In this document: positions 1 through 48,475 of the stretch, piece after piece
Layout: every line of letters begins with the position of its first letter
Numbering within the stretch: the stretch's first letter is position 1
The notes under the pieces: generated by a model
Database searches by the model: none
The model's input: the letters and a program-made list of their open reading frames with translations, nothing else
What the model was told of the DNA's origin: nothing
Made by a program: the position numbers and the translations under genes
Origin: a virus
Lineage: Duplodnaviria; Caudoviricetes
IMG/VR virus record: IMGVR_UViG_3300044724_001621
Location: 1-48,475 of that record
Strand: one strand, 5' to 3'
Length of the DNA: 48,475 nt

Positions 1-1623
1 ATTGGTATCACGCCTAGTAAAAAGCTAACAGTTTTTGGTACTGGCGCAGGCAACGCAACAGTCCAAATTGAAGGCGAAGGCGGCGCTGACCCATACATTA
101 ATTTTTTGACAAACAATACACAGCATTGGTCGCTTGGCGTTGATGATAGTGATGCTGACAAGTTTAAACTCAGCGAACATTCTGCGCTTGGAACGAATGA
201 CTATTTAGTGGTCGATGTGACAGGCAACGTCGGGATTGGAGGAACTAGTAGTGCTAGGCTTACAGTTCAAAACGATGGTAATTCTACTATAAGTATAACT
301 TCAAATGATGGTGGTTTAGCTACTCTTAATCTTGGAGATGCTTCAGATGGCTCAAGAGGGCAGATAGTATATGACAACAGTGATGAGTCTTTAAAATTTT
401 CAACCAACAACTTACAAGAACGCATGCGCATCGATTCCAACGGCAAAATCTTTATGACTGAAGGTGTGCCGTTTTCTTGGGCTGATAGTTCCCAGAACGT
501 AGCCGCTGAAATTTATGGAGACTCGTCAGACAACTTAATATTTAGAAACACGTCTGCAAAAACAGAACGCATGCGCATAGATGCAAGTGGCAACTGGATG
601 TTGGGAACTACTGATTCCAGCCTATACACAAGTTCTACTGAAAATGGCCTGTTTATCACCTCAACTGGTCAACTGAGAAATAGCACAAACGCCGTGTCTG
701 CTTATCTCAACCGAACGGGATCAGACGGAACGATTGTTCAGTTTAACAAAGACGGCACAACCATAGGTAGTATTGCTACTCAAGGTGGTGAAATTTGTCT
801 AATGGCAAATAGTGGCGGTGGTATACGAGTAAGGTCAGATATGGCTTCAGTTATACCAGTAAACGTAAGTAGAAGTAATTTAGACGCTACAACTGATTTA
901 GGTTCGTCTAGCGCAAGATTCAAAGACCTCTATTTAGAAGGAAACATAACTCTCAATAGGGACGCACACTCTACAACTAAAGACGTAGTAAATATATCAA
1001 CCGCTCAGTTTGATGCTGGAGCTACTTTTCAGACTGGCGAGTTTATCTTGTTTGGCGACTGGAACGGGTCGGTAGACAAAATGTTGTCGCTAAAAAGAGC
1101 TGGCTCAGACGTTTTTGTTGTTGATGCTTCTGGCAACTTGTTGGTGGGGACTACTACAGCCTCTATTTCGGCAACAAATAATACAGGCGCTGTAATTGTA
1201 CCAAACGGAGCATCTCAGTTTTCTAGAGATGGCGGTCATACTTTAGACATCAATAGGGTGCAAGACGGTGAAATTGTAAGATTTAGAAGCGCAGGAAATA
1301 CTGAAGGTTCTATTTCTATTTCTGGCTCTACTACTTCTTACAACACCTCTTCAGACCAACGCCTTAAAGACAACATCGTAGACGCACCTTCTGCTTCTGA
1401 CGACATTGACGCTATCCAAGTACGTTCGTTTGACTGGAAAGCTGACGGGTCACATCAGAAGTACGGCATGGTTGCTCAAGAGCTACAGAGTGTTGCGCCA
1501 GAGGCTGTATCAGCACCAGAAGACCCTGAAGACATGATGGGCGTGGACTACAGCAAATTAGTACCAATGATGCTCAAAGAAATCCAAAGCCTACGCGCAC
1601 GAGTCGCACAACTAGAATCTTAA
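1..1623 (+). CDS. Tail fibre C-terminal part (5'-truncated) with peptidase S74 intramolecular chaperone domain
   Basis: Frame 1 is open from base 1 (IGITPSKKLTV...), so the TTG start at 106 is artefactual; ERMRIDSxGN and GNVGIG fibre repeats; SDQRLKDNI...GMVAQE...VDYSKLVP chaperone signature. Confidence 0.9.
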   Translation: MGITPSKKLTVFGTGAGNATVQIEGEGGADPYINFLTNNTQHWSLGVDDSDADKFKLSEHSALGTNDYLVVDVTGNVGIGGTSSARLTVQNDGNSTISITSNDGGLATLNLGDASDGSRGQIVYDNSDESLKFSTNNLQERMRIDSNGKIFMTEGVPFSWADSSQNVAAEIYGDSSDNLIFRNTSAKTERMRIDASGNWMLGTTDSSLYTSSTENGLFITSTGQLRNSTNAVSAYLNRTGSDGTIVQFNKDGTTIGSIATQGGEICLMANSGGGIRVRSDMASVIPVNVSRSNLDATTDLGSSSARFKDLYLEGNITLNRDAHSTTKDVVNISTAQFDAGATFQTGEFILFGDWNGSVDKMLSLKRAGSDVFVVDASGNLLVGTTTASISATNNTGAVIVPNGASQFSRDGGHTLDINRVQDGEIVRFRSAGNTEGSISISGSTTSYNTSSDQRLKDNIVDAPSASDDIDAIQVRSFDWKADGSHQKYGMVAQELQSVAPEAVSAPEDPEDMMGVDYSKLVPMMLKEIQSLRARVAQLES

Positions 1624-1641
1624 TCTTAACAGGAGACACTT

Positions 1642-1950
1642 ATGACAACTTGGACAATTTCAACACTAGAAAGAACTTTAGCAGACGGTGGAGTAACTAT
1701 TGCACACTGGCGAGCCACAGCATCAGAAACAGTAGGAGAAGATACTTTTACAGCTTCTAGCTATGGTACATGTGGTTTCAGTCCTGACGCATCTGCAGAA
1801 GGCTTTGTAGCCTACGCAGACCTTACAGAAGCTGCTGTACTAGCTTGGTGCTGGGCTGAAGGCGTAGATAAGGATGCCATTGAAGCTTCTTTAGCTGCTC
1901 AGATTGAGGCAGACAAAGCTCCTACTCAAGGTTCAGGAGTACCATGGTAA
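1642..1950 (+). CDS. Tail-fibre-associated small protein (putative assembly chaperone)
   Basis: AGGAG RBS; directly follows fibre; WTISTLER...F.AYADLTE..VL.W...G.PW pattern typical of fibre-adjacent phage proteins. Confidence 0.7.
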   Translation: MTTWTISTLERTLADGGVTIAHWRATASETVGEDTFTASSYGTCGFSPDASAEGFVAYADLTEAAVLAWCWAEGVDKDAIEASLAAQIEADKAPTQGSGVPW

Positions 1951-2108
1951 TGGATTTAATGGAAATCGTAACAACCTTAACAACTGTTGTAACTGTGGCA
2001 TCTCTTATAGCTGCTACTACACCAACGCCTAAAGACGATGAGTGGATTGCAAAACTATATAAATTTATAGATTTGTTAGCTATTAACATTGGAAAGGCTA
2101 AACAATAA
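1950..2108 (+). CDS. Small membrane protein, 52 aa, holin-like (not in ORF track)
   Basis: TAATG coupling; MDLMEIVTTLTTVVTVASLIAATTPTPKDDEWIAKLYKFIDLLAINIGKAKQ; hydrophobic helix then TPTPKDD. Confidence 0.75.
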   Translation: MDLMEIVTTLTTVVTVASLIAATTPTPKDDEWIAKLYKFIDLLAINIGKAKQ

Positions 2109-2269
2109 TGCAAGAGGAAACTAAAGCAGTAATAGATGCAGTAGCTATCGGTGGCACCGTTGGGACGTTAGCTGGTTGGCTACCGCCTCTAGCTGCTTTA
2201 GCGACCATTGTATGGACTTGTATTAGAATTTGGGAAACTCCCACCGTAAGAAATCTTTTTAAAAAATAA
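2108..2269 (+). CDS. Small membrane protein, 53 aa, holin-like (not in ORF track)
   Basis: TAATG coupling; MQEETKAVIDAVAIGGTVGTLAGWLPPLAALATIVWTCIRIWETPTVRNLFKK. Confidence 0.75.
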   Translation: MQEETKAVIDAVAIGGTVGTLAGWLPPLAALATIVWTCIRIWETPTVRNLFKK

Positions 2270-2277
2270 GTTAATAT

Positions 2278-5200
2278 ATGAAAACTAAAAAATCTAATAT
2301 AGGTTTAAATGCTTTAAAGAAAAAAAGAGCTTCTTTTCAAAGAGGAGGTAGCCCTACTTATAATTATTCTAATTATTATAATTCAGCACTACCGAAAGAA
2401 AGTTTTATTCCTACTAGTAGTACTGAGGGTAGTATTGATCAATCTCAAAATACTAATGAAACTTCTGAAGAGTCTCCTGAACGTCAAAATATGCAAACTT
2501 ATTCTACTACTAATCAAACAGTAGCAGAAACTCAAGATAAAGATCAAACAGATCAAAAAGATCAAGAAGATCAAGAAGATCAAGATTGGACACCTGTTAA
2601 TCAACCAGATCCTCAAAGAGGATGGTCTTATCAACGTGCAAATAATTTAGGTATACAAACTACATATTATTGGCATCATGAAACTGGAGATTATAGACCA
2701 ACAAAACCGGAAAATTGGCAAAACTATGCTGATGCAAATCCTACAGAATTTGAAGAAGATAGAGAAAATCCTATAACAGGAGGAGGAGGAGGCACTGTGG
2801 CCGATAATAAAACAAATGGCTTGCTAGATACTGAAGCAAGAAAAGAACGTATTGCCGATTATGATACAGATATAGAAGCAGCTAGAAAAGGAACATTAAC
2901 TGAAGATGCTAAAGCTAAAGACGCTAAAAAAATTAAAGATGCAGGTAAAGGTACAAAAACTACAATAGCTGGTAGATTACCAGAAGGTTTTACTCTTACT
3001 CCTCCTCTTAAAACTATGCCTTATAAAACTGGTGCTAAGCCTCCAGAAGGTTACGTATGGGCTTATAAAGGTTCAGAAAGAATAGCTGTACCTAAAGGTA
3101 CTACTCGCTCAGAACCAACAGCAGCACAAGCAGGAAAGCCTACTGATGAAACTGTAACTACTGAAACAGCGAGTACTGCAACACTTAAAAGAGATGTTAC
3201 AGGAAAAAGTTATGAGGCTGCTAAAGCAAAAGATTTAGAAGATACTAAATTTGCTACTGGCACTACTGGTCAAGCTGAAGCTGAAGGCCCTTCTATGACT
3301 GAAAGAGCTAAAGCTGCTGAAAGAGATTCTACTCAAGAAAAAGAAGCTATGTCTATTCGTGCTGCTGATCGTCCTGAGTATAAAGACTATGCTGATGCTG
3401 TTACAGACGATACAAAAACTGTAGTAGAAGAAGTAGAAGGGCCAGTAGCTACAACTCGTGAAGCTATTACTATTACAGATCAAGAACGAGAAGAGCTTAG
3501 AAAAATAGCTCAAGGTCGCGGTGTAGCACTTGAAGATTTACAAGAATATCAAGATTTAATACAAACTAAACAAAGAGAAGCTCAACAAGGCGAGGCTGCT
3601 ACAAAAGAATATAAGTCTAGATTAGGGGAAGCTCCAGAAGAAACTGCTTTTCGTGCTGAATATTATGGTAGAGATTTTACACCTCAAGGTGGTAAAACTG
3701 ACATTGATGATATACCTGCTTATCAAAAAGCTGCTACAAGAGAAGCGGCAGTAGGTGAAGCAGCTCAAAGAAAAGCAAGTGAATTAGGAACAGCACCTTC
3801 AACAGATTTAGAAGGCCGTGAAGCTATAACAGGTACAGCACCTCAAGGTACAGCAGCAGAAATTGGAGGTGTTCCTACTTTTGAAGCAGCTAAAATGGAA
3901 GCTGTACAAGGTAAAGAAAGAACTGTAGCTGCTGCTGATATGATGGCTGTAGTAGCCGATTTACCTGCAGATGTTAGTGCTGCTATATCTGAAGATCCTG
4001 CAACTGTACAAGCTCAAATAGATGAAGGAGCAGATCCTCAAGTAAATGCTGCTGTAGCTGCTTTGCCTCAAGAAGCTTTAGTATCTACACAAATGGAAGG
4101 TTTATTAGCTGGTATGGAGGATGGAGAGACTCCTGCATGGGCTAGACCTGCAGTAGCTGCTATAGAGCAGCAAATGGCTCGTAGAGGGCTCTCAGCGTCT
4201 ACTGTAGGCCGTGACGCACTCTTTAATGCTATTATACAGAGTGCTTTACCCATCGCTCAGAGCAACGCACAGGCCCTCCAGCAGCGAGCACAGCAAAACC
4301 TTAGTAATGAGCAACAAGCTAACTTAGCTTCTGCTCAAAATACTATGACTGTAAGAATGCAAAACCTTGCTAATAGACAACTTGCAGCCTCACAAACTGC
4401 ACAGATGGCTCAAGAAATTAAAGTACAGCAAGGTACTTTTCAACAGCAAGCAGTAATAACAAGTGCTCAGCAAGAACAACAAACAGAACTAGCTAACTTC
4501 CAAGCTGCTCAACAAAGAGCACAACAAGAATCTAGTCAAAGACAACAGGCTGCTATTTCTCAGCTTAGTGCTAATGCACAGATGGATCTTGCAAATTTAC
4601 AGGCTGAAAGTGCTAGAGCTGGTAAAGATATGGATGCTGAGTCTGCAGGTAGACTAGCTAAGTATAATGCTCAAATTAATAAAATTATGCGTCAGGCTGA
4701 TCTTCAGCAAGATATGGAAAAAGCTAATCTTTCTCCTGCTTTGCAAGTTGAAATGCAACGTGTATCTGAAATAAATGCTGCACAAAAAGATACTATGACG
4801 GCAGAAAATCAAGAGCGTCTTGTAGAGTTACAAACGCTTATAGATTTTAGAAAAACAGATGCTACTTTTGCTCAGCAAATGGATATGGCTAACATGTCTA
4901 ACGAGCAACAGATAGAACTTGCTATGTTACAAGAAAGAGCAGCTACAGATGCGGCTAACTTTACCGCTGACAATCAATTTAGAATGCAATTTTTAAATCA
5001 AAAAGTAGCTCGTAGTGTTAGACAAGCTGAGCTTAATCAGCGTATGGAAGAAGTAAATTTAGATGCTAATTTAAAATTAGAACTTTCTGAGTTAGCTGAA
5101 AAAAATCTTACATCTAGAGCTAACATGACTGCTGAAAATCAAACGCGGTTAGCTAACTTAAATGTGTTAGTAGATTTTAGAAAAACTAATGCTACTTTAG

Positions 5201-6468
5201 CTCAACAAATGGACATGGCTAATTTAGGTAATGAACAACAAATGGAATTAGCTAACTTAGCTGAAAGAGCAGCTACAGATTCAGCTAATATGACAGAAGA
5301 AAATAGATTTAGAATGCAAAAACTAAATCAATATGTTCAAACCATGTCTCAAAATGAACAACTACTTCAGCAAGCTGACTTAGCTAATCTTTCTATGGAA
5401 GAAAAAATATCTTTAGCTAATTTAAGTGAGCAAAATAAAGCAGCTTCTGAAAGCATGAGTGCTGAAAATGTAGCAGAATTACAACGCTATGAAAAACAAA
5501 TGGGGGCTGCACAGCTTAACGCTAACTTAGCTCAACAAATGGGATTAGCTAATCTTAGTAACGAGCAACAAGCTTCTATGTTTAATGCTCAAATAGATGC
5601 TAATTTAGATATGAAACAGTTTGATGCTAATCAGCAAATGGCTATGGCTAATAGTCAGTTTATGAAATCTATGACTGTAAAAGATTTTGATGCTCGGCAA
5701 CAAGAAGCAATGCAAAACGCTACAGCTTTAGCATCTATGGATTTAGCCGCTGCTGACCAAAGAACTAAACTAGCTATTACTAATGCTCAAAACTTTTTAA
5801 AAATGGATATGGCTAATTTAAATAATGAGCAGCAAGCTTTAATTATGGATCAACAATTAGCACAACAAAGATTACTTTCCGATCAATCTGCTGAAAATAT
5901 AGCTAGGCAGTTTGGTGCTAAATCTGAGCAAGAAGTAGATTTATTTATGGCTAATGTAGCTAAAGAAATAGAACTTACTAATACATCAGCAATAAACAAT
6001 ATGAAACAGTTTAATGCTAATTCTAAAAATGCTGCTGAAGCTAGAGACGCTAATCGTTTATCAGACTATGAAAAGTTTAATGCTAGTATGAAACAAGACA
6101 TGTCTAAATTTAATGAACAAGCACAAAATAATAGAGATGCCTTTAACGCTCAAAATGCAGCAGCAGTAGAAGCAGCAGACATAGCTGATAAACGTAGAAG
6201 AAATGAAATAGACACAGCAACTCAAAATGCTATAAACATGCAAAATGCTTCTAATAGTTTTAAACTATCTACACAATCTTTAGCGTTTTTAAATCAAGAA
6301 ATGAGAGATCAAGCAGATTATGAATTTAAAGCATATGAAAGTGCAGAAGCTAGAGCAGCTTCTATTGTTGTTGCAGCTTTAGGAGCAGCAGATAATACTT
6401 TTGATGATTCTAAATGGACAACTGCTTTAAGAAGTAACATCACCACTTTATTAGCATTAGTAGGATAA
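2278..6468 (+). CDS. Internal virion/ejection protein, Q/N/A/M-rich coiled coil (putative DNA-delivery tube)
   Basis: 1396 aa; recurrent ANLSNEQQ-type units; 110-aa internal duplication; located after tail genes. Confidence 0.7.
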   Translation: MKTKKSNIGLNALKKKRASFQRGGSPTYNYSNYYNSALPKESFIPTSSTEGSIDQSQNTNETSEESPERQNMQTYSTTNQTVAETQDKDQTDQKDQEDQEDQDWTPVNQPDPQRGWSYQRANNLGIQTTYYWHHETGDYRPTKPENWQNYADANPTEFEEDRENPITGGGGGTVADNKTNGLLDTEARKERIADYDTDIEAARKGTLTEDAKAKDAKKIKDAGKGTKTTIAGRLPEGFTLTPPLKTMPYKTGAKPPEGYVWAYKGSERIAVPKGTTRSEPTAAQAGKPTDETVTTETASTATLKRDVTGKSYEAAKAKDLEDTKFATGTTGQAEAEGPSMTERAKAAERDSTQEKEAMSIRAADRPEYKDYADAVTDDTKTVVEEVEGPVATTREAITITDQEREELRKIAQGRGVALEDLQEYQDLIQTKQREAQQGEAATKEYKSRLGEAPEETAFRAEYYGRDFTPQGGKTDIDDIPAYQKAATREAAVGEAAQRKASELGTAPSTDLEGREAITGTAPQGTAAEIGGVPTFEAAKMEAVQGKERTVAAADMMAVVADLPADVSAAISEDPATVQAQIDEGADPQVNAAVAALPQEALVSTQMEGLLAGMEDGETPAWARPAVAAIEQQMARRGLSASTVGRDALFNAIIQSALPIAQSNAQALQQRAQQNLSNEQQANLASAQNTMTVRMQNLANRQLAASQTAQMAQEIKVQQGTFQQQAVITSAQQEQQTELANFQAAQQRAQQESSQRQQAAISQLSANAQMDLANLQAESARAGKDMDAESAGRLAKYNAQINKIMRQADLQQDMEKANLSPALQVEMQRVSEINAAQKDTMTAENQERLVELQTLIDFRKTDATFAQQMDMANMSNEQQIELAMLQERAATDAANFTADNQFRMQFLNQKVARSVRQAELNQRMEEVNLDANLKLELSELAEKNLTSRANMTAENQTRLANLNVLVDFRKTNATLAQQMDMANLGNEQQMELANLAERAATDSANMTEENRFRMQKLNQYVQTMSQNEQLLQQADLANLSMEEKISLANLSEQNKAASESMSAENVAELQRYEKQMGAAQLNANLAQQMGLANLSNEQQASMFNAQIDANLDMKQFDANQQMAMANSQFMKSMTVKDFDARQQEAMQNATALASMDLAAADQRTKLAITNAQNFLKMDMANLNNEQQALIMDQQLAQQRLLSDQSAENIARQFGAKSEQEVDLFMANVAKEIELTNTSAINNMKQFNANSKNAAEARDANRLSDYEKFNASMKQDMSKFNEQAQNNRDAFNAQNAAAVEAADIADKRRRNEIDTATQNAINMQNASNSFKLSTQSLAFLNQEMRDQADYEFKAYESAEARAASIVVAALGAADNTFDDSKWTTALRSNITTLLALVG

Positions 6469-6472
6469 TTAT

Positions 6473-7780
6473 ATGAAAAGTTTTTTTAAAAAAATTGGCA
6501 AGGAACTTAAAAGAGGTTTCCGAAAAATTGGAAAATTTTTTAATTCTAAAATTGGAAAAATTATGGGTGGTATTTTATTAGCGTGGAATTTAGGAGGGAT
6601 ATTTGCAAATTTATTTAAAGTTACAGGAAAAGCAGGGGCTGCTGCTGCTGCAAATGCTGCAAAACTTAGTGGTCAAGTAATAACAACTTCAGGTGAAACA
6701 GCAGCTAATATAGCTAATCAAACAGTACAATCAGCAGGTCAAGGTTTTGCTCAAGAAGCAACTAAAAAAGCAGTAGCTCAAGCAGCTAGTAAGTCTGCTA
6801 CTAAACAAGTACTTATAAATTCTATAGATGATATAGGTGTAGTAGGCTCTAACTTAATGGCTAATAGCGGTGATGTTGTAGCTGGTACTATATCTGAAGG
6901 TACAAAAGCATTAAGTACAACTTTAGAAACACAAGGAGCTAAAGTTTTAACTTCTACCCCAAGTGAAATATCTACTAAAGCTATAGAAAAACAAGTTGAT
7001 AATTTAATTTTTGATAATCCTCCTCAAGTTTTTAATAAGCCTATAGAAACGGGTAAAATATCGCCTAACATTACCCCAGAAACTTTAGACGCAGCTTTAA
7101 AAGGAACTACTGATGCTGCTCAAAATAACCAATTAGCTTTTATTAGACAAGAACAAAATTTACCTGCTAAAGTATTCGGAACTGAAACTCCTTTAACACA
7201 ACAACAACTTAATTTTCAAACAGCTTTTAACCAATCTACCACAGCAATGAAACAAGATTTTTTTGCTAATGCTGCTAATAGAGAATTATATACTCAAAAT
7301 TTTCAAGGTTTAACATCTACTTTTAAAGCGCCTGCAGAATATGGAGCTAGAGAATTTAGCAGCTTAGGAGAAGCTTTTACAGGAGGCAAAAGTCTTTTAG
7401 AAGGTACTGCTAATGTTGGTAAGCATGTTATGGAAACTTCTATTGGTGAATTAAGTGGCGGTAAAGTAGGAGGATTTTTAGGACGTAGAGGAGCAGCAGG
7501 TACAGGCTTAACAACAGCCAGCTATGTTAATTCTATGCTTGCAGAACCTCCTGAACAGCCTTACACACCTAATTATCAAGCAAGAGCTATAGCTCAGCAG
7601 TTAGGACAAACAGGCGAAGCAATATCTATGCAACCTTTATCACAAGGGCCTGCTGATATGTATAGCCAAGTAGATTTTACAAGTCCTGATTACTATAAAC
7701 AAATAATGCAAATTAATAATAATGCTGGCATGTCTTACGCGTATGGTGGTGGTGGTTTTAACGCAGGAAGGTATGGCTAA
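6473..7780 (+). CDS. Putative internal virion protein with amphipathic basic N-terminus and hydrophobic segment
   Basis: MKSFFKKIGKELKRGFRKIGKFF followed by G/A-rich hydrophobic stretch; ejection-module position. Confidence 0.6.
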   Translation: MKSFFKKIGKELKRGFRKIGKFFNSKIGKIMGGILLAWNLGGIFANLFKVTGKAGAAAAANAAKLSGQVITTSGETAANIANQTVQSAGQGFAQEATKKAVAQAASKSATKQVLINSIDDIGVVGSNLMANSGDVVAGTISEGTKALSTTLETQGAKVLTSTPSEISTKAIEKQVDNLIFDNPPQVFNKPIETGKISPNITPETLDAALKGTTDAAQNNQLAFIRQEQNLPAKVFGTETPLTQQQLNFQTAFNQSTTAMKQDFFANAANRELYTQNFQGLTSTFKAPAEYGAREFSSLGEAFTGGKSLLEGTANVGKHVMETSIGELSGGKVGGFLGRRGAAGTGLTTASYVNSMLAEPPEQPYTPNYQARAIAQQLGQTGEAISMQPLSQGPADMYSQVDFTSPDYYKQIMQINNNAGMSYAYGGGGFNAGRYG

Positions 7781-7796
7781 ATAAGGAAGTAATAGC

Positions 7797-8363
7797 ATGG
7801 CAGAAACAGACGTAAATCAAAATATTGTAAGTATGGTAAAGCCTTTTGAAGGCCCAATACCCGGACAATCTTTAACTAATCCTCCGGGTAATTATGCGTG
7901 GGAAAAACCACCAGAGCATGTAACAGTTAAAGATGCTCTTGATGATATTTACAGTATGCTTATAGAAAAAGAAAAGCTATTAGCTCTTGTAGAAATATTA
8001 GCTGAAGGAGCGTATGACATTATTACTGTTACTCAAATTCTTTTAGAACAAGGATGGAGAAATGGTAAATGGAATACTGAGCTAATGTTATTACTAGCAG
8101 AGCCTACAATGATTATTATTATGGCTATAGCAGAAAAAGCTGGTATTGGCGACTATGAAATTTACGAAGGTGAAAACCAAGAATTAGATGAAGACGAAGC
8201 AGATCAATTTCAAAAAGATGTAGCTAAAGATATTAAACAGCACATGACCTTTAAAGGTATGGAAATGCCTCCAGTTAAAAAAGAAAGTGTTCCTGCAGAA
8301 ATACTTGAAGATATAGAAACAGCAGAAATTCCTAAAGCTAGTTTGTTACAAAAACCAGCATAA
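7797..8363 (+). CDS. Conserved hypothetical virion-module protein
   Basis: AAGGAAG RBS; PIPGQSLT..P..Y.WE.PP motif recalled from marine podovirus structural modules. Confidence 0.65.
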   Translation: MAETDVNQNIVSMVKPFEGPIPGQSLTNPPGNYAWEKPPEHVTVKDALDDIYSMLIEKEKLLALVEILAEGAYDIITVTQILLEQGWRNGKWNTELMLLLAEPTMIIIMAIAEKAGIGDYEIYEGENQELDEDEADQFQKDVAKDIKQHMTFKGMEMPPVKKESVPAEILEDIETAEIPKASLLQKPA

Positions 8364-8383
8364 TTATTTGTGGAGTATGTTAA

Positions 8384-11263
8384 ATGAGTGATGTAGATAA
8401 GTGGCTTGGTATTATTGGTGGCGTAGCAGATACGAACATAGGTCGGAGAGAAAGAGGGCCTAGCCGTTCTAGAAGACGTAACCAAGCTTTATTAGGCGTT
8501 GTTGGAGAACTTTGGAGAGATTTTGAAGTAGATAAGCTTAATCAAAAAGTAGATAATGCAAATATAGAAAACTTATTTGAAGTTGCTAGAGCACGTAAAG
8601 ATTTAATACAGGCTAAAAAAGTAAATAAAAAAGCTGAAGATTTAAAAGCTTTAGCTGCTCCCGGCACTGATTTTAACAATATGCAAGATATTGATAGAGT
8701 TTATGGCAATACAGCATGGACTAGAGCTTTATCTACTAATGATAATATTCGATCTTATATAGAAGCTAATCCTGACGATGATCGTTATACATCCAAAGCC
8801 TCTTTTAATAGATATGTGGATCAAGTATCTAATGAAGATGATAAAGATAGCTCATTAAGAAAGCTTCAAACTTCTTTAAATAATTTATACGATAGTGATT
8901 TACGCTCTATACAAAATACAATTTTAGGAGGAGAAGCTACTACTGTCGATGAAGTTGAGCCTTATATACGACAAGCACAACAAATGAAAATTAATTTTGA
9001 TTCTTCTGAAACATCTTTACTAGATATTTTAAGTGGTCGTGTTAAAAGAAATATTGCTCGCCAAGATCAAACATACGATAGATTTAGAACTGAATTTATT
9101 AGCCAACCGCAAATGCAAGCACGTACAGCTATTGCTAATTTAGCAAAAACTAATCCTAATGATAAGCAAGCAATGCAAGAAGCTTTTGCTGCTATGCCTA
9201 GAAATTTACGTTTAGAAATACCTACAGAAGTTATTTCAGTAATTAATTCTTCTAGGTACAGGAAAAATTTTTACAACGCGTTAGGTGTTATAGCAGAAAC
9301 TGTGCCTCAAATAGATAATGAAGAATGGCAAAGTATTGTAAATAATATAGTTTTAGGCGTAGCTACTGCTGACCCTACAGAAGGTCAGCTACATATGGGC
9401 AAAATTCGTGAAAGTTTAAAAGATAAAATGTCTGAAAATGAATATAACTTTGTTGTGCCTATGCTAGATAATTTAGCTATTACTAGTTCAGTTGCTGATT
9501 TAAATAACAGAGCTAATCAATATGCAACAGATGCTCGAAGCCGTATAGATCAAAAAGCAGTTAATACTACATTATTAGAAAATTTAAAAACTTCAATAGA
9601 TGAGTTATATCCTGATCAAAATTCAAAAAATTATAAAGCTGCTATGAGGGCGTATAACGCTTTGTCAAAGCAAAATAGTTTAACTAGTAGACAAATAAAT
9701 TATGGAGCTTTAACAGATCATATTCAAAATGTAGCTTTAAGTTTAAAGGAAGATTCTGGAACTCCTTCAGATTTTAGAGAAGCAATGAATTATTTAACTG
9801 ATCAACAACAAAACTTTAAAACTTTGGTAGAAGCAGAAGAGTTTATAAATTCTAGTATAGAAGATCCTGAAAAACGTTATCGCTATATAGAAGCTTTAAA
9901 TAAAACATCTAAAACTTCTCCTGCTTTATTTAAAGGTTATGAAATGTATCCGGGAAATCCTGACATGCAATCTTATGACCCAGTAAAATCTGCTGCTGAG
10001 TTTAACTCTAAAGCTAATTTTACTGAAGCTTATACAGCTAATTACTCCGCTGTTATAGATGAAAATGATGAAGATAGAAGTAAACAAGCTAGGCAAAAAC
10101 TAGGTTACTTTCATGCTACCGTAGATAATTTATTATTCCAAGATGAATATAATAATATTTTAGGTGGTAAAGCTAACAAAGCATTGTTAAGAGATTTTCA
10201 AGTAGAGTATTTAAGTAATAGTGAAAATTTTTATTACGATGAAAATGCTGAAGAAGTTGTTCTTAGAGTAGGTGATGATGAACTTGTTGACGCTTACAAA
10301 AGATATATATCAGACTTAGATGGTACTTCAAATGATGATTTTCAACTTATTGGTAGTCAAGTTTTACATACGTCTTCAAGGAAAAAACAATTATCTTCAT
10401 CTGCTTCGCCAGAAGAATTTTTAAAGCTGCATAATGCATGGGTTACTCAAACTGCTGTAGAATCTCCTTTAGCAATAAATATGACAAAAGAAGTAGCTAC
10501 AGAACAATTAAATTATGATTTTGATGAACTTTTTGATACTTTACCTTCAGGCGAATTAATACTTAAAGATATTAAACCTCCTGTGCCTGAACCTGAAACT
10601 GTAAAAAAAGAAAAAACAAATGAATCTTTAAATTTTTTAAAAACTCAATTAAATAAAGATCCTTTAAATCCTATTAATGCAGTAACCGCTGTAAGTGCAG
10701 GTTTAACAGGAGTTAAAAATTTAATAGCGGAAAGAAATGAAAAACCAATAGAGCGAGGATTACAATTTGATCGAGCACAAGCTGCCTTAACTAGCCAAGC
10801 ATTAAATAAAGAAGAAGAAAAACCTGTTGAGGTTGCTAAACCTTCTTTGCTTTCTAAAGGTAGCGATACTACTAGAGGATTAAGAAATCAAAATGTATTT
10901 AACATTAGAGATTTTGATCAAGAGTTTAAAGGTGAAACAGGTGTAGATGACGATAATTTTTTACAGTTTGAAAATGTTGAGTTAGGTATTCGTGCAGCAG
11001 ATAGAATATTAACTACTTATGGTAAAAAACATAAAATAGATACTGTTGAAGGTGTAATAAAAAGGTTTGCTCCTAAAGCAGATAATAATGATATTGCAAC
11101 TTATATACCTTTTGTTGCTAAAGAATCAGGTTTTGGAGCTCAAGAAAAAATAGATTTATCAAATCCTCAAGTTAGAGCTAAGCTTTTAGCACCTATGGCT
11201 TTAATAGAATCTAAATATAAAATTACTCCTGAAAAAATTCTAACTATGCTAGAGAACATATAA
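8384..11263 (+). CDS. Internal virion protein with C-terminal lysozyme-like domain
   Basis: GGAG RBS; C-terminal RGLRNQNVFNIR...GIRA...TY...RFAP..DNN...Y resembles the RGIRNNNPGNIR virion muralytic family. Confidence 0.7.
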   Translation: MSDVDKWLGIIGGVADTNIGRRERGPSRSRRRNQALLGVVGELWRDFEVDKLNQKVDNANIENLFEVARARKDLIQAKKVNKKAEDLKALAAPGTDFNNMQDIDRVYGNTAWTRALSTNDNIRSYIEANPDDDRYTSKASFNRYVDQVSNEDDKDSSLRKLQTSLNNLYDSDLRSIQNTILGGEATTVDEVEPYIRQAQQMKINFDSSETSLLDILSGRVKRNIARQDQTYDRFRTEFISQPQMQARTAIANLAKTNPNDKQAMQEAFAAMPRNLRLEIPTEVISVINSSRYRKNFYNALGVIAETVPQIDNEEWQSIVNNIVLGVATADPTEGQLHMGKIRESLKDKMSENEYNFVVPMLDNLAITSSVADLNNRANQYATDARSRIDQKAVNTTLLENLKTSIDELYPDQNSKNYKAAMRAYNALSKQNSLTSRQINYGALTDHIQNVALSLKEDSGTPSDFREAMNYLTDQQQNFKTLVEAEEFINSSIEDPEKRYRYIEALNKTSKTSPALFKGYEMYPGNPDMQSYDPVKSAAEFNSKANFTEAYTANYSAVIDENDEDRSKQARQKLGYFHATVDNLLFQDEYNNILGGKANKALLRDFQVEYLSNSENFYYDENAEEVVLRVGDDELVDAYKRYISDLDGTSNDDFQLIGSQVLHTSSRKKQLSSSASPEEFLKLHNAWVTQTAVESPLAINMTKEVATEQLNYDFDELFDTLPSGELILKDIKPPVPEPETVKKEKTNESLNFLKTQLNKDPLNPINAVTAVSAGLTGVKNLIAERNEKPIERGLQFDRAQAALTSQALNKEEEKPVEVAKPSLLSKGSDTTRGLRNQNVFNIRDFDQEFKGETGVDDDNFLQFENVELGIRAADRILTTYGKKHKIDTVEGVIKRFAPKADNNDIATYIPFVAKESGFGAQEKIDLSNPQVRAKLLAPMALIESKYKITPEKILTMLENI

Positions 11264-11264
11264 T

Positions 11265-14200
11265 ATGGCAGTATTAACACCTGAAGAGCTAGAAAGGCTA
11301 CAAGGTAAACTTAAAAAAAATTCTACTTTTACGGCTTCTCGTAAACAAAATACAGGGGCTAAAAATACTTTAGATACTTTAGAAAATGATGACAAGTTTG
11401 CTACAACTGCTCAAAGATTTTTAACGAGTATTGGTGAAGATGACAACACTGTAGAGTCTTTATATGAGTATATGCGAGATGCTGATTATAATTTAGCGTC
11501 TGGAGCTTATCGTGCATTCCAAGAATTACCTAATTTTTCAGACCAGCAAAAGCAAGATTATAAATATCTTAGGACAAAGTTTGAAAATGCAGATACTGGT
11601 AGTTTAAAGCAGTGGATGAGAGCAGCGGCTGACATAGGCGTAGACGTAGCTACAGACCCTACAATGATACTTAGTGCTCTTATGGTACCTTTTACTGGAG
11701 GAGCTTCTTTAGGCGGTCGTGTGGCTGCTGGCGAAGCTACAAAGCTAGGTTTAAAGCGTATTGGTAAATCTTTTGCTAGAGATGAAAGTAAGCCTGTTAT
11801 AGAAGTTTTAAAAAACGAAGGTTTATGGCTAAAAAAAGGAGGACTTCAAAACCTTAAACAAAAAAGAGCTAAAGCAATTAAAGACTATTATAAGGCTGAC
11901 GTTAAAGCTAATGCGCTTGTAGCTGCTACTGAAGGTGCTGTTTTTTCTGGTGTTGGTGAGTATTTAAAGCAAGAACAAGATGATGTAGACGGAATTAACT
12001 TACGTTATGGTTTAGATTATTTTGATATAGGTACTTCAACTGCTTTAGGTGCTGTAGCTGGTGGGGTATTAGGTGGTGGTATATCTAAAATTCAACAAAA
12101 GTTTGATCCTGAAGTTAGAAGAACTATAGAAAAGTTTTCAGATGAAAAGTTATTAGATGAATCTGATGCGGCCTACAAAGCAGCTAGAGCAGGTGAATAT
12201 GCTTTGTCTGTAACTATAGGTAAACCAACTACTCGTTTTAAAACTTTATCTAAAAATTCTCCTACTCTTGCTAGGCTGCTTACTCGTTTTAGATACGATA
12301 CTTTTAAAGGTGATGAAGGTATTGGCTTTGATGAAGATCTTCTTGAAGCCGCACGAAAAGGAGAAACACCTACTAATCGTAGCTACAAACAAGTTTTCGA
12401 TGCTACAGCAGGTAGATACAATTTAGGTTATGAAGATGCTATTAGACCTTTAACAAAAAAAGGTAAATTACGCGCAGAAGATAATGAACTTTTAAATGTA
12501 ATGATGCGTGACAAAGAATTAGAAAAATTATTTGTTGATCCTGTCCGTAATCAAAAAGAAACACAAGAAGCTTTTATAAAACGGCGTAATTCTATTAGAG
12601 CAATCCAAGATAAAAAAGCTATGGATTTGTATAGCGTTGAAGGGGCTAATGAAAACCACTTTAATGCTATTAGAAAACTAAGAAAACTTAGTAATCAAGT
12701 TTTAGATGAAGCTGCTGAAGTAGGTATTTATAGGCGTAAGTTAAAGCGTGGCCCTAATGCGTGGTTTTCAAGACGTTGGAAAAGAAATGTTATAGAAGAA
12801 AACAGAAATGAATTAGCTACTATTATGGTAGATCAGAATGCTATAGGTCTAAGTGACGAAATAATTCTACAATACTTACCAAAAGCTCAACAACAGCAAT
12901 ACAATGAGCTAATGCAATACGGTAAAGTTTATGAAGACTTAGTAACTAATTTTGAAAAACTTCCTACTACTGAAATACAAAAACGTATTAACGCTTTAGA
13001 CGTTAAGTTTAGACCTGAAAGCAAAAGAATGGACGGTACTCCAGAAGCACTAGTAGATATGCTTCATGAGTTACAAGAACGTAAGTTAGAACTTAGTAGA
13101 GCCTTACCTGACAATAGTACTTTAAGAGCTGAAAAGTTTAAAGTAGCTAATGACATTATTGATGGCATGTTAGATAAACGTAATGTTATTAATGATGTTG
13201 ATAGTGAAGTTAGTACCACTATGACTCCTTCATCTTTTAGCGCACGTAATTTGTATATGTTAGATGATAGAAGTATAGCAAAGTTTTTAGATGACGACTT
13301 TGACAGCATGATGCGAGACTATTTTAATAATAGTTCTAGAGTTATTGCGCGTAAACAATTATTTGGTATTAATACTGAAGAGTTTAGTAGGCGTTATTTA
13401 GATGACATTAGAGAAGAACTGCAACAAAAAGGCAGCACACTATCTGAAAAAGATAGAGCAGACCTAGTAGACTTATATGAAAATGCTACGGGTATTAAGG
13501 CAGGAACTTTTGAAAATGTATTAGGTCAAAGAGCTTCTGACTATGCCAAGCTATCACAGCAAGTAGCTCATCTTCCTTTAGCTACTTTATCAAGTCTTAC
13601 AGAAGCTTTTATACCTTTAACAAGAGTATCTACAGGTACTTACTTAAAAGGTATTGGACAAGCTGTTAAAAGCTGGTCACGCAGTAACTATGATGACACT
13701 ATGAAAATACTTCAGAGTGAGCATAACCTTACTAAAGATGAAGCTAACCGTGAAATGCATCGTGTTTACTTAGGCTTAGAACAAGCTGTGGCTCAACGTA
13801 TTGACAGCATAGCAGGTGAAGGTGTTCAAGATCCTACAGCCCGTAAGCTACAAAATTTATTTTTTAAAGCTAATTTTTTAAGTCAATGGACTCGTACTGT
13901 TCAGCTTGCATCTTTTACAATGGGCAAAGATTTAATTACTAGAAATTTAAAAACTGTAGCAGAGATGCAAGGGCAAAGCCTTACTAAAGGACAAAAAAGA
14001 AAATTAAATTCAGCTACTCAAGAATTGTTTGACTTAGGTATAAACATTAAACAAGGTGTTGAGTGGGTTAATTCAGGAGCTAAAAAGTATAGTAATGATG
14101 TAGATGTTGATACAGGCTTAAAGCGTTGGAATATGTTTTACGAAAGAAATGTTATGGAAGGTGCTTCTAGATTTGCTAGTGAAGTAATTCTTGATCCTTC

Positions 14201-17200
14201 TAAATCTTCTGTAACTAGACCTCATATTCAAACGTCTGCCGTAGGATCTATACTATTTCAATTTTTAGGTTATCCCACAGCTTTTGGGAACACAGTACTT
14301 AAAAATTATTACACTCAAATAAAACGTCAGCCTGTAGTAGGTACAGCCCGTGTAGGTGCTACAGCTTTGTTTATGACAGGCGTAGCTACTGGTTTAAACG
14401 CTATACGTTCAGGGGGAGAAAGCTTAGAAAAAGAACCCGATGAAATTATTTTAGATTCTGTAGCTCGGTGGGGTGGTACTGGCTTTGGAGAGTATATTAG
14501 AAACGCACAGCAAAACGCTGAAATTGGTGGTGGTATTGTAGGTACAGCAGCTAAAGCAGTTACAGGCCCTGTAGTAGGAGACGCTGTAGATGCTATTTTA
14601 TATCGCAAAGGCCCTGCCGAAATAGTAGCAACTAACGTACCTTTTTATTCCGCTATACCTTCTGATTATAGAAAAGAGTTTATTAAAGCTCCAGCTAGAG
14701 AAATAGATTATAGTTTAGGGGTTGGTTTAGGTTTAAGAAAACCTCGACAAGAACCTAGTTTGTATAGTGAGTTTGGTGCTCCTTATAGAGAGTTTAAAAA
14801 AGCTTATGATAGGGATAGAAACTTTGAAGGCGGTGTAATTGATAGAATCATAGAACGTGCGGGTGAAAATCCTAGCGCACGTATAGATCGGCTTACAGGT
14901 ACAAGTTATGAAGATCAAGCAGGAGCTATTCTAGAAAACAGAAAGTCTTTTAGGCTTGGTGGTTTTTTACGTAGAGGCATAGAAGCTTATATGTCTAAAT
15001 CTAATAAGCCTGTTACAAGAGAAGAATTAGAAGCTGATCCTTTATTCCAGCAACTGTCACCTATGTTAGGACGTATGAAAACTGTAGATGATGAAGCTGT
15101 TTTAGCAGATATAAATTCTGGTATGGCTTTACAGTACACACCTCAAGAACAAACATTTTATACTTCTTCATTTATAGAAAACTCAGTAGAGCCTAAAGAT
15201 GTGTACACCGTATTGTCAGAAGATGTAGATAGTGGTTTATACGGAAGACGCATGGGTACACAAACAGCTAAAGAATTAGAAGCTCAAAAAGTAGATGCTC
15301 CTGCTTTAAGTAAAAATAAAATTCGTATTCGTAATCCTTTAAAACTTACAAAAGGCTTACCTACTGTGCCTATGAATTTAATTTACGATACAGAATTTTT
15401 AAAAACTGTACAAAATAAAAAAGCTTTTGAAAGTTTAAGAAAAGATATAGACAGTAAAGTTAAAATTGTAATGGGCTTAGACGATTCTAAATCTTTATTT
15501 GATAAAAGATTAATTAGAAATGAAATTTTTACTTCTGGCAATAAAGATTTTTATGACTTATTAGAACGTGAAGGTTATGATGCTATTGAGTATACAGGGC
15601 CTGAATTAAAACAATATAAACTTAGTTCTAAAGACGCACAAGTAGATCCTTTTTATCAAACTCCTGCTGTTTACACAGCTTTAGGCAAAGATTCAGCAGG
15701 TTCTAAAGGAGTTCAAGAAGCTAACGAAGCAGGAGGTTTTGCTGATTATTTAAAAGATTTAGAAGCTGAAGGATTAAAAGATCCTAGAGAATCAGACGCT
15801 GGCTTTAGTATTGAAGAAGATGTAGTAGAAGCTTTACCAGAAGATACTAGACCTATGTTTTTGCCTGTGTCTAACTTAGAAGGTTCTGAGTTAGAAAAAC
15901 AATTAGCGACTACAGCAGGTAGATTTAACAAACAATATTTAGTATTTAGAAACGAACAAGTATTGCCTTTTGGTAGAACTGAAGTTCCTACTAATAAAGA
16001 AATAAACTATGTAAATTCTACGCCTTCAGAAAAACGAATTAATTTTATTGTTGAAAATCATGTAGGCGATAAAGCTGTAGATCCTTTAGCAATTAAACAA
16101 ACTTTAGAAAATGAAGGGGTATTTAACTTAGTTAGTACAGGAAATAATAAAGGCTTAGGAAAAATTATTTCTTACAAGCAAGTAACTACTGGGCTTATTG
16201 ATGATTTACGTAACAAAGTAGATGACAATACTGCTCAAACTTTAGAGTCTTTAAACAAAGCTATTATTGAAGCTGAACAAAAACGAGCTAAAGGATTCCA
16301 AGAAAAAGTAGGAAGAACTAATAAAACTCGAAGGTTTATTTTACCTGAAAGTTTTTATGTTCAGATTGTTATGGAGCCGGGTAGCGATACTGTAAATGTT
16401 AGTAAAGCTTTAACGCTTCCTGAAACTATAAAAGAAATTAAAACTACTCCTGAACTATGGTATCACCCTAAAGATAATAATGTTTTGTCTGAAACAGCTA
16501 GACGTTGGAGACTTTTAAACTCTGAAGATGCTAACTTAAAACAATACATTACTCCTACTACCGAACAGTTAGAAACTCGTCAAGAAAATGTAGGTAAAGT
16601 TTTAGGTAGTTTGCAAAAAATGCGTACAGTTATTCAAGATACAGTAACTCCAAAACGAAATAAAAATGGAGAACTAACTAAAATAGGTTTAACTTCTGAA
16701 GAGTATACAAAGTTAATGGCTCTTCCTGAAGAAAAAAGATTTAAACCTTTTAAAAGAACTATAGATGTAGATACAACTAGAGGACTTCAGTACTCAGGTA
16801 AGTTTGATAAAGATTTAGAGTCTCAAAAAGAAGAAGCAGAAGTAAGAGAAATTTTTAATCCTCAAGGCGGTGAAGATCCTGAAACTTTATCAGAAGGTTC
16901 TACGATAGAAAAAGCAAGTTATGCAAATAGATTTTCTAAAGGTGTTACTAGTAAACAAAGATTTGATTTAGAACAAACAAAAGAATTTTTAGAAAAAAAC
17001 CCCGAGTTTTTAGATGATGATAACTTTACAGCACAGCAACCAGAAACCTATATTGAAACAACTCCTCCTAGATCTAAAATTATTTTACCTTCTTTAATAC
17101 CAGAAAATAAACAAGTAGAAATTAAACCTTTTAAGTATGAAGAAGGTAAAAAAGCTTGGGCGCATTATAGTAAAAATAATAATACAATTTATATAGATGA

Positions 17201-17504
17201 AAATGAATTAGAAAAAAGATACAAAGATAAAGCGTGGGAAAACCCTAAAGTTAAAGGCGTTAAACCTTTGCCTGAAAATGCTATTACTAGTTTAAAAGAA
17301 TGGAAAAACTTTGTATATGCTCATGAAAAATCTCATGTAGTTAATCTAAGAAGAGAAAATGAAAGTTTAGCTGATTACGAAAATAGAACAAATGAAATTG
17401 CTTTAGCTGATTTAATATATCAAAAAGAAATGGCTAAAAGAAATAAAAAATTTAAAGGTGGTGTAGTGTTACAAGCTCTTAAAAGGAAAGTAATTAATGT
17501 ATAA
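11265..17504 (+). CDS. Large internal virion/ejection polyvalent protein
   Basis: 2079 aa; hydrophobic G/A-rich segments; RIDRLTG.SYEDQAG motif; C-terminal ART-PolyVal-like motifs and HEKSH. Confidence 0.75.
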   Translation: MAVLTPEELERLQGKLKKNSTFTASRKQNTGAKNTLDTLENDDKFATTAQRFLTSIGEDDNTVESLYEYMRDADYNLASGAYRAFQELPNFSDQQKQDYKYLRTKFENADTGSLKQWMRAAADIGVDVATDPTMILSALMVPFTGGASLGGRVAAGEATKLGLKRIGKSFARDESKPVIEVLKNEGLWLKKGGLQNLKQKRAKAIKDYYKADVKANALVAATEGAVFSGVGEYLKQEQDDVDGINLRYGLDYFDIGTSTALGAVAGGVLGGGISKIQQKFDPEVRRTIEKFSDEKLLDESDAAYKAARAGEYALSVTIGKPTTRFKTLSKNSPTLARLLTRFRYDTFKGDEGIGFDEDLLEAARKGETPTNRSYKQVFDATAGRYNLGYEDAIRPLTKKGKLRAEDNELLNVMMRDKELEKLFVDPVRNQKETQEAFIKRRNSIRAIQDKKAMDLYSVEGANENHFNAIRKLRKLSNQVLDEAAEVGIYRRKLKRGPNAWFSRRWKRNVIEENRNELATIMVDQNAIGLSDEIILQYLPKAQQQQYNELMQYGKVYEDLVTNFEKLPTTEIQKRINALDVKFRPESKRMDGTPEALVDMLHELQERKLELSRALPDNSTLRAEKFKVANDIIDGMLDKRNVINDVDSEVSTTMTPSSFSARNLYMLDDRSIAKFLDDDFDSMMRDYFNNSSRVIARKQLFGINTEEFSRRYLDDIREELQQKGSTLSEKDRADLVDLYENATGIKAGTFENVLGQRASDYAKLSQQVAHLPLATLSSLTEAFIPLTRVSTGTYLKGIGQAVKSWSRSNYDDTMKILQSEHNLTKDEANREMHRVYLGLEQAVAQRIDSIAGEGVQDPTARKLQNLFFKANFLSQWTRTVQLASFTMGKDLITRNLKTVAEMQGQSLTKGQKRKLNSATQELFDLGINIKQGVEWVNSGAKKYSNDVDVDTGLKRWNMFYERNVMEGASRFASEVILDPSKSSVTRPHIQTSAVGSILFQFLGYPTAFGNTVLKNYYTQIKRQPVVGTARVGATALFMTGVATGLNAIRSGGESLEKEPDEIILDSVARWGGTGFGEYIRNAQQNAEIGGGIVGTAAKAVTGPVVGDAVDAILYRKGPAEIVATNVPFYSAIPSDYRKEFIKAPAREIDYSLGVGLGLRKPRQEPSLYSEFGAPYREFKKAYDRDRNFEGGVIDRIIERAGENPSARIDRLTGTSYEDQAGAILENRKSFRLGGFLRRGIEAYMSKSNKPVTREELEADPLFQQLSPMLGRMKTVDDEAVLADINSGMALQYTPQEQTFYTSSFIENSVEPKDVYTVLSEDVDSGLYGRRMGTQTAKELEAQKVDAPALSKNKIRIRNPLKLTKGLPTVPMNLIYDTEFLKTVQNKKAFESLRKDIDSKVKIVMGLDDSKSLFDKRLIRNEIFTSGNKDFYDLLEREGYDAIEYTGPELKQYKLSSKDAQVDPFYQTPAVYTALGKDSAGSKGVQEANEAGGFADYLKDLEAEGLKDPRESDAGFSIEEDVVEALPEDTRPMFLPVSNLEGSELEKQLATTAGRFNKQYLVFRNEQVLPFGRTEVPTNKEINYVNSTPSEKRINFIVENHVGDKAVDPLAIKQTLENEGVFNLVSTGNNKGLGKIISYKQVTTGLIDDLRNKVDDNTAQTLESLNKAIIEAEQKRAKGFQEKVGRTNKTRRFILPESFYVQIVMEPGSDTVNVSKALTLPETIKEIKTTPELWYHPKDNNVLSETARRWRLLNSEDANLKQYITPTTEQLETRQENVGKVLGSLQKMRTVIQDTVTPKRNKNGELTKIGLTSEEYTKLMALPEEKRFKPFKRTIDVDTTRGLQYSGKFDKDLESQKEEAEVREIFNPQGGEDPETLSEGSTIEKASYANRFSKGVTSKQRFDLEQTKEFLEKNPEFLDDDNFTAQQPETYIETTPPRSKIILPSLIPENKQVEIKPFKYEEGKKAWAHYSKNNNTIYIDENELEKRYKDKAWENPKVKGVKPLPENAITSLKEWKNFVYAHEKSHVVNLRRENESLADYENRTNEIALADLIYQKEMAKRNKKFKGGVVLQALKRKVINV

Positions 17505-17865
17505 ATATTTTAGCATAGATGAACTTAAATGTCAACACTGTGGTGCTGATGGAATGGATGAATCTTTTATGGTTAAAGTAGAAGCACTACGCCATGAGTT
17601 AGGATTCCCTTTTGTTGTTACTTCTGCTTACCGTTGCAAGGATCACATCATTGAGCGTAAGAAAAAAACTCCCGGCGCTCATGCGTCAGGTCATGCTATT
17701 GACATCGCTGTTAGCGGAGACAAAGCTCACAAGCTTTTAGATGCTGCGTTAAGAGTAGGCATGACTGGTATTGGCGTTAATCAAAAAGGTAACAATAGGT
17801 TTATACATTTAGATGACCTTGAGTGGGATGAGGGTCGTCCTCGTCCTTGGGTGTGGAGCTACTAG
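17497..17865 (+). CDS. Endolysin, peptidase M15A family
   Basis: ELKCQHCG, TSAYRC, H-x6-D (HASGHAID) and FIHLD zinc-ligand motifs. Confidence 0.9.
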   Translation: MYKYFSIDELKCQHCGADGMDESFMVKVEALRHELGFPFVVTSAYRCKDHIIERKKKTPGAHASGHAIDIAVSGDKAHKLLDAALRVGMTGIGVNQKGNNRFIHLDDLEWDEGRPRPWVWSY

Positions 17866-18264
17866 ATGGCTGTCTTAAACGCTCTTATAGGGCCTGTGAC
17901 GGGCTTGTTAGACAAGTTCATAGAGGACAAGGATCAGAAGGCTAAGCTGGCGCATGAAGTCGCTACGATGGCTGAGAATCACGCTCAGGAGATCGCTAAA
18001 GGTCAGATGGAAATTAATGCTGTGGAAGCGGCCAACTCCAACGTGTTTGTAAGCGGCTGGAGGCCCTTCATCGGGTGGACATGTGGCTTGGGTATGTTTG
18101 GTAACTTTATCACCATCCCGTTTAGTAACTTTGTTTTGGCTTTACTTGAGTTAGACATAGTGATACCTCTGGTTCCTCTGGAAACTATGATGCCTGTATT
18201 GATGGGCATGTTAGGTCTAGGCGCAATGAGGACATACGAGAAGAAATCAGGAGTGTCTAAGTAG
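17866..18264 (+). CDS. Holin (GTA-type 3TM family)
   Basis: FVSGWRPFIGW and LGLGAMRTYEK motifs; adjacent to endolysin. Confidence 0.85.
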   Translation: MAVLNALIGPVTGLLDKFIEDKDQKAKLAHEVATMAENHAQEIAKGQMEINAVEAANSNVFVSGWRPFIGWTCGLGMFGNFITIPFSNFVLALLELDIVIPLVPLETMMPVLMGMLGLGAMRTYEKKSGVSK

Positions 18265-18413
18265 TGACAATCATGGAGTTTATAAATTCTACTTGGCCTA
18301 TGTTTATGGGGTTTATAACGCTTGTTATTGTCTTAGCTAAAATGCACGGAGATATAGAAACTATCAAAGAAAAAATAAAAGTATTGTTTGAATTATGGAA
18401 TAGTAAAAACTAA
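18264..18413 (+). CDS. Small membrane-anchored protein, 49 aa (not in ORF track)
   Basis: GTG overlaps holin stop (alternative ATG 18273); TM helix then short coiled coil; TAATG-coupled to next gene. Confidence 0.65.
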   Translation: MTIMEFINSTWPMFMGFITLVIVLAKMHGDIETIKEKIKVLFELWNSKN

Positions 18414-18862
18414 TGTTAGCTGAAATAACAACAATTCTTACAGTTATGAAAGGACTTAACGATGCTATATCTACTTTAAAAGAAACAGGTGGGCATGCAA
18501 GTGGTTTTGCTAATGTTATGGGAAAGTACGCTAAAGCTAATGAGTCCGTACAAGCTGTTGAAAAAAAGTATGTAGGAAAACTATCTGTTAAAGAAAGTAT
18601 GCAAGTTCAGCTTGCCAAAAGACAGCTATCTACTTTTAATCAGCAGTTAAAAGATATGATGCTTATGCAAGGACTTTCAGCAGACTATAATGAAATCATG
18701 CAACGTGTAGAAGAAAGCAGAATAGAGCATGAAAAAGAAATAAACCGTCAAAAAATATTAAGACGGCAACGTGTAGAATTTATAAAAACTTTATCTATTA
18801 TGTTTACGACAGGATTACTGGGGTTGGGCGTAATGATGGGTTTACTTATGTTAATTTTTTAG
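18413..18862 (+). CDS. Hypothetical coiled-coil protein with C-terminal TM helix
   Basis: TAATG coupling; hydrophobic C-terminus. Confidence 0.65.
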   Translation: MLAEITTILTVMKGLNDAISTLKETGGHASGFANVMGKYAKANESVQAVEKKYVGKLSVKESMQVQLAKRQLSTFNQQLKDMMLMQGLSADYNEIMQRVEESRIEHEKEINRQKILRRQRVEFIKTLSIMFTTGLLGLGVMMGLLMLIF

Positions 18863-18872
18863 GTGAATAATT

Positions 18873-19052
18873 ATGGCTAGAAAAAAGTCTACAGTTAATA
18901 AGGCGGGTAACTATACTAAGCCTACTATGCGTAAGAATTTATTTAATAGAATTAAAGCAGGTTCAAAAGGTGGTAAGGCTGGTCAGTGGTCAGCACGTAA
19001 AGCTCAAATGTTAGCTAAACAATATAAAGCTAAAGGTGGAGGGTATAAGTAA
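18873..19052 (+). CDS. Small basic protein, DUF5872 N-terminal-like, 59 aa (not in ORF track)
   Basis: AGGTG RBS; NYTKPTMRK...KGGKAGQWSARKAQMLAKQYKAKGGGYK. Confidence 0.8.
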   Translation: MARKKSTVNKAGNYTKPTMRKNLFNRIKAGSKGGKAGQWSARKAQMLAKQYKAKGGGYK

Positions 19053-19297
19053 TGGCGCTTAAAAAGTCTCAGAAGTCTTTAAAGGCTTGGACAAAACAGA
19101 AGTGGCGTACTAAGTCTGGTAAGAAGTCTAGTAAAACAGGTGAGCGTTATCTTCCTGAGAAGGCTATCAAATCTTTAAGCAGTAAAGAATACGCAGCCAC
19201 TACTAAAAAGAAACGTGAAGATACTAAGAAGGGTAAGCAACACAGCAAGCAGCCTAAAAAGATTGCAAAGAAAACACGCAGGCATCGCAAGGTATGA
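19052..19297 (+). CDS. Small basic protein, DUF5872 C-terminal-like
   Basis: QKSLKAWTKQKWRTKSG...RYLPEKA motif; TAATG coupling. Confidence 0.8.
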   Translation: MALKKSQKSLKAWTKQKWRTKSGKKSSKTGERYLPEKAIKSLSSKEYAATTKKKREDTKKGKQHSKQPKKIAKKTRRHRKV

Positions 19298-19374
19298 GAA
19301 CTATAGTAGTATTTTTACTACTGTTGATTGTTGTTTGGTTAGATAAAAAAGAAGAGGAACATATAGATGGCTAA
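19294..19374 (+). CDS. Possible 26-aa membrane peptide
   Basis: ATGA overlap; MRTIVVFLLLLIVVWLDKKEEEHIDG fills the gap exactly. Confidence 0.45.
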   Translation: MRTIVVFLLLLIVVWLDKKEEEHIDG

Positions 19375-19621
19375 ACCTAGAAAAGGAAAGGCAAAGGTAA
19401 AGGTAACGGCTAGTGGTAAGAAGGTCAGCTACGGTCAGGCGGGTAAAGCTAAGGGTGGTGGACCTAGAGTAAAGCCGGGTACTTCTAAAGGCGATAGCTA
19501 CTGTGCAAGAAGCTTAGGCATTAAAAAGCGTTTACCTAAGAAAAAGCAGAACGATCCTAATACTCCTAACAACCTTTCAAGGAAGCGTTGGAAGTGTGTA
19601 GGAGCTAAGTCACGCAAGTAG
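19367..19621 (+). CDS. Small basic protein, DUF6321-like
   Basis: GAGGA RBS; SYCARS...NDPN....SRKRWKC motif. Confidence 0.7.
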   Translation: MAKPRKGKAKVKVTASGKKVSYGQAGKAKGGGPRVKPGTSKGDSYCARSLGIKKRLPKKKQNDPNTPNNLSRKRWKCVGAKSRK

Positions 19622-19834
19622 TTACTTAACTATCCGTACATCTAGCCGTTCTGCTTGAGCGGCTTTATGTGATAGTTTTAAAACAAAGTCTGAATGTATT
19701 TGTAATAAATTTGTAATAATTTCTATATTTTCTTCTGCTAACTCTATGCCAGCTAACGCTGTAATAATATCAGAATTAGTTCTTAATATAATTGATAGCC
19801 TTGATTCAGGTGTAAAATATATATCTTCCATCAT
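19622..19834 (-). CDS. Hypothetical protein, last gene of minus arm
   Basis: ATGA-coupled to upstream gene. Confidence 0.65.
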   Translation of the reverse strand: MMEDIYFTPESRLSIILRTNSDIITALAGIELAEENIEIITNLLQIHSDFVLKLSHKAAQAERLDVRIVK

Positions 19835-20040
19835 AAAGCCTGCAACTGCTGTTCTAAATAAGAATGTAAAGAATCAAGCTTATAATGTCCTTCCCTTAAA
19901 ATATTTCTTATATAATTTTGAGTATACACATCTGAAAAAATCTTTGTAACTTGATCTTCAGGGAGAAAACTAAGCTCAGTGCTTAGCCTCCCTTTCTCAT
20001 CAATAATAACTTTAAAAGAAATAAGATTACCTTCCTTCAT
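19831..20040 (-). CDS. Hypothetical protein
   Basis: ATGA-coupled to RNR stop. Confidence 0.7.
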   Translation of the reverse strand: MKEGNLISFKVIIDEKGRLSTELSFLPEDQVTKIFSDVYTQNYIRNILREGHYKLDSLHSYLEQQLQAL

Positions 20041-21908
20041 ATTTCACACACTCCTGCAACACACGCTAAGGTTTGAGTGCCTTCAGTGTTGTCATCTAAC
20101 TCTTCAATGTCCCACTCCATATCTTTAGGCATTTCTTTTAAAAGCTTTTGATACGTAGCCTTGTCTATTTTCTGATAAGGTGCTTGCTTGTACACATGCT
20201 CTGCTTCTGGAAGAAAGCTAATGCCACTAACGCTATCAAAGTTTTCCCAAATCCACTGGCATACAGAGTAGAAGTTATCGTCGTTATAATAACAAGTCAT
20301 AGAGGGTTTATGCTCACACCAACTATCTTGATAAACCTTCCATAGCTTTAACTGTTCCATGGCACCCATGCTTTCTACTGTCACGGCTTTATTAGGAGCC
20401 TTCTGAGGGAAGCTAAACACCCAGTTAGAGTTGTTCATTACGTCTTCTTCATGTGGAAACCCTGCATCAATCATAGCTGTAGCGAGAGGATCTTTCTTGT
20501 CGGCTCGTACAGTCCTAATATAGTACTCACTAAAGCGAGGATGAATACCGCTGGCGCTGTCAGTCAACTGAGATACAGTACCAGAAGGCTTAACACAAGT
20601 AATAGCAGCAGATTGATTAATACCCAGCTTGTTAGCCCACTCTTTATTAGTCTCTACTGCAACGTCCCTAAGAGTTTCTAAAAGTCTTCCTAGTGCAGCC
20701 TCACCCGTCGAGCCGTTTGTAAGCTTACAGTCCATGATGCCTGTCATAGATACACCAAGTAATGCTTCTTCTTCTGTATTTTTTTTCCAGATGTTACGCA
20801 GGTAACGAAAGTCAGTCATAGTAGCTTGTAAAGTACCAAGGATTGTAGCTGTGCGTACCTTCTTCTTAAGTGTTTGAAGTGTATCATCTTCTCTTACAAC
20901 AACCTCAGACAAGTTACAGAACTGATAAGGCCGTAGGATAATCTCAGAACAAGGATTAGTACCAAATTTAAATGAGGCATCTCTACGCTCGTTACGTGCT
21001 GCTACCTTCTGTGCTGCAATACGACTAAAGATACCACGCTCACCAGACTTAGAATCATATAGTCTCTTCATCTCAGAAGAGTATGTATCAAAGTCAGGCT
21101 TCTCAGAGTATACGGCACTGTTGTTTGCTAAAGCTCGTTGACCGTTGCCTAAGTACCACTCACCATTCTTAGCGTTAGCCATACGATTATCAGTAACATT
21201 ACTCAGGCTGATGAGGGCTGATCTACGTACACCACCTACAACAACAATGTCTGCAATCTTACATACTAAGTCATGACACTCTAGTGACGTTAGCTTACGT
21301 CCTGCTGCTAGTTTAAATAAATCAACAGTAAAATTAAATAGATCTGCTAAAGGCTGAGGCCCACTAGCTCTGCCTCCAAATGTCTTGAGCCTAGCCCCTG
21401 CTGGACGTACTCTAGTAAGATCACACTTAGGTATCTTACCGGCGTACAGGAGGCTTATAAGCTCTCTGAAGGCGCTTGCCCAGCCTACCTTACTGTCAGA
21501 TACAACAACAGTAGAGTCTGTCTCATGGAAGCTGTCAGCGACTTCTGGAAGGCTGTTTACATAGTCGCGTTCTACACTAAAGCCTACACCTGTACCACAT
21601 AATAGAATATACATTAGCTCGTCAAAAGATCTAGGGCTGTCAATAGGAAGATAAGAACAATTAAACCCTGCTACATTGTCACGGTGTAATGCTGCTCCTG
21701 CTGTCATCATACAACGCATAGACGGCATTACTTCTTGTCTAGTAATAGATTCAAATAGCTCTTCAGCTTCTGAGTCTCCAAGCTGATTACGTTCTACAAA
21801 GAAAGCAAGATAACGATTAACTGTTTCTCCCCATTCTTCACGACGTTTCTCTTCATCCATGTAACGTGCATATCTACTTTTGTGTATGTATTGTTGATAC
21901 TGATCCAT
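20037..21908 (-). CDS. nrdJ: Class II (adenosylcobalamin-dependent) ribonucleotide reductase
   Basis: FNCS, GGVRRSA, TNPCSEI, CVKPSGT and C-terminal CVAGVCEI; no beta-subunit gene present. Confidence 0.92.
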   Translation of the reverse strand: MDQYQQYIHKSRYARYMDEEKRREEWGETVNRYLAFFVERNQLGDSEAEELFESITRQEVMPSMRCMMTAGAALHRDNVAGFNCSYLPIDSPRSFDELMYILLCGTGVGFSVERDYVNSLPEVADSFHETDSTVVVSDSKVGWASAFRELISLLYAGKIPKCDLTRVRPAGARLKTFGGRASGPQPLADLFNFTVDLFKLAAGRKLTSLECHDLVCKIADIVVVGGVRRSALISLSNVTDNRMANAKNGEWYLGNGQRALANNSAVYSEKPDFDTYSSEMKRLYDSKSGERGIFSRIAAQKVAARNERRDASFKFGTNPCSEIILRPYQFCNLSEVVVREDDTLQTLKKKVRTATILGTLQATMTDFRYLRNIWKKNTEEEALLGVSMTGIMDCKLTNGSTGEAALGRLLETLRDVAVETNKEWANKLGINQSAAITCVKPSGTVSQLTDSASGIHPRFSEYYIRTVRADKKDPLATAMIDAGFPHEEDVMNNSNWVFSFPQKAPNKAVTVESMGAMEQLKLWKVYQDSWCEHKPSMTCYYNDDNFYSVCQWIWENFDSVSGISFLPEAEHVYKQAPYQKIDKATYQKLLKEMPKDMEWDIEELDDNTEGTQTLACVAGVCEI

Positions 21909-21917
21909 TATAAACTC

Positions 21918-22220
21918 CTAAATCTCACCAAAAAATTTAATTAAAACTATAACCGAAACTATATTTACACTTATAATAATTAATTCTTCGTAAATAATTT
22001 TGCTTGCTTTTATCTGCGTATCCATAGGGAAATGTAAAGCAAACTTTAAAAAGATAAACAAATCATTTATAAGATAAAACAATAAACCTGCAATAGCTAA
22101 AACAGCAAAGTAAAAATAACTAGTTATAAAATAAAGTATAGAACAAATAAGACCTAATAAAGATGTAATTACTGTTATGTCATTGGGTAAAACTTTTAAA
22201 AAATAAGGAATAAGTTTCAT
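21918..22220 (-). CDS. Hydrophobic multi-TM hypothetical protein
   Basis: About three hydrophobic segments; very AT-rich; TAATG-coupled. Confidence 0.6.
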   Translation of the reverse strand: MKLIPYFLKVLPNDITVITSLLGLICSILYFITSYFYFAVLAIAGLLFYLINDLFIFLKFALHFPMDTQIKASKIIYEELIIISVNIVSVIVLIKFFGEI

Positions 22221-22375
22221 TATAAATCCTTTAAAATATTTTTATATTCTTCTAAGGCTAGTTCTTCTTTTTTAATTTTCATAGAACTTTTAGAATTTTT
22301 AATCTTTTTTGTTTTAACTTTTTTACTATATTTAGTCCTCCTTTCATTTTTTAAATCAAGATAATTTTTATCCAT
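22220..22375 (-). CDS. Small basic protein, 51 aa (not in ORF track)
   Basis: MDKNYLDLKNERRTKYSKKVKTKKIKNSKSSMKIKKEELALEEYKNILKDL fills the gap, overlapping both neighbours. Confidence 0.65.
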   Translation of the reverse strand: MDKNYLDLKNERRTKYSKKVKTKKIKNSKSSMKIKKEELALEEYKNILKDL

Positions 22376-22640
22376 TGTCTTTTAAAACCTGCATTAATTT
22401 ATCTTCGTACCACTTTGCTTTTTGTAGATCCTCTAGTCCGTTTTTGTACGGATAACGCCAACGATACTTCAGACTGTTTCCTCGTAAATAACCAACAAAC
22501 TCTTCGTGGCTTAACATTGCGTTTATTCCGTCTATACATTCTATATCTCCATTGTTGTAATGCTTAGGCTTATTAACATTGTCCCACTCTTGAGGTGTTG
22601 CATTATCAATACTAACTTTCTTTTTAGTATGCTGTTTCAT
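22368..22640 (-). CDS. DUF3310 protein (T7 gp1.7-like nucleotide kinase family)
   Basis: VNKPKHYN.GDIECID...KYRWRY..KNGLEDLQKAKWY; start moved to the ATGA overlap at 22640. Confidence 0.85.
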   Translation of the reverse strand: MKQHTKKKVSIDNATPQEWDNVNKPKHYNNGDIECIDGINAMLSHEEFVGYLRGNSLKYRWRYPYKNGLEDLQKAKWYEDKLMQVLKDNG

Positions 22641-23062
22641 TTCCATTCCTCCGGGAAAGTTTTTTCTGAATACCATCTAATTTTATTATTCTCTGACCAT
22701 TCTGAGTGAGTCAATTTGGTTCCGTCTTTGCGAGGACGCGAACGAGGCATCGGAGCAAAGGGGGAAGCAAAAATAAATACCAACTCTACATCTTCAGGTA
22801 ATATTTTTTTAATCCATAAGTACTTACTGTACTCTGCGTAATCCCAGAATCTTCCTTTAGCTTCTAGCAATATTTTTTTACCATCAATAATTTTTATAAA
22901 GTCAGGATTATAAACATGCTCTACTATGTAAGGAACTTTTTCTGAATGCGCTTTCCAGTTTTTTAAAATAGATTTGTGTAGCTTAGCTTCCCATTTTGAA
23001 TCATACCCTTTAGGTATATTAGATTCTCTTGGCCTAACTTTTCTAGGACTTCGCTTAGGCAT
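22637..23062 (-). CDS. T7 endonuclease I-like resolvase
   Basis: YDSKWE, YNPDF and EAKG motifs. Confidence 0.85.
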   Translation of the reverse strand: MPKRSPRKVRPRESNIPKGYDSKWEAKLHKSILKNWKAHSEKVPYIVEHVYNPDFIKIIDGKKILLEAKGRFWDYAEYSKYLWIKKILPEDVELVFIFASPFAPMPRSRPRKDGTKLTHSEWSENNKIRWYSEKTFPEEWK

Positions 23063-23318
23063 TTTCTACATCTCTTAAAGTAATACTTTCTAATCTATAA
23101 TTTCTTTTTAGAAGTTTTTTAATTCTTTTTCTTACCCACCTATAAGTATAAGCATTCAACCGTCGTTGACCCATAGAAGTATAATACTTTTCTGTAGGAA
23201 TCATGCTTAACTTTTCAGCTTTTGAAATTTCATTTTCAGGTAAAATATTCTCTAACCACTCAAATAAAATATAAAAAACTTTCTGATTCATCTTTTGCTT
23301 TTTACTTTTTATAACCAT
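23055..23318 (-). CDS. Hypothetical protein
   Basis: Overlaps both neighbours in the operon. Confidence 0.65.
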   Translation of the reverse strand: MVIKSKKQKMNQKVFYILFEWLENILPENEISKAEKLSMIPTEKYYTSMGQRRLNAYTYRWVRKRIKKLLKRNYRLESITLRDVENA

Positions 23319-24139
23319 ACTTCAGGCACCTTGGGTTCACTAATTACTTTAGTTAAATATGTTAAACCTTTTGAATACTGAAATACTCTAAGGTTAGGAT
23401 AACACCTAAATTTATGGGGACAATAACCGCAGTTTTTAGGAAGCTTTAAGTTACCAGCTTTTCCTTCAGCTACAGGCTCATAACATTTTTCAGGCGGCTC
23501 GTTTTCTAACAGTGAATTTTTAATTTTAGTAATTAAATTATAGCTGTTAGGTTTATCTAGCTCATCAGGTTTATACATTACAAGCTCACCTGACTCTTTA
23601 TTGATAACTAAAAAGCCTCCTTGGTTTGTACCTTCAGCTTCTTCATAACCTGATAGCTGTGCTAAATATCCAAAAGGATCATCTGTAGCTAACGTACCTT
23701 TTTTAAATTTATTAAATGCAAAACTAGATGCTGTCTTAATATCTATAATTTCTCCATCAATTTTACAATCGATGTGTCCTTTAATACCATTAAGTTCTAC
23801 TTCTTTTTGCTGGTCTGTAGCTTTATGGCCGGCAAACTCAATTAAAAATAAAAGAACTTCTTCCAGCATATGACCATACAAAAACTTAATAGGCAAGTAA
23901 GGTTCTTCTGAAGTATTTTTACCAGTGTTGTACTTCATATCGTACCACATTCTTCTAGCTGGCTTACCTATATTTGACATTCTAATATTTTTCTTAGTGG
24001 TGTCTTGAGCTTTAGCCCAGTGCCTTAAAACATTCTTCATGCTTTCACCAAACTTTTCTATTAAATCCTCAGAAATTTTTAGTGACTTATTGTTTAACAA
24101 CGGATTAATACTGTCGTAAATGTCTTCAACTATATTCAT
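23309..24139 (-). CDS. PD-(D/E)XK exonuclease, Cas4-like
   Basis: GHID...DIKT, QLSGY, C-terminal CGYCPHKFRC. Confidence 0.85.
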   Translation of the reverse strand: MNIVEDIYDSINPLLNNKSLKISEDLIEKFGESMKNVLRHWAKAQDTTKKNIRMSNIGKPARRMWYDMKYNTGKNTSEEPYLPIKFLYGHMLEEVLLFLIEFAGHKATDQQKEVELNGIKGHIDCKIDGEIIDIKTASSFAFNKFKKGTLATDDPFGYLAQLSGYEEAEGTNQGGFLVINKESGELVMYKPDELDKPNSYNLITKIKNSLLENEPPEKCYEPVAEGKAGNLKLPKNCGYCPHKFRCYPNLRVFQYSKGLTYLTKVISEPKVPEVWL

Positions 24140-24444
24140 TTTCTATGCCTTATAAATCTACACTTACGTGTAACTGAATTATAATGGAGATACTGAACAC
24201 CTAATTTTTTTTGTGTTGGTGTTTTTGCAGAAAGCCTACCATCTTTGTAAGACTTAACATCTATTAAAATAACTTTACCTTTTGGATCTAAAGCTATAAT
24301 ATCGATAGGCCCTGTGCAACCACAATTTTTAAATACATGGTAGCCATTATCCCACAACCATGTAATAGCATAATGCTCTGCTAAATCTCCTATTCTACTT
24401 GGATCATGTTTAGGTTTTCTATCTGATATTTTAATAGGTTTCAT
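24136..24444 (-). CDS. Small PD-(D/E)XK nuclease, Hjc-like
   Basis: GDLAE...DIIA...IDVKS. Confidence 0.7.
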   Translation of the reverse strand: MKPIKISDRKPKHDPSRIGDLAEHYAITWLWDNGYHVFKNCGCTGPIDIIALDPKGKVILIDVKSYKDGRLSAKTPTQKKLGVQYLHYNSVTRKCRFIRHRK

Positions 24445-26186
24445 TAGTGTGTTTCACTCCAGTTATCTCCTATTTTGTACTCACCATCTAAAGGACAGCG
24501 TAAGTTAAATACGTCAGTAACTTGTCTAATAGCTTCTACACCCGCTTCACCTACTACAGTAGCATACTCTTCTTTAACTTCCAACTGCCACTCGTCATGG
24601 ATGTTAGCTACAAAATAAGCAGGGTAGTTATTCTCCTGTATAATATTGTTTAATATTACTAATGCTTGCTTCATTACAGCAGCTCCTGCTGATTGTAATA
24701 AAGTATTTAATGCAGCATGCTCATGTCTTATCTTAACTTTTCTACCGTCTAATCCTTTGAGATAACCCTTTGCTGATGCTCTTTCAACGCGCTCCTTAAG
24801 GTTTGCAAGTGCAGGAAGATTATAGAGAAAACGTCTTCGTAACGCAGCGCCTTCTCTTTTACTTCCTCCGACCACTGAAGCAATTCTAGCGTCTCCTGCT
24901 CCGTATAAGAATGCATAGATGAAAGTTTTAGCCTGATTTCTTGATTCAAGTCCTGCAAGTTTTTGATTTGCTGTGTGTATGTCTCCATTGAGAATCTCAT
25001 TTGTGTACTCCTTATCATTCATGTAGTGAGCAAGCATACGTAATTCAAGACCACTAGCATCTATGCCTACAAGTTTATGTCCTTCTGGTACAACCCAACA
25101 ACTTCTACAGTCTTTACCGTAAGGACTATATACCGCTGGTATCTGAGCCATATTAGGTTTTAAGTGTGACATCCTACCAGTAATTGTACCGTTAGAAATA
25201 GCATAGCCATGTACTCTATTGTCTTCTTTTAAGTTTTTAAACCATGAGTCTACTTGTGCTATTCTTTTTTGAAGTAGTAAGTAAGTGGCAATTAACTCTG
25301 CTTCAGGTATATTTTTAACAGTAGCTAACGTACCTTCATCTACAATAGGCTGGCCTGTAGGTGTAAACTTAGAAGGCTTCCAACCAAAGTCTTGAAGATA
25401 CTCACCTATTTGTTTACGAGATCCTAAATTAAATTCTTGAAGTTTCTTTCTATCAAAAGGCAACCAACGAGTTTGAATTGGTTTAGCCATTATTAAATTA
25501 TACTCATCTGTAGTTAAACCTTGTTTAGACAATGTACCATCTTTCTTTTTCTTAGGCTTTACGGTCTTAAGCGTAATTAATTTAGGTTTAAAAACTTGTT
25601 GTACAGTTTGTTCAATATTTCTTTTGCGCTCATTTAAATCTGCAAGCAATAAAGAAGCTTTGTATTCATCAAATAAAAAGCCATGCTTTTCTTGCTCTTT
25701 TAAAATTAAAGATACTTCATGCTCTAAGTTAATAGATCTATGGTCAAAGTCTGCTAACTCTTTTAGTAACTCTTCAAACACTAAAGCATTTAGCTCTACA
25801 TCATTAACACAATAGTCTAACATTTTTTGTGTATAGCCTGAAAAATCTTCTTGCTCCATAGAACCTTTTAGAAAATTTAATTGATAGCCCCAATGCTTTA
25901 AGCTATGTCCTCCACGTTCAGGGTTAGCTAATCTTGATAGCACCAAGGTATCAATTATTTTTTTATTTTTAAAATTAATATCTGTAAGCTTTTCTAATAC
26001 AGGTATGTCAAACCCTAATATGTTATGACCTATAAGTAAGTTAGCTTCTTTAATTAATTTTAAACCTTCATCTATATTGTCTGGTGAAAAAGCGTGTATC
26101 TTATTAGCGTCTAAATCTTTAGCTACTAAACACCAAAGCTTGTTTGCTTCTAAACCATCAGTCTCAATATCAAAAACTAATTTCAT
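24444..26186 (-). CDS. polA: DNA polymerase family A with 3'-5' exonuclease, T7-like
   Basis: FDIET, GHNILGFD, YCVND exo motifs; DASGLELR, RNQAKTFIYAFLYG, HDE pol motifs; start set at MKLVFDIE. Confidence 0.95.
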   Translation of the reverse strand: MKLVFDIETDGLEANKLWCLVAKDLDANKIHAFSPDNIDEGLKLIKEANLLIGHNILGFDIPVLEKLTDINFKNKKIIDTLVLSRLANPERGGHSLKHWGYQLNFLKGSMEQEDFSGYTQKMLDYCVNDVELNALVFEELLKELADFDHRSINLEHEVSLILKEQEKHGFLFDEYKASLLLADLNERKRNIEQTVQQVFKPKLITLKTVKPKKKKDGTLSKQGLTTDEYNLIMAKPIQTRWLPFDRKKLQEFNLGSRKQIGEYLQDFGWKPSKFTPTGQPIVDEGTLATVKNIPEAELIATYLLLQKRIAQVDSWFKNLKEDNRVHGYAISNGTITGRMSHLKPNMAQIPAVYSPYGKDCRSCWVVPEGHKLVGIDASGLELRMLAHYMNDKEYTNEILNGDIHTANQKLAGLESRNQAKTFIYAFLYGAGDARIASVVGGSKREGAALRRRFLYNLPALANLKERVERASAKGYLKGLDGRKVKIRHEHAALNTLLQSAGAAVMKQALVILNNIIQENNYPAYFVANIHDEWQLEVKEEYATVVGEAGVEAIRQVTDVFNLRCPLDGEYKIGDNWSETH

Positions 26187-26194
26187 ATTTTTTC

Positions 26195-26836
26195 CTATAA
26201 AGTAAGAGCCTTCCAAGAGTACTTAAGTTGTGGGCATCTTTTAAATTCATCGTCAATCATCTTAGCTATTTCACGACATTCAAACTGAGCATCGTCGCTA
26301 GATCGTAACTTAACTACTCTAGCAAAAGCAACTAATGATCCTGTCCAAATCCATTCGGTCATCATAGACTGTGGTAAAATCATACGTGCTTGTTCTGGGG
26401 CTACACCACTGGCTATCATGTTATCATACACAGCTTCAGCCTGACTAATTAAATCAGAATACTTTTGCTGAAACCTAGTATGTTCATCGCCTACAAATAC
26501 TACATCCGATGAGCCTTGCTTTTTGTTGTCTGCACGTTTACGCCACAGCTTAGGGATGTGATACTCAGGTAAAAAATCTACGTATCTCCGACTAACCTCA
26601 TTCCAAACCATACCTACTTGATGTTTAACTAATTGTCTAGCTACAAATACTGGAGCACTAATTCTAAACTGTGCTTGTACATGTGCGAAGGGAGTCCAAT
26701 GATCATGCTTTGCTAAGTAAGTTATTAACTTTTTATCTCTTGGCCCAAACTCTCCTACCATATTAGCAAATGAAACTCTCGCACTATTAGCTACAGTCTT
26801 GTCGTCACCCATTAAATCTATCATGTCTACTTTCAT
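26195..26836 (-). CDS. thyX: Flavin-dependent thymidylate synthase
   Basis: ARVSF, HWTPF, RQLVKHQ...NEVSRRY, EQARMILP, AQFE; start set at MKVDM. Confidence 0.93.
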   Translation of the reverse strand: MKVDMIDLMGDDKTVANSARVSFANMVGEFGPRDKKLITYLAKHDHWTPFAHVQAQFRISAPVFVARQLVKHQVGMVWNEVSRRYVDFLPEYHIPKLWRKRADNKKQGSSDVVFVGDEHTRFQQKYSDLISQAEAVYDNMIASGVAPEQARMILPQSMMTEWIWTGSLVAFARVVKLRSSDDAQFECREIAKMIDDEFKRCPQLKYSWKALTL

Positions 26837-26991
26837 AAAACTACTCCAGCTAAAAAAACTGTTGAAAAAATAATTAAACAAATATAAATTTTAATTAACT
26901 CTTTAGATGTTAAATATCCCTCAATAATATCTGTTAAATAATCTTTAATTAAAGAGGTCAATCTAATAAAAATGTTTCTGTTAGTGTTCAT
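26833..26991 (-). CDS. Small protein with C-terminal TM helix, 52 aa (not in ORF track)
   Basis: ATGA overlaps at both ends; MNTNRNIFIRL...IYICLIIFSTVFLAGVVL. Confidence 0.65.
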   Translation of the reverse strand: MNTNRNIFIRLTSLIKDYLTDIIEGYLTSKELIKIYICLIIFSTVFLAGVVL

Positions 26992-27266
26992 CCGTTTACG
27001 AACTCCTGTTTTATAGTTAGCTCTACGATTACATCCCCGTCAGGATGATGCCGATAAGCTTCAACTAATTTATCTCTTAATGTTATCATTTCATGAAGCT
27101 GCATATTCTCACCTAGCTCGTCTTCGTAATCTCTGTAAGCAGTAATGCAAGCAAGCACAAACTTTTTATTTCTTTTAACAACCTTATCTACTACTTTATG
27201 CGACCACCAGTAAGCCTCAAGTACGTAGTCTGCATCTAGGTCAATCTTTGCTGTGTTACTTTTCAT
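26988..27266 (-). CDS. Hypothetical protein
   Basis: ATGA-coupled in operon. Confidence 0.7.
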   Translation of the reverse strand: MKSNTAKIDLDADYVLEAYWWSHKVVDKVVKRNKKFVLACITAYRDYEDELGENMQLHEMITLRDKLVEAYRHHPDGDVIVELTIKQEFVNG

Positions 27267-27409
27267 ACTTCTAAAAACTCCATTCTTGTATTAACATAAT
27301 GTTCAATATCTTTTTCAGTAACCAAACCTATTTCTAATCCTTTCTCAAAAAGACGAAGGGCTTCTTCATAAAGCCCCTCTCTTACTTGATCATTGTAGTG
27401 ACAACTCAT
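27263..27409 (-). CDS. Hypothetical protein, 48 aa (not in ORF track)
   Basis: GGAG RBS; MSCHYNDQVREGLYEEALRLFEKG...; ATGA overlap with next gene. Confidence 0.7.
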   Translation of the reverse strand: MSCHYNDQVREGLYEEALRLFEKGLEIGLVTEKDIEHYVNTRMEFLEV

Positions 27410-27420
27410 ATTAATCTCCG

Positions 27421-29079
27421 TTAAAAAGGTATATCCTCAAACTCTAATTTCTTAGGTTCTTCTAAAGGTACTTCATTTAAACGACCTGTTTCAGTATCAT
27501 AAAGTAACTGAGCAGCTAAGCCTACGTCACCTGTATAGCGAGATTTAAGTACACGAATACGTGTGGTCTTAGCTTCAACTTCATCAGTAGATTGTTGGTT
27601 TCTTTCTAAAGCAATAATAGAATCAGCAACATGTGAGATACCTGCTGATCCTCTAATGTGATGCATCTTTACTTCAGCACCATTCTCATGACCTTCCGAA
27701 GAACCTCTGTTAAGATGTGATACACAAATCATACCTACATTTGTTTCAGATACTAAACTTCTTAAGTGTGTCATAAGACTATCAATTGTTTTACGCTCGT
27801 CATTACCTTCAGAGCCTGAAACAAACATATGTAAATGATCTACAATAATCCACTTGCAGTCACAACCGATAATCATAAAACGTAACTTAGCTAGTGTCTC
27901 GTCAATACTATTAACACCAAAGTGAGCATGAATAAATATTTTATCTTCAGATAAAACTTTATTGTAAAGATCACTTAACTCTTCATCACCGTAATTTTCT
28001 CTTACTTCTTTTAAATGAATCTTATCATTAGCTTCAATGGACACAATACCGTCTACTGTTCTACGCCAATCTTCTTCTAACGCTACGATACCAATCTTGT
28101 CGGGACTATTAGTTAATAAATGATGAGACAATTCTCTAGTAATAGCACTCTTACCTAACCCTGTACCTCCTGCTACAACTAACAACTCACCTTGTCGTAT
28201 ACCTAAAAGCTTATCATTTAAACCTTCCCAAGGATAATTAACTGTAGCATGAACTTCTCTGTCTAACCATTCATGTAGTTTTTCTGAGGTTCTAATAATA
28301 CCTGTAGGAGTATAAGTACTAGCTTGCCAAAAAGCATCTTGATATTCTTTGAATGCATTCTTTTTAAGCATATCATTAGCATCTTTATAACCTATAGGCA
28401 ATGTCATTATCTTTGCTTTGTTAGGTCTAAACAACGCAGCACATTTAGCAGCAGCATCTCTACCGTGCTTGTCATTATCAAAACAAATAATTACATTTTC
28501 ATATGTCTCTAAAAACTCTAGATTCTTTTTAATGTCTGAAGCTGCTGACTGCGCTCCGTTTTTAATTGATACACAAGGCCATCTGCTACCCGTAAGTTCG
28601 TAAGCTGCCATAGCATCACACTCACCTTCGGTAATAGTAATGTACTTACCTCCTGTCTGACAAATAGACTGACCAAACAAACCACCTTCTTGTATCTTAC
28701 CCTGAGATGTAAAGCCTTTTGTTTTAGACTTACGAATTTTGTAAGCTACTAAGTCTTGTCCTTTGTAATAAGGATAATAATGTTCTTTAATCTGTCCTTC
28801 ATTATCATAAGTTACTCTAACATTATAACGCTTAGCTGTTTCTTCTTTAATGCCTCTATCAGTTAGCGCACCTATCACTCCTATGTAATCATCTTTAGAA
28901 AAATGAACTACATTATTTTCTGACGACTTTGTATAACTGTTCATACCTTCCTCTGGATTTTCATAATTTCTCATGTAACCTTTACAGCTAAAACAAAAAG
29001 CTGATCCATCTTCGTTTATAGATGCAGCGTTTGAACTATCACACAAATTACAGGGTACATATTTTTTAACGAAAGTCAC
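27421..29079 (-). CDS. Primase-helicase, T7 gp4-like
   Basis: N-terminal CxxC..CxxC zinc finger, TOPRIM (TEGECDAM, FDND), Walker A GGTGLGKS, IVDHL, HIRGS, KSRYTG. Confidence 0.95.
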   Translation of the reverse strand: MTFVKKYVPCNLCDSSNAASINEDGSAFCFSCKGYMRNYENPEEGMNSYTKSSENNVVHFSKDDYIGVIGALTDRGIKEETAKRYNVRVTYDNEGQIKEHYYPYYKGQDLVAYKIRKSKTKGFTSQGKIQEGGLFGQSICQTGGKYITITEGECDAMAAYELTGSRWPCVSIKNGAQSAASDIKKNLEFLETYENVIICFDNDKHGRDAAAKCAALFRPNKAKIMTLPIGYKDANDMLKKNAFKEYQDAFWQASTYTPTGIIRTSEKLHEWLDREVHATVNYPWEGLNDKLLGIRQGELLVVAGGTGLGKSAITRELSHHLLTNSPDKIGIVALEEDWRRTVDGIVSIEANDKIHLKEVRENYGDEELSDLYNKVLSEDKIFIHAHFGVNSIDETLAKLRFMIIGCDCKWIIVDHLHMFVSGSEGNDERKTIDSLMTHLRSLVSETNVGMICVSHLNRGSSEGHENGAEVKMHHIRGSAGISHVADSIIALERNQQSTDEVEAKTTRIRVLKSRYTGDVGLAAQLLYDTETGRLNEVPLEEPKKLEFEDIPF

Positions 29080-29341
29080 TTGCTATCTCCTTGTATGTAA
29101 CAGGATTAATAAGTTTTAAATCTTTAGAATCACATTGAAGATATACCTCGGCACCACACGATAAAGGACAGTCCCGAGAATAAATAATTTTAGAGTCTCC
29201 TGTAAACTTTACTTCATCTGCGTAGTATGTTTTACCACCCATCTTGATAGTAAGTACAGGTTTATAAGTAGGATTATTACGTGGGTCTTGCTTTCTATTA
29301 TATTTAATATGGTGTTGATTAACATGAACGATTGCTTTCAC
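29066..29341 (-). CDS. Conserved phage hypothetical protein
   Basis: AGGAG RBS, GTG start; VHVNQH.I..N...PLSCGA motif. Confidence 0.7.
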   Translation of the reverse strand: MKAIVHVNQHHIKYNRKQDPRNNPTYKPVLTIKMGGKTYYADEVKFTGDSKIIYSRDCPLSCGAEVYLQCDSKDLKLINPVTYKEIASDFR

Positions 29342-29358
29342 TCTGCTTTCTCCTTAGC

Positions 29359-29406
29359 AAAAAAAAAGTTTGGAGGTGTCCCCCGGTCAAAAGGGACACG
29401 CTCCGA
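29359..29406 (-). terminator. Intrinsic terminator
   Basis: Minus strand GGAG-CG-TGTCCC loop GGGACA-C-CTCC followed by a T run. Confidence 0.75.
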
Positions 29407-29419
29407 ACGTTCGACTACA

Positions 29420-29653
29420 TTACTCTGATACTTCTTCTGCCTCCTCATCAGACATTAAAGCTGCTTCATCTAAGTTATCTAACATAGCAGCTTTGTATGT
29501 ATTAGCTGCTGCTTGTAATACATCAATACGCTTACTTAAGTTTTGAACTTCAGTTTGAATTTCTGCTAAGTAGTTAAACGCATTCTTTGCAGTATCATTC
29601 AACTTCTCTACATCATACAAACCATCATCAGTTTTAAAAGTAAATTGAGCCAT
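29420..29653 (-). CDS. Hypothetical coiled-coil protein, DUF6447-like
   Basis: DGLYDVEKLNDTAK...VLQAAANTY; start set at MAQFT. Confidence 0.6.
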   Translation of the reverse strand: MAQFTFKTDDGLYDVEKLNDTAKNAFNYLAEIQTEVQNLSKRIDVLQAAANTYKAAMLDNLDEAALMSDEEAEEVSE

Positions 29654-29654
29654 A

Positions 29655-30086
29655 TTAAAATTCATCCTCTAAAGCTTCTTTAATTCCAAGCTCTTCACCA
29701 TCTGAAGATCTCCCTCCATAAGGCACAAGATCTAAAATCTGAACAGCTTGCAGATCTAAACCTTTAAAAGTACCATACTTATTTGTTGCTTCCCATGGAT
29801 TATATTGAACACGAACACGCGAACCATTTCCAACAAGAGTATCTACAGGCTCGCGGTCATGATTAACCAACTTGGGAACTGCTTGCTTTTTACCATCTTT
29901 GTTCATAGCTTTACGCTTAATAACAATAGATGAGCCAGCTTCTAGCTGCTTAACTTTATAACCTTGAGCTGCAAAATCTTGTGCAACTTCTTCATCAATA
30001 ACTAAGTTGATTGTATACACAGGATCAAACTTAGTATTAGGGGTAGTTACTGAGGCCCAATAAGCTGTTCCTTCAATTACTGCCAT
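29655..30086 (-). CDS. ssb: Single-stranded DNA-binding protein, T7 gp2.5-like
   Basis: AAGGAG RBS before MAVIEGTAYW; VGNGSRV, LQAVQILDLVPY; acidic tail ending EDEF. Confidence 0.85.
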   Translation of the reverse strand: MAVIEGTAYWASVTTPNTKFDPVYTINLVIDEEVAQDFAAQGYKVKQLEAGSSIVIKRKAMNKDGKKQAVPKLVNHDREPVDTLVGNGSRVRVQYNPWEATNKYGTFKGLDLQAVQILDLVPYGGRSSDGEELGIKEALEDEF

Positions 30087-30117
30087 TTTTTTCTCCTTTG
30101 CGTTAGTTGGTTTGACA

Positions 30118-30146
30118 ATACTATAGAGGCTAACAAGACTTGTCAA
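30118..30146 (-). promoter_or_regulatory. Sigma70-type promoter for ssb/replication operon
   Basis: TTGACA-N17-TAGTAT. Confidence 0.65.
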
Positions 30147-30178
30147 GCTAGTCTCTTAGATTATTTAGTTATAAGGGT

Positions 30179-30205
30179 GAACAGTTTAAGCACATGTTCA
30201 GGTAC
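30179..30205 (-). ncRNA. H-type pseudoknot motif, copy C
   Basis: GUAC-CU-GAACA-U-GUGC-UUAAAC-UGUUC, 10 nt after stop codon. Confidence 0.7.
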
Positions 30206-30215
30206 AACGGAGAAT

Positions 30216-31229
30216 CTAAGCTGCGATTCTAAAGATAGACTTGCTCTGTAAAACCTTTCTAACTTTTTCTCCTGCTTGTACTTGCAAAGAAGAAACAGTG
30301 TGAGGACTTTTAGAACGAGTGGTCTGATGATGAGTACTCCAGTCAGTCATCGTATTATACAAGGCTAACAGATTGTTGCCAAGGGAAGGTTTGTAATCAT
30401 TTTTGTAAAGACTCCAAAGAGTATTTAACGAACTAGTCTTACGATCATGTCCGTTCTTAGTCTTAGTAGCTTTATCAAGTGCTTCAAGAATAGATCCAGT
30501 ACCATTATTAATTGAATCAATACTTTGAATAGCATGTTTATTTTCAGATAGTGTAGCAAGAACTTCAAAAGCTTGTTGGTCTGATACAGGTATATGTCTG
30601 TAACTATTCCAAAGCTCACCTTCTTTTTGAAAAGCTTCTAAACAATTACCAAGCTCAACCACTGCACCTTCAATGTTTGAATGCTTAGTATGTCTACGCT
30701 TTGCTACTGCAGTTACAGTACCAATAACTTGTAAGTTAGTACAAATCATACGCCAAGCACCAAGCTCAAAGATAGAAGGCCAAGAACCGTCAAAGCTATT
30801 TCTACCTACTAACTCCATAACAGTCTCATCACCCTCACCAGTCTGCACTGTATGCTCTGGAAAGCGATATCTAGCATAAGCTCTACCACCTTCATGAGAT
30901 ACACTTATCTCGCGTGTAAGACCTTCTAAGTTTAACGAAGAGTTAATAATCATATCTTCCATATAACCAAACTGATCAGCATGTGAAGAAGTATTACGAT
31001 AGTTTTTACCTACAATAGATAACGGCTCATGTGTTTGATCGTTCATAAGCAACACACGCTTGTCGTACTTAACCATACTATTCCATTCTGAATTAATAGG
31101 GTTAATTTCTTCAAACCATAATGGTCTTGTGTAAGTACCAAAAGTAACACTACTAGGTAACGGGCCTAAATCTTCTAGAATTTGTCGGCGTCTATCTGAA
31201 CGACTTGTAAATGTAGTAATAACATTCAT
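30216..31229 (-). CDS. DUF932/DUF945 family early protein
   Basis: NSFDGS...G.WRMICTN motif and LYNTMTDWSTH. Confidence 0.8.
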   Translation of the reverse strand: MNVITTFTSRSDRRRQILEDLGPLPSSVTFGTYTRPLWFEEINPINSEWNSMVKYDKRVLLMNDQTHEPLSIVGKNYRNTSSHADQFGYMEDMIINSSLNLEGLTREISVSHEGGRAYARYRFPEHTVQTGEGDETVMELVGRNSFDGSWPSIFELGAWRMICTNLQVIGTVTAVAKRRHTKHSNIEGAVVELGNCLEAFQKEGELWNSYRHIPVSDQQAFEVLATLSENKHAIQSIDSINNGTGSILEALDKATKTKNGHDRKTSSLNTLWSLYKNDYKPSLGNNLLALYNTMTDWSTHHQTTRSKSPHTVSSLQVQAGEKVRKVLQSKSIFRIAA

Positions 31230-31261
31230 GTTTCTTTTCCTTTAAAGTTTAATTGAGTGAG

Positions 31262-31289
31262 TAAAACCCCACAGGAACGAGGGGTTTTA
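31262..31289 (-). terminator. Hairpin, possible terminator or processing site
   Basis: TAAAACCCC-N10-GGGGTTTTA just after stop at 31298. Confidence 0.5.
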
Positions 31290-31297
31290 AACACGAG

Positions 31298-31561
31298 TTA
31301 CTTAATAACATAACTAAACTTATCAAGTTGTTCTTGATAATTAACATGGCTAATCAGTGCATCAGCAGCTAAGTCCCATTCTTTTTTATAAAGATTTAAA
31401 ACTAACCGCTTCTTTAGCTTTGATCCACCAGATAAACCTAGCAGACTGCTTACTTTCTTCCAACCTTTATCATAAGGATTGGAATGATCTCTTAACTTAT
31501 TTCTAAGAAAGGTGATCTTTTGTTCATAGCTCATATACTGTTTAGTTAAATTAGACGACAT
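31298..31561 (-). CDS. Hypothetical early protein
   Basis: GAGGAGG upstream; operon spacing. Confidence 0.7.
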   Translation of the reverse strand: MSSNLTKQYMSYEQKITFLRNKLRDHSNPYDKGWKKVSSLLGLSGGSKLKKRLVLNLYKKEWDLAADALISHVNYQEQLDKFSYVIK

Positions 31562-31564
31562 AAA

Positions 31565-31915
31565 TTATAAGTCCTCCTCTTCAGTATCTAATTCTAATTT
31601 AATAAGACTATTTTCTAAGTCTCTTTGCTTTTTTAATTTTTTACCGAGAGCATAACTAGCTACAAGACTAGTTATTAAACCATTAAAATATATTCTTTCT
31701 GATTCAGAGCTGCAATATCTTAATCTTTCATCTAAATGATTTAAGTAAGCTTTAGTAAGTTTACCTGAATAAGAACTTACACTTAAATGATTAATTTCTA
31801 CATTAAGTTTACTTACTAACTTTTTAAATGTAGTAAACTCTTCTTGTACAAAAGAACTTGAAGGAATATCTTCGTAGCTTTCTAACTCAATCATTGTTTG
31901 TTTAAGGGAACCCAT
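31565..31915 (-). CDS. Hypothetical early protein
   Basis: GGAG RBS before MGSLKQ; start revised from 31984. Confidence 0.7.
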   Translation of the reverse strand: MGSLKQTMIELESYEDIPSSSFVQEEFTTFKKLVSKLNVEINHLSVSSYSGKLTKAYLNHLDERLRYCSSESERIYFNGLITSLVASYALGKKLKKQRDLENSLIKLELDTEEEDL

Positions 31916-32025
31916 AACATTATCTCCGTAAGTTGATGATAGTACTAATAATAAATGTACTTGAGCCTTAGCAGTTAGTAGCAATTTAGCGACTCAAGCA
32001 CACTTAACTTTTAAACTATAAAAAT

Positions 32026-32054
32026 AGTTTAGCATATTTTTGAGTGATAGTCAA
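32026..32054 (-). promoter_or_regulatory. Sigma70-type promoter
   Basis: TTGACT-N17-TAAACT with extended -10 TG. Confidence 0.7.
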
Positions 32055-32057
32055 GTA

Positions 32058-32315
32058 TCACAAATAGTGATCTTCATGCCTAACTCTTTCAAATGTCTCT
32101 AACATTATATTATTTAAGACATCATTAATATTTTCAAAAGGTATGTATTTACCATTGACATCGACATGAGTAAACTCTACCTCTTCAGGATAACAAATCA
32201 TATTGGGCGGTTCATATTGTGGAGGTCTGTAATGAACTACACATGATCCTTTTACTTTACCTACTTTAAACTCCATAACACTACTATGATTACCATAGAA
32301 CGGATATTTTCTCAT
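32058..32315 (-). CDS. Hypothetical early protein
   Basis: ATGA coupling. Confidence 0.7.
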   Translation of the reverse strand: MRKYPFYGNHSSVMEFKVGKVKGSCVVHYRPPQYEPPNMICYPEEVEFTHVDVNGKYIPFENINDVLNNIMLETFERVRHEDHYL

Positions 32316-32551
32316 AAGCCTAGCTTCCTTTGCATTCCAATATCATGTAAAGTCTGAGGTTTCTTACGCTTTACTTTACCCTCTTTGATTACATAATACA
32401 TGCCATACTCAACAGTATTTGGATTCGCCATGTAAATAATAATCTCTACACCTTCAGAAAATTTATTTTCAAAACCCTGTATAGTTTTACTCATTACATA
32501 AATACCACTTGATGACTCACTTCTACAAGCATAATACATTAGTTTCTCCAC
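32312..32551 (-). CDS. Hypothetical early protein
   Basis: Overlaps both neighbours. Confidence 0.65.
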   Translation of the reverse strand: MEKLMYYACRSESSSGIYVMSKTIQGFENKFSEGVEIIIYMANPNTVEYGMYYVIKEGKVKRKKPQTLHDIGMQRKLGL

Positions 32552-32775
32552 TTCTGAAGTTTAACTAACTCTTTCGCACATGATTCTGTCATATGCAATT
32601 CAATATTGTAATCTTTTTTTAACTGTACAATACCTTTCATCATATTGATTTTAGCAATCCTAGCTTTTTTATACTCACCTAAATCATATCTTTTTGTAGA
32701 CTCCTGTAAAAAATACAGAATAAAATTAAGATCATTAGTAAGCTTTTGTTTCTCTGCTTGATTAATAGATAGCAT
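32539..32775 (-). CDS. Hypothetical early protein
   Basis: AAGGAAG RBS before MLSINQ; start revised from 32943. Confidence 0.65.
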   Translation of the reverse strand: MLSINQAEKQKLTNDLNFILYFLQESTKRYDLGEYKKARIAKINMMKGIVQLKKDYNIELHMTESCAKELVKLQKWRN

Positions 32776-32877
32776 ATTACTTCCTTTTTTAATTAAATTT
32801 TTAAAGCCCGTAAGGGTTGAGGGGTTTAAAAATTTAGATCCCTCAATAGTATTTCTAGACTTTGGTTTTAAAAAACT

Positions 32878-32904
32878 GAACAGTTTAACGACATGTTCAG
32901 GTCT
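32878..32904 (-). ncRNA. H-type pseudoknot motif, copy B
   Basis: AGAC-CU-GAACA-U-GUC-GUUAAAC-UGUUC, 10 nt after stop codon. Confidence 0.7.
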
Positions 32905-32914
32905 ATTTCCTCGG

Positions 32915-33118
32915 CTAAATAAAAGGCTGATTCTTATGATCATATAAATCTAAGATCAACTCTGATAACATTCCTTTGTATTTACTTTCTATACAATCAG
33001 GACTAATAGTTTCTAAAGAAGATATGCAATGCTGAGCTTTAGTCAACGCTGTTATTTTATCTTCTATATTCTTTATAATACTACAATGATCTTTCTGATC
33101 GTCTATAGAATCAAACAT
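32915..33118 (-). CDS. Hypothetical early protein
   Basis: AGGAG RBS. Confidence 0.7.
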   Translation of the reverse strand: MFDSIDDQKDHCSIIKNIEDKITALTKAQHCISSLETISPDCIESKYKGMLSELILDLYDHKNQPFI

Positions 33119-33163
33119 GTAATCTCCTACAATAGTATTTCTAGCTGGATGTTTTTTAAGAGC

Positions 33164-33190
33164 GAGCAGTTTATAGACATGCTCAGGTCT
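33164..33190 (-). ncRNA. H-type pseudoknot motif, copy A
   Basis: AGAC-CU-GAGCA-U-GUCU-AUAAAC-UGCUC, 9 nt after stop codon. Confidence 0.7.
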
Positions 33191-33199
33191 GTCGGGGAA

Positions 33200-33655
33200 T
33201 TAAGCTGTTAGTGTAGCTAAGAAGCTTTGAAGAACTTCAGATGCTGGTCTTGGACTAGCCTGAGTGCTGTACTTAGTCTGTTTCTTGTAAGCTGCTGCGC
33301 TCATATCTATGTTCTTCTCTTCAGCTTGTTGCATTAAATACTGATGAAGACCGGGAACAACATCGTCTAAAAGAACTAACTCTTTCTTTTCAGAACCTAG
33401 AAACTCTTGAACTATTCCATTGTTCAAAGCTGCTTCTTCGTTCTCAGCCTTAGACCATGAAACCATAAAGTCTAACAACAACTTATAAGCTTCATAGTTG
33501 CTAGAGATGCTAGGATCATTCTGCTTCATAAGATCAAAGTCCTCCTTGAACACTGGCTCAAACTCAGGTAAGCATGAAAACCTAGCTGCTATAGCTTTAC
33601 ACTGTGACTCTGTTGCTCTACGAATATTAGAAACACTAGACGTATTATTTTCCAT
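33200..33655 (-). CDS. First early gene, hypothetical protein
   Basis: AAGGAG RBS; first ORF of the minus arm. Confidence 0.75.
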   Translation of the reverse strand: MENNTSSVSNIRRATESQCKAIAARFSCLPEFEPVFKEDFDLMKQNDPSISSNYEAYKLLLDFMVSWSKAENEEAALNNGIVQEFLGSEKKELVLLDDVVPGLHQYLMQQAEEKNIDMSAAAYKKQTKYSTQASPRPASEVLQSFLATLTA

Positions 33656-33794
33656 CTGAGACTCCTTAAGTCTTTAGTTATTTAAGATTAACAAGCGTTA
33701 AAAGGATTTTTCAAGCTTGCAAGAAAGCAAGGTTGTAAAATTCTTAGCTTGTTGAGGTTAAATAACGTGAGGAGTTTCATATGGGAAATGATAC
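33642..33794 (+). repeat. Long imperfect inverted repeat, 153-nt hairpin
   Basis: About 60 bp in seven helices around loop AAGAAA (33721-33726); six G-T pairs on the + strand. Confidence 0.85.
33685..33714 (-). promoter_or_regulatory. Putative sigma70 promoter of first early gene, inside hairpin arm
   Basis: TTGAAA-N18-TAATCT with extended -10 TG. Confidence 0.55.
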
Positions 33795-34180
33795 AAACAC
33801 AGACAGGACTATTTAAATACTAAGCTATTGAGACTGTTAAGTTTTTTAGTCTAGTAATATCCTAGTAATACATACGCTTTACAGTCTTGGAAGGCTTTGT
33901 AAACTAGTAAGGCTTACAAAATAATACGATATAGTTCTATAAAGACTGTCTAGACTACCTAATTCTGTGGGCTACCTAGACCGGGCAGGATGCCATACCC
34001 CCTACCGTAGTATATATAGCAATCCTATACATTTCTAACAGGTTTAGTATGTGTACCAGCTTAGCGGGGCTATAAAGTCTTTACTTAACAACTTTGCAGG
34101 CTATAGAATCAGGAGGGTTTTATAGCTATATAGGGTGTTACCTATATATACTATGCAGCGGGGGGGTCATTGATTACGCC
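33795..34180. other. Non-coding putative genome terminus/packaging region
   Basis: No credible ORF; between divergent arms next to terS; inverted TAGTATATATAG pair, C/G runs, repeated CTATA words. Confidence 0.5.
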
Positions 34181-34209
34181 AGTATACAGTTGAAATCAGC
34201 TTTTGTCAA
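34181..34209 (-). promoter_or_regulatory. Sigma70 promoter, leftward
   Basis: TTGACA-N17-TATACT. Confidence 0.8.
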
Positions 34210-34237
34210 GTATTTATAACTAAAAAGTATAAAAAGC

Positions 34238-34266
34238 TTGACAAACCTTTGATTCAACTCTATAAT
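34238..34266 (+). promoter_or_regulatory. Consensus sigma70 promoter, rightward
   Basis: TTGACA-N17-TATAAT. Confidence 0.88.
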
Positions 34267-34273
34267 ACGAGTC

Positions 34274-34687
34274 ATGAATTATTCTATTGAAAAGAAAAAA
34301 ACAAAAGAACTTACTGAAAAACAACAATTATTTCTTGATAATGTTGTAGAAACGGGAGGTGATCTTAAAAAATCTGCAGAATTAGCAGGATATAAAGGCA
34401 ATCACTACCAAGTTATTCAAAGTTTAAAACAAGAATTAGTGGATTTGGCTGAAAACCTGTTAGCTCATAATGCTCCAAAAGCTGCTTTTAAGCTAGTAGA
34501 GATTATGCAGAGTGATCGTCCGTTTCCACAGGTAAGCTCTAAACTGCAAGCCGCTCAAACTATTTTAGATAGAGTAGGTGTTACAAAAACTGATAAAGTC
34601 AGTGTAGACCATAATGTGTCTGGAGGTTTATTTATACTACCTAAAAAAGAAAATATTGTACTAGAGGGAGAATATGAACACAGTTAA
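34274..34687 (+). CDS. Terminase small subunit (putative)
   Basis: LTEKQQLFL...AELAGY HTH, AAQTILDRVG, GLFILP; upstream of terL. Confidence 0.75.
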   Translation: MNYSIEKKKTKELTEKQQLFLDNVVETGGDLKKSAELAGYKGNHYQVIQSLKQELVDLAENLLAHNAPKAAFKLVEIMQSDRPFPQVSSKLQAAQTILDRVGVTKTDKVSVDHNVSGGLFILPKKENIVLEGEYEHS

Positions 34688-34958
34688 TATACCTGATAAC
34701 TATATTAAACGTGTTACATCTACAATACCTTTTGGTTATGTATCTTCTGATATTAGTGGTTGGTTAGCTCCTGTAGATTCACAATTAGAATCATTAGAGT
34801 TTATTTCTAAAATGGTTGCTAATGAAGAATTAAGTTTAAGAATGGCTTCTGAATGGTTAGAGCATAAAACAGGGCGCTACCTTTCAGCTAGAGGACTACA
34901 AAAACATATAGATAAACTTTATGGTAGACGAGACGAAAGACTGGGAAATCCATCCTGA
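34674..34958 (+). CDS. Hypothetical putative DNA-binding protein
   Basis: IPFGY and SLR..SEWL...TGR..S.RGL pattern, reminiscent of a recombinase-type DNA-binding domain. Confidence 0.6.
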   Translation: MNTVNIPDNYIKRVTSTIPFGYVSSDISGWLAPVDSQLESLEFISKMVANEELSLRMASEWLEHKTGRYLSARGLQKHIDKLYGRRDERLGNPS

Positions 34959-36618
34959 TAATTACTTAAAGAATGAAGATGGTTCTTTTGTATTAAAAGT
35001 AGATGGTACCCCTAAGAAAAAATCAGGTCGTAAGGTTGGTGTTAAATCTAAAGGATATAACTACCATTCAGAGCAAAAAGCTAAAATAGCTGCTAGAAGA
35101 TCTGTTAAAAAAACTAAAGATAAAATAAATTCTTTAAGTAAAAAATTAAATAATAATAAAAAAGTACTTTCTAAAAAAGAACAAGTATTTAAAAAGTTAG
35201 ATTCTTTAAGTAATAATCAAGTAGTAGAAGATATAGAATTAGAAATACTACCTGATAATGTTAAAAAACATTTAGAAGAAAACAAAGACAATATTGTTTT
35301 TAAAGCTAATGAAGGGCCTCAAGAAGACTTCTTAGCAGCTTCAGAACTTGATGTACTGTACGGTGGAGCAGCAGGTGGTGGTAAGTCTTATGCCATGCTT
35401 GTAGACCCCCTCAGATACGCTCACAGAGCTGCTCATAGGGCGTTAATTATTAGACGGTCTATGCCAGAGCTTCGAGAGCTGATAGATAAGTCAAGGGAGT
35501 TATACCCAAAAGCATTTCCGGGTTGTAAGTACCGGGAAGTAGAAAAGCTTTGGAACTTTCCAAGCGGAGCTAAAATAGAGTTTGGTTTCCTTGAACGTGA
35601 TGCAGATGTATATCGTTATCAAGGTCAAGCATATAGTTGGATAGGTTTTGACGAGATTACTCACCTACCAACAGAGTTTGCTTGGAACTACTTAGCTTCA
35701 CGACTAAGAACAACAGATAGCGAGATAACGCCTTATATGCGTTGTACTGCTAACCCCGGTGGCGTAGGTGCTCACTGGGTTAAAAAAAGATATATAGAAC
35801 CTTCAGAACCTGATACTACTTTTTTAGGTAAAGATGGTTTAACAAGAAAGTTTATACCGGCTCGTTTAGAAGATAATCCATTCTTAGCAACGGATGGAAG
35901 ATACGAGCAAATGCTTAAAGCTTTGCCCCCAACGCAACGTAAGCAGCTATTAGAAGGTAATTGGGACGTAAACGAGGGGGCAGCTTTTACCGAATTTAGT
36001 TTAGAAGAACATGTAATACCACCTTTTGAAATTCCAATACATTGGGATAGGGTTAAAGGTATTGACTATGGCTATGCCAGTGAGTCAGCTTGTATATGGG
36101 CTACTATAGATCCTAGTGACGGTACATTAATTGTTTACCGTGAACTATATCAAAAAGGTCTAACAGGCGAAGATTTAGGTTATAAAATTACAGAACTAGA
36201 GTTACAAGACCCTATGTCTGTACAAGGTGTTTTAGATACCGCAGCTTGGTCTAGAACAGGTACTACAGGCCCTACAGTCGGAGAAACATTAGTACGACAG
36301 GGCCACAAGCTACGCAGAGCAGATAAAAACAGAATACAGGGTAAGATTCAGATTCACGAATACTTGAGGTTGCAGCCAAGCGGACGACCAAGATTACAGA
36401 TTTTCAGTAGCTGTCCTAGCCTGATACGCGAGCTTCAAGGCATTCCTTTAGATAAATCAAACCCTGAAGATGTCGATACTCATGCGCCTGACCACGCATA
36501 TGATGCCTTACGGTATCTTATTATGTCTAGGCCAAGAGTAAACGACCCACTAGCTCAGTTAAGGCATATACGTCTTGAACAAGCTTATACACCTGCAGAT
36601 GCAGATTTTGGATATTAA
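34921..36618 (+). CDS. terL: Terminase large subunit
   Basis: YGGAAGGGKS Walker A, IGFDE Walker B, TANPGG, GIDYG and DHAYDALRY nuclease motifs. Confidence 0.95.
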   Translation: MVDETKDWEIHPDNYLKNEDGSFVLKVDGTPKKKSGRKVGVKSKGYNYHSEQKAKIAARRSVKKTKDKINSLSKKLNNNKKVLSKKEQVFKKLDSLSNNQVVEDIELEILPDNVKKHLEENKDNIVFKANEGPQEDFLAASELDVLYGGAAGGGKSYAMLVDPLRYAHRAAHRALIIRRSMPELRELIDKSRELYPKAFPGCKYREVEKLWNFPSGAKIEFGFLERDADVYRYQGQAYSWIGFDEITHLPTEFAWNYLASRLRTTDSEITPYMRCTANPGGVGAHWVKKRYIEPSEPDTTFLGKDGLTRKFIPARLEDNPFLATDGRYEQMLKALPPTQRKQLLEGNWDVNEGAAFTEFSLEEHVIPPFEIPIHWDRVKGIDYGYASESACIWATIDPSDGTLIVYRELYQKGLTGEDLGYKITELELQDPMSVQGVLDTAAWSRTGTTGPTVGETLVRQGHKLRRADKNRIQGKIQIHEYLRLQPSGRPRLQIFSSCPSLIRELQGIPLDKSNPEDVDTHAPDHAYDALRYLIMSRPRVNDPLAQLRHIRLEQAYTPADADFGY

Positions 36619-36621
36619 TAT

Positions 36622-38796
36622 ATGGCAGAAGAAAATAGCTTAACAGCAAACGAGCTATACTTTGAGCAAGTAGAAGACGAGCAAGGATTACAATTGACTT
36701 TAGAAGAGTCATTGCGTAATAACTTTGTTGGTCTTCTTATGGATCGTTATGAGCAAGCTGAAAGTGCTAGAGACTTAGATGAGGGACGTTGGTTAGATGC
36801 TTACCATAACTACCGTGGTCTTTACGGTAAGAATATTCGTTTTAGAGAATCTGAAAAGTCTAGAGTATTTGTAAAAGTAACTAAAACAAAAGTATTGGCG
36901 GCTTTCGGACAATTAGTAGATGTTATTTTTGGGGCTAATAAGTTTCCTATTGGTATTGCAGAAACTAAAGTACCAGAAGGTATTAGCGAATATGCTCATC
37001 TAGATCCGCAAAACCCTATGCCGGGAATTGAAACTACACAAGAAGAACCACAACAATTTCCAGAAGAAAAAGAGGAAAATCCATTTGACGTTGGTTACGA
37101 AGGTGACGGGCGTGTACTTAAGCCGGGAGCAGCCTACGGGACAGGAAAGTTTGAAGAAACGTCTATTGAAGAAGCAGTTAGCGACCAGCTTACAGACGGC
37201 CCCAGCCCAAACCCACAAGCCCTGCAAGTAAGTCCAGCTAAAGAAGCAGCTAGGCGTTTAGAAAAATTAATACATGATCAAATTGAAGAATCAAATGGAG
37301 CCAGCGAAATACGTAACGCTCTTTTTGAATCTGCCTTATTCGGCACGGGCATAGTAAAAGGGCCGTTTAACTTTAACAAAACACTTAGCAGGTGGGAGGA
37401 AGATGAAGAAGGATTTAGGAGATATTCTCCAATTGATGTGCGCGTTCCTCGTATTGAGTTTGTCAGCTTATGGGATTTCTTTCCTGATCCTAACGCTACA
37501 AACATAAACGAAGCAGAGTACATTTTTCACAGACACAGAATGAACCGTACTAAGTTACGGTCTTTGGCAAAGATGCCATACTTTAGTAAAGATGCAATTC
37601 GTGAAGCTCTAGTAATGGGGCCTAATTACGAAGAAAAAGACTATGAACAAGAACTGAAAGATGACCACCGCTCAGAAGAATCAGGGTCAGGACAGTTTGA
37701 AGTTCTAGAGTATTGGGGAGTTATGGATGCAGAATATGCTCGCCAAGTTGGTATGGATATACCAGATGAAGTAGATGACCTAGATGAAGTACAAGTAAAC
37801 GCTTGGATCTGCAACGGTCAAATGTTAAGAGCAGTAATAAATCCTTTTACGCCTTTCAGGTTGCCTTATCATGCCTTTCCCTATGAGCGTAACCCCTATA
37901 GCTTTTTTGGCATTGGGGTTGCTGAGAATATGGATGATTCTCAAAAGATTATGAATGGTCACGCTCGCATGGCAATAGACAACCTAGCGTTATCTGGATC
38001 AGTAGTCTTTGATGTAGACGAAACTGCTTTAGTAGGTGGTCAAAGTATGGAAATATATCCGGGTAAAGTATTCCGAAGACAAGCAGGAATGCCCGGAACA
38101 GCTATCAACGGCTTAAAGTTTCCTAATACTACACAAGAAAACTTACAAATGTTTGATAAATTTCGTCAGCTTGCAGATGAACAAACAGGTATACCAAGCT
38201 ATTCACACGGTCAAACGGGCGTTCAAAGCATGACGCGAACTGCTTCAGGTATGTCCATGCTACTTGGCGCAGCATCTCTTAATATTAAAACTGTAATTAA
38301 GAATCTTGACGACTTCTTACTTAAACCTATGGGTGAAGCATACTACCAATGGAATATGCAATTTTTAGAGTCTAAGTTAGATGTTAAAGGTGATTTAGAA
38401 GTAAAAGCCACGGGTACAAATAGCTTGATGCAAAAAGAAGTACGTAGCCAAAGATTAACTATGTTCTTACAGACTGCTCAAAATCCTGCTATTGCACCGT
38501 TTATTAAAATGAACAAGCTGATTAGCGAGCTTGCTTACAGCCTTGATCTTGATCCAGATGAATTGATTAATGATCCTGAAGAAGCAGCACTAATGGCTCA
38601 AATTATAGGGATGCAAAATAATGTTGGACAAGCAACTGGCCCGGAAGCTGGCCCCGGTGGTGAACAACCCGGAGGTATGGGAGCCGCTGAAGGAGTACCT
38701 CCAGAAGGCCAAGACCTTGGAACAACAGGTACTGGCGGTGGCAACATCGGAACTGGAGCTGTTCCGCAGTCAGGGGAGACTGAGTTCTCTGGTTAA
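36622..38796 (+). CDS. Portal protein
   Basis: 724 aa after terL; FFPDP, PYSFFGIGV, RTASGMSML motifs. Confidence 0.9.
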   Translation: MAEENSLTANELYFEQVEDEQGLQLTLEESLRNNFVGLLMDRYEQAESARDLDEGRWLDAYHNYRGLYGKNIRFRESEKSRVFVKVTKTKVLAAFGQLVDVIFGANKFPIGIAETKVPEGISEYAHLDPQNPMPGIETTQEEPQQFPEEKEENPFDVGYEGDGRVLKPGAAYGTGKFEETSIEEAVSDQLTDGPSPNPQALQVSPAKEAARRLEKLIHDQIEESNGASEIRNALFESALFGTGIVKGPFNFNKTLSRWEEDEEGFRRYSPIDVRVPRIEFVSLWDFFPDPNATNINEAEYIFHRHRMNRTKLRSLAKMPYFSKDAIREALVMGPNYEEKDYEQELKDDHRSEESGSGQFEVLEYWGVMDAEYARQVGMDIPDEVDDLDEVQVNAWICNGQMLRAVINPFTPFRLPYHAFPYERNPYSFFGIGVAENMDDSQKIMNGHARMAIDNLALSGSVVFDVDETALVGGQSMEIYPGKVFRRQAGMPGTAINGLKFPNTTQENLQMFDKFRQLADEQTGIPSYSHGQTGVQSMTRTASGMSMLLGAASLNIKTVIKNLDDFLLKPMGEAYYQWNMQFLESKLDVKGDLEVKATGTNSLMQKEVRSQRLTMFLQTAQNPAIAPFIKMNKLISELAYSLDLDPDELINDPEEAALMAQIIGMQNNVGQATGPEAGPGGEQPGGMGAAEGVPPEGQDLGTTGTGGGNIGTGAVPQSGETEFSG

Positions 38797-38857
38797 GCTA
38801 GAGCAATTAAAAGAAAGCGTTAAAGCAGAGATGGAGAGAAAAAATGACAATGGCTAA
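38621..38857 (+). CDS. Small helical head-module protein overlapping portal 3' end
   Basis: Amphipathic 78-aa sequence with FRSQG motif; its end overlaps the next gene start. Confidence 0.7.
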   Translation: MLDKQLARKLAPVVNNPEVWEPLKEYLQKAKTLEQQVLAVATSELELFRSQGRLSSLVKLEQLKESVKAEMERKNDNG

Positions 38858-39668
38858 TTTATTAACAGGTAGGCGTAGAGAAGGTAAAGAAGCAGAAGCT
38901 ATTAAAGCAAATGTAATTAATAACTTAGTTACTATACAAGATCCTACAGATGAAAATTATTCAACAGCTTTAGAGTATTTACAAAACGCTAGTCCTACTA
39001 TTGTAATGCCAGCCATTCAACAAACAGTTCCTTCAGAAGATCAAAAAGCTATTAGAAATTTAATAGGCGTTAATCCTAAAAAAATTAGATTAAAAGAAGC
39101 AGAAGGTGGTTCTATGCTAACTCCACCCGAAATGGGTATGGAAGAAGAAATGCCTGTAGATACTTTTACACCAGAAGTACAGGCTAATGCTGAAAAAGAA
39201 CAACTTCCAGATGACCAGATGGAAGAAGACTATATGGGTTATATAATTGATCAGTCTTTAGATACTGGAGAACAAGAATATTTAATGAATGCTCTAGAAG
39301 CAGACTCACAATTAAGCAATATATTTGACAAGATTGTGATGACTGCATCAGAGTTTTCTGGGGCTGGAGAGGTAGAAGGCCCCGGAACAGGTGTATCAGA
39401 CTCAATCCCTGCGCGTTTAAGCGATGGAGAGTTTGTTATGACCGAAGCAGCTACTAGCGAAATCGGAGCAGATAACCTTCAGACAATGATGGATGATGCA
39501 GAACGACGATTTAGTGGTGGTGAGATGCGTTCAACTTACCAAATGGGTGGGCTATTAGGAACACCTCCAGAACAACAGAAAATGCTTGAGGAAGAAGAAG
39601 AAAATCTTATTAATCAAACTATGTTGGGAGCTAACCAAATGCCAAGCCTAATGGGGGGAAGACGATAA
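38844..39668 (+). CDS. Putative internal head protein with GPGTG.SDSIPARLSDGEFV domain
   Basis: GGAG RBS; motif recalled from C-termini of tape-measure proteins; R-x5-GG motifs. Confidence 0.65.
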   Translation: MTMANLLTGRRREGKEAEAIKANVINNLVTIQDPTDENYSTALEYLQNASPTIVMPAIQQTVPSEDQKAIRNLIGVNPKKIRLKEAEGGSMLTPPEMGMEEEMPVDTFTPEVQANAEKEQLPDDQMEEDYMGYIIDQSLDTGEQEYLMNALEADSQLSNIFDKIVMTASEFSGAGEVEGPGTGVSDSIPARLSDGEFVMTEAATSEIGADNLQTMMDDAERRFSGGEMRSTYQMGGLLGTPPEQQKMLEEEEENLINQTMLGANQMPSLMGGRR

Positions 39669-39679
39669 AACAATAGTAC

Positions 39680-39936
39680 GGCTACCTTGTAGTATCAAGC
39701 CCCAGATTTTAAAGACGTTTGAAATTGGCTACCTTGCAAGAAACAAGCCCCGTAGAAAAGGAGAGTACCATGTCCGAACAGGCATACGAAGAGGAAGAAG
39801 TCGCAAATCCATATAATGCACGTAAATCGTGGCACACACAGGAAAGGAAAAAATCTTTAAGTGCTGCAGAAAGCTTGTATTACCCGGAAGACGACGAAGA
39901 ACCTCAACAGCAGAAGGCTACCCGAAGAAAGGCCCC
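39680..39936 (+). repeat. Three GGCTACC-stem-GCCCC motifs (39680-39703, 39727-39751, 39916-39936)
   Basis: Direct sequence comparison. Confidence 0.8.
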
Positions 39937-40627
39937 TTCTACTGAGGATGAACCAAATACTAACTATAAAAAGCGTTACGACGATTTAAAAAAACATTAC
40001 GATCAGAAACTTTCTGAATTTAAAATTAAAGAGCAAGAACTAATGGAACAGGCTAGAGCAGCCGAACCTGCATATCAAGCTCCTAAGTCTCAAGAAGACC
40101 TAGATCGTTTTAGAGAAGAATACCCTGATTTGTATGACACAGTAGAAACTGTAGCTCATATGCGGAGCCAGCATGAAGTAGAAGCATTGCGGTCTAAGCT
40201 TTCTGTTATTGAACAACGAGAAGCAGAGATTGCAGCGCGAGAAGCAGAAGCAGCTCTTAAAGAAAGACATCCTGACTTTGATGACATCAGAGGCGACGAT
40301 AGCTTTCATGAGTGGGCGCAGGAACAACCTGAACAAATACAAGACTGGATTTATAATAATCCTAATAATGTTACTTTGGCCGTTAAAGCGTTAGATCTTT
40401 ATAAGTTAGAAACTGGTAAAGGACAGGGTTCTCGCAAAAGACGTTCAGCTCGTCAGCAGACAGGTTCTGCAGCAGATATGGTATCTACCAAAACAACCAA
40501 TGTAGATGCTAAGGAAGCTAAGATCTGGACAGAAAGTGAAATTGCGAAAATGTCCCTTGATCAATTTGATAGACACGAAGAAGAAATCAAAATTGCTATG
40601 GAAGAGGGAAGAGTTCGTAGAGGATAA
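39770..40627 (+). CDS. Capsid scaffolding protein
   Basis: AAGGAG RBS before MSEQ; YKKRYDDL, HPDF, acidic coiled coil, C-terminal EGRV; directly before capsid. Confidence 0.85.
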   Translation: MSEQAYEEEEVANPYNARKSWHTQERKKSLSAAESLYYPEDDEEPQQQKATRRKAPSTEDEPNTNYKKRYDDLKKHYDQKLSEFKIKEQELMEQARAAEPAYQAPKSQEDLDRFREEYPDLYDTVETVAHMRSQHEVEALRSKLSVIEQREAEIAAREAEAALKERHPDFDDIRGDDSFHEWAQEQPEQIQDWIYNNPNNVTLAVKALDLYKLETGKGQGSRKRRSARQQTGSAADMVSTKTTNVDAKEAKIWTESEIAKMSLDQFDRHEEEIKIAMEEGRVRRG

Positions 40628-40653
40628 TCTTTTCTACTTAGGAGTAATATAAC

Positions 40654-41643
40654 ATGGCTTATAACCAATCAGACGCAACATTTGAACAAGGCACTCCCGG
40701 TAACGGTAACTTTGCTAGTGACGTATCAGGACAAACTAATCAGTTTTTCCTGCCTAAAGTATATTCCAAGCAAGTACTCAACTTCTTTCGGAAGTCGTCA
40801 GTAGCAGAAGCTATTACGAATACCGATTACGCTGGTGAGATTTCTGGCTATGGTGACACTGTACGAATCATCAAAGAACCTGTTATCACTGTTTATCAGT
40901 ATGAGCGTGGTGCAGATGTAACGCAGACTAAATTGACTGACCAAGAAGTTTCTTTGGTAGTTGATACTGCTAACGCATTTAAGTTCATCGTTGATGATAT
41001 TGAAACAAACATGTCGCACGTAAACTTCCGCGATGTAGCAACCTCTTCAGCAGCTTACGCTTTGCGTGATGCTTTTGACGAAGGCGTAATTGCTACTATG
41101 ATCGCTGGTGTTTCTGCTGCAAGCCCGAACCACATCCTTGGTTCTGACAGTGCAACTGACCTTGCTGCTGGCACCTTTGACGGTACTGGTAACTTGGACA
41201 TCGGTTTTGCTTCAGGCGAGCATGACCCTATTGACGTTCTTTCTCACATGGCTCGTCTCCTTGACGAAGCTAATGTTCCTGAAGAAGGTCGTTGGTTCTT
41301 GGCTAATCCTGAGTTCTATGAAGTACTTGTACAAAGTTCTTCTAAGCTCTTGTCAGTTGACTACAACGCTGGTCAGGGTTCCATCCGTAATGGCTTGGTA
41401 AGCTCTGGTAAGCTTCGTGGTTTTGACATGTACAAAACTAACAACATTGCTGCAACTACTAACGCTGCAGGTCAATGTCTTGCTGGTCATATGTCTTCTA
41501 CAGCTACGGCTCAGACGATTACCAGCACTGAAGTAATTCGTGACCCGGATAGCTTTGGTGATATCGTGCGTGGTCTTCACGTATACGGTGCCAAAGTACT
41601 GCGACCAGACGCTCTGGTTTCAGCTTTCTACGGAATCGACTAA
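40654..41643 (+). CDS. Major capsid protein
   Basis: AGGAG RBS; FLPKVYS, GEISGYGDTV.I, FGDIVRGLHVYG motifs; downstream hairpin. Confidence 0.92.
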   Translation: MAYNQSDATFEQGTPGNGNFASDVSGQTNQFFLPKVYSKQVLNFFRKSSVAEAITNTDYAGEISGYGDTVRIIKEPVITVYQYERGADVTQTKLTDQEVSLVVDTANAFKFIVDDIETNMSHVNFRDVATSSAAYALRDAFDEGVIATMIAGVSAASPNHILGSDSATDLAAGTFDGTGNLDIGFASGEHDPIDVLSHMARLLDEANVPEEGRWFLANPEFYEVLVQSSSKLLSVDYNAGQGSIRNGLVSSGKLRGFDMYKTNNIAATTNAAGQCLAGHMSSTATAQTITSTEVIRDPDSFGDIVRGLHVYGAKVLRPDALVSAFYGID

Positions 41644-41650
41644 TAAGAAC

Positions 41651-41677
41651 GGGGGGTGTAAAAGCCCCCCAATCTTT
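41651..41677 (+). terminator. Post-capsid hairpin, leaky terminator or mRNA stabiliser
   Basis: GGGGGG-N8-CCCCCC with only a weak T tract. Confidence 0.6.
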
Positions 41678-41691
41678 ATAAGGATTTAAAG

Positions 41692-41880
41692 ATGCCACAG
41701 ATAGGTAATAATGAAAAGCCAGTAATGTTTAGGAAAGCGATTGTATCTAAGGATAGTCGTTTTCGTAAGGGTTTTGATAAGGATAAGTATCAGGAAAATT
41801 ATGAGCGTATCTTTGGTAATAAAAATGAATTAGAAATAGCTAGAGAAACTTCTAAGACTTTTAGCATGGAGCAAGACTAA
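41692..41880 (+). CDS. Hypothetical protein
   Basis: AAGGA RBS; YQENYERIFG motif. Confidence 0.7.
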   Translation: MPQIGNNEKPVMFRKAIVSKDSRFRKGFDKDKYQENYERIFGNKNELEIARETSKTFSMEQD

Positions 41881-42014
41881 TAAGTCTAAGCAAAACGATT
41901 AAAAAATTAGTAGCTGAAGTAAAGCAAAAAACAAACTACGGTGGTGTTCAAGAGCTGCCCATGTAGGGGATCGGCTACGATGAAAGAATACAATATAATG
42001 AAGGGGGTCAGACT
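41880..42014 (+). pseudogene. Possible decayed 5' extension of the 42015 gene
   Basis: In frame with 42015; ATA where TAATG coupling is expected; single TAG at 41964; retains RIQYNEGG. Confidence 0.45.
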
Positions 42015-42176
42015 ATGTACGGTAAAGATAAAAAGAAAGGTATGATGTACGGCAGTGCCGTACGTAAAGGTAAGATGGGTGGTGGACGTTCTATGTACGG
42101 TAGTGGCGGCTATGCTTCTATTGCTGAAATGGAAAAGAAGTGTGGTAGCAAAACTCAAAAGAATACAATGCAATGA
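42015..42176 (+). CDS. Small G/M/K-rich protein, 53 aa (not in ORF track)
   Basis: MYGKDKKKGMMYGSAVRKGKMGGGRSMYGSGGYASIAEMEKKC...; ATGA overlap with next gene. Confidence 0.7.
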   Translation: MYGKDKKKGMMYGSAVRKGKMGGGRSMYGSGGYASIAEMEKKCGSKTQKNTMQ

Positions 42177-42313
42177 AAGTAGACGCTCCTAAAGGCTATC
42201 ATTGGATGAAAGACGGTAAGTCTTATAAAATAATGAAAGACCCTAAAGACGGTTATAAGCCACACAAAGGATCTAGTAAATCGGTCGATTTTCCAATTAA
42301 AAAGGCACACTAA
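42173..42313 (+). CDS. Small basic protein, 46 aa (not in ORF track)
   Basis: MKVDAPKGYHWMK...YKPHKG; coupled at both ends. Confidence 0.75.
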   Translation: MKVDAPKGYHWMKDGKSYKIMKDPKDGYKPHKGSSKSVDFPIKKAH

Positions 42314-43080
42314 TGGCTACATTTTTAAATTTAGCTAATGAGCTTCTTAGAGAAATGAATGAAGTAGAGCTTACGAGTTCTAGCTTTGCTTCTGCTGTAG
42401 GTATTCAGCAGCACGTAAAAGATTCTATCAACAGAGCTTATTTAGATATTGTAAATGAGGAACCTCAGTGGCCTTTCCTTGCCGTTAATTTAAGCGGTGA
42501 AACTGATCCTATGTACGGAAATGCGTACGTAGAAACAATAGCAGGACAGCGTTGGTATACTTTAAAACCCGCAAGTAGTTCTTTAACCACAGACTATGGC
42601 TATGTAGACTGGGATAATTTTTATTTAACAACAGTAGGCGTAGACGGAGAAACAGCTCCTTATATTGCACGTAACCTACGCTTTACTACTACAGAAGCTT
42701 GGAAGGACTATAGACGTATTCCAGAAAATCTAGACGACGCAGACACACAACAATACGGTGTACCTGATAGGGTTATTAAAAGCCCTGACAACCGTAAGTT
42801 TGGACTAAGTAATATCCCTGATAAAGTTTATCGTATTTGGTTTTATGCTTACTCATTACCTACTGAGCTATCATCTTTTGGAGATGAATTAGTATTTCCT
42901 AATACATATAAACCAGTACTGTTAAATAGAGCTAGGTATTATGTATATCAATTTAAAGAAAACCCACAGTTTTCTTCATTTGCACTTGAAGACTATAAGC
43001 GTGGATTAAGATTAATGAAATTAAATCTTATTAGTCCTAGCCCCGGTGAATTTAAAGATGATCGCATGAGGTTTGTTTAA
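42313..43080 (+). CDS. Head-tail adaptor / tail tubular protein A
   Basis: FLNLANELLREMNEV N-terminus, WPF motif; position after capsid. Confidence 0.75.
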   Translation: MATFLNLANELLREMNEVELTSSSFASAVGIQQHVKDSINRAYLDIVNEEPQWPFLAVNLSGETDPMYGNAYVETIAGQRWYTLKPASSSLTTDYGYVDWDNFYLTTVGVDGETAPYIARNLRFTTTEAWKDYRRIPENLDDADTQQYGVPDRVIKSPDNRKFGLSNIPDKVYRIWFYAYSLPTELSSFGDELVFPNTYKPVLLNRARYYVYQFKENPQFSSFALEDYKRGLRLMKLNLISPSPGEFKDDRMRFV

Positions 43081-44684
43081 TGTCACAACCGTTTGGTCTG
43101 TCAGCTAAAGGTGGTTTATATACCAGTCTTAACCAGCTTGAAATGCTGGGACAGCCCGGTATTGCATCAAAGCTTACAAACTTTGAGGTAGATACTGATG
43201 GAGGTTATCGCCGTATTAATGGTTTTACTCTGTTTGGCGGTAGTTCATCAGTTAGACCTAATGGAGATAATAAAGTATTAGGGATTAGAGGATACGCTGA
43301 CGGTGTAATAGTTTGTTCAGGAACAGGTATATTTTTTAGTCAAGACGGTACTTCGTGGATTTCAATTGCTAAATCAAGTGTACATAGTTCTGGCGATAAT
43401 TATTCTACTTTTACAGGACGTAGCGATTTAGCACGTACTGGACAAGGGCAAATAAGCTTTTCGTTTTTTGAAGGTCTTTCTGATTACGGTGAAATTCTTA
43501 TCTGTGATAATGCAAATAAGCCTTACTTTTTTAGAATGGAAGGTACAGGCGCATTAACTACCCGTACTTTTTTTGCCGGTGAAATAACTGTAGACGGCTC
43601 AGTAACTCCTGCAGTAGGTACGATACACGATAAACATTTTGTAGTTGCTGGAGCAGGTAGTGCTGCTAACACAATATACTATAGTCATACAAACGATCCT
43701 GACAACTTTACAGGCACTGGAGCAGGATCTATTGTACTAGAAGACCAAGCAGTAGGTTTGGCTAGTTTTCGTGATGACTTAATTATTTTTTGTAAAAATA
43801 GTATATTTAAGTTGCTTAACATTAATGATTCTAATAGTATTACAATACAGCCTATAACTAAGAACGTAGGTTGTATGGATGCACAAAGCATTCAAGAAAT
43901 TGCAGGTGATTTGTTATTCTTAAGTCCTGACGGCCTTAGAACTGTTGCTGGTACAGTACGTATTGGTGACGTTGAATTAGGAACTGTTAGTAGACCAATA
44001 CAGCCTACTATTAAATCTATAGCAGCTAATATTGATAACTTAGATATTACAAGTGCTGTTCTTAGAAGTAAATCACAGTACAGATTATTTTATAATACAG
44101 ATGGTACGGCTAATACCGCAGCCAAAGGTATTATAGCTACATTAACTAACGAAGGTTTCCAATACTCAGAAACTTTAGGAATTAAAGCTACTGCTTTAAC
44201 ATCAGATTTAGATGTAGATGGTATTGAGCAAACATGGCACGGAGACACTGACGGTTATATTTATAATCACGATGATGGTTTTTCTTTTGCTTACGGAGGA
44301 ACTGATGCTAATATAACGTCTTCTTATCAAACACCTAATTTAGATTTTGGTGATGTAGGCACTAAAAAAACTATGAGGTATGTAAGAGTTTCTGTAAGCC
44401 CTGAAGGAGGAATACAGCCTACATTACGTGTAAGATATGATTATGAAGATCCTACAATTGCACAGCCTTTAGATTATGTTTTAGATAGTATACCACTACC
44501 TAGTATTTTTGGTACAGGAATATTTGGAGCTAATGTATTTGGAGCTGCTTCAGACCCTTTAATCAGACAATCAGTCCAAGGAAGTGGACATACTGTGAGT
44601 TTTGTTATTACAAGCACAGATCAACTAGCACCTTATACAGTGAATGGTCTTTATATAGACTACACTCCATCAGGAAGGAGATAA
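43080..44684 (+). CDS. Tail nozzle / tail tubular protein B
   Basis: Beta-propeller-like composition; VGC...SIQE..GDL.FLSPDGLR motif; position. Confidence 0.75.
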   Translation: MSQPFGLSAKGGLYTSLNQLEMLGQPGIASKLTNFEVDTDGGYRRINGFTLFGGSSSVRPNGDNKVLGIRGYADGVIVCSGTGIFFSQDGTSWISIAKSSVHSSGDNYSTFTGRSDLARTGQGQISFSFFEGLSDYGEILICDNANKPYFFRMEGTGALTTRTFFAGEITVDGSVTPAVGTIHDKHFVVAGAGSAANTIYYSHTNDPDNFTGTGAGSIVLEDQAVGLASFRDDLIIFCKNSIFKLLNINDSNSITIQPITKNVGCMDAQSIQEIAGDLLFLSPDGLRTVAGTVRIGDVELGTVSRPIQPTIKSIAANIDNLDITSAVLRSKSQYRLFYNTDGTANTAAKGIIATLTNEGFQYSETLGIKATALTSDLDVDGIEQTWHGDTDGYIYNHDDGFSFAYGGTDANITSSYQTPNLDFGDVGTKKTMRYVRVSVSPEGGIQPTLRVRYDYEDPTIAQPLDYVLDSIPLPSIFGTGIFGANVFGAASDPLIRQSVQGSGHTVSFVITSTDQLAPYTVNGLYIDYTPSGRR

Positions 44685-44687
44685 TAG

Positions 44688-47600
44688 ATGGCTCAGAGCT
44701 ATACCAGACAAAGTACATTTGCTGACGGAGATACAATTACAGCATCTTTATTTAACAACGAATATAACCAATTATTTAATGCTTTTGCATATTCTTCTAG
44801 CAGTTCTGCTACAACTGGTCACAGACATGATGGTAGCACAGGACAGGGCGGTAATATTCCTCAGATTGGTGATCTAGATTTTAATAACAAAATTGTAGTA
44901 GATGCTACTAATAACAGATGGGGAGTATACGTTGAAGTCAGTGGATCAGCAGTCGAGCAAATTCGTATCCAAGATGGAGCTATTGTTCCTGTCACTGACA
45001 ATGATATTGATCTTGGGACATCCTCACTTGAATTTAAAGATTTGTTCTTGGACGGAACAGCTCATGTCGATACTTTGGATGTCGATGTCAACGCCACGGT
45101 TGCTGGAACTTTAGGAGTTACAGGAGCTACTACACTTTCTAGTGATCTAAGTGTAGGTGGTAATTTAACTGTTACAGGCAGTGCAACGATTGCAGGTAAC
45201 TTAACTTTTGGTGATGCTGCTTCAGATACTGTAGCTTTTAGTGCTGACGTAGCTTCTAACTTACTTCCTAGCTCAGACAACACCTATGACTTAGGTGCAT
45301 CAGGTTCTGAGTGGAAAGATTTATATATTGATGGCACAGCTAATATTGATAGCCTTGTAGCCGACACAGCCGACATTAACGGCGGTACAATTGATGGAGC
45401 AACTATTGCAACATCAGACATTACAGTAGGTTCAGGAAAAACTTTAAATGTTTCAGCGGGTACATTAACTCTTGCAGATAATCAAATTTCTGGTGATAAA
45501 GTTGAAGGCGGGACTATTGCCGCTACTACTATTACTACACTTACATCAACTACAGGTAACATTACATCAGTTAATGCCACTACAGTAGATACTACAAATC
45601 TTGAAGTAACTACTTTAAAGGCTAAAGATGGTACGGCTGCAGGATCTATTGCAGACTCTACGGGTGTTGTAACACTAGCAAGCTCTGTGCTTACTACTAC
45701 AGATATTAATGGTGGAACTATAGACGGTGTTACAATTGGTGGTTCTAGTGCAGGTGACATAACTTACGCTAACTTATCTGATGGTACTATTACTATTACT
45801 GCTTTTGTAGATGAAGATGATATGTCTTCAGACAGTGCTACGCTTGTACCTACTCAGCAATCTGTTAAAGCTTATGTAGATGCTCAAGTTACTGCTCAAG
45901 ACTTTGACTTTAGTGCAGATACTGGCGGGTCTTTAAGCATTGACTTAGATAGCGAGGCTATGACTTTTACAGGCGGTACAGGTATTGATACGTCTGGGTC
46001 AGGCAACGCAGTTACTTTTGCTATTGATAGTACTGTTACAACTCTTACAGGCTCTCAGACTCTCACTAATAAAGTACTTACTTCTCCTGATATCAACACT
46101 CCTGATATTGACGGAGGTACTATTGATGGTACTGTAATAGGCGGTTCAAGTGCTGCAGCTATTACAGGTACGGTTATTACAGGTTCTAGCTTAGATATTT
46201 CAGGCGATGCAGATATTGATGGTACTTTAGAAGCTGACGCAATTACTGTAAATGGCACGGCTTTAGGTGAAGTTATTGCCGACACTGTAGGAGCTATGGT
46301 TAGCTCTAATACAGAAACTAATATTACTGTTACTTACGAAGACTCTAATAATACATTAGACTTTGTAATTGGTACTTTAAACCAAGATACTACAGGTAAT
46401 GCAGCAACTGCTACAGCTTTAGAAACTGCCAGAACTATTGGCGGTACAAGTTTTGATGGTACAGCAAACATAGCCGTAGCTTTATCAGACACTACTACAG
46501 CTCTTGCAACTGCTAGAACTATTGGCGGCGTAAGCTTTGATGGTACTGCTGATATTACTCCTACAACTTTTACAACTGCTACATTCTCTGGAGACGTTAA
46601 TGTAGATAGCGGTGTTTTGTTTGTAGACGTAAGTGAAAATAAAGTAGGTATTAATCAAGCTTCTCCTGATGTATCTTTAGACTTAGGCTCTAATACAGAT
46701 GCTGTACATGTTCCTGTAGGTACTACAGCTCAAAGACCCGGAAGTGCAGCAGCAGGTTACTTTAGATATAACACTTCTTTATCACAGTTTGAAGGTTATA
46801 CAGATTCTTGGGGTGCTATCGGTGGTGGGGGTACTAACACCTTTACTCATGATGTATTTACTTGTGATGGCTCTACTACTGCTTTTACTTTAAGCCAATC
46901 TACAGAATCAGAAAACAATCTTATTGTGTTTGTTGATGGTGTCTTCCAAGAACAGAGTGCTTATAGTATTGCAACCTCTGGTGGTGTAACAACACTGACA
47001 ATGAGTGCAGCACCTGCTAACGGTCGTAAGCTTGTAGTCTACACTGTAGCTGCTGGTGTCTCTGGTTCTAACTTAAACATTGATACTATGACAGGCGATG
47101 GTAGCGATACTACTCTTACGCTTTCTATTAATCCTGTTAACGAAAATAATACACAAGTATTTATTGATGGTGTATATCAGAGCAAAGCTAACTACAGCAT
47201 CTCTGGAACTACTTTAACATTCTCTACAGCTCCTCCAACTGGCAGCTCTGTAGAAGTAATGACAATGACTCAGACAGACATTAATGTCCCTGTAGATGGA
47301 ACTATTACGTCTGCTAAGTTGTCTGGTGATCTTGTAACTCCCGGTGCTTTAGACGTTACCGGCACAGTGACTGCTGACGGTTTGACTGTTGATGGTAATG
47401 CAACATTCACCACAGCCGATAACACTGCACAGGTGGCTCTTGTTTCTACGGATGCAGATGCCTCTGACGGCCCAATTCTTGAAATGTTTAGAAATTCTTC
47501 TAGTCCGGCAGATGATGACGACTTAGGAATCATTAAGTTTTTCGGAGAAAACGATGCCAGTGAAAAAATAGAATACGGGATTATTGAGGTAAAAGCAGTT

Positions 47601-48475
47601 GATGTTTCTGACGGAACAGAAGACGGCTCTATAAATATCACAGCAATGTTGAATGGAACCGCAAGGTCAAGATTGTTTTCCAACTCTACAGAAACAGTCT
47701 TTAACGAAGGGAGTCAAGACTTAGACTTCCGCGTTGAGTCTGATAACAATAGCCATGCTCTGTTTGTTCAAGGTTCTGACGGCAACGTCGGTATTGGTAC
47801 GACGAGTCCAAGCAGTACGCTTCACCTAAGTGCTTCAGCCCCAATTATTACATTGACAGATTCTGATACTGGAGCAGTAAGCAGCATCAGTGCTTCTTCT
47901 GGTGAAGGTTCTTTATTTATTGACGCTGATTCTGGCAACGCTGTTAGTAACACAAGCATGCGGTTTAGGACAGACGGCACAGAACGCATGCGCCTTGATG
48001 CAAGCGGTAACTTGCTGGTGGGACAGACGACTGCTAGTAGCAACACTGTAGGCACAAGCCTTCGTTCTGATGGTCGTAACTTCTACTGTGCTGATGGAAA
48101 TTATTCTGGTCACTTTAATCGTAAATCAAGCGACGGAGCCATTGTCCACTTCGCTAAAGATGACACTATTGGAGGTAGTATTTCTGCTAAAGACGGAGAT
48201 ATTGCTATTGGTACAGGTGATACTGGATTTAGATTTATTGATGGGTCAGACGCAATTAGTCCACATAACATTTCTACCAATGCAGGAAGAGATGCGGCGA
48301 TAGATTTAGGTACTTCTGGCGGGCGCTTCAAAGACCTCTACCTGTCAGGCAAGGTGCATCTTCAGTATCCCGGCAACAGTTACTATGGAAGAGTTGAAAT
48401 AGACTCAAGCACTAATTTGATATTTGGTGCAGGGCCAAACGGCTCTGAAGGTTTTAGGCTTGATAGCTCTGGCAA
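44688..48475 (+). CDS. Tail fibre N-terminal part (3'-truncated; not in ORF track)
   Basis: AGGAG RBS, ATG at 44688 (MAQSYTRQS...GHRHDG); reads open to window end; GGTIDG repeats, ATAL.TARTIGG.SFDGTA x2, V.VDGV.Q domains x2, ERMR.D.SGN modules. Confidence 0.9.
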   Translation, partial: MAQSYTRQSTFADGDTITASLFNNEYNQLFNAFAYSSSSSATTGHRHDGSTGQGGNIPQIGDLDFNNKIVVDATNNRWGVYVEVSGSAVEQIRIQDGAIVPVTDNDIDLGTSSLEFKDLFLDGTAHVDTLDVDVNATVAGTLGVTGATTLSSDLSVGGNLTVTGSATIAGNLTFGDAASDTVAFSADVASNLLPSSDNTYDLGASGSEWKDLYIDGTANIDSLVADTADINGGTIDGATIATSDITVGSGKTLNVSAGTLTLADNQISGDKVEGGTIAATTITTLTSTTGNITSVNATTVDTTNLEVTTLKAKDGTAAGSIADSTGVVTLASSVLTTTDINGGTIDGVTIGGSSAGDITYANLSDGTITITAFVDEDDMSSDSATLVPTQQSVKAYVDAQVTAQDFDFSADTGGSLSIDLDSEAMTFTGGTGIDTSGSGNAVTFAIDSTVTTLTGSQTLTNKVLTSPDINTPDIDGGTIDGTVIGGSSAAAITGTVITGSSLDISGDADIDGTLEADAITVNGTALGEVIADTVGAMVSSNTETNITVTYEDSNNTLDFVIGTLNQDTTGNAATATALETARTIGGTSFDGTANIAVALSDTTTALATARTIGGVSFDGTADITPTTFTTATFSGDVNVDSGVLFVDVSENKVGINQASPDVSLDLGSNTDAVHVPVGTTAQRPGSAAAGYFRYNTSLSQFEGYTDSWGAIGGGGTNTFTHDVFTCDGSTTAFTLSQSTESENNLIVFVDGVFQEQSAYSIATSGGVTTLTMSAAPANGRKLVVYTVAAGVSGSNLNIDTMTGDGSDTTLTLSINPVNENNTQVFIDGVYQSKANYSISGTTLTFSTAPPTGSSVEVMTMTQTDINVPVDGTITSAKLSGDLVTPGALDVTGTVTADGLTVDGNATFTTADNTAQVALVSTDADASDGPILEMFRNSSSPADDDDLGIIKFFGENDASEKIEYGIIEVKAVDVSDGTEDGSINITAMLNGTARSRLFSNSTETVFNEGSQDLDFRVESDNNSHALFVQGSDGNVGIGTTSPSSTLHLSASAPIITLTDSDTGAVSSISASSGEGSLFIDADSGNAVSNTSMRFRTDGTERMRLDASGNLLVGQTTASSNTVGTSLRSDGRNFYCADGNYSGHFNRKSSDGAIVHFAKDDTIGGSISAKDGDIAIGTGDTGFRFIDGSDAISPHNISTNAGRDAAIDLGTSGGRFKDLYLSGKVHLQYPGNSYYGRVEIDSSTNLIFGAGPNGSEGFRLDSSG

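Follow-up and report, generated by a model that had tools for sequence, protein, structure and literature searches.

Why should a large virion protein of a short-tailed-type phage carry a stretch of sequence that is also found in the thumb of a phage DNA polymerase? The question is raised by a virus record of 48,475 bases (~93% complete; hereafter ‘the window’, meaning the whole stretch of DNA analysed), whose genes include those for a terminase, an SU10-type portal and adaptor, capsid, T7-like primase-helicase, SSB, PolA, ThyX and ribonucleotide reductase. The best cultured match for its polymerase is that of pelagiphage HTVC103P (52% identity), and the metagenome runs that best hold the window are estuarine. 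Maricaulis was considered as a host and set aside, the sole lead being one 45% relative within a Maricaulis MAG, which is not host evidence.

Positions 16641–16757 on the plus strand and 25449–25565 on the minus strand encode segments that give a gapless alignment, with identities at 20 of 39 residues (72 of 117 bases), corresponding to amino acids 1793–1831 of the 2,079-residue ORF at 11265–17504 and 218–256 of the 590-residue PolA at 24444–26216. Both the translations quoted in the preliminary description and its count of seven identical residues (of the 20) that use different codons were confirmed. Across an all-against-all BLASTP of the window's 49 ORFs, this is the only inter-ORF pair with E < 0.1 (5.6e-9 or 1.4e-4, depending on direction). 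The shuffled-alignment check that the preliminary description had proposed gave an observed local score of 103, reached by none of 2,000 shuffles of the polymerase segment against the whole 2,079-residue protein (maximum 56) and by none of 5,000 shuffles of the copy against the polymerase segment (maximum 49); the whole polymerase scores 120 against the protein, as compared to at most 87 against locally shuffled versions of it (0/300). With the window's own polymerase left out, an HMM of polymerase inserts matched the window copy with an E-value of 6.6e-11 and, when run over 73 proteins of the carrier family, picked out three (those of the window, P0014 and P0048; E ~1e-10), the next best of the 73 having no domain under E 0.3. 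The reverse HMM, built from the copies, gave 77 domain matches in polymerases and no significant match besides polymerases.

Table 1. Features of the window discussed in the text, with positions on the whole stretch and the evidence for each
Feature	Position	Strand	Evidence
Virion protein of 2,079 aa, likely an ejection protein of the gp16 (inner-membrane) type, variable polyvalent-type C-terminal half	11265..17504	+	ORF; PHROG 7348 and 6958 at aa 632-1111; LUZ24 gp50 homology
Conserved core (aa 683-1112) with homology to gp50 of Bruynoghevirus LUZ24	13311..14600	+	25% over 459 columns, E 3e-15
Optional insertion, 166 bases where empty alleles have 10; a net gain of 52 codons, ~aa 1785-1838	16613..16778	+	P0003 and L136 without insert
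39-aa core copied from the mini-domain at the polymerase thumb tip; prediction gives basic hairpin, helix, short helix, PF.R	16641..16757	+	Alignment, HMM
Second optional module (aa 1920-2058) bearing a conserved HExxH; candidate zincin-like peptidase	17022..17438	+	Missing in L137, L002, L136
DNA polymerase of family A, T7-like (590 aa); family is the donor	24444..26216	-	Pfam PF00476; 52% to HTVC103P; closest solved structure T7 gp5
Insertion at the thumb tip (aa 210-262), predicted as stem of two strands, basic hairpin and helix; T7 thioredoxin-binding-domain position	25431..25589	-	Family alignment, AlphaFold, T7 gp5 alignment
Substitution hotspot in polymerase insert, aa 241-249, among close alleles (96-99% identical; L137, L223)	25470..25496	-	Allele comparison

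On the polymerase side, the matched segment belongs to an insertion lying between a thumb helix and the FNLGS motif, which was found across the related polymerases aligned (82 inserts extracted) and varies from 31 to 82 residues over 106 distinct versions (polymerase loci L004–L267), with lineage-specific expansions in the helix region; the HTVC103P enzyme has only a short version. Our AlphaFold model of the polymerase (mean pLDDT 93, with 88–92 in the insert) places the predicted stem at amino acids 212–219 and 254–260 and the helix at 236–243, with a lysine-rich hairpin, and T7 gp5 was ranked first when the whole model was submitted to Foldseek. As the preliminary description had stated, the segment precedes FNLGSRKQI at the T7 gp5 insertion position; its link to the thioredoxin-binding domain holds for position, but not for sequence, with T7 amino acids 258–333 scoring -3.0 and -3.5 bits against HMMs of the polymerase inserts and of the copies, respectively. 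Like the T7 domain, the donor insert sits at the thumb tip ahead of an FN.S motif, is basic in composition (14 K/R and 5 D/E, as compared to 12 and 8 in the copy) and closes with a motif, PF.R, that aligns with T7 P325-Y326-T327. Unlike that domain (~71–76 residues; the gp5 loop itself is 71 residues, PMC3997047), it is 53 residues long, shares no HMM similarity, is predicted to form a hairpin-plus-helix knob and, as a module, also occurs outside the polymerase. Same position, without detectable sequence similarity, makes the insert—on alignment—a positional counterpart of the T7 domain rather than a demonstrated member. Prediction of a complex between thumb residues 148–320 and E. coli thioredoxin returned a score of 0.00 in both runs, uninformative either way.

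Among close polymerase alleles the hotspot holds 6 of the 21 changes that separate the window's enzyme from that of L137 (scan-corrected p ~6e-5) and 3 of 5 for L223, start residue excluded. In a second polymerase group the insert takes a share of changes that is not disproportionate (~5–6 of 67–73), so the hotspot may simply be a relaxed loop. Rows of the L021 group, which drew on the wrong ORF, do not enter this comparison.

The carrier is likely a gp16-type ejection protein, being homologous over its core to LUZ24 gp50—an annotated particle protein—and encoded by the last and largest of the ejection-type genes; its packaging in the virion and injection are likely on grounds of that homology, in keeping with the preliminary description of it as a virion ejection protein. 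The C-terminal part of gp16-type ejection proteins presumably faces the cytoplasm. A hydropathy scan of the 2,079-residue protein picked up a single weak hydrophobic stretch (amino acids 255–273, 1.34). LUZ24 gp50 follows a 505-residue gene, just as Pa223 gp53 follows the 505-residue gp54 (an orthology based on size and gene order, and not on alignment); Pa223 gp53 is reported to be a putative gp16-like inner-membrane ejection protein, present in virions by mass spectrometry (10.1101/2025.06.11.659172). Unlike LUZ24 gp50, the window protein is twice the size, with a C-terminal half that is a mosaic.

The C-terminal half gave a Pfam match in 11 of 20 relatives scanned (chosen partly for precomputed matches), where the cargo comprises ART-PolyVal, NADAR, AlkB, SLOG (cpYpsA, YAcAr), DUF7831, LysM and lysozyme; the window's own protein has no Pfam match. 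Relatives bearing SLOG, AlkB, NADAR, DUF7831 or ART-PolyVal cargo are P0022–P0025, P0032, P0035, P0052 and P0054. With conflict cargo (ART, NADAR, AlkB, SLOG) in this half of its distant relatives, the 2,079-residue protein resembles a polyvalent protein. The second optional module of Table 1 retains HExxH in 21 of 28 distinct matches; Atlas offers SprT-like and Peptidase_M78 clusters as leads (0.86–0.87, under 0.9), with no Pfam match, and a contig joint from 17021 to 17443, which skips the module, is present in two of four metagenome runs. The same module is found elsewhere in distant relatives (P0059, amino acid 402; P0069, amino acid 926). A survey of 135 family tails for captured fragments of phage genes returned the polymerase insert only, besides cargo shared with virion or unassigned ORFs. 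Fold searches with a model of an ejection-protein fragment gave no BFVD match at E <=0.001 and a best VIA Z of 2.8, although these barely probed the insert; a PDB sequence search with the family profile returned nothing significant.

The copy forms the core of a 52-residue insertion within this variable half. In two deeply split lineages of the family, A and B, whose proteins are only 38–58% identical around the site, an insert occupies the identical position, adding 52 residues in lineage A and 53 in lineage B. Among the members listed, it is present in 5 of 13 distinct protein sequences spanning the site in lineage A (8 without) and in 15 of 32 in lineage B (17 without), these being counts of database records and not population frequencies; neither of two outgroup proteins has it. 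Empty alleles keep an ancestral junction motif in common with the outgroups, indicating that the insert is the derived state. The empty junction is also seen in the environment as a contig joint from 16612 to 16779, in three of four metagenome runs from two studies; it was not seen in the four runs examined for the joint of the HExxH module. In lineage B, the ~17 residues to the left of the insert differ strongly between alleles, which argues for long coexistence, and in both lineages all four combinations of insert and HExxH module are represented. The preliminary description had held that absence or decay of the segment in close relatives would tell against it: P0003, 98% identical over the core, is indeed without the segment, yet cleanly so, as an alternative allele with no sign of decay, and the module is thus optional. 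More distant relatives have unrelated, indel-prone sequence at the site; an apparent remote copy in one of them (L148) turned out to be an artefact of the alignment, for an HMM built on the copies gave no match there.

Searches for further carriers, as the preliminary description had suggested, recovered those already known and no third. Against 1.84 billion representatives there were two matches, a lineage-A allele and a chance repeat lying outside the insert; a profile search of proteins of 99–2,000 residues returned two known carriers only; annotated phages gave no carrier match and Atlas no usable one; and 26 viral loci resolved into six known carriers and 20 polymerases.

Where, then, did the copy come from, and has it been under selection? 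The whole insert lies in ungapped register with polymerase amino acids 210–263, with conservation limited to the 39-residue core; identities in the stem strands number just 1 of 8 and 0 of 7. When amino acids 1540–1870 were modelled from sequences of ejection proteins alone, the bridges of the hairpin and the two helices fell in exactly the register of the polymerase, with no stem and a pLDDT of ~34–58, which hints that the copy may share the fold of the polymerase insert. The preliminary description had named the phage's own polymerase as the source; the thumb insert is indeed the source, but the donor appears to be the polymerase of the subgroup. Ranked against the window copy, the window's own enzyme comes third of 106 inserts (scoring 103, as compared to 104 and 104), and in lineage B the own polymerase comes tenth of 106; in L137 the polymerase patch has changed, whilst the corresponding part of its copy has not. 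Both observations indicate that the copy derives from the thumb-tip mini-domain of the subgroup's ancestral PolA, judged on these alignments, and does not track the present one; concerted evolution of copy and own polymerase is unsupported by the same ranks and by the L137 mismatch.

Drift simulated to the same DNA identity leaves a mean of 13 of 39 residues, with 20 reached in 1 of 1,954 simulations; neither this result nor synonymous codons alone can tell whether selection acted on the copy or on the donor. The protein-level selection claimed in the preliminary description is supported; a comparison of lineages A and B provides the better test, separating the two if there was a single capture. 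Of the 17 columns conserved in polymerases, copy A has the consensus residue at 14 and copy B at 13, with A and B identical at 14; over the 22 variable columns they agree at just 7 (Fisher p 0.003). If there were two captures, part of this shared conservation would have been inherited from the polymerases. Trees resting on ~50 columns disagree on this point: with 21 rows the copies form one clade (84/67), with 57 rows under a mixture model they come together in none of 200 bootstrap trees, and with 25 rows the AU p is 0.51. Common site, length and copy-specific residues lead us to favour one capture. The copy branches are long, at 2.2–2.3 changes per column against no more than 1.3 on any polymerase branch. 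Insert alleles of lineage A differ by four nonsynonymous and no synonymous changes (borderline, p 0.05), those of lineage B by two of each.

What the copy does is a matter on which we can offer only a tentative reading, to which we give well under even confidence: that it acts as a decoy, occupying, ahead of the genuine enzyme's synthesis, a host factor that recognises the polymerase. Illegitimate recombination would have captured a thumb-tip piece of the ancestral subgroup polymerase into a tolerant region; the 2,079-residue protein, packaged in the virion, would deliver it to the cytoplasm; there it would occupy the polymerase-recognising factor ahead of polymerase synthesis; and both alleles would persist since the benefit depends on the host strain. 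The long coexistence of alleles, the setting amid conflict cargo and a donor surface that changes fast all point to such a host-dependent benefit. Also in favour of the decoy reading are the fact that both alleles are common in each lineage, the occurrence of the insert in all combinations with the HExxH module, the agreement of copies A and B chiefly at conserved columns and the 4:0 excess in lineage A. Host systems of the right kind exist, aRES being reported to bind T7 polymerase and Avs proteins to bind polymerases (PMC13728456). Against this, the copy does not follow the polymerase allele of its own genome, the donor hotspot may be nothing but a relaxed loop and the 4:0 excess is borderline and not repeated in lineage B. 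Few copies of a gp16-type protein enter the cell (four in T7; 10.1101/2025.06.11.659172), which is little for a sponge; a mimic might trigger a sensor rather than block it; and Avs sensors are reported to read core folds (PMC13728456), and not a small insert. The fuller version, in which an injected polymerase-tip mimic pre-emptively neutralises host proteins that sense or inhibit phage replication and is kept as a self-decoy by balanced polymorphism, we regard as unlikely.

An invariant ligand would account for the failure of the copy to track the variable patch, and such a ligand might be DNA: the basic hairpin could bind duplex DNA or another polyanion, thereby anchoring the ejected protein, along with its cargo, on the genome as it enters. 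Thumb-tip insertions of phiKMV-like enzymes are described as positioned to contact nascent duplex DNA (PMC10201439), and both copies keep counterparts of the conserved basic residues K225, K231 and R256 of the polymerase, besides hydrophobic and turn residues. We nonetheless think this somewhat unlikely, since the copy is less basic than its donor, the stem strands are not conserved and a purely mechanical benefit should have gone to fixation, whereas the insert is missing from 25 of the 45 sequences (among members listed). That the module is dispensable, that distant relatives have unrelated sequence with variable indels at its site, that the copy branches are long and that no third carrier came to light would all fit a tolerated passenger instead, a self-contained knob in an indel-tolerant region, kept folded merely to avoid harm; this too seems unlikely to us, given an insert that persists whole, its reading frame unbroken, in both of these deeply split lineages alongside the ancestral empty allele, a core that has kept 20 of 39 residues where drift would leave a mean of 13, and the retention of conserved basic residues. 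Least probable, and in our judgement improbable, is the recruitment of a polymerase cofactor to the entry site, whether host thioredoxin or the acidic tail of an SSB or helicase. The insert occupies the position of a T7 domain that binds thioredoxin and whose basic patch binds the helicase acidic tail (10.64898/2026.05.20.726333; PMC3997047), its PF.R aligns with the T7 closing motif, and both helicase and SSB of this phage have acidic tails with a terminal Phe; but sequence similarity to the T7 domain is wanting, the insert is shorter, the copy is without the N-terminal stem motif and the phage's helicase and SSB would presumably be absent at the time of ejection. Such a domain reaches at least 50 residues in only ~29% of T7-like polymerases, and thioredoxin binding by shortened domains is described as not established (both PMC10201439).

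Set beside known systems, the carrier protein is of a type already known and the polymerase-fragment cargo is new. As with polyvalent proteins, described as very large, likely virion-packaged products of portal-terminase phages with swappable conflict domains (PMC5512222, PMC9503650), there is an HExxH module in the window protein and ART-PolyVal in a relative; unlike those of PMC5512222, the window protein has as its cargo a fragment, without enzymatic function, of the replicative polymerase of its own phage group, and the main text of that paper (Iyer et al. 2017) mentions neither ‘thumb’ nor ‘thioredoxin’. Schitoviruses similarly fuse cargo to this subunit (the virion RNA polymerase fusions of N4 and DEV; 10.1101/2025.06.11.659172), although theirs is a working enzyme and not a fragment of one. 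The decoy reading would share its logic, to occupy a defence protein, with sponge and mimic anti-defence proteins such as aRad1, which acts against the polymerase-sensing aRES (PMC13728456); unlike aRad1-type proteins, described there as separate and effector-blocking, what we propose is a virion-borne mimic of the sensed phage protein itself, a strategy not found among the sponge and mimic systems examined. Within the full-text literature searched (main texts, few of them from subscription journals), no polymerase thumb fragment in a virion protein is described.

The locus thus presents the transfer, inside a single phage group, of a small folded module from a core replication enzyme to a structural protein, with both alleles still circulating, and natural insert-plus and insert-minus alleles of proteins otherwise 97–99% identical make its function directly testable. 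Were the decoy reading true, it would reveal a polymerase surface recognised by hosts together with a new anti-defence route; a grip on DNA or a cofactor would tell us the role of short thumb inserts in marine T7-like polymerases, most T7-like enzymes being without the full thioredoxin-binding domain.

Several further features of the window were recorded in passing. The primase-helicase ends in an acidic C-terminal tail with terminal DIPF (27421–27450, minus strand), resembling the tails of bacterial SSBs, and the C-terminus of the phage SSB (29655–29690, minus strand) is likewise acidic with Phe. The C-terminal 130 residues of the product of 8384–11263 (plus strand) form a lysozyme-like PHROG 873 domain; a similar domain is found on the tail of L116, a distant relative of the 2,079-residue protein, making it cargo common to two virion genes. 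At 2278–6468 (plus strand) lies a Gln/Ala-rich protein of 1,396 residues, without a Pfam or PHROG match, whose ORF contains internal DNA repeats (4763–5001 and 5093–5331, 72%). Lastly, an intergenic motif is repeated exactly at 30179–30203 and 32878–32902 in the leftward-transcribed arm (two exact matches; 0/100 shuffles), with a looser third copy at ~33164–33190, and is possibly a promoter or operator.

Follow-up and report, generated by a model that had tools for sequence, protein, structure and literature searches.

Within the window analysed here, the full 48,475-nucleotide stretch of virus record IMGVR_UViG_3300044724_001621 (Duplodnaviria; Caudoviricetes; 93% complete), a leftward run of genes is headed by a sigma-70-like sequence and carries three copies of a compact RNA motif – here called the knot – each a few nucleotides beyond a stop codon (Table 1). 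The preliminary description of this DNA had placed three copies on the minus strand, 9-10 nt after the stops of early genes, and re-reading of the window sequence agrees with each position and gives stop-to-knot gaps of 9, 10 and 10 nt; that the genes are early is suggested by their location downstream of the promoter-like site at 34209. The record holds no copies beyond these three, which are spaced 286 and 2,699 nt apart. Three exact matches to a 12-mer core were found against 0.34 expected even when one mismatch is allowed, and a pairing-based knot finder returned no matches in 835,100 shuffled bases.

Table 1. Knot copies, the genes that they follow, and neighbouring sequence features in the window
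Feature	Position	Strand	Description
Knot copy 1	33190-33164	minus	AGAC CU GAGCA U GUCU AUAAAC UGCUC; stem 1 AGAC/GUCU, loop CU, stem 2 GAGCA/UGCUC, 1-nt junction U, loop AUAAAC; 9 nt past UAA (stop at 33200)
Knot copy 2	32904-32878	minus	AGAC CU GAACA U GUCG UUAAAC UGUUC; stem 1 GAC/GUC, stem 2 GAACA/UGUUC; 10 nt past UAG (stop at 32915)
Knot copy 3	30205-30179	minus	GUAC CU GAACA U GUGC UUAAAC UGUUC; stem 1 GUAC/GUGC, stem 2 GAACA/UGUUC; 10 nt past UAG of DUF932 gene (stop at 30216)
Gene upstream of copy 1	33200..33655	minus	151 aa; no PHROGs, Pfam or PADLOC family
Gene upstream of copy 2	32915..33118	minus	67 aa; no family found (PHROGs, Pfam, PADLOC)
DUF932 gene upstream of copy 3	30216..31229	minus	Family from Pfam
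U6 tract	32870..32875	minus	Starts 2 nt past copy 2
CTAGAAATACTATTG, after copy 1	33130..33144	minus	Putative promoter-like repeat
CTAGAAATACTATTG, second occurrence, after copy 2	32844..32858	minus	Putative promoter-like repeat
Sigma-70-like TTGACA-17-TAGTAT	30118..30146	minus	Begins 32 nt past copy 3, ahead of ssDNA-binding protein gene
Sigma-70-like TTGACA-17-TATACT (11/12)	34181..34209	minus	Heads leftward gene run holding all three copies

The outer stem-1 pair of copy 2 is A.G, leaving 3 bp, and this copy has an alternative fold in which a 7-bp hairpin leads into the U6 tract; it probably also terminates transcription. The U tracts after the knots of relatives L510-L512 are longer than that of the window. 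The promoter-like repeat has a -10-like TACTAT plus TG and a weak -35, and the sigma-70-like site past copy 3, if used, would leave that copy outside the downstream transcript. The knot is kept after the DUF932 homologue in relatives at 76-77% and 29-30% identity and was not found after the homologue in relatives at 45% or 28% identity. No ribozyme lies alongside the window copies. Metatranscriptome contigs of close relatives (four runs, assembled contigs only) span all three copies; the same contigs also cover the non-coding segment 33839-34138, so DNA carry-over is possible. Four further metatranscriptome runs gave strain variants only. Another hairpin, at 32773-32843, has a weak match to the DUF2815 RNA (20 bits against a threshold of 41.2).

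The pairing and covariation reported from the three copies extend well beyond the window. With stem 1 left free, its inner three pairs are formed in all 120 viral matches, and with stem 2 left free at least four of its five pairs are formed in 107 of 118. In an alignment of 84 distinct sequences 94.2% of cells are paired, double changes occur at all nine pairs, and both-side changes number 152 cells vs 38.6 in shuffles; as a control, partners slid by 1-3 columns pair in only 26-44%. An H-type pseudoknot with conserved CU and AAAC loops is thereby supported, with loop lengths of 2/1/6. The junction base, given as U in the earlier consensus, varies (A 43, U 42, G 17 and C 8 among 110 matches obtained with the loops left free, some of them chance matches), and the sequence bias of stem 2 exceeds the needs of pairing. 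Because stem 1 covaries independently, a DNA palindrome or a plain hairpin was rejected. Judged by covariation in both of its stems, the motif is a 27-nt H-type RNA pseudoknot.

About 1,200 IMG/VR stretches match the knot, and one near-fixed consensus occurs in phages and prophages of Proteobacteria, Firmicutes, Bacteroidota, Cyanobacteria and Patescibacteria; a few putative plasmid matches were also seen. No family of Rfam 15 matches the knot, GP20-a/b, RAGATH and preQ1 included: there was no match in the window at gathering score, none on the three copies at E up to 10, and none on the knot in 70 loci at gathering score. The consensus is absent from all 16 model phages with published transcript maps that were searched (phi11, 80alpha, Syn9, T4, T5, phiKZ, crAss001, SPO1, K, PAK_P3, LUZ7, phiTE, ICP1, HTVC103P, P-SSM2 and SPP1). 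Five named-phage records with BLAST matches were checked; SIO1 and phig1e pass the pairing finder, ST32 fails it, the phiNM4 knot has one stem-2 mismatch, and stem 2 is imperfect in AugustePiccard. A literature search found no description of the knot, which may be among the candidates in the supplements of PMC5737381 or PMC10690425. Despite over a thousand phage-contig matches, this strongly conserved RNA fold is apparently undescribed.

Gene calls across the wider set came from a simple in-house caller, checked on the window only. The first paired base commonly lies 5-6 nt past the stop (43 of 86 short gaps) and the next start follows at anything from 6 to over 200 nt; roughly half of the copies either are separated from a stop by over 16 nt or lie in non-coding DNA. 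Twenty-three copies after hsp20 face 11 distinct downstream families, and the count of pairs with the same upstream vs the same downstream gene (253 vs 16) is dominated by hsp20 and was discounted. Within Firmicutes-type head clusters it is the downstream scaffold gene that stays constant beside the knot. Convergent, tail-to-tail junctions hold 5 of 187 copies – with gaps of 5 and 6 nt at one of them, L154 – and divergent junctions hold 4, while confident calls in an orientation test were 4 convergent vs 2 divergent; with counts so nearly equal, orientation alone is not decisive. Promoter-like sites follow 16 of 292 copies, plus window copy 3, and 8 of the 292 lie within 60 nt downstream of an ordinary terminator hairpin. 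At three loci (L022, L023 and L262) the knot begins 7-8 nt past a -10 box, at the predicted transcript start. One strand is kept in all 21 multi-copy loci among L001-L080, and some phages have non-coding regions with copies in tandem at a spacing of 34-60 nt.

A consistent order is seen where the knot adjoins a site of RNA cleavage. Sixteen distinct copies are immediately followed by a type III hammerhead, and cleavage is predicted 5-8 nt beyond the knot in 13 of them and 19-21 nt beyond it in the other three; nine come from 12 of 97 viral loci, six from five of 37 genome loci, and the other from L692. A stop lies 4-7 nt ahead of the knot in 13 of the 15 with a computed gap. The hammerheads in L697 and L827 are confirmed by Rfam RF00008, these being the only two of the 16 that reach the Rfam threshold. 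The reverse order was found in 0 of 62, 0 of 13 and 0 of 13 loci, using patterns that cover limited spacings, and among 506 elements no hammerhead was upstream of a knot and none antisense to it. Few copies are tied to a hammerhead (3 of 506 when the sets were untargeted), and several of the 16 are related. Similarly, a tRNA begins 3-11 nt past 11 copies, four of which have a stop 4-9 nt upstream, vs two copies within 60 nt after a tRNA. The position expected of a 3'-end structure, 5' of a cut with a short tail, is thus found in the hammerhead and tRNA subset only, the cuts being predicted.

We favour a reading, probable on these sequence comparisons, in which the knot serves as a 3' cap for the upstream cistron; of the functions listed in the preliminary description, the evidence favours two that had been offered as alternatives, an exonuclease block and a processing signal. 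A compact knot just past the stop would halt 3'-to-5' exonucleases and stabilise the upstream cistron, with protection starting once the transcript had ended or been cut a few bases beyond it. Whichever element comes next would create the 3' end, be it a hammerhead, a tRNA cut by RNase P, a U tract, or an endonuclease plus trimming, and the resulting tail of 3-8 nt would be too short for exonuclease loading. The CU and AAAC loops would pack into the grooves as base triples, making unwinding unusually hard, and the floor of 5-6 nt would place the knot immediately beyond a ribosome that pauses at the stop. In this marine phage each copy stands at the close of a gene with a promoter-like site beyond it, and the early region would then run as separately stabilised gene units.

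Counted for the cap are the knot-before-cut order at hammerheads and tRNAs, the anchoring to the upstream stop with a broad distance to the next start, the varied genes downstream of the hsp20 copies, by which the knot travels with the upstream gene, the single strand kept by each multi-copy locus, and the copies at tail-to-tail junctions or before promoter-like sites, where nothing downstream is able to use them. Counted against it are the copies after terminators, which already protect upstream RNA, the constant scaffold gene downstream in the Firmicutes-type head clusters, the knots at predicted transcript starts, the nearly equal numbers at divergent and convergent junctions, the rarity of hammerhead-linked copies, with no ribozyme beside those of the window, and the tandem non-coding copies, which one cap per gene does not explain. 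A broader proposal, drawn from the same comparisons and held only tentatively, is that phages of most bacterial phyla may share one minimal triple-helical knot as a universal 3' cap, with a stop-knot-cut cassette that would yield individually capped single-gene messages; in its fullest form a hammerhead or RNase P would make the cut in polycistronic RNA.

A structure that abuts the entry channel of the terminating ribosome, blocking sliding and re-initiation, or that insulates the folding of the next element (hammerhead, tRNA or ribosome-binding site), would also predict a knot before a hammerhead, and the 5-6 nt mode fits the offset of +9 from the first stop base by which PMC7518266 places structure outside the entry tunnel; at these loci most stems of ordinary terminators begin further off (of 30, 3 at 5-6 nt and 18 beyond 12 nt, counting to the first G-C pair). 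We regard it as unlikely, since so many copies are remote from a stop or non-coding, since any stable hairpin would do and the fixed loop sequences are left unexplained, and since a cut confined so closely to 5-8 nt past the knot is not predicted. It is quite unlikely that the knot acts both ways or downstream, either hindering decay by RNase J (5'-to-3') or boosting downstream expression as a binding platform for ribosomal protein S1: no copy was found after a hammerhead cut, no message that could benefit lies downstream of the copies before tRNAs, promoters and convergent genes, and the next start lies at widely varying distances. Such action would suit the copies that follow terminators, precede scaffold genes or sit at predicted transcript starts, and the Shine-Dalgarno-like word within 35 nt of 98 of 292; an S1-selected H-type knot of like size is known (PMC7708055 supplement Fig. 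S1), but its loops of 3/0/7, in aptamer letters machine-extracted from the figure, are unlike 2/1/6. A pseudoknot form of an intrinsic terminator or pause signal would account for the U tracts enriched directly past the knot (42 of 292 at offset 0, vs 15 for A tracts, and no more than 10 past 6 nt), for the copy 2 hairpin before U6, and for the succession of knot, U tract and promoter-like motif in its relatives. We consider it very unlikely, because a U tract is present in just 27 of 187 copies and shows no significant association with the next element (Fisher p=0.28), any copy preceding a tRNA or hammerhead has to be read through, and a hairpin-extending AG occurs in 6 of 292.

The least probable reading makes the knot a minimal ribozyme or a processing site, cutting RNA by itself or attracting an endonuclease; it would be redundant beside the complete hammerhead or tRNA of 27 copies, and at 27 nt it is well below the size of the known natural ribozymes. 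Its near-invariant loop bases would fit such a role, as would the gene junctions that it shares with hammerheads of phage operons (PMC3088659; L031). The lead idea of the preliminary description, mimicry of type III antitoxins of the ToxI/CptI kind, is not supported, and a decoy or ligand for any host protein, type III toxins included, is highly improbable. An H-type knot with an A-rich loop is indeed found in ToxI, CptI and TenpI (PMC5086642 and PMC12283969), the motif here is likewise an H-type monomer, both of whose stems covary, stem 2 is biased beyond pairing, and tandem copies with 34-45 nt periods occur in non-coding regions of some phages, with diverged tandem pairs in a minority of other loci. 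Against this, the window copies are dispersed with no tandem array, a strict tandem pattern gives two matches across all viral contigs, phiTE has 0 matches to the consensus, and no Rfam antitoxin matches the knot. One consensus spans host phyla, though type III antitoxins are toxin-specific and do not cross-react, according to PMC5086642. No ToxN/CptN/TenpN family member is present among 82 neighbour proteins (Pfam) or 12 window proteins (PADLOC), a toxin gene not being required of a phage antitoxin mimic. Recoding, also raised earlier, is not supported, given the lack of a slippery heptamer 4-10 nt upstream (0 of 96), the UAA-rich stops ahead of the knot (UAA 67, UAG 18 and UGA 11 of 96), and the absence of frame bias, with 3 of 58 in frame and open to the next gene. 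Copy 1 is open in frame 27 codons into the next gene; despite this, readthrough was rejected on the strength of copies 2 and 3, which hit a stop within 6 codons, and of the wider set.

Among known systems, REP elements and terminator hairpins are intercistronic or 3'-terminal stem-loops that stabilise bacterial mRNAs, and like them the knot is an untranslated same-strand structure just past a stop that marks a segment boundary; it differs in being a two-stem pseudoknot with conserved loops, usually without a U tract, phage-enriched, and in some genomes paired with a ribozyme or tRNA cut. The 3' triple helix of MALAT1 and NEAT1 remains after RNase P cuts a tRNA-like element, and the knot would likewise be a tertiary fold a few bases from a new 3' end, some copies lying in tRNA leaders; MALAT1 and NEAT1 are, however, eukaryotic long non-coding RNAs with a much larger U-A-U helix and no sequence relation. 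The -1 frameshift pseudoknots of luteoviruses and poleroviruses (BWYV type) are small and about 5-6 nt from the ribosome, and have a similar size, a first loop of 2 nt that begins with C, a single junction base and an A-rich last loop, but the knot is past the stop and outside coding sequence, and lacks their slippery site and any frame bias. Clustered prophage hammerheads flank genes, and processing into gene-length mRNAs has been proposed for them (PMC3088659); the knot occupies the same junction positions, mostly without any hammerhead, and the pseudoknot of that report joins stems I and II inside the ribozyme, whereas ours is a separate unit 5' of the cut. ToxI, CptI, TenpI and the phiTE pseudo-ToxI are likewise small H-type pseudoknots in which an A-rich loop lies along stem 1 (PMC5086642 and PMC12283969), but knots are dispersed singly after stops without the promoter-array-terminator-toxin layout. 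The termination structures of PMC7518266 also start just outside the entry tunnel of the terminating ribosome, but that class is defined by folding energy and not by a conserved fold or sequence, and many knots are far from a stop.

The order of knot and hammerhead makes testable what self-cleaving ribozymes do in phage operons, a long-open question, and how the pieces of cut phage mRNA are stabilised. If it blocks exonucleases, the knot would be among the smallest natural RNA caps, and a 27-nt part with which cistrons could be stabilised or insulated across bacterial phyla. If a universal cap is indeed shared, it would be a bacterial-virus counterpart of the MALAT1 end and would explain how ribozyme-cut phage mRNAs survive.

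The virus record is linear, 48,475 nt in length and 93% complete, with divergent gene blocks, a T7-like set of replication genes, and a DNA polymerase sharing 52% identity with its counterpart in Pelagibacter phage HTVC103P. A series of small genes read leftward, extending from a TTGACA-17-TATACT site (34209) to the ssDNA-binding protein and primase genes, contains three copies of a 27-nt H-type pseudoknot (the knot), each 9-10 nt after a stop codon as the preliminary description had claimed. A pairing-based finder detects no further copies in the whole record and has no matches in 835,100 shuffled bases; the knot core 12-mer has three exact matches, versus 0.34 expected with one mismatch allowed.

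Knot copies in the virus record
Feature	Coordinates	Strand	Distance past stop codon
Knot copy 1	33190-33164	minus	9 nt
Knot copy 2	32904-32878	minus	10 nt
Knot copy 3	30205-30179	minus	10 nt

None of the three copies is associated with a ribozyme. Copy 2 has an alternative fold as a 7-bp hairpin ahead of U6, and relatives (loci L510-L512) have longer U tracts 3′ of their knots. The motif CTAGAAATACTATTG lies 3′ of copies 1 and 2, and TTGACA-17-TAGTAT, with an ending similar to that motif, lies 3′ of copy 3. We read these sites as putative promoters – weakly so for copies 1 and 2 – which would give the order gene, stop, knot, promoter, gene. A repeated CTAG(A)(A/T)ATACTATTG motif with a poor -35 region (33130-33144 and 32844-32858, minus strand; also in L510-L512) precedes ribosome-binding sites and may represent a class of promoters that is activator-dependent or specific to the phage. 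A pair of similar hairpins with AAACCCC/GGG arms (32788-32831 and 31248-31291, minus strand; z of -2.6 and -4.4) are also directly before ribosome-binding sites, the first overlapping a DUF2815 RNA match below threshold. The frame following the UAA at 33200 is open for 27 codons (33119-33199, minus strand) through copy 1 into an ATG at 33118, an arrangement the other copies do not share. Approximately 620 nt (33656-34273) are non-coding with divergent sigma-70-like sites at 34209 (minus) and 34238 (plus); RNA-library contigs span part of this region, and either a non-coding RNA or DNA carry-over is possible.

The knot fold is real. Viral contigs were scanned three times, leaving stem 1, stem 2 or the loops free in turn. 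With stem 1 free, all 120 distinct viral matches pair at the inner three positions and 93 at all four; among these 120 the second pair is A-U in 67, U-A in 38, C-G in 10 and G-C in 5, and the third G-C in 57, C-G in 55, A-U in 6 and other in 2. With stem 2 free (n=118), 81 pair at five of five positions and 26 at four. An alignment of 84 distinct sequences (the three copies of this phage plus 36 of the 76 sequences of the first scan and 45 of the 97 of the second, chosen by list order while passing over some) has 94.2% of cells paired and double changes at all nine pairs, so that the covariation proposed from three copies holds in a larger sample; the covariation score is 0.598, versus 0.181 when shuffled and at most 0.104 with partners slid. 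Column composition is biased in this alignment, since one stem is fixed in each scan. A DNA palindrome or plain hairpin is unable to account for stem 1. With the loops free (n=110), loop 1 is CU in 84 and CC in four, the single base joining the stems varies, and among matches with CU the end of loop 3 is nearly always AAAC.

The knot is a widespread, uncatalogued RNA pseudoknot. With stem 1 free, we estimate ~1,200 matching IMG/VR viral stretches (based on the 123 loci retrieved when 7 of 64 parts were sampled) and only ~160 with the same strict pattern in GTDB genomes (596 billion bases). Stem 1 is paired in 68/124 strict GTDB matches, those listed without pairing being mostly inside or overlapping reading frames, and in 115/127 matches to a second pattern. 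Carriers include Firmicutes, Bacteroidota, Cyanobacteria, Proteobacteria and many Saccharibacteria, and Saccharibacteria and other Patescibacteria form a striking share of those in GTDB (e.g. L124, L146, L154, L161, L166, L179, L231). Phages SIO1, phig1e and phiNM4 are verified carriers, and the consensus is absent from all 16 model phages searched, phiTE among them, which may be why the knot has been overlooked. No Rfam 15 family matches it at gathering score in the window; over 5 kb no hit with E of 10 or less falls on the copies, and none turns up in the 91 nt surrounding copy 1. The literature searched, PMC5737381 and PMC10690425 among it, gives no description of the knot, which may nevertheless be one of the candidates in those two papers. 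A match in Saprospira grandis DSM 2844 (L167, minus strand, ~1496-1523) is a spacer between ~36-nt direct repeats resembling a CRISPR array; judging from this spacer, the strain has apparently met a knot-carrying phage.

Using our own gene caller, 208 of 216 knots are intergenic and 181 are flanked by two same-strand genes. The stop-to-knot gap is never 0-3 nt, is 4 nt in 4 cases, 5 in 33 and 6 in 14, with a long tail beyond; to the first paired base it is 5-6 nt in 43 of 86 gaps of 12 nt or less. PMC7518266 uses the same offset, opening its folding window 9 nt along, counted from the stop codon's first base, so as to represent RNA outside the ribosome entry tunnel. Ordinary terminator stems at the same loci, measured differently, start later (3/30 at 5-6 nt and 18/30 beyond 12), and distances from knot to next start codon range broadly. 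Recurrent upstream genes are Hsp20 (11/43) and DUF932 (3/43), and 23 knots after hsp20 face 11 downstream families. Among relatives of this phage, the knot follows DUF932 homologs at 76-77% and 29-30% identity and was not found after those at 45% or 28%.

A recoding element, one of the roles suggested initially, fails: there are no slippery sites in 96 cases and no frame bias, and the preceding stops are UAA in 67, UAG in 18 and UGA in 11, versus 406, 120 and 225 in other genes. Nor is mimicry of type III antitoxins (ToxI/CptI), the leading initial proposal, supported: it fails array and toxin tests, and phiTE lacks the consensus; PMC5086642 and PMC12283969 define such antitoxins as tandem repeats ahead of a terminator and toxin, in systems without cross-talk. 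Some copies may act in termination, as U tracts are enriched (42/292 at offset 0 versus 15 A tracts), although a U tract is present in only 27/187, independent of context (p=0.28). The S1-selected knot of PMC7708055 has loops of 3/0/7 whereas those here are 2/1/6, and the T4 gene 32 knot (PMC3014915) serves as an operator on the 5′ side of the gene.

Several results count against a 3′-end cap protecting the upstream cistron. Eight of 292 knots are within 60 nt downstream of an ordinary terminator, at three loci the knot is 7-8 nt past a -10 box, and divergent and convergent junctions are about equally represented (4/187 versus 5/187). In Firmicutes-type head clusters the knot keeps its place ahead of the scaffold gene regardless of the gene upstream; temperate phages of this type (L485 phiNM4, L504 phig1e, L050, L069, L134, L163, L164, L263, L383) repeatedly have it ahead of a scaffold-type gene that is followed by the major capsid gene, and another hairpin precedes the ribosome-binding site. 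Diverged, non-coding tandem knots 34-60 nt apart occur at 12 loci (L004, L153, L457, L555, L614, L630, L321, L616, L123, L287, L376, L097), some just before tRNAs, and L097 has three or four in 300 nt. A pure 3′ cap accounts for these contexts less well than would a two-sided barrier or a site bound by a protein. In L303 and L326 two knots enclose a tRNA-like sequence together with a related but longer knot (5-bp stem 1, longer A-rich loop). Background comparisons are with luteovirus knots, MALAT1 and REP elements, and with the tail needs of exonucleases.

Eleven knots are 3-11 nt before a tRNA, versus two within 60 nt after one, and four of the eleven have a stop 4-9 nt upstream; RNase P cleavage would leave an upstream RNA ending in the knot and a short tail. 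A hammerhead core was first seen 3′ of knots in L697, and among 506 knots a type III hammerhead is downstream in three, upstream in none and antisense in none. Targeted complete viral scans give the knot-then-hammerhead order in 12/97 loci (9 distinct, with predicted cuts 5, 5, 5, 6, 8, 8, 19, 19 and 21 nt past the knot), and genomes give six copies in 5/37 loci, three sharing one contig (6, 6, 6, 7, 7 and 7 nt). The reverse order, sought at limited spacings, is absent from 62 viral, 13 genome and 13 metagenome loci. In all, 16 distinct knots, several of them related, precede a hammerhead, with the predicted cut at 5-8 nt in 13 and, in most, a stop codon 4-7 nt upstream of the knot; Rfam RF00008 confirms two hammerheads, and the other calls rest on a core-and-stem descriptor. 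PMC3088659 describes hammerheads flanking prophage genes and suggests processing into gene-length mRNAs, its pseudoknot being internal to the ribozyme. A RAGATH-1 hammerhead (L031:1521-1605) occupies a gene junction, and the next junction downstream, one gene away, carries a knot. In L683 and L697 a perfect 13-bp hairpin begins 2 nt after several knots, in the position that the hammerhead has elsewhere, and may be an RNase III-type cut site; beyond it come hairpins or another predicted pseudoknot unlike the first. The tRNA and hammerhead contexts fix a predicted cut just 3′ of the knot, and we consider the most likely role of the knot, with some confidence, to be that of a putative 3′-end cap for the upstream cistron.

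Follow-up and report, generated by a model that had tools for sequence, protein, structure and literature searches.

The hairpins of T4 that sequester ribosome-binding sites (RBS) are short and form on the mRNA strand of late genes, and the concatemer-junction (CR/M) hairpin of T7, located on the late side of the terminal repeat and not known to mirror a gene start, serves terminal-repeat duplication. The T4 genes I-TevI, soc, and e are described as having a promoter inside an inverted repeat whose downstream arm carries the RBS, with a stronger promoter upstream (PMC2988022). In the N4 system, the RNA polymerase is virion-borne, its promoter consists of a template-strand hairpin of 5-7 bp, and transcription of single-stranded DNA (ssDNA) templates leaves RNA:DNA hybrids (PMC4496689). 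Frpo1 and Frpo2 (ssi), the ssDNA promoters of the F plasmid leading region, are off in double-stranded DNA (dsDNA) and employ a stem-loop that reconstitutes the -10 and -35 boxes (PMC9849209 and PMC11541004, citing Masai and Arai, 1997). A literature search, outside which most subscription journals lay, found no description of a dsDNA phage carrying an inverted gene-start copy such as that analyzed herein.

The DNA under study, referred to as the window, is a stretch of 48,475 nt in which an earlier note had tentatively placed an Frpo-like ssDNA promoter at 33642-33794. A scan of 40 open reading frames (ORFs) identified the terminase, portal, capsid, primase/helicase, and DNA polymerase of a tailed phage. 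The large terminase was 65-67% identical to those of the Pelagibacter phages HTVC115P, HTVC103P, and HTVC104P and about 47% identical to those of HMO-2011 and phiM6, and the window is judged to derive from a marine phage related to HTVC103P and HMO-2011. The replication genes, encoding a gp2.5-like SSB, a primase/helicase, a family A polymerase, an exonuclease-like protein, and an endonuclease, run leftward from 33655, which confirmed that the + strand is the template of the early genes as the earlier note had stated. The packaging and structural genes run rightward from 34274, and the hairpin sits in the 620-bp gap between the two blocks.

The product of the first early gene gave a helical model with a mean pLDDT of 80. 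It was assigned to no PHROG or Pfam family, and the best values obtained were an E of 0.5 in BFVD and a Z of 3.6 in the PDB, with Atlas matches being unnamed or below 0.9; an anti-nuclease role may be considered for this protein. Two 66-nt direct repeats (32839-32904 and 33125-33190, 74% alike), located just upstream of the second and third early genes and showing no Rfam match at the gathering score, are probably a common leader element. The early operon also contains a DUF932 gene (30216-31229; 9439-10260 in L108), and DUF932 is found in the F leading region downstream of Frpo1 as well.

The hairpin over the first gene start

Among 241 tiles of 400 nt covering the window, the strongest inverted repeat was the hairpin at 33642-33794 (score 99 in two tiles; next best 48). 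Its features and those of the surrounding region are as follows.

33200..33655, - strand: first early gene (151 aa)
33642..33720, - strand: gene arm (5' arm of the + strand fold), with a promoter-like site, leader, RBS, ATG, and the first 14 coding bases of the first early gene
33655, - strand: start codon ATG of the first early gene, on the gene arm
33662..33667, - strand: Shine-Dalgarno AAGGAG, within a 12-bp helix
33685..33690, - strand: -10-like hexamer TAATCT with TG upstream, facing TGAGGT (33753-33758) with one wobble and two mismatches
33709..33714, - strand: -35-like hexamer TTGAAA, facing TTGTAA (33733-33738) with one T-T mismatch
33721..33726, + strand: apical loop AAGAAA (same loop on a different stem in L005 and L006)
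33727..33794, + strand: mirror arm, a condensed copy of the gene arm with AGGAG (33770-33774) and ATG (33781)
33821..33831, unstranded: TAAGCTATTGA motif, just beyond the hairpin foot and present in several relatives
33984..34020, unstranded: conserved GGCAGG..CCA..C-run..TATATATA element, candidate terminase/terminus signal
34181..34209, - strand: strong leftward sigma70-type promoter TTGACA-17-TATACT (11/12), aiming across the conserved element toward the hairpin
34238..34266, + strand: rightward consensus promoter TTGACA-17-TATAAT, upstream of the gene for the small terminase subunit, terS (34274-34687)

The mirror arm is non-coding and repeats, in inverted and shortened form, the leader and opening codons of the first early gene. 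The earlier note had described a 153-nt hairpin of about 60 bp with six wobbles pairing on the + strand only, one arm of which carries the promoter-like TTGAAA-N18-TAATCT, the RBS, and the ATG, and all of these elements were recovered, with the hairpin at exactly the coordinates it had given. A strand-neutral aligner yielded 57 Watson-Crick, 6 G-T, and 0 A-C columns on the + strand, with the remaining mismatches being two G-G, one A-G, one T-T, and one C-T. The predicted fold of the + strand reached -33.1 kcal/mol as DNA (z -9.2) and -66.5 kcal/mol as RNA (z -11.0, 61 pairs), and that of the - strand -23.1 kcal/mol as DNA (z -6.2) and -41.2 kcal/mol as RNA (z -7.8); in each of the four folds, none of 200 shuffles matched the energy. 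The helices are short and broken by bulges, the longest uninterrupted one being 14 bp in the window and 25 bp in L005.

Two further possibilities concerning the mirror arm were dismissed. The ATG at 33781 opens only 11 codons and is not conserved in relatives, and a small toxin or peptide encoded by the mirror was rejected for this lack of conservation. A decayed extension of the window mirror into the spacer was likewise unsupported, as 18 of 300 shuffles were equally good.

Gene mirrors and strand bias in related phages

Relatives were collected as 53 loci via terS, 23 via the conserved motif (the two sets overlap), and a few via the first gene. Six of 22 lineages, which were picked by eye, carry an inverted copy over the first leftward start codon. 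All six pair this codon, the part common to them being the leader and start codon, and their stems take in the RBS and ATG along with as many as 35 codons or two entire genes. Besides that of the window, the mirrors are the following.

L004: about 180 nt, short form
L005/6/7/73: 300 nt, short form, of which 104 nt fall within the ORF
L052: about 270 nt, short form
L083 group: 170 nt, short form, branched in four loci by a 76-nt insertion in the mirror arm
L104/105/107: 1.1 kb, giant form, covering two genes

Since the aligner misses branched forms, L077, L094, L098, and L099 were recovered by folding. The first genes have diverged (43, 54, and about 20% identity to that of the window in L004, L005, and L052, respectively), yet each mirror fits its own gene, indicating that the two evolve jointly; neither this coevolution nor the strong upstream promoter directed at the mirror figures in the earlier note. 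Against the window gene, hhalign probabilities were only 0.6 for the L083 gene and 13.7 for the second gene of L107, and their homology to it is only suggested by an N-terminal motif in common.

No mirror could be recognized in L008/9, L010, L050, or the L081 group, nor in lineages having a rightward homologous first gene; that of L090 was weak, and phiM6 had none. The repeat in HTVC103P was unconvincing (score 70 against a null maximum of 61; G-T:A-C 6:10), and that in the AT-rich HTVC115P was marginal (95 against 79-87; 9:1). The window hairpin is a short member of a recurrent gene-mirror family at the early end of these phages. In L050, two leftward copies of the first gene are accompanied by a cluster of near-perfect palindromes in place of the mirror, and L011, L016-L034, and L053 carry a shorter apparent first-gene homologue on the opposite strand, about 930-1280 nt before terS. 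In seven loci of the L081 group, a 32-bp inverted repeat free of mismatches lies 456-386 nt ahead of the conserved element, with no gene start adjacent to it.

Regarding the wobbles, the five short lineages, represented by one locus each (window, L004, L005, L052, and L083), showed a G-T:A-C ratio of 43:5 on the + strand (p 1e-8), and this ratio also departed from the G-T share of 0.57 expected from composition (p 1e-6). The strand preference of the earlier note, which had asked for this comparison, therefore holds in relatives, and it is these relatives that give the claim its strength because the 6:0 of the window taken alone reached only p ~0.03 (two-sided binomial). Chance repeats used as the control gave 21:18 in the adjacent intergenic DNA (Fisher p 2e-4) and 46:66 in leftward (minus-coding) DNA. 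The other mismatches of the short lineages leaned in the same direction, with G-G:C-C at 6:1 and A-G:C-T at 16:3. Outside the apex, the giant mirrors were only weakly biased (28:16 in L107 and 17:16 in L104), and within L107 the bias was strongest near the promoter, with the outer blocks toward the foot showing 5:5, 6:3, and 2:2. Because the aligner inflates the number of G-T columns at the G/T-rich apices of the giant mirrors, the bias claim is based on the five short lineages. In L016 and L034, a repeat joining two divergent gene leaders was unbiased (8:8 and 5:6). Weak inverted repeats about 480-290 nt before terS in L013, L017, L021, L024, and L026 lean toward G-T on the terS strand (14:6, 10:2, 14:5, 18:4, and 14:7, in this order), their scores of 41-74 being in several cases near noise.

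Covariation was observed as well. One pair is A-T in L005, G-T in L073, and G-C in L006, and all four variable columns (of 281) in this trio keep the + strand pairing. The L083 group shows two-sided changes at 5 of its 81 predicted pairs, three of these pairs being adjacent in L077, and its consensus fold holds 81 pairs on the + strand versus 57 on the - strand. Selection on + strand pairing thus appears well supported for the short mirrors. A main role as a cruciform or as a protein operator in duplex DNA was rejected, since either would predict no strand bias, as is the case for the above repeats in L016 and L034.

The bias would also follow if the mirror were a functionless by-product, in which template switching close to the end creates and renews an inverted duplication and deamination of a + strand that is briefly single (C to T, A to G) generates the G-T excess. 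Every G-T column is indeed of the A>G or C>T type on the + strand, as must be the case; the mirror is absent from many relatives; and the giant forms contain many plain mismatches. The unpaired spacers by the inferred end, however, have G+T contents of 0.42-0.58 and no G+T excess, which makes a plain mutational bias such as simple deamination unlikely, and some compensations run against the direction of deamination. In addition, the mirror is always located over the start codon, and even this very unlikely explanation still requires a single-stranded + strand. On these data, the fold-back is real, selected, and strand-specific, and its mechanism can only be proposed.

The likeness to Frpo is that of a long imperfect template-strand stem-loop upstream of first-entering genes, with a proposed use by host RNA polymerase on ssDNA and a possible priming role, and the stability of the + strand DNA fold together with its covariation bears out such a long stable stem-loop. 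Membership in the Frpo class nevertheless failed in three respects, namely the conjugative leading region, the reconstituted boxes, and sequence similarity. The window belongs to a dsDNA tailed phage without known ssDNA entry, whereas Frpo lies in a conjugative leading region. In the phage, the RBS, ATG, and coding sequence all lie within the stem; those of Frpo1 and Frpo2 in F stop about 80-110 nt before the ATG. The better boxes lie on the phage gene arm, the Frpo boxes of F being known by description rather than located in the sequence, and the wobble bias is 43:5 here versus 15:10 in F (9:5 and 6:5 for Frpo1 and Frpo2 with the same aligner). Local similarity to the F regions upstream of ssb and ygeA scored only 15 and 16, which 268 and 213 of 300 shuffles matched.

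Promoters and folding at the RNA level

The gene-arm site TTGAAA-18-TAATCT has 8 of the 12 consensus bases, and this genome yields a match of equal score roughly every 90 nt. Among the six mirror lineages, it exceeded the chance level only in L107 and, marginally, in the window. The "first early promoter" of the earlier note is hence present as a site, while its primacy is doubtful, given this near-chance score and the 11/12 promoter at 34209-34181. That leftward promoter and the terS promoter were found in 54 of 54 sequences (the window and 53 loci, many redundant). At 34181-34266, these near-consensus sigma70 promoters stand back to back and together form an inverted repeat. A leftward promoter across a candidate terminus element recalls the transcription-coupled packaging of T7.

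The boxes of the mirror arm (TTGTAA-14-TGAGGT) are poorer than those of the gene arm: the window mirror lacks an A at -11 in its -10 box, its spacer is 14 nt versus 18, and a promoter scan of the window mirror arm gave no match. Because the arm that would serve as the non-template strand has the worse boxes, the better promoter is present in duplex DNA without any folding. In line with the -10 mismatches pointed out in the earlier note, the stem breaks the -10-like hexamer, differently each time, in the window, L004, L005, and L107; the -35 box is not kept in L005. Disruption of the -10 might just as well keep the mirror silent in duplex DNA.

These promoters also bear on a fold-back of the mRNA as in T4 I-TevI, soc, and e, by which long transcripts from 34209 would bury the RBS and ATG and short internal ones would be translated. 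As in those genes, an internal promoter-like site lies in an inverted repeat with the RBS and a stronger promoter lies upstream, the internal one being near chance here. Consistent with such masking, the leftward promoter is universal in the set, the - strand RNA still folds, the best helices cover the RBS and first codons, and the long RNA lowers the predicted mean unpaired probability between the RBS and ATG+12 from 0.50 to 0.27. Moreover, lineages with a rightward first-gene homologue show no such mirror, and RNA-library contigs bridge most of the hairpin (X18, 33456-33789; X17, 33669-33815), although they come from one study, are strandless, and may represent DNA. The mismatches, however, favor the opposite strand, the gene is early, and the mirrors extend up to 1.1 kb, unlike in T4. 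On the mRNA strand, pairing is not kept, with 5 G-U versus 43 A-C mismatches; the only compensatory path seen passes via A-C; and the L083 group consensus is the smaller one on this strand. We therefore regard masking of the mRNA as unlikely to be the explanation, although, as the - strand RNA also folds, more than one explanation may apply. Neither the gap at 34139-34325 in the RNA contigs nor the X6 break at 33847-33889 carries weight as evidence, and the absence of variants inside the hairpin in X8 and X12, which differ at 16 and 17 positions over the stretches compared, is not significant.

The antisense RNA that the earlier note had offered as an alternative was considered as a + strand RNA arising from inside the early genes and folding into the hairpin as a self-masked antisense or a structured decoy. 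G-U pairs stabilize RNA more than G-T pairs stabilize DNA, the predicted energy gap between the + and - strands being 25 kcal/mol as RNA versus 10 as DNA. RNase III-resistant RNAs have short helices broken by bulges, to which the helices here are similar, and the branched insertion in the mirror arm of one group is also compatible with an RNA. Against this, a search ahead of the stems found no + strand promoter common to the lineages (four of six lineages had no match and two were at chance level), no terminator or U-tract was found after the foot on the + strand, and neither the window nor any of five loci matched Rfam 15 at the gathering score. Furthermore, the antisense portion would be fully sequestered by its own mirror, and RNA pairing would leave block copying in DNA unexplained. 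The proposed RNA stays quite unlikely. A 6S-like decoy and a microRNA-like family were rejected for want of Rfam support; a MIR396 match of 29 bits versus 80 reflects merely a long hairpin.

The predicted genome end and proposed folding of single-stranded DNA

The conserved GGCAGG element lies 233-327 nt before terS in 50 of 54 sequences, as matched fuzzily by eye; its central run is C-rich in most relatives and G-rich in phiM6, HTVC103P, and CRP-1 (coordinates including L100 56-110). The end of phiM6, called by PhageTerm (PMC6256558), lies 55 nt before a similar element, although phiM6 is distant (TerL 47%) and its element was matched by eye. By analogy, the genome end of the window would be located near 33929, approximately 135 bp right of the hairpin, so that the earlier note was probably correct in placing the site near a genome end. 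Terminases close to those of the Puniceispirillum phages are described as generating fixed terminal repeats (PMC7111524), and this account and PMC6256558 disagree on the packaging mode. Five of 30 incomplete loci stop 413-475 nt before terS, a weak hint of an end (p ~0.025, non-independent). Contigs of 8 runs, in which rare forms are dropped, contained no termini, strand-switch joints, or flipped forms, and a search of the literature on the fate of the unpackaged pac end found nothing. The TAAGCTATTGA motif beyond the foot resembles an IHF site.

With a genome end to the right of the hairpin, the + strand would be 3'-ended there, and 5'-to-3' resection would expose exactly the folding strand. 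Such an exposed strand might simply serve DNA processing: following a cut by the terminase or resection of the end, the 3'-ended + strand would fold back, be trimmed to the foot, and prime its own complement, thereby capping the end or aiding terminal-repeat duplication or concatemer formation, and the copying would keep the mirror current. In favor of this, the foot adjoins the inferred end, its distance to the conserved element being 160-194 nt for the short mirrors and 61-70 nt for the giant ones, and the phage proteins include a gp2.5-like SSB/annealing protein and an exonuclease-like one. In L007, compared with L005, L006, and L073, an inner segment of the fold-back that contains the -10-like box and is flanked by two identical stretches of 20 nt appears inverted in one of four contigs, which may be a real flip or a misassembly; L066 and L070 were grouped with L007 for this inversion. 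Together with the block changes in L077, it suggests copying between the arms at the DNA level, and both fit the templated copying expected from such processing. The T7 CR/M hairpin is similar in that an inverted repeat adjoins the terminal region of a T7-like replicon; the phage hairpin, however, lies on the early side and copies the first gene. A role in processing is improbable, since what is conserved is invariably the leader with the start codon and never the foot, the bias in L107 is absent toward the foot, the short forms leave an unpaired tail of more than 100 nt, and strand-switch joints were lacking in the above contigs.

We tentatively favor the reading that the + strand folds back on resected ssDNA near the predicted end and restores a duplex transcribable by host RNA polymerase. 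Host nucleases would be expected to resect such an end. With the end 100-400 bp to the right and the + strand 3'-ended, a host helicase-nuclease or the phage PD-(D/E)xK-like nuclease would resect 5' to 3' and strip the - strand. Between about -45 and +38 relative to the start site, the mirror would then take the place of the coding strand, and the -10 region would be pre-opened. It would in addition push the RBS and start of the nascent transcript off the template and render them translatable, and the trapping of RNA in RNA:DNA hybrids in N4 provides a reason to pair the RBS region. The new RNA could further prime resynthesis of the lost - strand, and the G-T pairs would confine the fold to the lone + strand and disfavor a cruciform in duplex DNA. 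The element would thus work like Frpo while being built differently. Considering the weak boxes of the mirror, the inconsistent promoter, and the patchy distribution, we hold this reading short of probable.

Still more doubtful is the broader proposal that marine podophages keep a self-renewing mirror, from 150 nt to more than 1 kb, as an ssDNA expression and rescue cassette, in which an entering or freshly cut end is expected to be resected and the surviving template strand snaps back to become both transcribable and self-priming. If the fold acts on ssDNA, it would represent an undescribed way for a dsDNA phage to start its first early gene. The use of a single strand to express first-entering genes would then be common to dsDNA phages and conjugative plasmids, and the ends of phage genomes would be built for nuclease resection rather than merely protected against it. 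Even if the fold acts in the mRNA, a mirror co-evolving with a coding sequence would be an unusual regulatory design. The 153-nt form is a minimal version and is open to synthesis and direct in vitro testing.

As in N4, the template hairpin is more stable than its complement, lies near the first-entering end of a podophage, and has GNA loops in some relatives, whereas the stems here are 60 to more than 400 bp and the window loop is AAGAAA. A short-stem C-GNA-G hairpin was absent from the early region of the window and, as the apex of a mirror stem, was found only in the L083 group. Concerning a virion polymerase, four large virion ORFs had no Pfam match and no polymerase motif by pattern, and a 2079-aa protein had no PDB match. 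The L083 group apex reads GCGNAGC on the + strand (N = A, C, or T). GNA triloops are described as the only class forming these extraordinarily stable DNA mini-hairpins, the RNA counterpart of the related GCGAAAGC being far weaker, and such loops occur at phage ssDNA priming sites, which would also suit the priming of a complement by the folded strand (PMC13037366). Throughout the 22 lineages, C-GNA-G loops numbered 24 in 32 kb on the early side versus 4 in 50 kb, approximately ninefold per base, with the early-side loops being on both strands (11 and 13) and in related lineages, while the hairpin of the window itself has no GNA loop. The GNA loops thus provide hints of a fold at the DNA level. 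Some of the GNA mini-hairpins lie inside the first-gene homologue, where they encode a CPKD motif, as exemplified by that of L016 about 896 nt before terS.
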